DNA of 64,000 nt from the NCBI RefSeq assembly GCF_964204865.1, contig NC_135253.1, positions 18,662,001-18,726,000 of the forward strand, read 5' to 3'. The position numbers were made by a program, and so were the translations under genes. This document shows, piece after piece, positions 1 through 64,000 of this stretch. Position 1 is the stretch's first letter, and each line of letters begins with the position of its first letter. This DNA comes from Styela clava (lineage: Eukaryota). The notes under the pieces were generated by a model, which worked only from the letters and a program-made list of their open reading frames with translations, was not told the DNA's origin and did no database searches.

Positions 1-137
1 TTCAGGCCCTTTCGGACCTCGAGTAGGATTGCATTTGCAAAAAGTAAAAATTCTGAAATTGGTGCAAAGTATTCTAATAGACGCGTATAATGTATTATTT
101 TATATGACATTGGTAAAACGAAACAATAATCTTTCAG

Positions 138-739
138 GGCGAGGAAGGTGTGCGGAATGTTATAGAAATTCTCAAAAACGAATTCATCTACACTATGCAA
201 CTCCTGGGTGAGTTAGCAGCTATAACCTGATATAACATAATGCATTTGGTTCTATTTGGATAGATCTACTTGTTTCAACTTTTTTGATTTCTTTCTAATC
301 TAACTTTCAAATTGAAAACTATTAACAAAGATTTCTTCCAATTTTACCTCGTGGACGAGTTGTAGTAGCATTCGACCTAATGCAAAAATATACAAAATAA
401 TAGTTTTTCCCCAATTTTATTTTGGAGAATAAATAAATTCTGATGCAAACATTCAAAAAAAAAAACTCTATATTGCCGACTGACAATAAGATATACGCTG
501 CACCGTAACTAAACACTGATCAAATTCACACCAAATTACAATTACCGAATCATAAGTGCAATTCCCGAGGACACATACCACCATAAATTTTAACATATCA
601 ACAGCGGCATAAAAAAAACTTTAGCAAAACTATGAAGCAACATTACATTTTTTTTTCTACAGGAGTTTCTACAATAGAAGAATTGCAGACGACACCAGAC
701 GTAGTTGTTCACGAAACAAGATATTTCTCGAAACTTTAA
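138..739 (+). CDS. HAO1: Peroxisomal (S)-2-hydroxy-acid/glycolate oxidase, last two exons (5' part outside window)
   Basis: Exons 138-207 (GEEGVRNVIEILKNEFIYTMQLL-G) and 663-739 (VSTIEELQTTPDVVVHETRYFSKL*), joined GT-AG in phase 1. Matches the HAO C-terminal helix (GEKGVQDVLEILKEEF-like) and ends in the PTS1 signal SKL. HAO1 vs HAO2 cannot be resolved. Confidence 0.85.
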
Positions 740-2024
740 ATTAAATTGCTTCTTATAACATAATGTATTTATATACATAAAGATCGTAGATTAGTCTATA
801 TGATTTGCGCAAATGCTAATTGGATTTAATAATATCATCAGTACACAGCAAAGTTGTGGTTTATCATGTGGCAAAGAAAAATGTCGATAATACACAATAC
901 TTCAAATCTAGCATAGGGAGGGGGAAGGCCCGAACTGTTATTTTTTTTCGCACTATTAAACGTACGCACAGTAATATCTTCTTCCGGCTCGGTCAAAGGC
1001 CAATAAACACACAATATCTGTTGCCGAATGCCCATATATTGTAGTAGAAGTTCACAATCGAATTGAATTATTTTAAGTAACAGAAAATTAAAGAACACTT
1101 ATATTTTTAATCAAACTACAACAAAGAAATATACTAAGAGACGACCTGTCGTGCACGTGCACGGGGTCACTTTATCAGACTGTTATTCGCTCTGAAATTT
1201 CGAACCAGCATAAGGGCTTGCGGTAAATTATATAAGGAAATGAATCGCGGTCAGACTTTGTACTATAGCAATATAACACATGCTGTTAACAGTCGGTGGT
1301 TATAATGTACGGTAATTAACAGTAAGTATATTTTCACCCTATTTCTACAAGCTGTAACGCAAATACACAGCATTCTATTCAATCTCTCTTTTACCAATAT
1401 AAAAATTTTCAAACAAAATTATTTTTATGCAAAATGCCCATAACGCAAATATGTTTTCAGGGCGGCCCTTATATCTGAACTTTTCAGTTTATAAAATTAA
1501 ATATTAAATATTTGAAAGTGTAAGAAAATATTCAAATTTTGGTGGTACTTCGGCATGCGATCTCAGTGATTATAGTTAGGGTTAGTAACTGAGTTTTATG
1601 AGATGTCTCTACGAAATTAAACGAATATCAAAGAAGCACCACAATCGGTGCGCCACTTTTAGTTGAGCAAGTGGTATCGCATGCGAAAGCAGCATTCAAA
1701 TTGCGAAGCAATAATGTACATGATAAATTGCAATATCTTCTGTATTAATTTGCTTTAGTCTTCTTATCGTTTTGTAGATCAGCATCTAATTTTGCCATGC
1801 TCCATATGGAATCGTACAGGTGAACAACGTTGAAAAAGCAACATTTTGCGACCATGACTGGTGTGAATGCATATAACGCTAATCTTACTAGGCCAATATT
1901 CAAACCCGGTAGATTCACTGTAAAGGAGGAGGTCATGAGAAAATTTGTAATTCAATGTAAATGTTTGATATCGAGAGATGATAAATAATTTTGCTGAAAT
2001 ATTGGTTTGGGCCGCAATGAGAGT

Positions 2025-2225
2025 CAACTATTCCGGTTTAGAGAGAAAGCCAATAAAAATTCATAATTATAGGGTGAACCATGATATCTCGTCTAATTCA
2101 CATTCTATGTCGGGTCGGTATTCGTCTCTGACTTATGACTTGATAACTGAAGAAGCCTAAACCACTATCGATTCCGTGAACCACCCTACGACGATGAAGA
2201 GTACAAGTTCCGAGTCGTGGAAATG
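2025..2225 (-). mobile_element. Degenerate copy of the SINE-like family
   Basis: Aligns by eye with 44335-44535 (gaaagccRataa ... tgaRgaagcc ... gtgaaccaCYctacgRcg). Confidence 0.5.
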
Positions 2226-2719
2226 AGCATCATTATTGGCCAGATCATACCATTATTTTGTCAGAGAATGCTAGGTGTTCCAATCTCCATAACATATGGT
2301 ATATCGATGTGTGGCAATTAAGATCAAAACAGCATTAGTTTTAAACAAACAAAATTATTCATATAACTCACACATAGGTCCTTCAGTAAAGTGCAGTAAA
2401 TACAACATCAAATGAAATATTTCGTTTCCGTCCACCAACAGAGAAAGGAGCATCTGCAAAGCAAAACAACAGAACAAAACATGTCTGAACATACAAACAA
2501 TTGCATATTAAACGTAAACAACAACAAATAAACTGTCACATAACTTCCCAGCAAGTATTGAACAGTGTCAACACAAAGCGCAAATGCATGTAGCTCTGCA
2601 GTGTGTGGAAGACAGTCCGGCCAGCAAGGTATAGATAGGAACGACAATCAAAATAAAAAACTTCACTCAAATCAAACGCACACTTGCGAGGATCAACCGA
2701 GTTATCGAATTAAGTCAAA

Positions 2720-2860
2720 TAAAGAATAACATATTATATATATATCACTTTTATACTATCTCGTTCTAGAATCTTTGTTGACTGCGGCCTCTTGAGATTC
2801 GAAGTAGAAATTAGACAAGGAGAAAGGACTTGCAGTTCGAAATACAATATCCTATACTCA
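2720..2860 (+). repeat. Dispersed intronic repeat with GGAGAAAGGACT core, copy 1
   Basis: Shares atactatc...gaagtagaaattagacaaggagaaaggacttgcagttc with 19685-19830 and the reverse complement of 61770-61900. Confidence 0.65.
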
Positions 2861-5644
2861 AAAATATTATATACTTGTACCAACATTTTGATTCAAATTT
2901 TATTAAGAGAGATTCGATTCTTACCCTGTTCGAATAGTAGAGTCGTAAAAAATAATTTCCACCTTTCATGTCTTGATGATATGAACCAGTCAATGCGGAA
3001 TGATGGATGTACAACCAGTGGCCAACGATATCAACATAGACACTGTAGAAACAACACTTCTTAATAACTTATAGCACTTTCATTCAGGTTTTATTTATTA
3101 CGATACAGATATCATCAGTTTGGTATTTCTTGGAAAGTTGGGCTTCTGCGATATCTCCATTAAAATATTATGTATTATCTTTAAAATCCTCACACGAATA
3201 TTCATTCACCCGTGTATGTGCGTCTGAACTTGTTTAAAGCAAAATTGGATCTTTTGTAGAAAGCCCTTCTCAAAAAAGCATCCCGTCACGGCCTGAAATT
3301 AAGTTATCCAGTTTCACCCGTTGATGGAAGTGAGCACTGGAATCCAGTGATATCATGGTTAGGGTTTTTCTCAAGTCTCACATTTTTGCATTAGGCTTTC
3401 CCCAAAAGATTTTATTTTGAAATTATGCATTTTAAAGATTTTATAATATAGCCTACGTTCCAACAAAAATTTTGTAATACATTTATATTTCTAAGTTGGC
3501 CTCGTGATATTGACTGTACAGACCTCAATTGAAACAGTAGCACCAAGCTTCGATTCCTGTAACATAAGGTTACATAAAAAAAAAGATGAGATTTAGGGGA
3601 TTGGCGCACGAACCGGTTCTCGGGATGTCGTGAAAATACAGCTGCACCGCACCGACTACCGTTACAATTGGCGTTTCGAAAATTATATATTGAATTTATG
3701 TAAAGCGTTTCATGTTAATGTAGCTTACGTATAGCGACATACATTAGTAAAGATGGCGTTCAATTTGCTTGTATCATGTAATCCTATGTTACGTTCTTGT
3801 ATTATTATAGAGCTATTCTGAAATTCTGATAGTGAATTCGATTAAAAATAAGTCTGTTTTCAAAAATTTTAATCCTATCACTGCTTGAATTATATTACAT
3901 TGGAAACAATAAGTTACACACCAATTTATGTAACTATTTGAGAACATTCCCAGAAAAATCAAACACCCCACTATTTTTAAAAGTGATCAACGTTACAAAA
4001 TCCAATTTTGGTTCATTTTTTGTCCTCGTCATTTTGGCAATATTTGTTGCTTTTCGTTGGCCTATTTTACAAACCTGGTGAAAATATCTCGCTGCTCGGC
4101 CATCGAATTCATCTAGTATTATGCCGACGATAAAACAACTTGTTGTTATGACATAGTTGGTTCTGGCGAAATAGAAGGCAGTGAAGTACAAAATTATCCT
4201 CGAAAAATCTGCAAATGATATTTTACAAGCGGCTTTGAAACGGAAGAAAACCAAAGTGCTACCAAAATTGATGGATGGCTTTAATTGACGGCTGGACTAG
4301 AATTTACACTAAATAATCTCATATAAAATTACGTTCCGAGACATTGATAACGAAGCACAATTCTTGTAGCTATAGTGCCCACCATTGGCAATACTTGAAT
4401 AGTCGGTACATGTACATATATAACAATATATATTATATTTCGACTCTGGCCGCAAGCATGAAGATAATTCTTCAAGCATAAAGGTGACTGCAACAGGGAA
4501 ACATTTTTTTTTTTCATACAAAGTTCCTGATTCATACCAATAAAGATATTGTCTTGTGGGACTTGCAATAGAAACACAGTTTGTTTATTTTTTTAAGGTC
4601 TCTAACTATTAAACTAGTTTATAGCAAAAATTCGTTTAACGATGGAATGGACTATATTTTTTTAAAGTTTTACCATTTCACTTACCGATGATATTCGGGA
4701 TGAACAGTAGAACATCAATTGCTGAAACTTTGTTGCCTTTTTCCATCGTGCAAACTAATAACTGCTGAAATAAGTAATATCGGTGTTGTGAAAACTCTGG
4801 TCCATTTATGAGAGACTAGATTCCACTCGACTCATTTAAACGAAGAAAATACCCGCCTGAGAGAGTCGACTTGAAACTATAAAATACGTTTGAGCGACTG
4901 GCGAAAAATCACAAACCACGCCGATGTTGTATTGAAAAAAAAACAAAAATGAAACAACAGAAAATGAATTGTTTTGGTCAACCTGTTTTTTCCTAAATCG
5001 AAGAACCAAAGTTCAACCCGGTTTGCAATGAACAGTAATATGTTCGCCATATTTACTTCAACCAACTTAGTGAAATAAAACAAAAATCTGAATACCTTGA
5101 TAAAAGGCTCTATTCAACTTAAAACTAAAGCATATTCAGAATAAATCCGAAGTAAAACACAGCACAAGTAAATGTTAATAACTAAATAAGAAAAGCACAT
5201 ACGCAGCCAAACGCTGACACTCGTAGCAAAATAAGTAAAATTGAGTGAAGCAAAAACACACTACACAGCATAGCAATTGTTGCCGTCTGATTTGAAACAC
5301 GACACAACAATCATTGCTGGACTGCAACTTTGTAAACAAATAATACCATTTGTTCGTGTGAACCACGCTATAACGGTGAGGAGATTAGCAAGTTTCTCAT
5401 ACATCAATATGCATTTACACTTCATAGTATCCGAAACCGTACTAGCCAACCCAACCCAACGCTTAGAACTTTGCGCCAACAACGTAACTGCGGTTCAAAT
5501 AACTAAACCTAATTTGAGTGTGACTCATATTTATCGATTACAATGTTGTTTATGTAATTGGACTCGACTCTGACTCAAAACAGAAGTGGCTCAATTTGAC
5601 ATGGGACTCAAAGTTTGAAATTGGCTGGAATACGGACTCCAAAC

Positions 5645-6471
5645 TAGAGATGTAGCGGTATCGGTATCGGCAATATCGGCCAATTCATTGGTATCGGTAT
5701 CGACTAAATTTATACCGATATTTCCGATATATTTAACTTCTCAATATGATCCAGAATGTTTTAAAAATTATGTTAGAATGCGGATCTTGAAATTATTTTT
5801 TGCTTGGATTGATTGTGAACTATGAGTCATGCACGTCGCCACCCCGCTAGTAGAAACAGGAATCGTATTCTGGCCTGTTCTAGCCATTTATCAGCCAAAC
5901 TGGCTCAATCAATTTGAATATTTTCGCTTCCAAATTTTTAAATTAAAATTTTTAATATTGCATGGTAATTATGGAAAATATATCAATCGAATATTAGTGA
6001 ATGTTCCGATGTGTAAAATATAAAATACGACGTTATATTGGCCTAAAATCCTGCGCACGTAATTCAATGTAGCAGTTTCATACGATAAGTAGGATAAACA
6101 TTTATTTATTTTACCACCAACAGTAGCCAAATACTATTAGTTGTCTAATTGAACACCGAGATTACTAGCGCCAGTGCTCAATGCATCTGAATCAATTAAC
6201 GCATTTGAATTCCAAACATCTACTTCCTAATAAATATCTATTTATGTGTGTGATATTTCTTTTTTATACGGAAATAATGTGCACTATTAATATTGCCCAA
6301 AGACTATTGTTTTAAACCGTCTGTCCTGCACACTTGAGGTAATAATTACATAGTATCGGAATATCGGCAGTATCGGTCGTTTTCGAATATCGTTGTATCG
6401 GCATCGGCTTTTTTAGATGGTATTGGATCGGTATCGGTATCGGCGACAAAAGTGGTATTGGTACATCTCTA
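5645..6471. mobile_element. Non-autonomous hAT-like DNA transposon
   Basis: TIR TAGAGATGTA/TACATCTCTA; perfect 8-bp TSD CTCCAAAC (5637-5644, 6472-6479); subterminal TATCGG arrays at both ends. Confidence 0.9.
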
Positions 6472-9400
6472 CTCCAAACTCGGATGACACGTGACTTGCG
6501 ATCAGGTATTTAGGGGCTTGTGATGTTGTGAAGAGAAATACTATCGATTCCGTATAATATACAATATTAGATTGTCTGTCTTGTGTGTAAAATGTTAGCG
6601 TGAAAACGAAAAAATAGTTCAAGTGCGTAGTATAACTTTTGTATCACTTAGATATTGTAAGCACATTCATATCAAGTTGATTGAATTTCGGTGATCCTGG
6701 CAAAAATATTATTATCAGTTGTAAATCGGGTTTGGCTCAGATTCTTTAAATTGGAACAAAACTAGTTGATCACAACAATTCATTTCTAGCTATTGTGCCT
6801 CATTAGCATGGTAGGTCCGTAGAATAGACCGCGGACAAAACATCTTGTTTTGATCGGAGAATCAAGATTGATATCCTGCCGCGCCTGGTAATACGTCAAC
6901 TCGGGGACCAAATTTATTATCTATATTCTATAAGCACGTAATGCTTTGTAAAAAAGAAGTGGGAAAGTTAGGACAGAAATGAACAGTATATATCCATGAG
7001 ATACTGCAGAATAATATATAAATTGTGTGCTGGTGAAGGCTTTATATAATTATGTTCGTTGTTAGGTTCAGGCAATCGCAGAAAGAGAGTGCTGGAGATC
7101 AAGCTAAGTGCTGTACCTTTGTACAACAAAATCCCAAATATAATACCATATATTGGTTAGAATTTCGTGATAATCTTACTTTCAGTGCTCTGATGTTTTT
7201 TGAGTTTATTTCACATAGGTAGCCTACTGCACATCGTCAAGTTTTTCTCCTAAATTTTTATATATTGTCGTTTATAATATGTACCACAATCTACATTCTA
7301 AGCAACTTTATTTTGACATTCTGTTCATTCTCACCTGAAAGCGATTGGCTACAAATGTTCCAGTTTTTTAGTTAGCCGATGGCACTGTTATATAGCATTG
7401 TTTACATTTTCAGAAACTGCATATTATTGATCAAAATATCATGAAAACTAACAGTTCTGTTGACTGCAGGCCTTCGGTTTGTAATATTACTTCCTGCCGC
7501 GATCACCTCGCCGTGATCTATATTTTGTTGCATACTCCCGACTTGATTGTGTAGGCAGCTGCCGGGAGTGTGTAAGCTTCTTATTGGCTCGAAATATCGA
7601 GGTAGTTCCTGTTCGATTAAGATGTACGGAAGCTGAGTAATACTATAGGCTACAATGTCAACTCTGTGATGTATGATTAAAACATCGGAAGTGATTCTAT
7701 CAGCTTGAACTCGATACTTCATTTACGACCTGTTGATTTAGGTAGGCTACAAGAAAATGTCGTCTTCGAGGTCTTGCGATGTTCCTCCCGATCCTCCGAA
7801 ACGCAAAATCACCACTGATTGTCAAGCTACTATGACCTATACAGTAAAATGTATGAAAGTAAAATCTATGACTTGATTACAGTGCTTAAAACCAAAATGT
7901 TAAAAACTCTGAGATATGAAATACCAACAATTATTGAACAACACTTAGAAACCAGTTCAAGGCGTCTCTTCAAACACCCCAACCAGCATTGGCATTTAGA
8001 AGTAAAATGAATACCTAAACATCAATAAAACGGACACATTTGGTACAGTCGGGAATTTTCTTATTAAAAGCTTCTAAGGACATTCTTAGGACACTAGTGG
8101 TACGCGAAGGTCCTCCAGGTGGTACGTAAGTACATTCTGTTCTTTATTCGATCAAAACTGACAACTGTGTTTTTGTTCTAATTTGTTTATAGTCTTTATA
8201 TAGCCTAATATATATTTAAAAGTGTGAGATTTAGAAAAAAAATAAATCTCTCATGTTTATTCTGTAAGATAAATTTATTTATTTTTTATTATTTTTATTA
8301 TTCTGTAAGATAAATTGATTAAAACTGTTATGTTCATGATATGAAAAAATACTCTTATGTCTGTGTTTTTGAGTAATATTACTATTTATTTATTTCTGTT
8401 TTTATGTATAAAATCCAAAATTATCTGTGGAATGGTTTAAGGAATTTATTAATATTGTTTGCTGCTATATACTGTTTTATAATTTATGAAAATCCAAAAA
8501 ATGCATGTCCTATAGAGTGATCTGAAATGATATTGTTATTTATTGTTTTTTTGATTTTGAACGATATTGTTTATTGCATTATTATTTTTATTTAATAAAA
8601 ATCCAATAAAAAAAAAAAAAAAAAAGGAGTTCTTGGTTTAGATGGGGTTGCTTTGAGTTTTTTGAGGCTGTGTCGTCGTGGTAAGGTACGTCCGTTGGGA
8701 AGGACGTATTTTTCCTCACATATGGAATGCCATAGGAAGTAGAGGTTATTTGCGAGCACATATTCGCCCTTATCGTGCTTAAACCAATTTATTAAAATGG
8801 TAAATTTCGTTATAACGTCAGCTCAAAATATTCAGCTCTCCAAGCTTATTTGTGAACAGCAAAGACGAAACACAAAGATTGTCTTTCAGACTTATCTAGG
8901 TCTCCTTGTTCTCACGCTACGTGCGTGCAGGGATTTTCATCCACGGTGATGTTCAAGTCGAAAGAAAACGACTCGCATGACTGTCTATGTGCTCGGGGCA
9001 AATGCATACCACGTATCGTCCAGCTAGTGCACCGGTTCTCAACCTGTGGGCCATTATCCACTACTGGGCCACATATACATTTTCAGGTGTGCCATAAACT
9101 CATTAAAATTGCTATTGTTATTGAAAAATTTGGTTTTATTTGTGTCACTATAGTCAAATTTATTTTGTAGCAGCAATGAATGATGATCAAGCTTTTCATA
9201 CTAATTAAATATCAATGTGGAAATATATATTGATGAAAAATTAACGTTTGTAGTTGTGACTGATGATGAAAAACAATCCCATCGACTCTGACTGATGCCG
9301 CCTAGTTTAAAAGAACTTGTTATTAATAACTTCGCATAGATCAAACGCGTGATTATGACATCATAAAAGATTGGAGAATTCGACCGTCTTCGGTTCGCAA

Positions 9401-10547
9401 ACTATATACATGTATAGGTGATACGTGAGCACTGCATTACCTACCTTACTTACCTACCGGACCAATTATTTTTCAAATTTTTATCAGGTAAAAATGGGTG
9501 ACTTCTAAGCTAGCAGCCTATTTATTCTATATTGGATTGAAGTATATTTCTGAAATAGTAGTTGAAATAAACAAGCGATTTGTTATATTCCGGCGCAACG
9601 CCACTCATCAAACGACACACTTGATGTTGAAAATAAACCTTTTAGGCTTATTTGAACCCAATTGCTATCTTAAGGTCAAATGTTCATTTCAATTTAACTC
9701 GATTATGAAATGATAACTATTAAGTGATAACCAAATTGAACATTGTGCTAATTGCCTAAGACCCATCTGCAACTACACAAAATAAAATTGTTTACTGTCA
9801 GGGAATGAGTAGTTTACGCAAATTGCGTTTTCCCCCACATCGCTTTCCCCTATCCTGGCGGCTGTGAAACAGACAAGGCGCCCCCAAAACCGCCCGCAAA
9901 AATAAATAGTAAACCTTTCGCCGAGCTGGTTTTCTCAAAACTGTGGAGTGATTTCGCTGTAGCGACTACAACGCATACACAAAACCGACACAAAACAAAA
10001 CATTCCAAACGAAGCATTGTCAACAGGCATCGGATTCCCAACTGTGATTGTTCGACTGAAGTTGATTTGGACCATGGGTAAGGGAGGATAAAAGCGTACT
10101 TATACTTTCTATTCTGCTATTGTTGTAGGCCTATCCATTGTTTTGTCGTCCGTTGTGCTGAATATGGAGTCGAAAAAACTTAGACTTACTGCAGTACTGA
10201 CTTATAATATGCCGTTAATGTAACGTACGCTATATAAGTTGTACTGCGACTAGCGGTACGGTACCGAATGTCGGAATCGTACTAGGCCTACTTAACGTAC
10301 TATGAGATTATGGTCATTTTGCATATTTTCGTTGACTTTAAACATTTGAAGGAATGTGAGTCCAAGAATTGGATTGGGTGGAAACTAACATAAAACAAAC
10401 TAGAAAACGATGTATTGGACTAAAGCCCAATATGGATGATAATTTATTTTATTCAAACGCCAATATTCTGTGATTGGACATATCTCGACTGTTTATTTTA
10501 TTTTTTCAATATCTACATTTCTATTTTTATAGTATAATTTGCGAATA

Positions 10548-10931
10548 ATGCCTATTTTAGGTCTATTTGGAAACAAGGGTTTCAGCCCCAAAAAAGCCTC
10601 ACCAAGAAAAGCAGCATCATTGTCAAACTTAGCCGCACTCGATGCTACACAAAGAGCTCAAGAATTTGGATTAGATTATGGTTCTGCATCTCTCAAACTC
10701 AATGGTACCCAACTTAAATTTGAAGATGGGACGTGGCACGCTGATACGGGGTCATCATTGCCACAGAGAGAAGTTGTAAAGTTACGTAAAGATAATCAGA
10801 AACTTCTGGAAGAAAATAACATGTTGAAACTGAAAATTGACATTTTGCTGGATATGTTATCAGAAAGTGCAGCCGAATGTCATATACTAGAAAAAGAGAG
10901 AGATGAGGCGCTGAAAACTGGGAAATTCTAG
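10548..10931 (+). CDS. CBY1: Protein chibby homolog (127 aa; alternative start in an upstream exon at 10074)
   Basis: FGNKGFSPKK, RKAASLSNL, FGLDYG, LKFEDGTW and the coiled coil LLEENNMLKLKIDILLDMLSE are Chibby hallmarks. Acceptor at 10532; upstream donor ACCATGG|GTAAGG at 10077/10078. Confidence 0.95.
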   Translation: MPILGLFGNKGFSPKKASPRKAASLSNLAALDATQRAQEFGLDYGSASLKLNGTQLKFEDGTWHADTGSSLPQREVVKLRKDNQKLLEENNMLKLKIDILLDMLSESAAECHILEKERDEALKTGKF

Positions 10932-12474
10932 ATATTTTGTTATATCTTTTTGTTTATTCCATGATGGTGTAGAAATTGTGCTGAAAGATCAATGAGGGAT
11001 AAAAAATGTTCATATACAATAGTTGGTATCACAAAAATCTTATCTTCCATCTTCTTTGTTTTGAACGATCAAGATTGTGTTATATGCCAAATTTTTATAT
11101 TTGTAATATATAAATTGTTTCAAATGCTTTTATTCATCTGAGTTTCGTGATTTTATATTTTTCAATGATTATCTCCACATAGATCATAGTCATAGTTTCG
11201 GAAGATAACACCTTTTTAGATTGCATATTTGCCATGAACCTGGCAAGTGGTATGCCATTGTTCATTTCCATGATATTTCCCTTCTAGTAAGGATTTCAAT
11301 AAGCAGGCACCTTTGCCTACCACTGTTTCAAAATGCTGTAATAGGATAATAAAACTTGAACCTGAGACATCAGTCAAAGGGAGTAGTCCAATGATATAAG
11401 TAGTAGGCTATCATGCTCAATAGTGTGATCGCTTTTTTGTGTTTGGAACAATGTTTTACTCTGTCCTGTTGTGTTTTATCACCTTCCAGACTGCTGCGTA
11501 ATATTTTTGCTGATGCAATGAAGAGTTTGAAAAATGCATATGTTAGACCAACCTGTGTACTTGAGTATGTGTTGTCAACATCGAGACAATGAATTACTAT
11601 GCATTAACACACATTTCTTGGCATTACAACTTTTATCCATCATCAACATATACAAGTTTTGTATGAATTGAAAGCTGATGTTACTAGTATTTTTATTCGA
11701 TTTTAGGTTTATTTTATTTTCATTAGTTTTCTTAAAGGCAGGTCCTCAAGACTTGACTTTATGTTCATATCTTTTGGTTGCACACACACTCTGAACTTGA
11801 TTCACTAACCCATATGATGGAATATGAGTATATATAACTGCTATAGTATTTCTAGTGCTATTGTTGATTTTAATGGCACATTGCACTCTCATGCTTTTTA
11901 TTTTTAACAATCAAAGTTATAATTTTTTTGGTTTTAACATTGGATTTGACTCATTTTGTCCATATTTTCAAAAAAATCATAGCGACGGTATCAGTAAAAA
12001 GTCTGCTGTAAACCTTGTTGTTGTGAAATCTCAAAATTCAGTCTGATGCTTGTCTCCTACCTTTGTATTTTTAATAATCGTAGTTCATTTACTTGGCTTT
12101 ATTCAGGCAACTGTACACATTGTTTTCATATTATATTTTACAATATATATTTTGTACACGATTTAGCATTTTTATTTTACTTAGGTTTTAACAACCAAGA
12201 CCGTAACCGACTAACAATTTACTCTTGTAACCAACAATTCTGTAGATATTTCCAGACACACTGAAGTTACACATTGTGCTCACAATTTGACAATGAAAAA
12301 TAATACTATAGTTACAGATAGTATAATAAAATGGAATAGTACTGTACTTAAAAATAGTGTTGGGTAAAAGTCTCAAATTATAACGGCTACAGCACTAATT
12401 TTAAGGTATATACAATCAGGGATGTACCCATCCTGGCTGATTGGATTATATATTTGTATCTTAGCACTTCATTT

Positions 12475-12584
12475 GGAGCTCCAGAAGTATGTGCACCAGG
12501 ATGGCGCACAACCTGAACATAGTATGTGCACCAGGTTAGGATTCAGTTTGTGCGACATTTTGGTGCACATACTTTGGGAGCGCC
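12475..12584. mobile_element. Merlin-like MITE, copy 1
   Basis: Termini GGAGCTCCAGAAGTATGTGCA / TGCACATACTTTGGGAGCGCC; 8-bp TSD CTTCATTT. Confidence 0.85.
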
Positions 12585-12726
12585 CTTCATTTTTATTGTC
12601 GTGGTTCTATCCACAGTCCAAAACGAATGTTCAAAATGATTTTTTTTTCATGTTGAATAGTGGATAATTTAGTATGGGAAAAGTTGATGAAATAGCGGTC
12701 AAATGGAAATCCCCATGATCCCAGTT

Positions 12727-13853
12727 CAGTGGTTCCCAACTAGTGGGAAATTTGGTGGTTGCATGTGGGAAATTGAATGCTCCTCTAAAAATGTACCCAC
12801 AACAAGACAATTATTAAATATTACACAATGAAAATCACAATATATGCAATGAAGCGGAAAAACATTCCCATTCAATTAATCAAAACTTTAGTAAAATATC
12901 ACGTTGTTGGGCATGATATTCTGATCGTGCTACGCAACTCATTTTGATCTTTGGTCGGCCGATAACAACCTTACAAGCATGTCTCGAGCGAGCACCAATG
13001 CTTTAAATTAAACATTACGCAAGAAGATTTTCGTTGCAGAGCCGCAAAAGAGAACAGTTTTTATTCAAATGTCTCGGAGATATTGGGTAAGCACGCGCTC
13101 TGATGAACAAATATTTGACCTGTCCCTCCATTCTGCTAAATTGTTAATAAAAGGGGATGGCTTATGTAAAAATAAAGTACCTCATTTCCAATGGTTCTAT
13201 GTAGCCCCATGAAATGAGGCAACATATTTCAAATACCCATTTGCTTATCAGTTTGCTAAAAAAAATTGCAAAATAAAAGCAGGATAAGATTCGACAACAT
13301 GGACAATTTCAAATGAGTTCAAGGATGATATTAACTGCTTCATTTGTAGATGTCCTGCGAATAGCAAGAACCAAAAGTTCCATAACATCGGTGGGACATA
13401 AATGAAACTTTGTCTCGTGGAGTGTGATGATATTCTGCCGAGTAAGTCTGCGCCGTCAAAGATGAACGGATCTCCTTGTCCAATAGCAATGCGCATTTTC
13501 AAAAATAGATTCAGACTTCCGGTCCATCATATAAAAAAAAAACAGCAGAATCGATATGGACGGTGTAATGTTATGTATACTTTGAAACGTTTTTTTGTGA
13601 TTTTAAGCGTTGAATTGTTCTACGCTGAATTTCCTTACACGGATAGTCACTGTCTTGGGATGCTAGAAGGCGCAATGAATGTTTTCACAGGGTTTCAACC
13701 TCTACACCAATTGCAAGCCTTTTTCCTAGAAAGTCATACCAATTATTATTGACAGAAAAATTATTCTTTCTAAATAAGTCCATATGGAATGAGAAATAAC
13801 AACTCAGCCTAATCGGAAGTGGGAAATTAAGATAAATGGGTTGGAAACCCCTG
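12727..13853. mobile_element. Non-autonomous hAT (Charlie-like) element
   Basis: TIR CAGTGGTTCCCAAC / GTTGGAAACCCCTG; imperfect TSD TCCCAGTT/CCCTAGTT. Confidence 0.6.
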
Positions 13854-14189
13854 CCCTAGTTGAACTTAGTAGAAAAAACAAAATGTTTTTTATGCCATTT
13901 TTTAAGTCAAGTCATCAACTCCCGATTGATTTGATACCTGCAAGTGGATTTTAAAATAAGAAAAACATGGTGACAGACGTAAAATCATACTTCATTAGGA
14001 AAATGTCATATTGTCATTTCAAACTCTCACAGAATCATTCGAGTCAGCGTGTTGGAAACAAACTCGACATAAATATTTTTTTGGTGAATAAATTGACAGT
14101 AAACGTTTATATTACACATAAAATGGTTCTTACAGAGAGAATCCAACAACTGTCAATTTCTTTATGATCTTAACAAGGCTCGGGACAAG

Positions 14190-14330
14190 CATTTCCGGAT
14201 GCTGCCATTCATGTCAATGCTTCCGAAAAAAATAACTGGCTAACTAAACCCAACCTAACCTTGAGAGGCCGTGATTTGCCATATGATTAAGCCGGCACAT
14301 CCTCCTGAATAAATATGTAAATCCTATCCA
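14190..14330 (+). mobile_element. SINE-like retroposon, 3' fragment
   Basis: gcttccgaaaa..aataact.gctaactaa ... gagaggccgt ... gattaagccg ... ataaatatgtaaatcctatcc; same 3' end as 28318-28423 and 44310-44540. Confidence 0.65.
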
Positions 14331-14760
14331 AGTGATGTAGGCTTCGAATAACTTTTTTGAATCAGAATGTCCCGGAATATTTCCGTATCTGATTCTGAAG
14401 TGCAGAGAAGGCTTAACATACGGCGTTCCACGCATGTCCTGTCAATTTTGCGCCATTAGAACCTAATGTTTTAGTCAGAATTAGCAGCTTTTTTTCAAAA
14501 AACGAACCGATTCTAATTAAAATTGATTCAAAATCTGCTACTGGCAAAAAATGACCAATATGAGGGAATGGACGCTATCATACATATTTGCTGTTTTTTT
14601 GGTATTGTTGTTGTGAAAAAAATAATAATATAAAATATATTGTCTAAGTTATTATGTCCGAATTGATTAAATCTAGTTAGAACCTAGCCAACGACTAACA
14701 TGTTTGAGTTTAATGTGCATATTCTCAGTCACGCGTGAAGATTTGCGACCGTAGTATTTT

Positions 14761-14775
14761 GTCGTCGTTGGCAAC
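14761..14775 (+). promoter_or_regulatory. RFX X-box-like motif upstream of ENKD1
   Basis: GTCGTCGTTGGCAAC, one mismatch to GTNRCC(N0-3)RGYAAC, about 150 bp before the ATG of a ciliary/centrosomal gene. Confidence 0.45.
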
Positions 14776-14927
14776 TGGCAATAAACAAATGTCGTTTACA
14801 GCTACGGCAGGCCAAAGTATTACTGGAATGAGTTTTTCCAGCAGTAGCTACAGAGTAGAGTGTGTCAGTGGAATTCATTCCGATTAACGGGATAAATTTA
14901 TTGTTAGTCTAATAAACAGAACCAAAA

Positions 14928-15649
14928 ATGCAGTACGGATCTGGCGAATACGATGTACGTCGGGCATTGGAATCGTACCCAGCTCCAAGAGTTCGCCCCG
15001 AAGCAGTGGAAATCGCGGATCGACACAGGGGAATGGGCATGAAGACTTGTATGGATATGCCAAAAAGATCTACGTTTGGAAGACAACAAGGTATGTTAAA
15101 TTATTTTATTTTTATGTCAGTAATGATACCATATTTCAGTATTTACTGACTGACTGAGTCTTGTTTATTTATTATCAAATCACTTGTTTCCAACCTTACC
15201 CAATTTATAATGTATCATGTCCTTTTGTTATTTTTTGACATTCAACAGCTCAGTGCCTGAAATCATATTTTAAATAACAGATAATGTTAACCCTTAGTCT
15301 GTTAGTGCAGCAGTGCAAAGTCTTGAGATGTAAAAAATGCTAGGCCTAGGGTGGTGTAGCCAGTCTGCGGACGATTTCATTTGAACCGCTATAAAACAAA
15401 AACCAATATTTCTAACCCGTTAATATTTTCACCGTGGGTGCATTGGCATTACTTCTACATGCTAAACCTCTTGCTTTAGACCAGGGGTTAAAGCTATACA
15501 AACCACCAAAGTACGACACTCTGAAGACGTATTTGCAACCAAACGACCAGGTGCGACCACGGATTTCAAGCCTTGAACATCCTGACATCGTTTCTGCTGC
15601 GTCGAGACTAGGGCATACGCAGCCATTCGTGAAAAAAATGGGCTTCTAA
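14928..15649 (+). CDS. Short 110-aa two-exon product (ENKD1 exon 1 plus alternative terminal exon, or a separate upstream gene)
   Basis: The phase-1 donor at 15090 fits acceptor ttgctttag|15480. The frame stays open (DQGLKLYKPPKY...VKKMGF*) to 15649, followed by AATAAA at 15699-15704. Confidence 0.6.
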
Positions 15650-18600
15650 TTGCATTTCTGACTGTCATATAGACTATTTTAAGAACACGGGTATTTCGAA
15701 TAAAACTCGTCAAATTATAAACAAAGCACCACATCACAGCAATCAAACAGACAAAAACACAGTGGTCACAAATTGGTCGACAAAGCTATTATTGACTTAT
15801 CGGAAATGCGCACTCCCCTATTCCCCCTCCTTTAAATGTAGAAACACGAAGTGGGTAAGCCACCCTATAATCAGTCAATCATTGATATAACAGTATAAAT
15901 TACAAATTAAAAGTGAAATACATTGTTTTTAAATATTTACAGATTTACGATCAAACCATGACAATGTCAGATTATGAAACACATCTTTATTATTCATTTT
16001 TGCTTCAGTTCATTTATTCTGCAATATAGGATTAAGCGATGATTAAGTTTTAAATAAGGATGTCTAGACAATCAATAGATATTGATTTGTTATAAATATT
16101 TATGTCCTAGTATACTTGCATTAGTATAGGATATGTTACCACTTCAATCAATAAATTATATTGCGGCAAAATCTTGAAATAGAGGCTTTGGTACTCCCGT
16201 AGTATGTGTACCAGGTTAGGGTTAGGCCATAATTTTTCTTATTCAACCTATATTACGAGTTCGGGGACTGTCTGTGTTAGCCAAGTGAATAGTAAAATAG
16301 GCGAACAGACTTTGTTACCTCCATATTGGTACACACACTTCTGGAGCAATTGAGGCTTTTCTTATATAATACTTATGAACTATCTTATATTTTTTATTTC
16401 TGCTTCAAACATATGGGCTAATCAGATATTTTGTTCAATTCAGCTCAATCCATGAATGTAACACAAACAAATGGGCCGATGCGTCACATGGGAATTCGTT
16501 CTCCCATTCTCGTTGATCCAACTTATAATGGAGGAAAGTATTCGAATCGTTCTGTAAGACCTGTTCCTAGAGTAAAACCAGAAGCCCAAGATGTTGCAAT
16601 CAAAGCAAAAGGAAGCATGGATGTTGTCATGGGTCAATATGGAAAACCAGATCCTGGTAAGACAGTAGTATTTATAACTGTTCAGAATTTACTGGAATAT
16701 TGGATTTTTGAATTGTTTACACTGGCATATCTGGAATTCAGTAATATCCTTGATCATTTAGTAAAGCCTGATCAATTTAATAACATGCATTCATTGGTGA
16801 AATGAAAAATTGGTTGATGAACCCTAATTCTTAGAAGTGTAATTCCAATATATTGAACCTCATTCCATCTGAACAATAGATTATCAAATTATAATTTAAT
16901 AGGCTATATAAGTTATAAGGATGTTATATTTTTCTGTTGACTGTTGCTAGTTTGCACCATAGTCAGTTATCAAAATTTAAACTGTGTGTTATTTTCAGTG
17001 TATTATGGTGAATCTAGAGGTGCGGAGAATATAAATCCAAAAGAAGGACCATTGAGAAAAGCTGGAGTAAAAGGACCAATTCTGGTTGATCCAATTTATA
17101 ACAAAGGTTTGTTCATAGTTTGCAGTGTTGGGTTGAGAAAACAATTGCTTTTTGTATATCTTGTGACTGTTTTATATATTTCTATGATCTTGCAATTGAC
17201 TTGCCAAACTGGGCTTCCACAATTCTTACCTTATTACATCTATGGTTGCTTTGAGATGATCATGTAATATACGAACGCATTAATGAATTATTCATTGAGC
17301 ACAGAGTGGTTGAAAGCCCAACATATATCTTATTGTTTGCTCTATCTACCACTTTCATCCATTGAGTTGTTAGTAGGGATGGGACGAGTCCGGCATTACA
17401 AAGATTCGACGAATCCGAGTAATAGGTCAAGGAATCGAATCGAATCTGCCGAGTCCGTGACGTCATAATGGAATAGCACAAAAACGTGTTTTAGACCATG
17501 CTACAGCATCGTGCGCTCACAAACATACGTCGTAGCTCATATTTTTTGCCTAATGGTTCCGCAGATAGCTGTTGAGTCATTTTAAATATATATTTTTTCT
17601 CTTTTTAGGCGGCCATAATACAAACGTAAACGTGGTCAATGTGCGCCTTGGCTGTGAACTGGATTTCCAGCCCACCTTGCGTCAATTCTGGGCAGCTATT
17701 CAGAATTTCTTACATGTCAACATGAACAATAAAAAGCGTTCGACTACAATGCTTTCCCATAATTCCAAATATTTCTAGCCGTAAATTTACTATGTCATGT
17801 GCGCATATGGTAGAGAAATACCACTCGTCGTCAATACAATGTAGTACATCTACTTGCAATTTAGTAGTTCATGTAAACGTTCTAAAACTCTCCATCCTTT
17901 CCATTGCCTTTTTAGCGAAAGGATTCCACGCAATAAACTCGATTTAAAAGAGGTATTGATGAGATTCCCTATTGGGTAGATCCAGAACATGTTTTATTTT
18001 TACGCAAATCAAAAACTCAAAAATATTGCAATACCACATATTTTATTGTGTACCACATGTATACCAAAAAGAATAGATAGTTTGAAGGCGACTGGCGCAA
18101 CATCATTGCTATGAGCGATCAATAGTTTTCAACTATCATTATATTATCTGGATATCTGTCGTCGTTTTATTAGGAGTGTTTATATTGCACACGAAGGATA
18201 TTGTTACAGATCTAACCTTGAATTTTACTAGTTAAGGTATGTAGTGGGATTTATAGAGGCAAAAGTACAAACATAGACGTAAATTAGTAAAAACAGAATT
18301 GATTATGGACTCGGTAAAAACGACGTGGACTCGAAATCGAATCCGATTCCAAAAAATGCCTGGATTCGACTCGAATCCGAGTCCGGATCCGAATCCCGGC
18401 CCATCCCTAGTTGTTAGGTATTCCCATGCGTGATTCAGAAAAGAGTATTGTTCCACATAAGACGGCTTTGGAACTCAATCCCAGAACCTTTCTCCTATCA
18501 TTTCCAAAATGTTATTCATTCCATACTAGGATATTGTTATCTATCTGGTATACAGCAAATTTGTGCCCAATCCTGTTTCAATTAGGCCTGTATGATACTT

Positions 18601-21600
18601 AGTATGGCAGATACACAAATCTTTATAATAGATGAATTTATCAATTTAGGACTTCCGATATCAAGCTTGAACTTTAGACATTCCTGGAGTTTAATTGAAC
18701 AAAAAATGTTAGAGCTCGTAATGCCTAAATTTGATTTTTAGGTCAATACACAGGAAGGAGTCCCAAACCAGTTCCGAGAGTTAAATCAGAAGCTAGTGAA
18801 ATAGCCGAGAAACATAAAGGTTGCATCCAAAATTTACTAAAAACACCAGATGTTCGTCAGTTTACACAAGCTAAACCAAGTATGTTTGCAATACGAAACT
18901 TTTGATGAACTGATATGAAAAGTCAAGCAATGAGACCGACAGTTGGTTTGAGCGTTTATTCAAAAAAACATAAGGAACATGCTTTTCAGTGTACTGCTCA
19001 TTACCTTGTACGGTTTTCTTAGTTTGACTCCTCGTCACCAGCTCTGATATAAAAAAAAATTCTGATAAAAAATATTGGAGTATACGAGCGTTCTTTAATG
19101 GTCTGTTGAGAATTCTTAATCAACTTAACATTTTTATTTTGTGCAGGAAATTTAGACTTTGCTCCACCACCATTATTAAAGTCTAAAATTTTGTTTAAAA
19201 ATATTAAAAATTCCAACTGAGAAATTTCAAGATACAACTCTGGCTCCGATTCCAATATTAATAGTTCGCATGCCAAACTGCGATTACTCATTTATGCAGA
19301 CCAAGTGCGAAATATTCATTATTTACTAGAAAAACAACCGGTTGACCATGGAGAGGCAAACGTACGACGAATGAGACAAATTCAGAAACAATCAAGGAAC
19401 AAGGAAAAAGAAAAAGAACAAAATAAACCAACCCCGGTAAAAGCATTGTGGAAATCAACGAGATATGAAAGTGTCGAATCTAAAGTTAAAACAACATTTG
19501 AGGTATGAATTTGTTTCTTTGGAATTATATTAATAAAAATCAAGTCTCTCTCTTCAAGACTAACATAATCTCTTTCTGTGAAATAGCAAGTATATTTGTA
19601 AGCTTTCGGTATATTATAATATAACTTTTTCAGATAAAACAAGATATGGCCTAATCAAATAGCAATAATACTTTGTCTATTTTGTGGAAGCAGATTATGT
19701 TATTCTTATTTATCTTTATAATACTATCTTGTTCAAGCATCCTTGTGGCAACTGACACACACGGTGTTGTAGTGGAAAGTAAACATGGAGAAAGGACTTG
19801 CAGTTCAGTACTCAATACCCTAGTACACTCCATTCTGGCATCTCTCTCTTTACTCTCATCTCATGCTATACTGTTACTTTTTTAAAGTTAGAGCTTTATT
19901 TTAGCCAATGGTGGACCGTAGATGGTCTGCATGAATATACATGATACTTTCAAAGTTCGATAGCATCAAACCATTGAAATTAAGAATCACTGTGTCATTT
20001 ATTTGCCACATTGTTGTTTTTTCTCTCTTTGATATGGACATGAAATTCCTTTTCTATTCCTCTACTTTGCCATTTATATCTTTCCCTTTTCAATCTTTAG
20101 CCAACGCCAAGAGCTCCAAGAGGTGTGCCACCACGACCTGGTTCCGCCCCTCCAAGTTATGACAGACCAAGTTCAGCACCAGCTGGTGGACGTCAAAATG
20201 CAGATAGACATACAGGACAAAGGGCCCGATATTCAGAAACACCATTGACACCGAAACGGGTGAGACAACACACTTAGTACCACATCAATGTTCTTCCAAT
20301 CATTATATTTATAACATGCTTGTCATTCAAGAGATTATTCCAAAAAATTAAGTTGTATGAAATTGAAACATTGCACTTAACAAACAAGTTTGATTTATAA
20401 AACATGAAAAAAAAACTGTTGGTTATGTGGGGAGACAACAAAATTTATTTGTGGAGGACTTTTTCCTTATTTTGTGATTCTGGCACTGTTTACTTAAAAG
20501 ATTTTTTTTCTCTTAATAGAAGAAGCCTTTTCTATATATTTTATGAGACTGTGCATATCAAAAAATATATTCAAGCAATATAAAGTATTTGCTGGAAATC
20601 TATGCATATATATTGATATTTGGCACATCATGCTAATTCTTGCAAACATGCACTTGTTTGAAGTATTTACAAGGTGATTGCTGTCTGTCTCATAACACGC
20701 CTGTTCCCTATTATTCAAGTAGTAAAAATTTTCCAGCTCTGCTCATGATGGTTCATTCGCTTATTTTTCAGCAAGCAGAACGCAGAGCAGAAGACTTCAT
20801 TGCAAGGAATGCAAGATTAGCGAAATCATATAAACCTCAGCGTTCTAAGTCTCAAATGGAAGTCGATAGATCTCAAGAAAAGTATTATGATGGAATAAAG
20901 AAATATAATAACACTGTGAAAGGATCATCTCCTTCATAGTAAGTATAAATATTATTGAAATATTCAATTATCATAAATTTTCCCTCCTAATGTATTTATG
21001 CCAAAAAATTGAACATTTAAAAGAAAGTTTCAATAAGAATCTTAAATTGCCCACTTGTAGAGGAGTGGCTGATAGACTTACATGATAGCTTATAAATGTT
21101 TCAAACCAATGGGTTGGGCTTAGCTAGATTGATCAGGACGTAAACTTGAGATAGCTAGATATAGTTTGGACTATGTAGGCCTACTAGTAATCACTTGATC
21201 GTTTCATTCGTTATTTTCTTGTATACAATATAGTAGAAACTGTGTGTTCAAACTCCACACATACTAACATAAGTATTCACGCCCGAATTATCTTTCGCGT
21301 ATTTTTTTGAAATTTATTTCAACGTGTTATTTGCTCTTTTGGGTGAATGGGCACTTGTATCACCACGTCTTAAAACTTTTCAGATTTTGCCTACTTTCCT
21401 GATTTTTCGTATATTTGTTCGTTTTGTCCTGTATTGCTTCTTCGCTTTGCTGTAACGGAAAATCGAAATAAACCTGCTTACCCACTTACTTATTAATTTA
21501 TGACTACTTTTATACAGCTTACAAGCAAGACAAAGGGAATGGGCTCGAGCAGAACAAAATAGAATCAGAAATATTCCTGACCCAACTGTACCAGATGGTC

Positions 21601-24600
21601 ATACAGTGTTGCCAGATAGAGACAGAAAAGACACATTAAATATTCTAAGACAAAGTAAGTAAAATAATAGAATCAAATAGGAACACAGTTGCATCAAGCA
21701 GACACAACTTTTTGTTATTAATTTTGACAGAAAAAAAATATATTTGAGGCATTTTGCAACGTTTTTTCTTGATTTTCAATCCTTTTTTCTTTCCGTTCAT
21801 TCTCGCTATTCCTCCTTCCTGGTCGCCATGAAGCCGCCATGTAAAGAGACTTTCTGTCTGTCTGTTTTTAAAGTTAGTCTTCCAATGAACAAGCTGCTTG
21901 CTTACCTTCAAGTTATAATTTTATCTTGAACCGAATATTATATTTGCGGAGAAGAGTATCCAACAATAAGAATTTTATTTCTCGTATTTGGGAATAGAAG
22001 TGCATGTTTGTTTGTTTTTTTGATATATTACACTAACATGCTATTATATATACATTATCAAGCGTAAACTAGGAATGCACTATGTGGTTTCTATATTATG
22101 TTCAAAAGGACATGACTTATCGCATCTTATCATCATCATATTCTTTACTAACTTCAACTCATAGCAAAACACACAGAGACAACCAAAGTGAAAGAAAAAG
22201 TTTCAATGCCGTATCACGGAAATATACAATATGGCTACTACGATGAGTATTACTCACCCGAGACTGTCTCAGTTGAGAGAAAGGAAAAACGTAAGTTTGT
22301 TGAGAAAACAACATATCAAATACCTGATGAAGGCTACGGAAGCGAATCGAATAACTACCATACAAACCAGTATTTGCATGGTAACGAAAGTGGATATGGG
22401 CAGGTAGGGGATCGTGATGATGGTGAATATTATTCTACATATGCTGAAGACAAATTCGCCCCATCAAGCGAGATTGAAAATTATCATTACAGCGACTCAC
22501 CAGGCGTAGAATACAGGAATCAATATGAAGAACATGGTAAATTGTACCCGAAATACACACAGTATGGTAGAAATGGAGATGAAAGGGATGCTTATTATGA
22601 TTCTGTTGGCAATGTGATTCATAATATTAGCTACAGTCAAAATCCTCAACCTCGACCTCCAACATCAAACAACCGATATCGGTTTGAACAAAGGAATCCT
22701 ACTTCATATTACACAGAAGATCATGTTGTATATGATCATGGGGGAAAGATCAGTAATCAAGACAAGAGAAAATCTGTTTCAAAATACCAAGCAAAAGAAA
22801 TTGGTGATGGGTACACAAGAATTGAAAAAGGTAAAACCATCCATAAAGAGAAAGAAAAGGTGACTCGAGAGTATGCTCCAACAACTTATAAGCCTCAACA
22901 ACCATCACATTTATTTATTGACAAAGGTTATCAACAATATCCATATCAAAGCTACATTCATCAAGATGACGACTTCAACCACAATATGCAATTACAGAAT
23001 GGATATAACCCAGCACAAAATTGGCAATATCTACAAACCAGAGGATATAATCAGGCTGTTAACACTCGTCCAAATGAAAGTCTATATCAGAATCGACCTA
23101 CAAATCCAGAAGGTAGAACTCGCTCTGTGGTCTATGGTAATCAAGGCTATTACACACCTGAAAACAACAAAGCGGGCTATTCTCTTTACCCTGGATATAG
23201 AAGAAATTCGACACCACACTATTATGCAGAATCTACTTCTTGTGAACAAGGCATTCCAGCAATGCCTGATGATCAACCCACTGCTCGACAAGTTAGGTTT
23301 CTATCACCTTCACCACCAAGCACGGCACCATCCCAACAAGCTTACAGGAGAGAAAATACCCCAGAAATGCAAGCAAGACTCAATGCAGCTGCTTCAAAGA
23401 CCTCATACAGAGATGAGTTCAAGGACCCTGGTCCAGATGCAAGAATGGCTCGTCATGGACCTAATTTTTCTACAGATTTCACAGAAAGTCATAAGGTGCT
23501 TTTACACATGCATGGTGGTAGAAAAAATGGTACTCCAGAAGTATGTGCATCGAGATGGCGGACATCTGGTAACTGGTTAGGGTTAGGCCATAATTTCAGG
23601 CACAAATACTACGAGAGTCACTTGGCTAATCCCTGAACTCGTAATAGAACTGAAATAGGGAAAATTAGAATGAAATTACGGCCTAATCCTAACCTGGCAC
23701 ACATACTACGTTCCGGTGACCGCCATCTTGTTGCACATACTTCTGGAGCGCCGAAAAAATTCTGCATAATACGCATGGAAAAATCTGTTGTTTTTCATAA
23801 GTCTTTAAATTTCAAATCAAAAAGCACCTTATGATTTTTTGTGCATGTCAAATCCAATCAATAGTTATTTGAACTTACCATCTAATTGTGATTCCTGTAC
23901 TATTTATTATGTATAATTCGAGTAGCAAAATATTTATGCTATAGATCAGAGGTGTGCAACCTGCAGGCCAAATGCGGACCACAAGAATAATTGTGCGGCT
24001 TGTGGAGAAGTGCCAGTTTTGAATGGTGTGCGGCCCACGAAACGAGTTTTTAATATAGTTTAAGCTGCTAGTGCGAGTAATTCCAATCCCTTTGCGTTGC
24101 AAAGCATATATACCTAAGTCCAATTTATTATCTATGACGTTACAATGCCCTGACAGCTAGCTTGTGCGAAACGAACAACGCATGTCATAAGATCAATAAT
24201 CAAAATTTTTGTGCCTGCAACTACAAGAAAGTCCATGTTAAATAAGAGTGCGGCCCATGATTCTGCCCAGTTATTTGTATTTGGCCAGCCTGTGTTAAAG
24301 GTTGCACACCCCTGCTATAGAATATAGAGTATCAAATCAATATTTGTTTACCATCTCATTTTGTCTCCTGATCTATGTATTATCTTTAGCGTGACCCCAG
24401 GAATAACACCCCTGCATTTATGATTTACCTATATGAAAATGAAGAAGAATATTTAGCACTCGAACCTTCTTTTGTGCATGATTGTAACTAAAAGTTTAGT
24501 AATCTAGGACGCTCTGCACAAAAGTTTAGACTTTCAACGAGAGTAAATCAAGTTTGAATCAGCAATAGGCTCTAACATTTGACACTGTGACATAGCTAGC

Positions 24601-25178
24601 CTCTAACACACTCAACTTTCTTTACCAGATTTTTTTCACATGACTCTTGCATATCCACAGTTTCTTAAATCTTTTACATCACATTTCATCTTAACATTGT
24701 CTATATTCACAACCTTCCTTTAAATATGAATCAATTTTTTATTTTGACTATGAAAATAGTTGGAACTTTATGACAGTTGTTTTTCAATGTTTTATCGAGA
24801 GTTATTGTTTGTTCATATTATAACTAAGCAAAGTAAAACTAAGCATTACTTCTGCAACTTGTTGTTTCATGTTTCTCATGTTTTTTTGTCTTTTTTGATA
24901 TCAAAAGGACTATGCAGATCGAATTACATACATTTTTTAGAAAGTACATTCGAGCAAAAGTAAATTTATAACTTGCTATTTAATTGCAATAAGTAATTTC
25001 TGTCTGTTTTATAGGTCAACTCGACTTACTACAGGAATACAGATTCCTGCCAGTACGTTCAGCCGACTCTTTTGGAGTACGTCAGCGGAAGACTGAGTTA
25101 GAACGAAGAATCGCAGAAGTTGATGAAGCAGTTCGTGTGTTTGAGAGACCGAGAGTATTTGTAAAAATGGATGAATGA
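14928..25178 (+). CDS. ENKD1: Enkurin domain-containing protein 1 (9-exon model, 473 aa; may instead start at ATG 16452)
   Basis: Exons 14928-15090, 16444-16656, 16999-17106, 18742-18879, 19330-19502, 20101-20259, 20772-20938, 21518-21654, 25015-25178, all GT-AG and phase-consistent. Motifs DHGEANVRRMRQIQ, PVKALWKSTRYESVESKV, DFIARNAR, PDPTVPDGHTVLP and EVDEAVRVFERPRVFVKMDE* match ENKD1. Confidence 0.9.
16190..16351. mobile_element. Merlin-like MITE, copy 2
   Basis: GGTACTCCCGTAGTATGTG... terminus, internal GGTTAGGGTTAGG, 8-bp TSD GAGGCTTT. Confidence 0.85.
17374..18409. mobile_element. Non-autonomous hAT-like element in ENKD1 intron 3
   Basis: TIR TAGGGATGGG/CCCATCCCTA; perfect TSD GTTGTTAG; subterminal GATTCG/CGAATC arrays. 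Confidence 0.9.
19685..19830 (+). repeat. Dispersed intronic repeat with GGAGAAAGGACT core, copy 2
   Basis: gattatgttattcttatttatctttataatactatc...catccttgtg...agtaaacatggagaaaggacttgcagttc. Confidence 0.7.
22165..24491 (+). CDS. Tyr/Gln/Asn-rich coding unit nested in ENKD1 intron 8 (alternative 3' exons, or a nested gene from ATG 22206)
   Basis: Acceptor ctcatag|22165 is in phase 1, matching ENKD1 exon 8. Open exon of 1331 nt to AAG|GTGCTT at 23495, then a phase-0 terminal exon 24390-24491 (RDPRNNTPAFMIYLYENEEEY...CN*). The ORF-track tail 23496-23636 is read-through into a MITE. Confidence 0.75.
23529..23752. mobile_element. Merlin-like MITE, copy 3
   Basis: GGTACTCCAGAAGTATGTGCA / TGCACATACTTCTGGAGCGCC; TSD GAAAAAAT; internal GGTTAGGGTTAGG. 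Confidence 0.9.
23947..24314. mobile_element. hAT (Charlie-like) MITE
   Basis: TIR CAGAGGTGTGCAACCT / AGGTTGCACACCCCTG; TSD CTATAGAT/CTATAGAA. Confidence 0.85.
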
Positions 25179-26422
25179 ATTGCAATATCATAATAATAAG
25201 CGATTCTATTCAAATATTGCAACATAAATGAATTAGCAATGTTGTTATTTGTTGCACAATGATTCAGTATGTGAAGGGTGTTTATGGATTGATTACTCTT
25301 ATCACTTTTGAGTAATGTAGTTTGGATTTAAGCATAGTTACTCTAGTTGCGATTACAGCTATTTTTGATTGAAATATTAGAATTTCAGTCTCAATTATGG
25401 TAGTAAATTGAATATAGATGTATCTGTAATAAAACAAGATACCAGGGGTTGTGCCAAAGGAACTATTTCTGTACGTTATTTTTGCACCATTTCATTTATT
25501 ATTCTATACACTGTAATTAATCACTTTATATACTGCAATTCGTTAAATTTATATTTTTAGATTTAAATTTTTCTCTATATACGTTTGTAAAAAATCTGTT
25601 TGAAATAACTGTTGTTGAAATTTTTATACTATGTTATTTAGTTCAATTTACTCAATTTTTTTAATATGTTATCATGCATTGTAATTGAATAATCGAATAA
25701 GTTAAGCTCAGAAATATGTGAGATTTGTGAAGATATCGCATACAATATTTATGCTTTAATATAAAGTAATTACTAGACGTAAAAGTAGAACAATCATTGG
25801 TTATTATTGAAGAATGATTTTCCATTACTACAAAGTAATAAATACACAATATGCACACTTGACCAATACCTGCATGATGCTTCTTGATAGACAAGAAGAT
25901 AGTTTAGGTGGAGATAGGAGACCATTCTTCACCAATGTCGTGTTTTTCTGTCCTGCTGAACAAAACTGCTTGTGGACTCTGGAGCAACAAATTGCAATAA
26001 CAACCAACTGTGGTGGTGTCTCTGGAGTGACGTGGTCCTACACTTGTCCCCTATAGGTAAAATGTAACAATAATTATCCGGTCTGTTTCGTTTGTCTTAC
26101 TTTTGAACGACGCTATATTATAGTTACGGTTAGGATGAAATGCCGTATAACCTTTAACGACTGATGCTTTTTAATAGTATCGAAGTTACGGCAAAATGAC
26201 ACTTGAATATTCAACCGTAACCGGTAACGCTTTTTAAAAGTATTGAAGTTCCTCAAATCCTGATTAAGCATTTAACGACGCATTGACGTTTTAATCGCAT
26301 CTTCCGCCTTGACATGTCATGTCAACACAAAAACGGGCTTCAGCAGATAACCAAGTGAGTGACCAAATGTTGCGCTACGAATGCAAGTCTGCTAAAGAGG
26401 TAATTTGGAGCATGTGCTAGAG

Positions 26423-27709
26423 CAGGCCTGGGAAAGTTGCGGGTCACATCCGGTCTTCGGCGACGTTTCATCCGGTCCGCGAGCAGGTTTCTAGATTTAG
26501 ACGCTTTCTTTTTTATTTGCATATGAAATATACTTTCACTGTGAACAAAAAAAAATTTTAGGATAATAAAAACGTTCGACTAATTTTTTTTAAGTCGCTG
26601 ATTGTTTTCGTCAGCTCGAGGTGTTATTTAGACCGTAAACACCTTTACGTCGGTGAATATCTCAAAACACGTGATTATTTTTCAAAACATGTCTTGTATA
26701 CAAAACTGTGAAATCATTGAGAAAAACTAGTTATTATATAATCGTCGATGACAAGTTGCTGAAGAAAGGGTTGAATCTGCATGCAATCTGCGAGTAAATC
26801 TAGATTTTGGAGCGGCAATAAAAAAATCGAAAAATTGAACATGACCAAGTTTTGATTTAGAAGGGTCCCGACAGATTAAAAAACGCTGTTATAGAAATCG
26901 GAAACTGGAAAATTTCATGTGCCCACGACACACATTTTAATTTAATTTTCATGGTACTAAATTCTGAAATGAATTTTACTTGGCAGATGTAGGGATTTTT
27001 CTGATGGTAGAATCTTTAAAACAGAGTCAAGTCATTGTTGCAAGAATAGATCAAATTTGTCGAATTCATGAAATTGCAAAACAGGAATTAAAATAATCTG
27101 GCACTTTACCTCACATTTTATGTCGGCGGAATGCGGTGGCGGAATGCTTTTTATTTTGTCAAAGCAACTGCGGGTTAAGTTAAAACAATAAAGCAAGACA
27201 TTTCAATGTGCCCCTATTGCAAAAATAGGTAATAACACTACGTATATTACGGCGGTTAATCTCACATTTTTATATACATAGATAGCCGTGGTATTTTAGG
27301 GCAGTAGCTTACATTCTAGTCTTTTAAACTTGCAAAGCCTTCCAACGCATTTTCCGCGAGGCTTCACGTCAAAAATGCTACGATGACGCAAAGTTATATG
27401 AATCACGATATTTGGCCACCGAAGGCATGGTCTTAATTCCACATTGTTACTTACTCTTCAGCATTACTATAATATTCGACATTGTTATGCAAGCGTGCGT
27501 TTCTCTGACCCTATCTATGTATTGTCTCGAATTCGCGAGATTTATGTTTTAAACTAGTTTTAACAATTGTGCTTTGAATAAAAATGAGTAAAATAGATAT
27601 AGTATACAGAATACAATAAAAAGACGCAATTGACTTTATTTAGTCCGACCTGCCACTGCATTTCGAATATTCAATGTTGCCCGATAGCAAAAATAATTGC
27701 CCAGCCCTG
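26423..27709. mobile_element. Non-autonomous hAT (Charlie-like) element
   Basis: CAGGCCTGGGAAA / TTGCCCAGCCCTG termini; imperfect TSD TGCTAGAG/TGCAAAAG. Confidence 0.55.
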
Positions 27710-27829
27710 TGCAAAAGAGAACTTTTGTACAAAGCATCCTAGTCTGAAACTTTAGGGTATACCCATTACCCATTAATCCAACAGAAGTCCAAGCTTAAAT
27801 AAAAATTAACTATTTATTTTTTATTTTGT

Positions 27830-27990
27830 AGTTAAAATTAAAAAATTGATGGGTTCTCAGAGTAGCTCAGTGGTAAACGAGAAAATTAATTTTTTCCCTA
27901 ATAAAAAGAATAAAAAACTAAAAAGGAAAAGAACAACAGCAACGAAATAATAACAAAACGATCTATGTGCACATTTCGTGTCCAATAATC
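27830..27990. repeat. Dispersed repeat ending in GTCCAATAA (also about 50800-50920 and 53660-54030)
   Basis: Shared aacaacaa-rich tract followed by aaaacRat...gtccaataa; two copies also share an aaaaaa.t.ratgggt.ct start. Confidence 0.5.
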
Positions 27991-28317
27991 AGTACGTATT
28001 TTATTTATCATTACATCATAGACTGAATTATTAGCTTGTATTTATCACTCCGGTGATTACCATGGATTGGACTGAAGTATGCGCAAAAGAGAAAAAGTAG
28101 GCTTTTTTTTCGCGATATGGTTCGCCAAACTGTTGTCTATGGACCTATGGTAGTATGGTTACTTATAAACGATGAATTTGGTACAAAAATGGTTAACAAG
28201 GGTTTCTGGAGATTGCAGCTAGATTCCTGTGGATGTGACTTATAAAAAACCATATCATATGTTTTCATGAGCAAAACGCAGACCTAGAAGAATACTAACA
28301 ACAACAATTTAACAACA

Positions 28318-28423
28318 CCGAAACGGTAACCGGTCGAGAAGCCGTAGTTGCCATATGGTCAAACCTTCATATCGTCTTTTCTCTGCCCCGGGATAAATAT
28401 GTAGATCTTTTTCTATCCTATCC
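28318..28423 (+). mobile_element. SINE-like retroposon, 3' fragment
   Basis: cggtaaccgg..gaga.gccgtagttgccatat...ccccgggataaatatgtagatc followed by a (ctatc)n tail. Confidence 0.65.
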
Positions 28424-28559
28424 TAACAGAGACTAATTATTTCGTGTCCAATAATACGCGGTCCATAGTAGATTTACCATCTGCATCAGGTATATATGGG
28501 CTTTGATCTGCATGGTTGCATAGCACCACCCTGCGGCCTTCAGATACGGCCACCAGTTA

Positions 28560-28860
28560 GTTCACATCGGAAGTTCTGAACTCAGTTCCGGATTTACCGA
28601 CGTCATAGCGCAGTACCGGTACCGTACAGACAGGATTATCTAATTTACCCCTCGTGTTAAAGGCTTCAGTTCCTGGATCACTTTCTAGTGCTTTTAGTGT
28701 GAATCTTGTTTTGTCAAGTACTGTATATAATTATCTAGAATAATATATTTATAGTCATCGTTATCTTAAGAAGAAAGCCGCCGAGCGGCTTCATTACCGG
28801 TACCGGTATACAGGGACGGTACCGGTAATGCGATAGCGTAGGTACCGGTACACCAAAATT
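28560..28860 (+). promoter_or_regulatory. Probable USP40 promoter/5' region
   Basis: CpG-rich patch with ETS-like CGGAAGT, CRE-like GACGTCA and a cluster of TACCGGTA/GGTACC palindromes, about 1.6 kb upstream of the ATG. Confidence 0.4.
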
Positions 28861-29276
28861 AGCCAAAAAAATTTGCGGAAAGTGGGCAGTTTTTTTTTGT
28901 TGCAACATGACTTAATACGACCCCTACTTCAGTACTTGCGCCTTTTGCCCGAACAAGGCCATATAAAGATAGCCACCGAATATCTAACGAATCTCTGAAC
29001 AGATGAGCTTCGCTGTCAAAGTTATCCAAGCTTTAAACAGTTAAAAGAGCACATTTTCGTCTATCTCCGTTAGTTCACTTGAATGAAGGATTATTATTTC
29101 GTGAGTTATTATTAGGATAGGATTTACATATTTTTCCAGAGAGAGAGAGGAAAGTTGATAAAACGGCTTAAACATATGGCACACGACGGCCTCTCTTATT
29201 TCTGGAAAAATCAAAAGTTTTGCAAATCTAAAAAGGCAAGTAAATTCTAGCTGGTTTATAGTCCAGCTCAATTTTT

Positions 29277-30204
29277 GAGTTGGAGTTCTGAGGCGCAGTT
29301 CTTACCACTTCATGGCAGCTCCTGCCACGAACGTACCACGCCGTCTCCTGCCATGGTTTTATGGCGCTATTACCGGTATATTTACAAATTCATGTACCAT
29401 ATTTTAGTTTATCATGCGAAATTATATCTACTTAAACCCTAACCCTAACCCCAAATCCATCCAAACTGTATCCATAAGAAAAACATTCCAACTCACCAAA
29501 TATTTATCACCATCAGCAGATTAGGGGCAGCCCTGCTATTACAGCCGACCTGCCGTGGTTACGGCAGTAAAATTGGTGGTATTCGATTTGCTGCCGTAAC
29601 CACGGCAGCTCGCTATTGGTTTGTGGCAGCTAAAAAGTCAGTCGCCGTGGGTTTGGTCTTAGTGGCCGTGGTTTGGAAATCCCGCCATGGTTTTGCGACA
29701 GCTGTAGACGCCACAAAATACTTGAAACTGCACTTGGGAGTTCTTACCACTTCATGGCAGCTCCTGGCACGAACGAACTGCGGCGTCTCTTGCCATGCAG
29801 CCATGGTCTTATGGCACTTTTCAGTAATGAGTATTACCGGTATATTCACAAAGTCATGTAGTCTACCAAATTCACGAAATTTGAGTTTGTCATGCAGAAT
29901 TATATCTACCTAAACCTGAAACCTAACCCCAAATCAATCAAAGCTGTATCCATAAGAAAAATGTTCCAACTTACCCAATATTCGTCACCATCAGGGGCAG
30001 CCCTGCCATGACAGCCGACATGCCTTGGTTACGTCAGCAAAATTTTACCCGCTATTCTGGCTATTGGTTTTCAATTTGCTGCCGCGGTAACGGCATCTTG
30101 CCATTTGTTTGTGGCAGCTAAAAAGTCAGTCGCCGTGGTTTGGCCATGGCGGCCATAGTTTTGCGGCAGCTTCAGCTGCCACAAAATACTTAAAACTGCA
30201 CTTG
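29277..30204. mobile_element. Self-nested pair of ~450-bp non-autonomous DNA transposons
   Basis: Outer copy has TSD CAATTTTT (29269-29276, 30205-30212). Inner copy 29290-29736 has TSD GGAGTTCT (29282-29289, 29737-29744). Both end in AACTGCACTTG. Confidence 0.9.
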
Positions 30205-30366
30205 CAATTTTTGCCAACTTGTTCAGAAAACTTAGATAGAGTTTCATTTTTACAGAAAAATATTCTTGATATAATGCTTAAAGTTGAACAATGAAGTTAA
30301 CAATGATTTAGAGTTCTGTTCAACATTGAAATGTTTCTTTTGATGGATTGGCCGACTACAGAATAG

Positions 30367-33300
30367 ATGTTTGGTAACATGTTTGAGGAGCCAGAGATGG
30401 AGGAAGAGAAAGGAAAAGCTTCAAGTCCTGCGAAAATAAATGGGAGCAAGGTTGAGGCACCTCCGCCTGGAAGGGGAGAGACTGGTTTTTGTGGAATTAA
30501 AAATCAAGGAGCTACGTGTTATTTAAACTCTCTTATTCAAACGTTGTTACTAACTCCCGAGTTACGAGAAGAATTATTTCGATTGGGACCTGACGAGTTG
30601 GGAAAATTGCAAGATGTAAAAAAGAAAAATGCTAAAGTTCGGAAAATTCCAATTCAATTACAGATGCTATTGGCCAGACTTTTATTGCTTGACCAGTATG
30701 CTTGCACTACTGAGGGGCTGACCGAGAGCTTTGGATGGGTAGATAGTGAGGAGTTACAACAACATGACGTCCAAGAGTTGAGTAGAATATTATTTTGTGC
30801 TATTGAAGATTCTTTGATTGGAACCTCTGGGCATGATATTATAAAAAACCTGTATCGTGGTACATCTGCCAACACAATAACTTGTCTAAGCTGTGGAAAA
30901 GTGAGTGAAAATACGGAAGATTTCTTAGATCTTAACATTGCTATTTCCTCGCACAGCAATCTTGCAGCAGTACTTCGTGATATGTTTGTTGATACTGAAC
31001 TAATGAATGGAAAAAATCAATATCGTTGCGATCAATGTCAAAAACTTGTTGATGCTAGAAAAGGAGCCGTGATAAAAACCCTTCCACCTATATTAACGAT
31101 CTCATTGCTGAGATTTAGCTTCGATTATAACACATTTCGAAGGTTCAAAGAAACTAGGAAATTTGAATTCCCGCTATCACTCAGTATGAAGTCCTATTGT
31201 GAAAAGACGTGTGATGAAAAATCTGCATGTTATGATTATGAATTGTATTCTGTAATTATTCATTCGGGTAGCGCCCATGGTGGGCATTATCATGCATACA
31301 TTCGCGATATTGATGGTCTGGGGACTGTCCCTCCTAATTATAACCCCACTCCACCTAAAATCATACCACCCATGCCAGAAAAAAGTGATGCAGCAGCTTG
31401 TGATTATATTGAAGACCCACTTGATATGCTTGCATATGTTTTAGGCAAACTCGGTGGAGAAAACGTCCCAATGAATAAATTGGGTGAAGCGTTTCGAGAT
31501 GAAAGTGGAACATCGTGGGGTAAACAGTACAAAAGAAAATACGGCACAATGACTAAATTCTTACAGAGCTGCTATGATACTTTTATTGTCGATACAAGAA
31601 CGAAAACAGTATCATTTCGAAGCAATATTGGAAAATCATCATCTGAGATGAATAATTCTGAATCACCTGTATATCCACAATCATGTGAAAATGGTGCTGG
31701 TGGTGATGCAAGCCGACAATATAAATCTACTGAACTGGTGAACGGGGTTACGGACACCAACATTGAAGATTCTGGTTTTAATGGAAATGTCGTGAGTGAA
31801 CCTATTGCTATCGAATCTGACACTGCAGATGACACCGACACACATCCGCTATGTAATGTCTGGTTTGATTTCAATGACTCTCACGTTAAACCTATTACAA
31901 CCCATGATATTATCACTCAATATGAGGGACGCGAGAGTGCTTATATGTTGTTTTATAGAAGAAAGGATCTTAAGAGACCATTAGAATCGCTTGGTAATTT
32001 GACTAATGGCATTCCTGACCATATAAGAGCAAAAATACAAGAGGAAAATTGTGATTTGGATGAACTACGAAATGAATATGATGTTTATTTAAACGTCGTA
32101 ACAGTGCGAGTTTTCTTCCCCAAAATGTTGAAGCTTGAAAATGGTTTGATTAAATTAATTGACCCAGAGAACAAAGGCCCAAACGAGTGTGGGTTTTCTT
32201 ATTCAATCGACAGACGGAAAAACATTGGAGACATGGTAGAGGAATTAACGCAGATGGCAGAAAAACATCAGGACGATACTTCTAATAAAGATTGTGAAAA
32301 AATACAATGCAATATAATGAAAATACTCGGCCATGGTGGCATTCACATATACGAACAAATTGACTCTAATTTGAGCACACCCATAAATGAATCTCTACTC
32401 GAGAACGGAGTGAACGTCATTTTATGGGACGGCGATAAGTTAGAGGGGGTGGAAGTAAAATTTGGTGAACTGAATGAACCCATTGTACTTGATGTTCATT
32501 GCAGAATCTCTGGTGATGACAGTCTGGTTTCTTTTCATTTCAAAGGTATTACTTTCGGTAATGTTATCATAAGTGAACTGCAAGATTATTTTCTACAAAA
32601 ATTTAAGTTGCAAACTGTGACCCAAAGTAAACTTGGAACTAAAGGAGAAAATGACAACCTGGTTGAATTCAAAGAAAATGAACTTGGAAAAACTTTAAGA
32701 GAAGTGACCAAGTCATTCGATGAAAATTTAATTCTTGAAATATCACTTCCAAATGATGATATGTCTCAAAATGGAAATAAAGATGACGACTTAACTTTAA
32801 AAATTGTGCCGGGAGAGAAACTAGAACAAACACTGTTTGCGTCCAGGTATTTTGATTCTCCTGATAATATTTTCATAACAACGGCCATAAGTGGAACCGT
32901 GAAAGTAAATTCATACATTCGAGTTGAACATTTGAAATTTTCTATGTTGCATTGGCTCTTACCTGACTTCAAGAATGATTACGAGCTAGATAACCTCCAT
33001 TTGTATATTCAAAAATCTTCTGAGGATGTTTCTGACAGTTTGAAACTGTGCTTACATGAAAAACAAAGCCTGCTTCAGGCAGGGTTATCCAGCAGTGTGG
33101 AATCTGTGAGACTAGAGATTGGACAGCCTATTGATAAAAAAGAGTATCATGTAACTGTTTATATTCAAAACGGAAGTAAGTTGAAATTACCTGTTAAAAA
33201 GTCTCAAGCTGTTCATGCTGTATTAAACAAGAATTGCACTGTGAATCAGTTCATCGATAAAATTGTTTTAGAGCACAATCTTTCGGATGGGATACGACAT

Positions 33301-34398
33301 CTTAGAATATTAAAATCAGAAAAAGAAGCCGGTGAAATATTAACAAGCCCAGAAGCAGTCATTGAAAAAACATCTATAAAACATGGTTCTACTCTTGTTC
33401 TTTGTCCGGGAGGTATTCCATCTGATGGTCAAATTGGAATTCCAGTTTGGTATTATCCTAAAAGATCTTCGTTTGAAGATGTCTTATCTGAAATAGAGCA
33501 TGGTGCTAACCTATCTGTTTGGAATCCATTTTTGAATGAAATAAGGACGCAACCAAAATTAGCTGGCTCTGTTGAGGTAGAAAAAGATGCAACTTTATTT
33601 GATCTAAAGCAAGAAATTGTTAAGCTCGGTTTTTTTGTTGAAAAGAATTTGATTAAAATCGAAGATATTTGTCTTCGTTCAATTTCACATAAATTTCCAT
33701 CTCGTTTTCATTTACAAGAAAATTCCAGTATAAAGCGGTTACGTCTTGGATCAAACACACCTATTGCTGTCCAAAAGACTGAGGCTTTGCCCAAACCAGA
33801 ATGTGTAATACTAAACCTTTTGTTTCAAATACCAGGAAGCAGAGATTATACTAATGCTTGTGAACTAAATTGGGAGAAATCGCACCCACTTGCACGACTT
33901 CCTGCCATGCTGAGTGAAAAATTAAACATTCCTATTAAAGAATTACTTCTTGCAAAAAGAGGAGAAGAACCTTGGGAATGGGATATTATCAAAGCAAAAG
34001 ATTGCGATCAAAAATCAAAAGATGCAAAAAATAAATCTAAAAAAGGTGCTAAGCAAAAAAAGGCTCAGGGAAAATCAAACAAAAACAAAAAATTGAGTGG
34101 TGGAAAAACTGGACAAGCTATACTGTCCCCTCTCGATGGAGACCTGATTCGCGTTAAACACATCTCTCCTGAGTTGCAAACATCGGAAAGTCCAGAGGTT
34201 TCTGATTTCCGAACTGAGGAAGATTTAACACTGAGAAAGAAACATGAGGATTCTAAATCAAGGGAAACAAATGGACATACTCCTCAAATTGAGGATGGAA
34301 ATTCTGAGGCAAGCACTACTTCTCCGAGTTCTGAAACAAAGAAAACTTCCAAAGTCAGAAAAGAAGAAACTTTAAAGATTCATGTCGACAAGTTTTGA
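30367..34398 (+). CDS. USP40: Ubiquitin carboxyl-terminal hydrolase 40 (1343 aa, single-exon CDS)
   Basis: N-terminus MFGNMFEE; Cys box GIKNQGATCYLNS; QHDVQELSRILF; His box HSGSAHGGHYHAYIRD; WFDFNDSHV; YEGRESAYMLFYRRK; C-terminal E-x-LKIHV. All typical of USP40. Confidence 0.93.
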   Translation: MFGNMFEEPEMEEEKGKASSPAKINGSKVEAPPPGRGETGFCGIKNQGATCYLNSLIQTLLLTPELREELFRLGPDELGKLQDVKKKNAKVRKIPIQLQMLLARLLLLDQYACTTEGLTESFGWVDSEELQQHDVQELSRILFCAIEDSLIGTSGHDIIKNLYRGTSANTITCLSCGKVSENTEDFLDLNIAISSHSNLAAVLRDMFVDTELMNGKNQYRCDQCQKLVDARKGAVIKTLPPILTISLLRFSFDYNTFRRFKETRKFEFPLSLSMKSYCEKTCDEKSACYDYELYSVIIHSGSAHGGHYHAYIRDIDGLGTVPPNYNPTPPKIIPPMPEKSDAAACDYIEDPLDMLAYVLGKLGGENVPMNKLGEAFRDESGTSWGKQYKRKYGTMTKFLQSCYDTFIVDTRTKTVSFRSNIGKSSSEMNNSESPVYPQSCENGAGGDASRQYKSTELVNGVTDTNIEDSGFNGNVVSEPIAIESDTADDTDTHPLCNVWFDFNDSHVKPITTHDIITQYEGRESAYMLFYRRKDLKRPLESLGNLTNGIPDHIRAKIQEENCDLDELRNEYDVYLNVVTVRVFFPKMLKLENGLIKLIDPENKGPNECGFSYSIDRRKNIGDMVEELTQMAEKHQDDTSNKDCEKIQCNIMKILGHGGIHIYEQIDSNLSTPINESLLENGVNVILWDGDKLEGVEVKFGELNEPIVLDVHCRISGDDSLVSFHFKGITFGNVIISELQDYFLQKFKLQTVTQSKLGTKGENDNLVEFKENELGKTLREVTKSFDENLILEISLPNDDMSQNGNKDDDLTLKIVPGEKLEQTLFASRYFDSPDNIFITTAISGTVKVNSYIRVEHLKFSMLHWLLPDFKNDYELDNLHLYIQKSSEDVSDSLKLCLHEKQSLLQAGLSSSVESVRLEIGQPIDKKEYHVTVYIQNGSKLKLPVKKSQAVHAVLNKNCTVNQFIDKIVLEHNLSDGIRHLRILKSEKEAGEILTSPEAVIEKTSIKHGSTLVLCPGGIPSDGQIGIPVWYYPKRSSFEDVLSEIEHGANLSVWNPFLNEIRTQPKLAGSVEVEKDATLFDLKQEIVKLGFFVEKNLIKIEDICLRSISHKFPSRFHLQENSSIKRLRLGSNTPIAVQKTEALPKPECVILNLLFQIPGSRDYTNACELNWEKSHPLARLPAMLSEKLNIPIKELLLAKRGEEPWEWDIIKAKDCDQKSKDAKNKSKKGAKQKKAQGKSNKNKKLSGGKTGQAILSPLDGDLIRVKHISPELQTSESPEVSDFRTEEDLTLRKKHEDSKSRETNGHTPQIEDGNSEASTTSPSSETKKTSKVRKEETLKIHVDKF

Positions 34399-34806
34399 TT
34401 TCTTACTCTTGAAATGTCATTTTTCACTTCATATTTTTGAGACACAATAATAACTCAAATTTTTAAAACAGTATTACTTTAAATGTAATTTGCCTATAAA
34501 ATGGACTAATTCGAACATGTTTCTTGTCGGACATTCTTGTTGTGGTCGATTTCTTTACTACCTAAGAATAACATTTAGAATTTGATGTAGAAATTGGCCA
34601 GTAAATTGTATTTATGCATTAAAATATTGTTATTGAGATGTTCTGAGCCATCATTTACAATGCCATTGTAATTTAACCTGTAAGAACCTTTAACAATATA
34701 GTGTGATTATGCAATTTTCTGTAGTTGTTTATTTAACTTTTTCCAAATGCTTCCCAGTTTATGGGGATTGTGATATGCTCAATTCAGAATATAATAAGAA
34801 GCAATA

Positions 34807-35018
34807 CAGGGTGTCCAAAAAGTTTCACCAGATTAAAAAGTCTTTATAATCAAGTGTTATTTTTTTTTTTAATTTTGGAAAAGATTTATAGTCAACCTGT
34901 TTCTAATTGGATGGTATAGATGTTGAATGTTGTAGTCCCTATTTATCATACAACAAAATTTATTCAAATTTGCAATTGGTAATGCTATGAAATCGGGCGG
35001 AACTTTTTGGACACCCTG
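34807..35018. mobile_element. Tc1/mariner-like MITE
   Basis: TA-flanked TIR CAGGGTGTCCAAAAAGTT / AACTTTTTGGACACCCTG; sister copy at 62730-62937. Confidence 0.9.
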
Positions 35019-36283
35019 TATATTAGTGTGATGCTTCTCTCCACTACTGCTCTAAATCATTCAATTATCGAAATTATTACTAATTGTTTCTGAAACAGTA
35101 ACCATATTCTGTATTAACTAGTTCAAAAGAAATAGAAAAAAAACACAGCCCAACCTCTTCTATATACCTTTTTATATTTTTGTTGTTGAATTTCTTATCG
35201 TGAATAGAATGAAGGGAGAATTGGAATTTGCCTCAGCCTCCATCATTTGTCAATTCTAAGGTTCTAGTTTTCATGTTTTAGTTTGAAAACTCTGGTTGAC
35301 AGTTATGTGCCCACCAACTCCATCACAGGGTCATACTTGTCTGAATACAGTTGATGCTTTCTCAGAGCCTTGCTTAGAGAAAATTCTTATATTTTGCTGC
35401 AAAGTTTCTTTCTATTGTTATCTGCCAATTTTTTCTCTCGCCGAGCCTGTAGTGTATTTTTTTGTTCCAATTACCAATGTGCCTAATATAGTATTTCTGC
35501 TATCTTATTTATTTTTCTATTAACTTGTAATATTACTATAAGATGCTTATTGCTCGGCTTTCTTTAGTACGAATTTTTATTTCAACACTGTTATTGCAAA
35601 CAATGATGCTCCTCTTATGATTGTTATTGTAAAATATCATGCGCATGTTTAAACTATCGCCATCAGGAGTATATGACTGCTTTAACAGGGATAAAAAGAT
35701 TGTTTTCATCTGTATCTGCCCTTATATTCTCAATTTGGAAATTATTCATTTAAGATGTGCTATCGATTAGGTTTTTGTGGGACTATTTACCTATTCTTCT
35801 TTCTGTGCTTTTGCGTCGGTGGGTCCGTATGCATGCTGCAGCAACATTGAACTATCCGAAGTAATTTAAAATTTTTGCTGCACACCAACACAAATATGTT
35901 TCTGTAATATTTCTTTAAACACAAGGACAGACATGAAATATTTGTTTGAGATATGTTGAAAGGAGCATGATTCTCATTAGGTCGCTTTCGTTTCGTCTAA
36001 ATTGGGAAATATTCCTCAGTTTGTTTGATGTGTGACCCCTTGTCGAAGTATATTGCCTGCAAGGCTGCAATTATAGGAAATGTTCCAGTTTTGTAGTTTC
36101 TAATCATTCTTTAAAAAAATTTCCTTTCTTTTATTTAAAATGTTATATTATCATAATTGCTGCATAACACTTGAACATATTAAACTTGAAAGTTTCATTT
36201 CACTGCTATGTTTTTCTATTATTAGCCAACTTAGAAATGTATTCATCATAACTAATCAATTTGGCTCATTTTCTGATTGAAAT

Positions 36284-39200
36284 ATGGATTACCTCCATCA
36301 TAGTGGAGTTGATGTCGTACGCTATGTTCAGACATCACTAGCAGAAAGTAAGAATGCGATGTTGCTTATGTCAAAAGCTGGAGATCCAAGGAATGCATTT
36401 CTTATTTATTTTCCATTGGTAGGTCTTGAATCAAGCTGTGTTCTCCATATGCGTTATTAAGAAAGTAAAATCGCAAATAACCATAATAAGTTCGCATAGA
36501 GGAGTTTCAACTATGGCACAATGAAATTTATTTCAAACATTTAAGGGGTATATACAGTGGTGGGATTCAGCCGGTTCGCACCGGTTTTATAGAATTGTCT
36601 CACAGAATTTCATGAGATCATACCTGGTTACTGTCAATGTTCTGTTTGCAACAGAGGCTGAAAAATATTACTTTTGTGAAGGAACCGGCTGACAAAACTT
36701 TGAATCCCACGACCGGGTATATACCATTGATGCAAGCTTCGAAATAGTCCAGATATTTGCAAACTGTGACATGAGCAATTATACTTCTTAAAATTAAGGA
36801 AAGAATCATCTCATTGTATAACCACTGTCGCGTACTTGGAATCACAATCAGCTCTTTTTAGTTTGAGATACCATGGCCTTGGCTGGTGTTTTACTTAGTA
36901 TGTGGTTCACTTTATGACATGCAACCACTATTCACAGATTTATGCATTGAGTCATCATCATGGTAGAAGGATAATGTGGGCTGGAGTGGTGTCAGAATGG
37001 CTTAATATTGTCTTTAAATGGTGAGTAATCTGGTAGGGTCATGTATAATGTTATTTCTATATATAGGAAGTGAATAGTACATTATTCAGAGACATTAGTA
37101 ACTTTAGTACATATTGTTCTTCCTATTGGCAGTGGCTTGTTATAAAAAAAATTCCTCCTGTGACAAATTTCGGGTGAAGTGGTCGAACCTTGGGTGAATA
37201 GTTGACAGTTTGTGTAAAAATTGTCTTATGAATATAATTCACAATGTGCTTGAACATTCAGGGTTCTATTCGGACATCGGCCATACTGGTGGGTTCATGA
37301 ATATAAACATTATACTGCTGATGAAATGGAACAATTCCACCTAACATGTGAGACTGGGCCTGGAAGTCCATCAGGTCATGCAATGGTTACTGCTGCTGTT
37401 TTTTATATTATTGCTGATGCAAGTTCTTCCAGGATGCCAAGGTCAGCTCATAATGGTTAATTTTTATAAAAAAAAAGCTGTAATGTGAACCGTGCATACA
37501 TCAATTTGTGCGATATGAATTTTAAATCGTGCATTTATCCAGTAATCCATTCATCTGTTTCAATAAGACATACTATACTCTCTCTGGATTCTCAAATTCT
37601 GTTTGCAAACAGCGATGCTGAACAAAAAAGTTCTATGTCTCGAAAGCAAAACCTTCTAAGAACCCATATGGAAGTGTGCTGCACATGATACTATGTTTCT
37701 AACCTTATTTTTTTCTTAGGTTCCTTCCTTATTTGATTTTCCTGATTGCAATGATTCCTGTAAATCTAGCCAGAATATTTATTGCTGCTCATTTCCCACA
37801 TCAGGTTAGTACAAGAGAGTGTTACAAACTTGCAACCTAGAAATCTGCTTCAAATTATTTACAAGAGAACATTTCATTCATTGTTGATTCTTGATGCTGA
37901 GTGCTACCCTAGCCAATTTTACTTGTAACGGTTGTGTATGAGAGTACTATTGGGCTTCCTCAACACTTCTTCACCCTTGCACTTCGTCATATGATCAATC
38001 TTTCCCTGGACATGTGTGACGCTCAAAGTAAAGTTCCATCCTATTCAAGGTTTAAAAAAATTCCACTCAGGCTGTGATGCGAGACAAGAAAATATTTCTG
38101 ATTATCGGATATTTCCTTAGTAAAAAAACTTTTCGAATGAGCAGTGGCTGCATATTTCTTTGAGGTTCAATAGTTTTCTGAAAAATAGACATTGCACTGA
38201 CTTGTACTTAACAGGTTATTGCGGGAACAATATGTGGAATTGTTATTGCTGTTTGTCTAGACAAGTACACAGATGTTCAGCATTGGCATTGCAAAGATTA
38301 TTTGAAAATCGCAATAGGATTATTTTTCTCTTGCATAGGTAAGCCAAATAATAATATGGAAAAATGTACATTGCCTCATACAAAACAAAACCATACAAAC
38401 AAAAAATTGAATCTTTTTTACGGTCTTGGAAAAAACTCCAATAATTGGTAATGTTCATTGTCAAAAAAATTTTTCCAAGAATTTTAATTATGCGGAATTC
38501 ACTACTGTTTTCATGATTGTATCAACTTGAACTGCTTCCATTCTTGGATTATTCGCTGGCACATAACGGACCACCATATTTCTATACAGCGTCAGTAACT
38601 CTCAACAATTCAGTAGTAGCATGTAACTTTGCCCTGTGATAACTCTTCTTTACTTCTTGATGTGTGTGACCTTGGCATCTTGATTTGAGCAAACAGTCAT
38701 AAAAAGTCACCTTCTGAATCTGATGAAAAGTTGGCAGATGGATGATTTCTTTATGTTACAAAAATTCACTGCTTTATACAGGATTCAGCTGGACGCTCGG
38801 ACAGTTAGGTGTGGATTTCCACTGGACTTTGTCGCTGGCTAACAAATGGTGTAAAAACCCTGAAGAGTGGGTCAGTCTCAATACTACACCATACAACTCT
38901 TTGATAAGGGACGTGTTCATCTTAGCTGGTTTTGGTTTGGCACAGTTGCTTGCAAGGAAACTGAAGATACATAAACACAGGGGGCTGCTTTTCAACGCTT
39001 TAGAATGTATTTTAAGTGTTCTAGCAGTAAATGCTTTAGAATTATACCACTTTGCACACACTTCTATGCTATCTTTCTATATATTCAGTGCCATTAAACA
39101 CACACTAATTCCCTTTCTTGTAGTATTTATTATTCCTTTCATTCTTTCAAAATTTTCCTCTCATCACCCAGTGACATCGTATTCACACAAGACAGATTAG
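36284..39200 (+). CDS. G6PC: Glucose-6-phosphatase family protein (6 exons, 341 aa)
   Basis: Exons 36284-36418, 36938-37020, 37262-37441, 37720-37804, 38215-38338, 38782-39200. PAP2 motifs [35 protein letters not shown]; also [14 protein letters not shown]...TTPY. Confidence 0.93.
36555..36715. mobile_element. hAT-like MITE in G6PC intron 1
   Basis: CAGTGGTGGGATTCA / TGAATCCCACGACCG; perfect TSD GGTATATA. Confidence 0.85.
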
Positions 39201-39412
39201 CATTTTTATAAACAATGTAGGTGAGATACTGGTGCATATAATAGGTAATTGTGATTTTATATATATTGTTATGACGTTCCAAAATAAACTGGTGCAATTG
39301 CAGTTGTTTGAATATTTCTATTTGAGAGAAGTACAAATGAACTTAGCAGCATTTAGCATCCTTTAACTTGACATGCATACTTTTTGGATTTCCACAGGAC
39401 CAATTCTTTTTT

Positions 39413-39508
39413 TATACAAAAAGTGCTCAATCTACTTCCAGAACCTTGAACTCAATATGTGACTTAAATGGAGTTCCAGTGGAAGTAGATTTGTGCACTT
39501 TTCGTATA
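39413..39508. repeat. Short foldback (inverted repeat), probably a TA-flanked mini-MITE
   Basis: TATACAAAAAGTGCTCAATCTACTTCCA and TGGAAGTAGATTTGTGCACTTTTCGTATA are near-perfect 28-29-nt arms. Confidence 0.8.
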
Positions 39509-40050
39509 TATGGAAAAAGAAATAAATCCATGTTTGGTAGTTCTCGACAGGACCAGATTCCGAAATCAGGATGAAGTGCCAGTTACAAAGCATAGACAAT
39601 AAGTTTATTTAAGCCAGCCTAATGGCCAATTCAGTTACCAATCCACACCAGATATGTGAATGAATAACTGTTGCTTGAGCACGGCTGGATAACGACTGTC
39701 TAAGCGCATCAGCAACCCAATACATTAAAATAGCAAAATGAACAAGATCATGATGACTGGATAATTTATTTACAATAAAACAATTCCCACCGGAACCCCA
39801 ACAAAAGCATAAAAATCTTAAAACATTAATCTGTAAAACACCACACAATATTGTCCTGATTTTCAGGTCTTTCCTCTCATATCTTGTTGACCGGTCTGTA
39901 ACATGATTGCACTAAGATCGTTAGAGATGTTCAATCAATCCAATAAGTTATTTCTCCAGGAATTTAAATAACATATAAATTTGTAATCCAAAATTTACTG
40001 CATCAGGAAATTCAGTTTGATTGATGGACACTTCCAACAATATTAAGAAT

Positions 40051-40732
40051 TCATGTTTGTGGAGACTTTGTAGGTGCTTTTGCTTTTTTTCTGTCTCTTT
40101 TCTTTAGCGCATCAAAATTTCCTCGTAATACGCTTGTGTATGCCATTTGAAATCGATTAATGTCTTTAGCTGTAACGACTGTGCTGATTTTCTTTTTTCC
40201 ATTGCTCGCTCGTATCAAACATAAGTCGTGTTGAACTGGTTCAAGTGGCGAGGAAGGTCTGGAATTAAAGTTTTCAGATAAATAACGAGCAATTGTTGTT
40301 TAATTCAAGAGTCCTACTGTGCATTGAGGCAGGAATGGGAGTTATTCTCATGTAACCCCAACTCATGGTGCAATTATTGGGTTATATTTTTAGCCACTAA
40401 ATAGTACAATTCATTTTAGTTTCATTTCTACAATTATATGACACCCATCTTCCTTTCTGTTCAAAATGAGTGATTTGACTTGAGGCACAATGGAAAAGTT
40501 AGTTTATATGTGTAGTGGTAAATATAAAATTTATTAATTGAGTAAATAATAGAATGAAGGTTGAGAGGCCTTTATAATAATACCTTGTCCGGTTAGGTTT
40601 ATCTGGTTTCGGTGTTGGTTTTGTTCGTCCATCATATTTCTTCATAGTTAAATTAACAGTTCCTGAAGTTCTGCTCTTTTGATATAGTGTTGTCAATTCG
40701 ATTAGAAACGCATCGTTTTCAAGCAGAACCAT
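40051..40732 (-). CDS. SRP14: Signal recognition particle 14 kDa protein (2 exons, 118 aa)
   Basis: Exons 40732-40584 and 40258-40051: MVLLENDAFLIELTTLYQKSR..TMKKYDGRTKP, CLIRASNGKKKISTVV, FQMAY..VLRGNFDALKKRD. Confidence 0.96.
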
Positions 40733-41212
40733 CTTGTATCGAAGAACTCTTGATATCTAATTTAAAACTGAAAAAAGTAAGCACACATTGAATAAATTAA
40801 TAATATAGCGACTGGTGTTTTTAGAAGTACAATATCACTTTTATTAAACTTTATTTGTTATCACTATTGAAACTAGCAATGGGATATTGTAAAATATTGA
40901 TTAGGCACATTTTTTCACATAGACTTATTACATTCTTGCCGCAAAAGATTCGAGAAAAAAATAATTTTAGAACAGCCTTTTTAATATAGAATATATTTTA
41001 AATAATTGATAATATCACATTGATTTAATTTTGAATTTACTAATACAATATGAACAATTTCAGATATTTTATTCATTTTTGACATCTTGTAAGCAACTTT
41101 AGTAAAACTTTGTATTGTTCACATTTACATGACATAAATATTTTGTCACAAAAAACTAAATTTTATTTTGAATGAAAGCTGTCAAGCAAAATAAACATCA
41201 AATGCACAAGAG

Positions 41213-42115
41213 TTAATATGACAAAGCATGTTCTTCAGATTCCACTTGTCTAATATTAATATTGATGCGAGCATTTTGCAGGTAAAAAGAAAGAAAATCG
41301 TCATTTTCAAACTTTAGTCTGGTCGATGGCATGATACGTGGCACAGCATGATAGGCTGTGCGAGCTTTTCCACTCATAATCAGAACATCGCCAGACCTGA
41401 GAAGCAAAGGAATTGGCTTGATGTCCTTTTCTTCACCACCTATCAGGAAAATGGCATCCAAACCAAGGCTTATTGAGAATAATGGTATGGTTAAATCTGC
41501 CTCAGATATGTCTTTATGGGGCGATAGTGTTGACCCTACGTGATAATAGTTTATAATTGCGGCTTCTGGGGTGTAATTTTTGAAACCCAATGCATCGAAT
41601 ACTTCTGAACAAATGTTTGCGAGTTCAGAAGGAAAATCGGATTTTGATTCTCTTTCATATCTTCTTGTATTCCAATTATGGTGATATCCAATAGTACTCC
41701 ATCTAATTTTCCATATCGGTGTCGTTTTCAAGAAATCAAAATCTCTTTTTTCGTTACAAGATTTGAAAGCTTCAACACTGTCACTCCAAGCAGTGTCAAT
41801 TGATTCTTTACTTTGAAAAGGGTCTAAATTGGTAGAGTAGGGTGATACAGTGAAATCTTTGACACATTTTTTTGCCCAGTGCTTTTGTTCCTCATCAGAA
41901 AATATACCTTTAGCAAAGTATAACCCAGAAACATCATTAACAGAATAGATTTCCCATGTCCTAGAAGCATTTGGTAATTCAACTTTTGATACTTTTCCAT
42001 CAAGGGTCGAAACGTGTTCGAAATCTATTACATTTTCGAATGAAGGAGTAACAGCTTTCTGTTTGTAATATTTAAATTCAGATTTGAAGTTGTCAATTAC
42101 TTCAACAGCTGACAT
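41213..42115 (-). CDS. ALKBH1: AlkB homolog 1, Fe(II)/2-oxoglutarate dioxygenase (300 aa, intronless CDS)
   Basis: FKYYKQ, KIRWSTIGYHHNW, PEAAIINYY, HKD (HxD), LRSGDVLIMSG..R.AYHAVPRI, RININIRQV. First ATG at 42115. Confidence 0.95.
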   Translation of the reverse strand: MSAVEVIDNFKSEFKYYKQKAVTPSFENVIDFEHVSTLDGKVSKVELPNASRTWEIYSVNDVSGLYFAKGIFSDEEQKHWAKKCVKDFTVSPYSTNLDPFQSKESIDTAWSDSVEAFKSCNEKRDFDFLKTTPIWKIRWSTIGYHHNWNTRRYERESKSDFPSELANICSEVFDALGFKNYTPEAAIINYYHVGSTLSPHKDISEADLTIPLFSISLGLDAIFLIGGEEKDIKPIPLLLRSGDVLIMSGKARTAYHAVPRIMPSTRLKFENDDFLSFYLQNARININIRQVESEEHALSY

Positions 42116-42195
42116 GTCATAGCTTATATAACACAACAAGATAAAATTTTCTATTAGAGAATCAAAGTTTGCAAATTAGTGATATATTTTTGATA

Positions 42196-42438
42196 TTACT
42201 CTGGCCCGCCTCGTTGAATGTATTCCACTTCGTGAATGTCTATAAGTCTTCTACGAAATCTTTGAGGTACAACTCTGAAAACTTCTATAGTGTCTGGCTC
42301 GCTGGCAGTTCTTGATTGAGTTATATTCGGTATGGCTTGAGCTGTTGGTGCTTCTGGAATTTTTGGCGTCCACTTTAGTCGTGTTGGAAACTTAATCAAT
42401 GGTACATGTGCTTTCACAGTTTGTATCGCACGACTCAT
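42196..42438 (-). CDS. KGD4: Alpha-ketoglutarate dehydrogenase component 4 / MRPS36 (80 aa)
   Basis: VKAHVPLIKFP near the N-terminus and PQRFRRR..EVEYIQRGGPE at the C-terminus are diagnostic of MRPS36/KGD4. Confidence 0.93.
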   Translation of the reverse strand: MSRAIQTVKAHVPLIKFPTRLKWTPKIPEAPTAQAIPNITQSRTASEPDTIEVFRVVPQRFRRRLIDIHEVEYIQRGGPE

Positions 42439-42519
42439 TGTGTAAAGAATTAATTGAGACCAAAAATATTTTGCATTGAATACTGATTGCTGAAATTGAG
42501 ATAAAAAATTGTTTTGCAG

Positions 42520-42691
42520 TCAAAAGCTTTCGCTAAAATACCGTACCGAACAAAAGAAAAAAAATAGTGCGGCCATGTCGTCTAAATCAGGACAAATATA
42601 ATCAAGAGCTTTCGCAAAAAGATCGCACCTACCGAACATTTTACAAAAAAAAAAAAATACTGCAGCCACGTCATCCAAATCAGGATAAATA
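42520..42691. repeat. Diverged ~85-bp tandem duplication upstream of KGD4
   Basis: tcaaRagctttcgc...taccgaaca...tgcRgccaYgtcRtcYaaatcaggaYaaatata occurs twice. Confidence 0.75.
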
Positions 42692-43599
42692 TAAACAAAA
42701 AGGGTCACCTGAAGTACGCGCCCTCAAGAACTTCTAGTGTGCGTACTGCGTAGCATACCGATTTTATAGGTATAATATTTCTTACCCCCACCTTAGTACG
42801 TCTCCGAAAAATTAAATCACTGTCGCACAATCGCGTCATATACGGTACCGTAGCTATGATTGTCCGAAATGGCATCTGTGCCGAGTATAATGAACTTACT
42901 AACGTCAACGATCTCTCTCTTATCGCTATCGTTTCGACAAGAAGCGATATGTTACCGTTTTATATTCCTAACCCCCACCTGACGTGGTGATTTAAAGATG
43001 TTGAAGATTACTAATACAAACTCGTGATCATTCCCTACTACTGTCAGACTGTAGTTGTAGTATAATGTTTCCCTCTCTTCTGCGCTGTTTCGCGCTCTAT
43101 TCAGTTGAGTAGTAAGACCGTCCGTAGGCTACCGGTATTCCTAACGCTTACAGTACCGGTAGCACGAGGACCCACACCGTTTACCCCACCAAGACTCTGC
43201 TACCGGTACCGTACGGGTACAGGTACGGTGGACTACCGTATATTCTGATATTAACAAAATCGTTACCGGTACCGTATGCTACCGACTAGACAGACTAGAG
43301 GGCGCATACGGTCCGAGACCCCAGTTATTCGTTCAGAAAAATGGACTTAAAAATCAGCATTTTAAACCTAAATGGTATCGTTAAATATGACAGTTACCGT
43401 ACCATGTTATGCTAAACTGCACCTCGCACTTCAGCGTTCCCCTTTACAAGGCACAAAGTCACACACACCACAAAACAAGCAATCGTGTGTATCCGAATCG
43501 TTCAACATTACATAGGCTACTAGCGGGCGAAAGAGCGAACGTAAGTTTTCTTTTGAACTCCCCTGTGCAGCAAGTCGCAACATCGCCAATCGGGAAATA

Positions 43600-43802
43600 G
43601 GTTCCATTACATTTGAACCCACGTACATTTGAACCCATGACAATTGCACCTGTATGCTATTGCACCTATGGAATTTTTTTTGTTTCACGGATAGTTAAAC
43701 CCATACTAACCCTAACCCATGGGTTTTAGCACCCGCATATAGATTGTACCCATGGATATACGCATGGGTTCAAATGTACATGGGTTCAAATGTACGGTCA
43801 CC
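43600..43802. mobile_element. GG...CC-terminated MITE (Merlin-like, second family)
   Basis: TIRs built of repeated TACATTTGAACCCA; flanking direct repeat GGGAAATA (extends to CGGGAAATAG); internal CTAACCCTAACCC. Confidence 0.85.
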
Positions 43803-43994
43803 GGGAAATAGATTGAACTGTTTTTAAACCAACGACTAACATACCGACATTTATTTATTTTTGAAGCAGGTTTTGTCACAAATTTTACTCAGTATTTTAC
43901 CCTAACAATTCCTTTATTTTTTGGAAAAGATAAGAAAATATCATTATATTTATATAGCTATACCAATATATAATATCCTCATTGCGCTATAGTT

Positions 43995-44265
43995 CAGTGG
44001 TTCTCAACCATTTTTTCTTTCATGGCCCATTAAATTTTTATTGCAAGGGAAAACTACAAGAAAAATCAAGATCTTCCGGCAAAAATAGACACTCTAACCG
44101 TAAATATCTCTAGCGTTTATGATTAGAATGGGAATTACTACTCAGTAGCAGAAAACAGCATCTTCATTAATTGCTGCTACAATCAAAATTACTTATTGTG
44201 TCATAAATAAAACTAGCAACTTTCAACCGATCTGTGGGCCATGGCCCACTAGTTGAGAAGCAGTG
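43995..44265. mobile_element. hAT (Charlie-like) MITE
   Basis: CAGTGGTTCTCAAC / GTTGAGAAGCAGTG termini; TSD degenerate. Confidence 0.55.
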
Positions 44266-44309
44266 CGCTATACTATTTTATCTGAGCGGGAATGAATCTA
44301 ATATTAGTT

Positions 44310-44540
44310 GGAAGGAAGGAAGGATTTACCTATTTATCCCGGGGGAGACGAAAGCCGATAAGACGGCTTAATCGTATGGCGAACTACGGCCTCTCTTCCG
44401 GTTACCGATCCAGGTCGGGTATGGGATTAGTTAGCTAGTTATTTGTTTTCGGAAGCATGATATTGATGATTGAGGAAGCCGTAACCGACCAGCTGTTATG
44501 TGAACCACTCTACGGCGGCAAGGACTCCAGCAATGGACCT
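44310..44540 (-). mobile_element. SINE-like retroposon (best-preserved copy)
   Basis: Minus strand ends ...ccccgggataaataggtaaatcc(ttcc)n. The 3' end is shared with three other copies whose 5' ends vary. No clear Pol III A/B box seen. Confidence 0.7.
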
Positions 44541-47500
44541 TTCCCCGACCTTTGACCCCCGAAAAATTCTTCTCATACTTTACCATTGCAAAATTTTCGG
44601 GGCTATTTTAAGAGTGCTTTTGCGAGTTTGCGCCTGTAGAATGGGGTATGTGTTTCAAACCATCATCATGATTCATCTCATACAACAATCTGTTTTTTAA
44701 AAATAACGGTAGAGAATTTCAGCCTAGTCTATCACAGCTATTTCTACACTAATTTTTTATTATTGCAATTAAATTAAAACTCCTAGAAAGACAGAGTGAT
44801 CATTGAATTATCTGATTTATATTTAAGTTTCCTAAACACAGCTGAAAACTAACGAATAGAGTTCAAAAACGCGAAAACGAGGTAATGTTTACGACCACGC
44901 TTGAAAAGCTGTCTGAGTGAGAAAAGTGTCTGAGCGGATGCGCAAAGGGAGCATTGTTACGTCACTTTTTGCATCTTGCTGATTGGCCAATGTCACGTAT
45001 AGACAAGGAAGTCGATGCTCGGGGAAGGGTCATCCTCTCGCACATGATCTATTTGCGGATCTTTTTCTATCAAAGACCACCCGTTTATAACAAAAAATAG
45101 TTTTTATTCAATGATGTTTTCAATTTATTATCCATTTGGGCCATAAAGCCGCCCCCGACACAACTTCCGCGACTAGGAAGGATATCATCTGCCCGAGCTT
45201 TTTAACACTTTCCATTATTTCGTCATAATTGATTTCGTGAAGCGTTGTGACGTCACTGTTAGGCTTGCACGTAAACGACCAAAATCAATTCCGTAATTAC
45301 GGCAAAATTGTTTACGTAATTCTGTAATTGTGATAGTTTAACTTACTTTGGCACTTGCCGACGAAACGAAATCGAACAAAATAAAACGGACGAATAGCCA
45401 AGCTAATAAGCAACATTTGCGTTGGAATAAACATATATTATTTGCAATACCCGAATAAAATGAACATTGCATTTTCTTGAACTTCGTATGAATCCGCATG
45501 TATTTCATACTTTGTTGCGGCGTTGACGAAGAAAGTTTCCATAATTCTTTGCTCAATTTAAGATCGAAAATTGAGTTTTATTTTTCGGCTTTCGTCTGTT
45601 ACGTTTTTTTTACACTTAAACCGAACGATAAAATCCGCGATGGGTACTAAATAATATTTAAAGCTTAAAGCTTTTTTAATAATATATATAATAATATATA
45701 TAATATTTATTTAAAAAATTTTATACGCTGTATATAAGATTGCAAGTAATAAAATAAAAATATCGTTATGCTCAGTCACTATCGAAGCTGAGGATGAAAA
45801 CAATTAATTGCGACACAATATATATACTTTTAGATTTAATGTCGTGGTCGCCCAGACTATATCTCAACTAAGTTGAAATACGAGTATAAGATAATAATTG
45901 TAGAATATTTTCACTCAAAACATCCTCGACGTTATAAGTACTTCAAGTCGGCGTTGATTTAAATCCTCTCGCGCCGGCTGTAATTTAATGTGGCGCGAAT
46001 GTTTACAATTACGATAAAACATAAAATAAGTGTGGAATACTTTCAATCAAAACGTGGATGGGCGGCGCTGGGATGTGCACCTGTCATTCGATATTCTTAT
46101 AAAAAGTAAAAACGATATTCGAAGGTTGTGATATTCGAAATCCGACATTCCAGGCCACGCTATTGCTTATAATACGATTACAAATAGTTACTTTATCGAA
46201 ATTAATCTTCACATTCGTTAGAACTTCTCGGGTGCAATGCAAACGCCTCGCCTAGATCCGAAATCAGACATGAAATAAACAGTGTTCTCACATGTTCTTA
46301 AGTCTTAGCCTATGTGCCTACAGGCCCACGTGCAGTGGTTCCTAACCGCCGGTCCGCAAAGGATTTCTACCGGTCCGCGGAAAATCCCGTCGTTTTGTTG
46401 TTTCTCTGCCGTCTGAATCGCTTCACCGATGCCGAAAAGACGAAGTTGTGTTAGTTTATTACGCAATATATATTCCGTCGTCGTATTGCTGTTTGATAAT
46501 CGCAACATTAATTATCACGGCGACGTATTGGCGCCGTGTAATCAATAGCTCTTTCGCTTTTTCCGTTCCGATTGGTCGCGAAAGCGCTTCGTTAAATTTC
46601 GCGAGATCGAGAAACCTAAAAATCAGCATTTGTGTTGAAAGGATATGGATATTTTGCTGTTTATTCCCCCAAGTCGAAATAAAACAGCCAAAAACAGTAT
46701 GATATTCCATGGTTCATATATCAAGTGTTGATATTAACAATAAAGAATGGTTAAGCATTACTAAATGCTAATCAACACTCGGTGGGGAATTCCCACTATT
46801 TTAATACGGGCAACTATAAGAATAGAATAAAATAAAAACGCATATATAATATATATATACCATAAGTAATGGCAAACTGGAACAAGTAAATAATACATAA
46901 AAGTAAAATAAATACAAATAACGTAAAATAAATATATATATATATTTATATATCTGTCTTACTTATCTGGTTCGACGTTTCTAAAGTTACAAAAACGGTA
47001 TTGACACGCTTTATGTAAAATTAGGGATTGAAAAATATGACGCAAAAAGGCAAGGAAATTTTTCTTTACACAATTATCGTTGCTACCAGTTAGCGATAGC
47101 CGTCGGTAAATTATTACCCGTAACTCGTTGTAAATTAATGCTAATAAATTCTATTTTGCTTTTCAATGCGCTGTAATTTGTATTAATAAAAGTGATTGAC
47201 TCAGAAAAGGAAGTCTCCTTCTCTCTATTCGAGTACCCATAACGGCGGTAAAATTCGTACATGTCTGTTTCATGGAGAGAAATAAAAATACGCCTTCCGG
47301 AATTGCAATCAACAATCACGCACTCTTATTTATAATTATCAGCGCCGAATAAAAAAGATATCATATCGTGAAGTCAAAAAAGTCAGGCGGTGTTAATTGA
47401 GGTACGATGATAACGCACAGAATAATATCGTTTTGACTGGGAAACCAATATGCGCGACCGTAAAACGACGCTGTTGGTTTTTTGTAGATGAAATTTCACA

Positions 47501-49070
47501 TCAAAATTTCTCTCAAACGGGGCGACAACGCGTCATGCCTTCCCCCCTTTCGAGTTTTTGCATCTCGGATTCAAGCTTAGCGCGTATTAATTTGAATTTA
47601 TACTACAGTATAGGAAGACGTGCACTTGTGATGTTCACTGTCCGAGTCCAATTCACCTTGGTTGGCTTTTATATTGGGTACATTGCTGTTTTATTCATTA
47701 TATTTATTCATAGTCTTATTTCGGTGGGTGTGCAGAACGTGTTATATTGACGAAATATATATTTTTAAACATAAAAATAATGTAATTGAAACTAATTAGC
47801 TATTTTTGGGATTAGACATTGTAGATACTGAGAATTACATTCGTTTTTGGAATGTTTAGTTTTCAGGACTGGTGCATATACTAAAGTTGCAAAATTGCGT
47901 GTGTCCCCAAGTCATAGACACATTTCTGCCTAAGTCACAGTGCGCCATTATGACGTCACTTAACTGCGTCATACAAATTAACTTAAATCCGGATACGATC
48001 AAAAAATTGAACCATGGCAAATTATTGACTCTCAATGGCATAACAATATCATTAGGAAGTTTTTTACGTTTTTCTCAAAACTGCTAAAAATGAATTACGC
48101 AATTCGGCTATTAGCGTGACGATGCCCCCATGCTTGTCCAAAGAACCTACTTTCTGTCCCATCTCATGGAATTTCCATTGAAACACAATTCAATAAACAT
48201 GATTAGATTCATGAAAATTTAGATTTGGTGTCTACTAAATGGGACAATGTGTACAACGAGTCATGCAAAATTTATTGGCGACAAAATTTATTGACGTCGT
48301 TTACTTTAAAATTCAGAAGTAATGTCTAAATATGACGATTTAGTTAAACAGCCTCTAACGCTAAAGCTACTCGAAAAAGTTCCAAGTGGTCGGACAAACG
48401 CTTCCTCATCACAGAATCGACGCCAAACGGACTCTACGTCACAAAATCACACGTGTGTGACAGGTTCCCGAATTCAAATCACAAAAAAAATTCTTTGGTT
48501 TCGATTATGTCAAGTTTCATGCGGATCTTCCCGCCAGTTTCTCGGGAAAACTAGAATTGTATTCGCGCTCTATAATATATTATAAGGCTATTATCTATCA
48601 CGTACGAAAATTCCATTTTGAATAACAAGCCTGATAACGGAATGCATCTTCTAAATAATAATTTCATATACTCTGCTCTATTGTGTTTTACTTAAGATTA
48701 TTATCGTTCCATGACTTATGAAACCACCCTCGCGTCTTTTACTACAAATTTCTAACTAGGAATAAAAAAGGTTAAAGTAGTTCAACAACCAACACTCTAT
48801 CGCTCCCCCGCCTGACATTCATCGTCTTTCCAATTGAAAAGTTTTATACTCAAATAGCTTTATTGGTAACTGATGAAATAAAAATATCATGCCACGCCCG
48901 TAAGTGAAACGAGAAATGCAATCAAATCAATTCTTAGTATATTCATTCGTCGATTTAAAACGAGACCATTAAAAATAATCAAGAAAAACATACACAAGGA
49001 TACAACTTCGTTACACTCAAGTTCATGCTGGAACAATATTGAAGAAATATAAAATTAAAATTTAATATGC

Positions 49071-49265
49071 CAGGGTGTCCATGAAGTTCCTTTAGAATTT
49101 AAATTCCTAAGTCAGTTCTCAATATATCCTAACCAGGTTTGTTGTATTCAATCAGTAATTGTATAAGTATTTTTACTTCATTTAATGCATCCGTGAGGAC
49201 CAAAACAATATATATATGGTATTGTTAAATTCCCTTTGCAACTTTAAGACTATATGGACACCCTA
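49071..49265. mobile_element. Tc1/mariner-like MITE
   Basis: CAGGGTGTCCAT / ATGGACACCCTA termini. Confidence 0.65.
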
Positions 49266-49630
49266 TACATTTGGAGAACAGAGAATAGAGTGGAATGAAA
49301 AATATATAACGAATATTCAACAGTGCATGAACAATGGATATTGTACAGAATATCGTATTTAACACAGAAAATTAAATTGTTTGAACCAAAATTGATAAAA
49401 TCATTTATGTGCGATGCTCCATATATATATTGAAAACTTGGTGATATTCGCAACGGGGATGGTCGATTGAAATACGATATAAATCAGTATATATAATATA
49501 TATATTTGTTTTTATCTCTTTTTTTTTCAGTATGTTTTTTCAACTGTTTATTGCTCACGTGTCATTAATAAAGTGTGATGCCGTCAAGTATATGCCTTTA
49601 TTGTTGAATTTAGGGGACATCGTTATGATC

Positions 49631-52600
49631 TTAACGAGGTTGACAAAAAACGCTGTACAAGAGTTTGGAGGGTTCTGCGTTTACCATTCCGTCGTCAGTA
49701 TCAATAATGTGCAAATAAATTGCTGTGAGATTTATATATTCCATTCCATTCCACCTATTATTTGGACGCCATTTTTCAAACTTTGAAGGAACTGGACAGG
49801 TGATTTTATCTTTCTGAAAGTAAATGTCCTTGGAATATAAATTTGAACATAAAATGCTGGGGAATTTCGGATACAGTGACGTGAATGATAACTTCTCATT
49901 CTTTAATAAATTTCTATACTCATGTTAGGTCTGCATATTGCAAAACACTACCATTTATAAATAACTGCTTTATTTTTAAGTGAAATTAGTACGTGCCATA
50001 TTCCAGCCCATTGCGGCGGTAACGACTAGAATCAAAAAGTTGAACGGACATCGATACTTAATCGAATATTAATGTTATATATAATATGAACTTCGGTGAC
50101 AACTCAGATTTACTCACAATTGGGGAAAACTCCATTCCTGTCCACATATTGATCCAGCCTTTCTGCTTTGTTATGAGTTGGCGGGTGGTATTTTTAAGAG
50201 CATTGTACAACTTATTGTCAGAAATTATACCGAGCTCTTGACTGATATTTTTGCACTTGGCCGAAGCTTGTGTGCGATTGAATGCACTTTCGCTGCTGCT
50301 CACCAGAATTGTATAGTTTTTTTCTGTATGTGGGTGACAGCAGACTAAATTAAATGAAACGTGTTCAATTGTGTGACGTCAATTCCTACTAGATAAGTTT
50401 CACACTAAAATCGAGCGAATCTGCTGACATGTGCCTTCAGTGTCAGTATTGATTAGTTTTTATTTTACGAATCGTAAATGTTTCTTTTTTGAAAAACTGC
50501 TGAACTTATTGGTTTAAAAGTCGTAAGAAATTTGAAACACCGGCAAGTCAAATCGTTTTGCTAACACCGGTTGTACTTTATTTATCATCGACATGAACAT
50601 ACCTGGTGACAATCATGCGTTATGTATATATTTCTCTTATGTCGACATAAGCCAAAACCATATGAATAATAATAATCAGCGAACCACTTTTCAAATATAT
50701 GAACACGGAGACAAAGTAACACGTAAGCTGGTTCCAATAATTACTATAAAACAGCACAATTCAGTATGTGATATCGCGCCTTATGGGACCTTGCCATTTC
50801 TTAGTAGGCTATAATCGAAATCAATTGGTCCAATAATTGCAAGGAAATGTGATTTTTCACAACCAAACCAACAACAACAATATGTAAAACAATCCATAGG
50901 TCCACTATGCGTCCAATAATAAAATTTGCTTAGCTTGTAGTAGTTTTGAATTAAATAAAAATAAAGCACTTACAGAAATTGTATTGATCATCTGGATACG
51001 ACTTCGATATTTTTTTTTTCGGTTTGTATGTGGTTTGCGGATGTGGCAAGTCTTCCCAAGCTGCGATCACTTTGCTGTTTTCTTCCTGTTCGCTTTTAAT
51101 TACGCTCGTTGTAATGTCATCGTCGCTATAGAATGTTGTAGTTATGGAAACCTGATTTCCGGGGAAACGCTCTAGCAATAAGCTGATTCTCTCTTCCATT
51201 TTCCGCCTCAAATCTAAGCAATTTACAACATTGTAACAATGGAACAAAGTAATTTTCCCACTAGTGCGCCCGAAGATTAACATAATTGTATTAAACATAC
51301 CTAATATATGATTGAATATTTTACATGTTGTAATTAATAAATGTTTTATTGTTTTTTATTTGAAATGCTGTGTATATAATATGATCAATATATTCATTTG
51401 AACTCTTTATGTCGTTTTCTGCGTAGTGTCTGCCTCTGTTGTTACGTAACAATAGAGGTGTACACTACTTTCGCAATTTCCTGAGATGCAGTTTATTTAT
51501 TTGCTGAACCGAAATTGGCAAACACAAGTGATTTTTATGGTATTTCAAAGGGAAATGAGTCAGCTTTGAGAAGGAAAATTTGACCTTTTGCATTTATTCC
51601 TTAGGCCTATTTCCATGTTTACAAACAAAAGGCGTAAGGTACACATTAACGATCATAAAATTGAGTTTCATTTAAAGGCAGTTTGGGAACCGCTGTTGTA
51701 ATGAAACTATTCCTTAAAAACTGTTTAAGTAAATTTTGCTTTGCAATAAAAAAAATTAGCATCACATTTGACTTCAAAATATTAGGCTTTCAACTTTTTT
51801 CACGGCTACGTATTTCGACAAAAATATTTCTCACCATCCAGATTATCTCCCTGTTGAAATAAAATCAGAACAGTTTGAAAATGATAATATACGACATAAT
51901 ACTAGATGAATACTAGGTCTTATTTCAATGTTGAAAATTTGAATGGGGCAAAGTTTTTATAATGATATGACAAGACATAAGGAGTTAGAATTTTGTATAT
52001 TCCACAATTGAACCTAGACGAGACCTGTAATATACGCAATTAATTCTCAACTGAAGCAGTATTTGAGCAGAAAGGTCGAATCTAGTATCTAGAATCTATA
52101 TGCTATAGAATTGCCGCTACAAGGAATATTGTAAAAAAGGCCGTGGGTAAGCTTTTAGGTCAGGACTTCCCAACGGGGTCTACAGCGCGATTACATGGGG
52201 TCCGCAGATAAAGTGCGAATTATATTAAAATAGGTACATTTTATAGTTGTTTCTCTTTTCATTTGTTGTTGGATAAACTGAAATAAACGAAAGAGCACTT
52301 GTTGTATTAGTGCTTAGATTAGTAAGTAGCATGCATTTGAACGATAATGCAGAAATGGCACTCCATAGTGAGTAAGGCTGCTAAGTATGACTGCTTACAA
52401 GTTTTCGATTCTTATCCGATTCCTAAATTTTCGATTCCGATTCTCGATTCCGAATCTCGATTCCGAAGCATATTTTACCGCGAAAACATACTCCCTTAAC
52501 CACAGTTACCACACCATGTGAAAAAACAAGTGAGCGATGTTCAAATATACGGGCGGACAAGAAGGCCAAAATTAAGTAGTATAAATGGGTATTTAATCTG

Positions 52601-54317
52601 TCATAGTATACAAAATCGCGCAAAAAAATGAATCCCTCAGAACCCACAAAGATTTTTTATTATATAAAAACAGATTTTAACATTATATATATAGGTATAT
52701 ATATATGTATAGTGAAATTCGCGGCGTCGTAGCAACTCAGCATAACAGTAAAGCAGTTTATACATATATGTTACACATTGCTACGTTACGTTACACATTG
52801 TTTGCAATCCGAGTTTTAATCTAAGAATTGATTCCAATGCATCGATTCTAATCGATTCCGCGGAGAATCGATTCTGTAATCGAATCCAGACTCGATTTCG
52901 CCATCCCTAATTAGTGAGTAACCTGACCCCACAGATCTCAATGCTTGTGAATAACTTCGAATAAAAATTCAGGGGTTCCACAGCGTAAAAAGGTTGGGAA
53001 GCCCTGTTTTAGGTCCACAAATAATTTCTCGTCCTACTCCAAATACTAACAAATGCTGGTTAAACATTACTCATATAAAACCGTACATTGTACATTGCTG
53101 CAAAAATAACTCACATGAATCTGAATCTCTTCGTCGTATGATTCATCGGAATTTTCACTTCCTTGTTCGAGTTTAATATTGACCGATATTGTGACTGCAA
53201 GAAACGTGTCATATGTTTAAGAAATATCTTCATTAACAGTGTTACAGACGTTTGAAATTTTTATGCGCCTCGTATGTACCGTATATACTCAATAATATGA
53301 CATTGGAAATATAATAACTGTGCACGATATCATGTATATTGTATATAATATAATTTTGCTCAATATGACGTGAGTGTGGTCAGCTGCTACTCTTGGTTTT
53401 AACAGGATGGTTACTATTGAGTGAGTATAAAAAGCCAAGAAAGCTAAAGTATATGGACGAGGAGGCCAAAAAGAAGTAGTAATCAGCAATTTATTTTTTC
53501 GCGATGCTGAAAGTACGACCTACAAACACAACTTGAAGAAAATAAAAAAAATATCGCATTCCAGGGTGAAACTGGTTATCGAGCGGCGGCAACCCTGGGG
53601 AAGTCTAATCTAACAGAACGTGATAAATAGGATAAAATCGAATTAAATATTTAAAAAAAAATTAAAGAAAAAAATCAATGGGTACTTAATGGCGAACTGG
53701 TTTATGCCAATCGCCGTAGTACGGGTATGCAATCTGTCACAGTGACTACCAGTGCAGCAGTGTTCACAACGCGCAATTTTTGATAACGTCATCACATACA
53801 AAAACGAATCCCACAGAAATTTTTGAAATAAATAGAAGTAATACATTTCTAGAAAAAATAAAATTTTCACCCGCTGAAAATTTTATAGCAATTTGTCCTG
53901 TAGTGAATCAGAAAAGCGATGTTTTCAGAACAAAATAGGAGTATCAACAAGAATAATAACAAGCACGACAAAAAGGTAATGACAAAACGATACGTATCGT
54001 TCACATATCATACATTTCTTGTCCAATAAATTATTATTATCGTCATAACTTATGCCGGTGTCCAACGAAGCGTCTCATTTTTGACAAGATTGTCCATATT
54101 GATCTTTTTGGTTAGTCTTTGTGAGATCATCAAATTTAAACGAATTTTAGTGCTCCATGAACTCAATATACATGGATTTGGACTTTTGAACCTCTGACCT
54201 TCGTCAAAGGCAGGCCCTGGCCTAAACTAAATTGCTAACCTAAACTAAACTCTTACCTGTTCCTCCGATAATGGATGCCCATCCAAACAACAATAACAGA
54301 TAACAGTGCACATTCAT
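49631..54317 (-). CDS. Secreted C-type lectin-like domain protein (6-exon model, 268 aa)
   Basis: Exons 54317-54257 (signal peptide MNVHCYLLLLFGWASIIGGT), 53194-53115, 51850-51835, 51213-50974, 50344-50118, 49813-49631, all GT-AG and in phase. CTLD pattern F..(A)...C....LG.I, MWTGM, W.P, GMVN..P....VFCQ. Confidence 0.7.
52161..53006. mobile_element. hAT (Charlie-like) element with a second hAT-like element (about 52373-52909) nested inside
   Basis: Outer TIR CAGGACTTCCCAAC / GTTGGGAAGCCCTG with TSD TTTTAGGT. The inner element has CGATTC arrays and a CCATCCCTA right end like 17374-18409. Confidence 0.8.
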
Positions 54318-56184
54318 TTTATCGTCTGAAAAAGTTTCTAAATACCTTTAGGTTAAATATTATGAAGCATTATATAAAATTCAAAGTTATGAGGTGTATA
54401 TATTTGCACGACACAAGAACACTCTGAAAAAATGTCCTGGGTAGTGTCAACCGCTTCATTTGAAGTCGGTCGTTTTCGCTCCTATTTTAAACATTATAAA
54501 TATACTGTATAAGAGAAACGTTCGCGTGAAGCTATTGTTCGAGAAGGGAAGTCTGCGATCTTTTTGATACTGCACAATGATACGTAGCACGTAATTCCTA
54601 AAAATGTCAGTTGCGGTTTGCGCATGGATAATATTCACTACATGCAGTTCCGTTTATCTATGCGAAGACAGCAACAATGAATTTGGCGTAGGCCTACTCG
54701 TAAACAAACAAGGGTTTTTCAAATAAGGGCTCAATCATTCAATATTTTAAATAACTCAATTTTGTAAAAAGACGAAGCCACATTTCCCAATCGGGAAGAA
54801 ATTTTGTCGTTTTTGTGAAGGAATTTTGCTTTGTAAATATATCTTAGTTCTTTACTATTATTTCTTATGCGCGTAACATCAGATAAGCTTTCATTAAGAT
54901 TTTTCTTTACTTTATTTCACATGCGCGTAACGCCGGCTAAGGATCCATTAAAAATTGGTTCTATGCACGTCGAGCGAGAAATAAAACTCTGAAAATAGGC
55001 GAGTGCGGGAATTTAACGAAAAAGATTAGAAACCACCTGACTATAGTATTTCTTTTGTACAGAAGTTGATAAAATTCACAAGTGAATTCTAAGTTTGTCT
55101 TCGCACATTCGAAGAAATAATTATGCTAGACGGCTCGCGTAATGGCTGACCAGTTGCAGGTTTTCAAGTTAACTATTCCCATACCAGACATGGACTGGCA
55201 TCCAAAAAAAAAGACCGCGGTTTGTGATGCGACCAACTTTCCCGTTTTTAGGGGAGAAATGTAAAAATCCTAAGATCGTCAAAACAAAGGCTACTACACG
55301 TCGCACCGTACAACTAAGATCCCCCATCCCCACAAGACGCTTTACTTTCTGTATGAGGCAACCACGTCAATATATTATATTTAAATTCCTGCAACATAAA
55401 ACAGCAGTATATGCATCTGCATTTCTTTTCAAAAGCACTGAACAACGCAGGAAGTTGCTGAAACAACAAGGGGAATTTTCATACTCTACAGCAGCACAGA
55501 GATCAGAGACAGTCTGATGCCAAGCTACAAAAGTGGAAATTTAGTAGGAAATGATATTGGAAATTCCATTTTTAAAATGGAATGTTTGTTAAAAATGCAA
55601 ACATATTTATTACTCCATATAGGTTTTATCACAAGGTCCAATCTACTTGTTGTAAGTCAGCAACTTTTAACGCATTTTTCCAGATCACACAATGATAATT
55701 TATATCTGTAAACACCAACATAGTCAGAAATCATTCATATGATGCTGAGTAATTTCTGACTTTGAAATTTGGGCGAAGGCCCCACCAAAAGAAAAAAAAA
55801 TAAGCCCTTCTCTCTATAATATCTGTCAAAAATCCGGAATCACATTTGGCACAAAAAATTCTAGATAACATGACAACACCACTGATAGACATTTTTACAA
55901 TATAGAACAGAGAACAAATAAGATGCTGCAATAATAAAGGTATTTACTTTGTATAGATAGATTTATACTCTCACATTGTTAGGTAATCTAGGAGGGAAAC
56001 CCGATTGTCGATATTGAGTACTATTTGGAATCATTCAACTTATAAACAGAGCATAAAGTGTTATTATCCCTGTTTAATAGATTTGTTTTCATATTAAACA
56101 ATAACAAAAAACTTTCATTAAAGTGGACAAAATTTTAACTGCTTGGTCATCATTGAGGCAATAATCTTCTATCAATCGCAACAT

Positions 56185-59100
56185 TTATTTGAGAAGTGCA
56201 TGTACAATTGCTTTTGCATTCAAACTGCGTAAATCAGGATACGACTGACCAGTTCCAACGAACACTATTGGTTGACCAGTTGTATAGGTCATAGAAATAG
56301 CAGCTCCAACCTAGAAAAGAACATAACTACAGTTAAGACAAAAGGTAACTAAATATATTGAATAAAAAACTTAGTAGCAATGAATATGGCAATAGTTTGT
56401 TTGCATATTGTGGTGGTTGTGGCACAAATAGTCTGTCTTGTACATCCAGCCAACTTTTGATCAAGAATTTCCTGGAGCATTCATATAGCATTGAACTGCC
56501 TAGACATTTAAAAACAACACCATTGAAAGCAGCACGTATATTCCCTAATTTACTGCAGGACTTGCAAAATCAACTTCTTTGTTTATGGAACAGGAGCAGC
56601 TTTTGTACATTACTCTTATACCCGTACAAGATTGAGTACAGCTGTTCTTTGCAGAGCTGTAAACTAAGATCTATTCAATAATAGACTCCCCAACTCTCAC
56701 TCACACAAGTGGAACTGACTCTTGACTAAAGGTTGAAAGAAATTTTGATTCAGACCTCAACTCCGAATTCCAAAAAAAACAAATTTTGATAATCACCCTC
56801 GCGTCTCCTTCACCCTGAAATATGGCCTATCTATAATTTAATTTATTGCACTTGCATTTAATTTATTAACCACTGATTACTGATTACCTTAATATTATGG
56901 AATTTCCACTCCAGACTCTGAAGAATTCAAAATTCTGACTCTGGCTTAGACTACCGACTACCGGAAATTTAAAAATATGACTTCGCCTCAGACTTGAATA
57001 GCATTAAAAACATGCCAATCTCTGATTCAACAGCCCTGTTTTCGGCCATAGTAGTATTTGGATAAGGTACGAAGATAATTTTCGACGAAGGTATTAGTAA
57101 GAAACTCCAAGGGTACAACATAATTTTGTTTAATCTTACCTTATCATCAATAGTATCAAACTTAGTTAGTACAATCCCATCGATGAGTCTTGGATTTTGT
57201 ATCTGAGAGAAGTCAGCAAGAGCTTGATTGAATTTCACAAGTTGATCAACAGCTTCATTTCCAACTAGAGCTTCACCTGAAAAAAAAAAACTATCAGCTG
57301 AATGGCGAACTATATCGATTGCATAAAACTATCTACTATAGGCTATCAAATAGTATCAGTACTTAATTATTATATTTGTGTTTACTATTTGTTTAAATCA
57401 ACTATCTTTTAATGATTTATACAATAAACCACCACAATCACTCGAGGCAGAAATTTATAATTTTCAGTGATTACTGATGTGGTCTATTCTATATGGAATG
57501 GTTCCTCTTCCTTTTGCTCTTGATCGGGGTTATCTGAATACCCTGCTTTTATTCAGACTGAATTTTATGTCAACCCCCATCCACATGCTTCAAGATAACA
57601 GGTAAACTAGAATTCGGTTGGAAACCGAAGTCTTACCGATCGAAGGTTAGGGGATCCCCCAAAACAGTGGTCTTACTCCATAATGACACCGTGTGTCCCA
57701 TCACTAATTAATTAATACTTCGCTAATTATACGACATAATCCATCCAAAATCAATAGGCTTCTGATCTGAGCTATGATGAATGCACATACAAAATCTGCA
57801 GCAGATCCAATCTCACTTTCGTGAGATATCGCGTGCATCTAACACACAGACATACAGACAGACAAGTTCAAGATCGATAAGTAATAAGTTATCCTGGCGT
57901 ATCATTTCACATTGCCTTGTTAAGTGGGAAAGTCATGAAAAAACATCCAACACTCGAGTGTGGAGGTAAACAAGGTATTCACATGACTGCTTGCACATAG
58001 CCGTGTTCAGAGTAAGAATCGGATAAAAATTTGGACAATTAAACTCCACTTACCAACAAACAAAACGAGATCAGGAGAGTTGATTGCAATAAGTTTTGCA
58101 AGTGATCTCATCAAAGGTTCATTATCTTGCATTCTGCCTGCCGTATCAACCAACACAACATCGTAGCGCTGATCCCGAGCTTCAAGAAAAGAGTTTGAAA
58201 TTACCTATATTTATTATCGATTTCTGTTTGTGAAAATCTTGGCTTAAATATATATGCACTTCATAATCAGTGAAAAATTTATCTCACTCAGGGTTTTTCA
58301 AGACTTTGGTGGGTTACATGAACTAGACAAATCGCATTCTTCCGAAAATTAGCTTAAGTGTCATTTCACGACTGAATGTTTCCAGCTTTGTATACAACAA
58401 AACAAAAATATGATATGATAATTAGAAGCAAAATTTGTTATACAAATTTCCTAACGCCAGGGCCAAAAATTGTTGCCATATCTAAGTTTAGAATCAACGA
58501 TATTCCCATATTTTCCCAATGCAGCGTTTCAAACAATGTGAATTACAATAGCGATGATTCCTACAAAAATACATTATCACAGAGCCCCCAGGAATATGTT
58601 TCAAATAATTTTCATATATTATTCAGCTATAAAAACAAGTCTATATGTTAAAATCTATCCGTTTAGTGGCATTGCACATTGAGAAAACTTAATATGTTGG
58701 TTTCACGAATTGGGTAGGCAATAGCTAGGTAAAGGTCATACTACCAGATTATTTGAAATTTCTATAAAAATACATAGATGAGATATGACATACCAGCATT
58801 GATAGCTTGCATAGCTATTCCAGCAGCATCCTTCCCATAACCTTTTTCAAACAGAAAAACAGTTTTACTTCCTCCATGATTTTCAGCAGGATGAAGTGTA
58901 TTCAAACGTGCGACGTGAGTACGAAGTTGTTCTACTGCTCCAGCTCGGAATGTATCACAAGCAGCAATCAAGACTCGAAACCCGTTCTCAACCAACCAAA
59001 AACAGATCTAAATAAACAAAAATTCGTCATGAAAAAACAGTGAATTAGAGTAAATTAAGAAATATCACTGGTTTAAAGGAAATTAATTCGGCGCTCCAGA

Positions 59101-62100
59101 AGTATGTGTATCAATATGGAGGTAACTAATTTTGTTCGCCTAATTCACATCAAGTTGTGTAAAAGACTGAAACCTATGAACAGGGGGTATATATTCACTT
59201 GGCTAACACAGACAGTCCCCGAACTCGTAATATAACGAAAATAAGGGAAATCGGAATAAAATTATGGCCTAAATCTAACCTGGTACACATACTATGAGAG
59301 TACCATTAATTCTACCGATGAGAAACTGTTTTCAGTTCAGTGATAAAACATAAATCATCTTACAATTCATGGAGTATAAAAACAATATGTTACTCAGATT
59401 AACATCTGTTAAATCATAACGATATATTCACGAAATTCATAATGACTATAATTTGCAGCAGCAAAAATCCTTATATATATTTTTGACTTTCTCGTAGTAT
59501 TATTCCATATAATTTGATAAAGATCACAATTCGAATGCAGAAACCAAAATATTTCGAAATTGAATTAAATAATAATTTGGACACTTCCCAAACACATTTG
59601 GATAAACTACTACACATAAAGGTGTAATGAATTTAGTTACATGTAATTACCAGATTTAAATTTTGTTCTTTTTTTGGCATCCATAGTTCACATTAATAAA
59701 GTTTTATTGAGAGTCAAAACACTTCATTACCAAGCCCAACCCCTATCAACGCTAATTACCTTGGCAAGATTAGTGGATTTTCCAACACCATTGACTCCAC
59801 AAAAAGTAATAACATAAGGCCTCTTGCTTCTTTGAGCATCCAATACATCACGAAGAATATCAACTCTACGTTTTGGAGTCAAGATTTGAACCAAGGATTC
59901 ATTCAAACACTGCTTTACAGTTGATGCAACAGCTAAAAAAAGTATTATCATTTATAACGATACTTGAACAGGCAAAAATACTCGTGCGCAACGCATATTT
60001 TCTGAAACGGCCGCACTCCAGACATTTTGATAATTTTTATACAAATCTTTGGAAAAAAATTGAGTAGCCGCACAATGGAGAATAATAATCTTGATGTGGA
60101 ATCATAATTTTCGAACTATGAATTCCCAGGGAGTCACACTTTCGATAAATGAAGTCTTAATCCCCAAGCGAAAGCACCCAGTTAACAAAGCATTCTCAGT
60201 GAAACAGGAAAAGGATTACAGTGAAAAGGATTACATGCACCAATTTTTTTGTTTGTTTCAAAATCTCAGAATCCAGTCAAAATTTCTTTGGACTGGAGTT
60301 AAGGTCCAAAATATGTGTCAGAATCTGCCCCGACGCCATATTGCAAATTTGCAAAATTTTGCTACAAAAACACGTTTCAGAAAGATTAAAGCACACAGAA
60401 AAATCCCAACTGCGCTAATTCAATGAATAAATGTGCCTAAATTCTCTAACCAGAAGCAATATCTTATGTTCAAATTCCATGATTGAAAGAATCCAACATT
60501 TGAAATATATACAACTCACAGCTGAAAGTTCCTAACACTTTTCCTTCCAGTTTTCCAGCAACAGATAGACATAATTTATCAGCAATATCAGCAGCAACAT
60601 TCTTTCCAATCAAATGATCTCGCATTTTATCAAGAACAGGAGTCAGATTCTCTTTCGTTAGAGCTTTCGACCCAACCAGACCACGGAAGACACCAAACAT
60701 TCCGGAGGACTTTTTACTAAAAATACAGAAATTCAATTCAATTTAGTCGATGAAAGATTAAGACAAGACAGCAAATCTTAAATACATGGACACTAAGGTA
60801 CTAGCGTAGCAGTACCGGTATGGTAAACCCTCAGCCAAGGCCAAGGCAGCTGAAAAGATTGTATCAGGGATGACCAATACTATTTCTAAATAATAGAAAT
60901 ACAGGAAACTAAAGAAAACAATGCTGTGAAAGGGCAAATATTTGAATTCTGTTCAAACAAGTTTATGTGGAACTTTTTTTTAAAAACGTGACTTTCGTAT
61001 CATCCATTTCCAATAAAGAAATGCACTTTGACCCAACCTTTGAACTTCCTCTTCCTCATATTCATCTTCATCATCACTATCATCTTCATTTACTTCGAGA
61101 TCTTTTATTGCTCCACTTGCTGTTCCCACCATTGCAAGCTGTTCATATTTAAGAAAGAGATCGATAATTCAAAAAACTTAAAAGCTTGAAGATTAAATTT
61201 AGTTATTTGCCCTGGATTGGGGTAGTCATAAAGTTATGAGCAAATGAACAGAGGAAGCTAATGTTGCAAATTTTTGTATAAAGTCAGTAAGTCACAATGA
61301 TCAAATGTATGTTCTGCTAGAGTTTAAACCTAGCAAAATCTTTCGATACTAAACTATAGAGAAATTTCTGATAATAGTATGAAGACTTTAATCTGGAGTT
61401 GGCAGACTGGCTTACATCTTCAAAATCACTATTCTGTTTCCACAATTTAAAGCCCTGTTCGAGCATCTACTCTTTCAGAATAACCTATTCCAGGCACAGC
61501 TTTAATTTCAATGGCTACGTGCTACGTCGCCATTGGGCGTTTTTGCGTGACAGAAATAAACAACCAAAAACTTACTTCTACGTCCAATAATTCTTGCCGT
61601 TCATTGACAAGTGGTTGTTCTGAATCCCCATTTGTTTTACTGCTGTAATCATATGCTGCTTCATCCTTGGTTGTTCCTCCATTTTCCCACACTCTAGCTT
61701 TCTTGCCTTTAGGCTTAGGTTCGGATTTCTTTGGACTAAAATGCAGGGAAGACCAACATTGAATATGCTTATTATTTAATGAACGAGAAGTCCTTTCTCC
61801 TTGTTTACTTGCTACTTCGAATTCGTAAGTAGCATATGTCACAAGGATGTTTGATAGCATTATAAAGATAAATAAGAAAAGCATAATCTCTTCCATCGAA
61901 ATAGCATGTGAAATGTGACAGGACGAACCCCGCTGTTTTGATCTGATAAAAGTGCGCCTTCCAAAGTTGCCGATTATTGCATCTAGAATGACCACAGTTA
62001 CCACTTCGCTTACGAGACCAATTAAACCAAAACTGATTTAATGAGCCATTTGCAGTTTTGCTTTACGAGAACTCGTACTAGCATCTGCATAGCTTAATCT

Positions 62101-63467
62101 TTAAGGCAAGCATATCTCAGGTTGCACCATTACTGCTGTAATCATCATTATTAGCTGATAATCAAAAGAAATATACGGTGAGTTTTTAAAGATCTTACGC
62201 TTCTTTTTTCTTTCCTCCCCCAAGTTGTCGTTGAATGAAAGCTTCTCGGTTTTTCGAAACCTCGTCAGACTCTGTGGATCCAACTATTTTACCTCCTCTG
62301 GCTTTTGGAGATGCTTTTGGACTCGCTACGATAAAATAAATAGGTTGAAAATGCAATACTTTGGGTGAATTGAATAAGAATGTAAAAATAAACTTATAAA
62401 TAATGAATTTAAGCCGCTTGTTTCATAGTTTCAAACACCAGGATAATAGTGATTCATGTGAAAACCTACATCATGTCTGATGATAGAACGATTTGTATAA
62501 TCAGAAAAAAATCAAATACAAATTGAGCAGTTTTAACAAAAAATATTAATTGTTTTACAAATTTTTGCTGATACTAGAGATTATTAATGCTAGAAATACT
62601 GTATATAGGCTAAATAATAAATATATGGGACATAAAATATCTCATTGGGTCTCTTACAGCATTTCACCTTCTCACCACTAAGGAAACAACATCCTCTGAG
62701 ATTGCTACTTGTGAATGGAAAATGCTTTTGGTGTCCAAAAAGTTTCGCCCGATCATAAAGTCTTCAAAACCAAATGATAATTTATTTTTTAATTGTGAAA
62801 AGATTTATAGTCAACCTGTATTGAATTGGATGTTATAGATGTTGGATGTTGTACTTATCAACTATCATACAATAAAATTTATTTGAATTTACATTTGTTT
62901 TTGCCATAAAATCGGGCGAAACTTTTTGGACGCCCTGTATAATCAAGATATAGGATCATAGTCTAATATATTTATCCACATTTCCCAATCGGGAAAGAAT
63001 CTCTCCAGGGAGGAATTTCGGCGTTCCTGGGGAATACTAAAATGATTTAGTTCTTTATTATTACTATAATACCTATTTTTTCATACACTATAAACTGGAC
63101 TGTACAAAAACAGGAAGTGTGATTTGTGCATAACACCAGCTAAGAATCAATTAAAGATTGAATAAATTGGTACTTTTTATGCTCAGTGAGAGAGGAATTT
63201 CAGGAAAGGGGTTGGGATCCTATATGAATGGATGATAGAACTCAAGAATGATACTTCACAATTTGGAATTAGTTTAAAATCGTCGACATTGAGGGTAAAA
63301 ATCGATTAACAATCCAACCTTTAGCAACAACTGGAGCAACAACTTCATTTTCAACTTTTTTATCTTTTTCTTTCTTGTCCATTTTCAATGATTTGACAGT
63401 TTTCTTAGATTTTTCAGATTCATGGAAATCCTTCATTTTAGTTTGCACTTTAATTGCTTCAGCAGCC
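56185..63467 (-). CDS. SRPRA: Signal recognition particle receptor subunit alpha (5' exons outside window)
   Basis: Exons 63467-63319, 62325-62199, 61735-61576, 61138-61038, 60716-60520, 59932-59760, 59007-58794, 58179-58054, 57276-57140, 56310-56185. SRP-GTPase motifs [59 protein letters not shown]. Confidence 0.96.
57607..57886 (-). mobile_element. Helentron/HINE (DINE-1-like) non-autonomous element
   Basis: Subterminal inverted repeat CTTACCGATC/GATCGATAAG, an ACAG-type microsatellite, hairpin TTCGGTT..AACCGAA next to a terminal CTAG. Confidence 0.65.
59090..59304. mobile_element. Merlin-like MITE, copy 4
   Basis: GGCGCTCCAGAAGTATGTGTA / TACACATACTATGAGAGTACC; TSD ATTAATTC. Confidence 0.9.
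61770..61900 (-). repeat. Dispersed intronic repeat with GGAGAAAGGACT core, copy 3
   Basis: Reverse complement reads gattatgcttttcttatttatctttataatgctatc...catccttgtg...agtaaacaaggagaaaggactt. Confidence 0.7.
62730..62937. mobile_element. Tc1/mariner-like MITE (sister of 34807-35018)
   Basis: GGTGTCCAAAAAGTTTCGCCCGAT / ATCGGGCGAAACTTTTTGGACGCCCTG-TA; internal sequence shared with 34807-35018. Confidence 0.85.
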
Positions 63468-63622
63468 CTGATGAAATATCATTATTTAACGTCATTTATA
63501 ACTCGACTAAAACTAGCAATAAGACAAGCATGGACAGATATATGAATATATGTACACAACGAGAGGGCCATATTCATTTTAAAAAGTTGTCCCCTATCTC
63601 AGGCATGCCAAAGCAGTTAGAC

Positions 63623-63904
63623 CAGACATGGGTAAAGTACAGCCCGTGGTCCAAACCCAGCCCGTTACGTAATTCAATCTGGCCCGCCTAAAGCTGCCAC
63701 AACCAAACTGAAATCAAATTTTAATGTTTTAGCTAAAAATAGCTCAAGGAATTTGTTGAGATTGCGGTTAAATTTAGTTTTCGCATGAGGCATATTGTTT
63801 TCCACCTTTGCTTTGTAACACTGTAAATATTGTTCATAAAATGTAACTTTTTACGTCACACTTACATGACCCACCAGCCCCTGGTTAAAAACCTTACCCG
63901 CCTG
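63623..63904. mobile_element. hAT (Charlie-like) MITE
   Basis: CAGACATGGGTAA / TTACCCGCCTG termini; perfect TSD AGTTAGAC. Confidence 0.8.
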
Positions 63905-64000
63905 AGTTAGACTCAACTCTGCTGACATCACAGGTTAAAAATCTTGGGATTGAACCCTGTGCCCACTGTCTTACACAGTATGTAATAAATTGATAGGCAA

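Follow-up and report, generated by a model that had tools for sequence, protein, structure and literature searches.

ENKD1 has been described as an inner protein of the transition zone (10.64898/2026.06.11.731632), and residues 1–250 of the human protein pellet with microtubules, whereas residues 250–346 do not (10.1101/2021.07.20.453048). Mn units have the signature [TS]-[TS]-X4-[YF] and, when single, are too short for profile searches (PMC10973386). The consensus of the RVxF motif for PP1 docking is [K/R]x(0-1)[V/I]x[F/W] (PMC6406801), and alternatively spliced dual-coding regions have been described in human genes (10.64898/2026.05.28.727796). Here, the ENKD1 locus of Styela clava was analyzed in a stretch of 64,000 nucleotides (hereafter the window). 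The best overall explanation, which we regard as probable, is an old ascidian ENKD1 splice switch that makes a disordered, probably PP1-recruiting microtubule scaffold.

The host locus in the window is ENKD1 (RefSeq LOC120327044), and its features are listed in Table 1. The six joints connecting exons 1–7 were seen in all four contig runs, translation of exons 1–9 gives a protein of 473 aa identical to RefSeq isoform X1, and contig cover of the 3′ UTR reaches approximately position 25856. The canonical protein contains an Enkurin domain (Pfam) at residues 369–465, scoring 59.6 bits against a cut-off of 23.6, and its closest solved structure is ENKD1 itself (chain 11yj_8A, E 8.8e-60).

Table 1. 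Features of the Styela clava ENKD1 locus (positions in the window)
Feature	Positions	Strand	Remarks
ENKD1 coding exons 1–8	14928..21654	+	419 codons plus one base; based on contig joints and RefSeq match
ENKD1 exons 1–4	14928-15090, 16444-16656, 16999-17106, 18742-18879	+	
ENKD1 exons 5–8	19330-19502, 20101-20259, 20772-20938, 21518-21654	+	
Branch-point-like word and cassette acceptor	22146..22164	+	From sequence; a run X1 contig piece starts exactly at 22165
Cassette exon	22165..23495	+	443 codons in 1331 nt; entered in phase 1 and left in phase 0; Tyr-rich, charged, probably disordered
In-frame ATG	22206..22208	+	Start of RefSeq 458-aa model XP_077968216.1
YAPT	22872..22883	+	YAPK in Ciona, YAPR in Clavelina; motif chosen after seeing the data
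RQVRF, match to PP1-docking RVxF consensus	23286..23300	+	KTVTF in Ciona, KYVTF in Clavelina
TSYRDEF, single Mn-like unit	23400..23420	+	TTYQEAF in Ciona, TTYRDSF in Clavelina
Inverted-repeat left arm, 24 nt	23480..23503	+	Spans the cassette donor (23495/23496)
Foldback miniature repeat element	23533..23748	.	Nested between the arms; further copies in the window
Inverted-repeat right arm	23820..23843	+	Pairs with the donor arm at 24/24 positions as sense RNA, with two G.U pairs
Proposed terminal exon	24390..24491	+	Acceptor-like site and 33 open codons; in no annotated isoform found
Canonical last exon	25015..25178	+	Second half of the enkurin domain
Second-frame last exon after cassette	25015..25101	+	28 aa, stop TAG at 25099-25101; dual-coding

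The segment 22165–23495 is a genuine coding exon. An earlier note on this DNA had described it as a 1331-nt open exon with a phase-1 acceptor matching exon 8, and this was borne out by its frame, its phase and the AG before 22165 and GT after 23495; a branch-like CTAAC is found at 22148–22152, and the surrounding open frame (22152–23636) extends over 494 codons from stop to stop. The ATG that the note had placed at 22206 is likewise present, and the RefSeq model starts there. A frame of 443 codons is beyond chance, as it was reached in none of 1000 simulated introns (longest 265) and none of 1000 simulations with exon composition (longest 268). Synonymous codon use scored as ENKD1-like in the cassette's own frame and below zero in the shifted ones, the region is covered by transcript-like contigs, and run X1 and X3 contigs, from other individuals, showed gap letters within the cassette that total 12, a number divisible by 3. 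Two other readings were considered and discarded. A 238-codon frame at 22864–23580 was judged a shadow, as it had no Pfam match and shifted frames were negative for codon use. Continuing past the donor as far as the stop at 23636 would, as the main form, enter the foldback repeat, although one X3 contig is unspliced there.

Regarding composition, the cassette contains 11.6% Tyr, 7.4% Asn, 7.2% Gln and 7.0% Gly, with Ser, Pro and Glu equally common. Thus, of the proposed richness in Tyr, Gln, Asn and Gly, the Tyr part stood, whereas Gln plus Asn were modest (14%, versus 10% in canonical ENKD1). Prion-like Q/N domains are marked by strong Q/N enrichment and few charges. The cassette does not have this profile (Q+N 14%, D+E 13%, K+R 12%), and only one of its 50-aa blocks reaches 18 Q+N.

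Database searches with the cassette were essentially blank. The Styela RefSeq model was the sole match among 1205 candidates, only the cassette itself was found among 1.84 billion representatives, and Atlas scores were 0.78 and 0.76, the C-terminal part having no usable match. For the cassettes of the three species analyzed below and their isoforms, Enkurin was the only Pfam family returned up to E = 1; no PDB chain matched the cassettes up to E = 10, and neither resource revealed similarity of the cassettes to MAP6/SAXO members. The transposon origin that the earlier note had named as fatal to its proposal found no backing in Pfam, in the representatives or in the window, which holds no second copy of the exon. 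The blank searches suggested an orphan, a reading that was overturned by a search with ENKD1 exon 2. The locus identifiers of Styela, Ciona and Clavelina were named in no paper found, and no ascidian ENKD1 isoform was present among the literature matches listed, a set mostly outside subscription papers.

The splice switch in ascidian ENKD1 is probably old, and its isoforms are already known as RefSeq predictions. RefSeq has long models with the same design for Ciona, of 782 aa, and for Clavelina, of 683/686 aa. In these species the long X1 and the canonical isoform have 404 and 408 residues in common, respectively, and part from each other at the same split codon. Since these models match at the same codon, the design is present in all three ascidian orders, contrary to the proposal that the element is lineage-specific. 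BLAST of the Styela cassette against those of Ciona and Clavelina was not significant (best E 0.33 and 0.43), in contrast to the comparison of Ciona with Clavelina (5e-7). To judge from these alignments, the cassette body has diverged past detection between Styela and the other two while remaining Tyr-rich: across the three cassettes Tyr amounts to 8–11%, versus 4% in ENKD1, with 11–14% Q+N and 21–26% charged residues. A Met near the cassette start is found at a similar place in Clavelina and is absent from Ciona.

The cassette's length of 1331 nt is not divisible by 3, so that its inclusion causes the last exon to be read in a second frame. RefSeq isoform X2 of Styela (458 aa) joins 23495 to 25015 and ends in the shifted frame, and RefSeq models of all three species annotate this one exon in two frames through alternative splicing, which makes it dual-coding. 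The tails are compatible with the canonical last exon when this is read in its +1 frame, at 28/28 (Styela), 35/35 (Ciona) and 39/39 (Clavelina) positions; shuffled controls for the latter two gave means of 7–8 and maxima of 16–17. Identity among the three tails was 14/28, compared to a mean of 3.9 and a maximum of 12 in 100,000 codon simulations that assume saturated, independent synonymous sites. Of 13 freely variable third bases, 7 were the same in all three species (expected rate 0.11, P 2e-4), the Ciona and Clavelina codons being deduced from the two protein frames rather than from DNA. On these comparisons the second frame is judged to be under selection; constraint from a splice enhancer is another possible cause of fixed third bases. 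Three relatives forming a clade carry residues that are at odds with the second-frame motif. A metagenome scan retrieved two loci from 174 stretches and, as these cover only the exon-5 region, no outside DNA was available for the last exon. The shared pattern TDSxxxVQPTLxEY may represent a putative undescribed binding module overprinted on an enkurin-coding exon.

Short motifs were also shared by the otherwise mostly unalignable cassettes. Each of the three contains one match to the RVxF consensus, at shuffle rates of 0.14, 0.09 and 0.18 (product 0.002), with a varying distance to the exon end (70, 187 and 51 aa); hydrophobic content was 12–21%. The three Mn-like units of Table 1 conform to the published signature, all close to the cassette end. 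The loose signature by itself is common, appearing in 60–73% of shuffles, whereas the form [TS][TS]YxxxF, present in each cassette, has a product of shuffle rates of 0.0008. This unit is the best conserved motif of the cassette, located exactly 12 aa before the exon end in Ciona and Clavelina. Of the two Mn-like motifs claimed previously, TSYRDEF fits and is conserved, whereas FSTDFTESHK, in register with the Ciona and Clavelina units relative to the exon end, fails the signature; each species has one conserved unit and no tandem units. The homology of the RVxF and Mn motifs rests on their order and pattern, because BLAST gave no significant match of the Styela cassette to the other two and a MAFFT alignment left both units unaligned. 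Binding of PP1 by the long isoform is a hypothesis with about even chances, and binding of tubulin by the Mn-like unit a hypothesis slightly less favored. A ciliary or sperm location of the long isoform is only hypothetical; tables of the Ciona cilia and flagella proteome (PMC4427456) contain enkurin, and ENKD1, C16orf48 and PP1 were not found in them.

As had been claimed, the cassette swaps the C-terminal end of the enkurin domain: in the long isoforms the profile is matched only over positions 1–49 (Ciona) or 1–50 (Clavelina) of 92. The cut falls within helix 407–429 and removes helix 439–463 and strand 468–470. An AlphaFold model of the Clavelina long isoform, computed with only three sequences as input, had pLDDT <50 over 407–664 and a pTM of 0.20, and the long isoform is predicted to be disordered after residue 407. 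In this model, which has low power in this respect, the tail did not fold back against the remaining half of the enkurin domain.

Splicing of the cassette in Styela was assessed in four runs (X1, X2, X3 and X12), all composed of contigs and none recorded as RNA, with an RNA origin assumed for X1–X3 only; X12 may not be independent of the assembly, because it has its study code in common with the best-matching data sets. A run X1 contig of 1403 letters corresponds to 30 + 1331 + 12 + 30, an X12 contig leaves at the cassette donor with 32 letters unaligned beyond it, an X12 contig of exons 1–8 (1342 letters) stops exactly at 21654, and contigs of X12 and X1 start exactly at 25015. No cassette junction was among the 15 of 149 joints listed for the contig runs, under a bridging rule of 31 letters of which the 30-letter overhangs of X1 fall one short. 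X3 contigs cross both cassette borders unspliced, X2 gave no cover in bin 22180–22553, and contig depth cannot rank parts of one gene. A long fusion (754–2150 aa) was absent among 1413 database candidates. As a design, the junctions of exon 8 with 22165 and of the cassette with 25015 are very likely to operate in Styela, and the full fusion (exon 8, 22165–23495, 25015; 891 aa) is likely.

The cassette donor lies within an inverted repeat whose 24-nt arms occur in two copies within the window. Contig depth was very high in the bins of the foldback element at 23533–23748, and Rfam gave no matches in 21600–25900. Tentatively, and with some doubt, the duplex over the donor may hold cassette inclusion down in Styela. 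The earlier note contained neither this duplex nor the dual-coding last exon nor the conserved RVxF match.

We propose that skipping of the cassette would yield the ordinary 473-aa ENKD1, and that inclusion would yield the 891-aa isoform, whose stop lies in the last exon. This isoform would retain residues 1–419, including the equivalent of the human microtubule-binding N-terminus, and its enkurin domain would be broken mid-helix. What follows would be a disordered linker, rich in Tyr and evolving fast, that carries an RVxF site, then a single Mn-like unit and finally the conserved 28-aa second-frame tail. The isoform would most likely function as a microtubule-anchored scaffold bringing PP1 to centrioles or cilia; the Mn-like unit and the tail could add a contact with tubulin or a partner. 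In Styela, the donor-burying 24-bp duplex may hold inclusion down. That all parts hold jointly is rather unlikely: a switch older than the three orders, turning a transition-zone inner protein into a PP1-recruiting scaffold, with the enkurin fold destroyed, only RVxF and one Mn unit selected in the disordered linker, TDSxxxVQPTLxEY overprinted and, in Styela, gating by the duplex, whose arms the nested foldback element would bring together.

Other explanations were weighed against this proposal. The Styela cassette might mainly encode a separate 458-aa product starting at Met 22206, made from an internal promoter or with a trans-spliced leader and sharing only the second-frame last exon. We consider this improbable: it equals RefSeq isoform X2, no long fusion appears among database candidates, Clavelina has its Met at a similar place, and low-depth X1, X2 and X3 contigs over parts of 21699–22165, one of them unspliced into the exon, could be a 5′ UTR; however, exactly 30 foreign letters precede 22165 in the X1 contig, the X12 contig of exons 1–8 ends exactly at 21654, phase and open frame match exon 8, and Ciona, which lacks the early Met, and Clavelina are modelled as fusions. 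Both forms can coexist in Styela. The earlier note had joined 23495 to 24390–24491, whereas the RefSeq model and the orthologues use 25015. The resulting 896 and 463 aa would be arithmetically right if 24390 were used; this partner exon is probably wrong. No such RefSeq protein exists (cluster of 1), no AATAAA or ATTAAA is found from 23496 to 25427, X12 has no depth at 24393 and an X2 contig crosses 24390 unspliced. Against this, besides the acceptor-like site and 33 open codons, stand contig cover of 24424–24797 in 4/4 runs and an X1 contig whose end lies 33 letters away from a variant at 24393, possibly a splice into 24390; a private terminal exon for the cassette is nevertheless very improbable. 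Nothing supports the weak phase-1 donor suggested at 23517, which fits 4 of 9 consensus positions, versus 7 for 23495 and 6–8 for the eight ENKD1 donors.

With regard to function, there is a small chance that the long isoform is instead, along the lines of the earlier note, an inner protein of the SAXO type or a scaffold for condensates driven by Tyr, its RVxF matches arising by chance. The conservation of the Mn-like unit above other motifs, its identical position in Ciona and Clavelina (12 aa before the exon end), the Tyr content (8–11% versus 4% in ENKD1) and the identity of ENKD1 itself as a transition-zone inner protein (10.64898/2026.06.11.731632) would fit this. The unit is single, however, and not a repeat, the cassettes match nothing in Pfam (E up to 1) or PDB (E up to 10), their Q+N (11–14%) and charged residues (21–26%) speak against it, and RVxF occurs in 3/3 cassettes (product 0.002). 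Finally, inclusion might mainly switch ENKD1 off, through a dominant-negative or unstable product, with a functionless cassette and third bases kept as splice signals. The broken enkurin fold, the mostly unalignable cassette, the predicted disorder after residue 407 and the three-relative clade incompatible with the second-frame motif are consistent with this off-switch. By contrast, three orders have maintained a long open frame, the stop is located in the last exon, codon use is normal, the gap letters seen in other individuals sum to a multiple of 3, the conserved motifs keep their order and the second-frame tail is conserved far above simulation, which makes the off-switch highly improbable.

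To our knowledge, long-selected frame-shifting splice events are uncommon and have been catalogued mostly in vertebrates. Here, a conserved cilia gene hosts the switch, and a new motif is overprinted on an exon of a folded domain; a homology search would miss it because the cassette looks like an orphan. As the isoforms are already RefSeq predictions, the news lies in their conservation and anatomy and not in their existence. Were the RVxF and Mn readings true, they would provide, in the tractable model Ciona, a testable route for bringing PP1 to the microtubules of centrioles or cilia.

Compared to described ENKD1, the host gene is the same and the N-terminal part is retained in the long isoform, which differs in having half an enkurin domain and a new C-terminus of 278–471 aa; no counterpart of it appeared in the parts of the ENKD1 literature examined. 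With the human alternatively spliced dual-coding regions (10.64898/2026.05.28.727796), the locus has in common a frame-shifting splice, two C-termini and selection on both frames; it differs in being from tunicates and in its trigger, a coding cassette of 0.7–1.3 kb, itself barely conserved, and the words 'ENKD1' and 'tunicate' are absent from the main text of that source. With MAP6/SAXO and single-Mn inner proteins (PMC10973386, PMC12228683) it shares one [TS]-[TS]-X4-[YF] unit in probably disordered sequence of a microtubule protein, while the cassettes have no repeat array or profile match and, by eye, no NWE, PYG or SNYG partner. Proteins targeting PP1 through RVxF, such as TCTEX1D4, which is located on microtubules and sperm flagella (PMC3654263, PMC6406801), likewise associate with microtubules and carry their RVxF match in disordered sequence, as the cassettes probably do; they have no sequence relationship to ENKD1, in which the putative site is supplied by an optional exon.

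Within the last intron of Styela clava ENKD1, an ORF scan found an open frame spanning 22152-23636, which encloses an optional cassette exon flanked by splice signals. Its donor matched the consensus at 7 of 9 positions, compared with 6-8 of 9 for eight ENKD1 donors. None of 1,000 simulated introns contained an open frame of at least 443 codons (the longest had 265); the cassette frame is not a product of chance. Synonymous codon scores per codon were +0.010 for the cassette's own frame and -0.11 and -0.13 for the two shifted frames, with ENKD1 giving +0.015, -0.13 and -0.11 as a comparison. The encoded region had been described as rich in Tyr, Gln and Asn. Tyrosine enrichment was borne out (11.6%), but Gln plus Asn reached only 14% versus 10% in ENKD1, and acidic and basic residues made up 13 and 12%. 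Given this modest Gln/Asn content and the many charged residues, the region is Tyr-rich and charged rather than prion-like in the classical sense, as that criterion is generally understood.

Coordinates of the cassette and of associated elements
Feature	Position	Strand	Description
Cassette exon	22165-23495	+	1331 nt, AG acceptor, GT donor
Branch-like word CTAAC	22148-22152	+	sequence just 5' of the cassette
Duplex arms	23480-23503 and 23820-23843	+	inverted repeat, the left arm covering the cassette donor

Transcript-like evidence came from contigs of 4 of 13 runs (X1, X2, X3 and X12, distinct from the RefSeq isoforms of similar name), one per each of four study codes, with an RNA origin presumed for three and unrecorded for X12. 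The six joints between ENKD1 exons 1-7 were present in all four runs, and single contigs of X2 and X3, 1034 and 1616 letters long, corresponded exactly to exons 4-8 followed by 25015 onward, the cassette-skipping form. In X1, one 1403-letter contig lay on 22165-23493 with 30 unaligned letters before it, 32 after it and 12 gap letters; 2 of the 32 trailing letters are a shared AG, and 30 + 1331 + 12 + 30 = 1403. In X12, a contig left the cassette at its donor with 32 unaligned letters and the contig of exons 1-8 terminated exactly at 21654, while last-exon contigs of both X12 and X1 started exactly at 25015. Such ends would be expected where a contig assembler working with 31-letter words meets a cassette as a bubble in its graph. 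The 30-letter overhangs, considered by length and not by sequence, fall one letter below the bridging rule for calling joints, and no cassette junction was seen among the 15 of 149 joints listed (32 of 13,249 contig pieces listed). Run X3 had unspliced contigs across both cassette borders, and X2 had no cover in the 22180-22553 bin.

As a query, the cassette alone matched only itself in protein and representative-sequence searches and no PDB chain at E up to 10. ENKD1 exon 2 retrieved 10 proteins among 22 candidates, and the clusters of these matches contained long isoforms in both Ciona intestinalis (X1, 782 aa; canonical, 457 aa) and Clavelina lepadiformis (X1/X2, 686/683 aa; canonical, 461 aa), all of them RefSeq predicted models. 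These long forms diverge from their canonical counterparts at the split codon where the Styela cassette also enters, with 343 (Ciona) and 239 (Clavelina) inserted residues against 443 in Styela; read in the +1 frame, the canonical last exon accommodates their tails at 35/35 and 39/39 positions, respectively (shuffled tails, 7-8). The three species belong to three different orders, and the design, regarded in the earlier note as lineage-specific, is modelled in all three. The clusters of seven further ENKD1 hits contained no long form. Six of these hits were assessed against the second-frame motif, the seventh, P0011, lacking the last exon; three were compatible and three, forming one clade, were not. 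In an unrooted tree, this clade may either have lost the second frame or never have had it.

The second frame of the last exon shows evidence of selection. Reading in the +1 frame makes each residue depend on the third, wobble position of the canonical codon. When random synonymous codons were assigned to the three canonical proteins in 100,000 draws, on average 3.9 and at most 12 tail residues were identical in all three species, against 14 of 28 observed (pairwise P values of 0.004, <1e-5 and 0.002); all three second frames stayed open over 28 codons in 2.9% of draws. The common core reads TDSxxxVQPTLxEYxxGR. Where the residue is shared and the third base is free to vary (13 codons, those of Ciona and Clavelina deduced from their two protein frames), 7 have that base in common in all three species (expected rate 0.11, P 2e-4), and 3 others differ in all three, so such sites can saturate. 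A splice enhancer could also account for the third-base conservation.

Of the 92 positions of the Pfam Enkurin profile, which covers residues 369-465 of canonical ENKD1, the long isoforms retain only 1-49/50. On the structure predicted for the canonical protein, the break lies inside helix 407-429, with loss of helix 439-463 and strand 468-470; the Clavelina long isoform was modelled, from an alignment of three sequences, with low confidence over 407-664 and one weak tail helix. Residues 1-250 of human ENKD1 pellet with microtubules and 250-346 do not (10.1101/2021.07.20.453048), and bovine ENKD1 is a transition-zone B-tubule inner protein (10.64898/2026.06.11.731632). By analogy, with the N-terminal region kept and half of the enkurin domain gone, the long isoform should bind microtubules without the enkurin fold.

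The Styela cassette did not align significantly with those of Ciona and Clavelina (best E 0.33 and 0.43), which share one common block with each other (E 5e-7). Tyrosine amounts to 8-11% in all three, versus 4% in ENKD1, and all three carry in identical order YAP[TKR], one match to the PP1-docking RVxF consensus (PMC6406801) and one [TS][TS]YxxxF unit; MAFFT did not place the RVxF or Mn units in register. RVxF matches arose in shuffled sequences at rates of 0.14, 0.09 and 0.18, which multiply to 0.002. The Mn signature, [TS]-[TS]-X4-[YF] (PMC10973386), is common on its own (product 0.31), against 0.0008 with the extra Tyr; YAP and the tighter patterns were chosen post hoc, and their shuffle rates are not valid as tests. 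A second Mn motif proposed earlier does not conform to the signature. In the Ciona cassette (P0013), degenerate short repeats (PSDH...S, DSMLQPS) separate the RVxF match from the Mn-like unit, hence the longer spacing there.

These observations are most likely explained by an old cassette switch in the last intron, yielding an 891-aa isoform that would be microtubule-anchored and disordered and would putatively recruit PP1 through the candidate RVxF match, with an Mn-like contact and the conserved tail in addition. A separate 458-aa product is an alternative that may also coexist with it: a protein search with the cassette returned S. clava LOC120327044 isoform X2 (458 aa, 100% identity), which starts at Met 22206, runs through to 23495 and takes its final 28 residues from the last exon in the shifted frame, isoform X1 being canonical ENKD1 (473 aa), identical to the nine-exon model built here. 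Since X2 ends in the frame-shifted last exon, the annotated partner of the cassette donor is 25015, and not the exon at 24390 to which the earlier note had joined it; the lengths of 896 and 463 aa computed from that join were arithmetically right. A cassette ending on 24390 would also have to accommodate zero depth at 24393 in run X12 and an X2 contig passing through 24390 unspliced, one X1 contig being ambiguous. The acceptor-like stretch before 24390 is included in a 41-nt direct repeat (78%; 23875-23915 and 24348-24388) and may be a duplication remnant. A G>A variant at 24393 in runs X1 and X2 would change a residue if 24390 were entered from the cassette. Entry from exon 8 would yield ENKD1 truncated to 420 aa, and there the variant would only exchange two stop codons.

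Inclusion might instead act as an off-switch for ENKD1, of which half the enkurin domain is lost; decay of the long-form mRNA is not expected because its stop lies in the last exon, a position that generally does not elicit nonsense-mediated decay. As a further alternative to the PP1-recruiting isoform, the long form might act like SAXO proteins or in condensates, with no part for PP1. On the putative sperm or cilium specificity, the four supplementary files searched of a Ciona cilia and flagella proteome (PMC4427456) list enkurin and neither ENKD1 nor PP1; by the tests run, the ENKD1 long form is not a SAXO member.

The arms of the inverted repeat are complementary at 22 of 24 positions as DNA and at all positions as sense RNA, the two mismatches becoming G.U pairs, and a foldback repeat between them closes the gap. 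The duplex energy was -33.9 kcal/mol, against -14.0 ± 2.3 in 200 resampled introns; eight other ENKD1 donors gave z from -1.9 to +1.7. The arm sequence has two copies in the window. No target-site duplication was seen by eye at the arms, which may have a regulatory role as a structure or mark where an old element ended. A second miniature element, presumably hAT-like, occupies 23935-24326, with 28-nt inverted arms, a near-perfect 8-bp flanking duplication and high depth in all four runs. Upstream of ENKD1 on the same strand lies a Chibby gene (10548-10931, PF14645), so a cilia-gene operon is possible. The ENKD1 contig of run X2 begins at 14728 with 17 unaligned letters, at an AG preceded by a stretch of pyrimidines (14727-14728), and this could be a spliced-leader site. 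Elsewhere, an intronless 1343-codon ORF (30367-34398) is taken to resemble a USP-family deubiquitinase (USP40-like), and two single-exon ORFs 20 bases apart on the reverse strand (41213-42519) resemble ALKBH1 and MRPS36.

The ENKD1 isoforms are already present as RefSeq predictions; the cassette design is real and old and, as far as searched, undescribed, the papers found naming none of the locus identifiers and none treating an ascidian ENKD1 isoform. An N-terminal module, GPILVDPxY...PRVxPEAxxIAxKxxG, is repeated about 2.5 times in tandem across exons 1-4 (14928-18879), in 9/9 aligned tunicate proteins; alignment with the solved mammalian ENKD1 chain begins only at the last copy. Among known systems, RVxF proteins deliver PP1 to microtubules and flagella (PMC3654263), MAP6d1 activity depends on Mn motifs (PMC12228683), and dual-coding exons created by frame-shifting splicing form a known class, in human genes as far as examined (10.64898/2026.05.28.727796).
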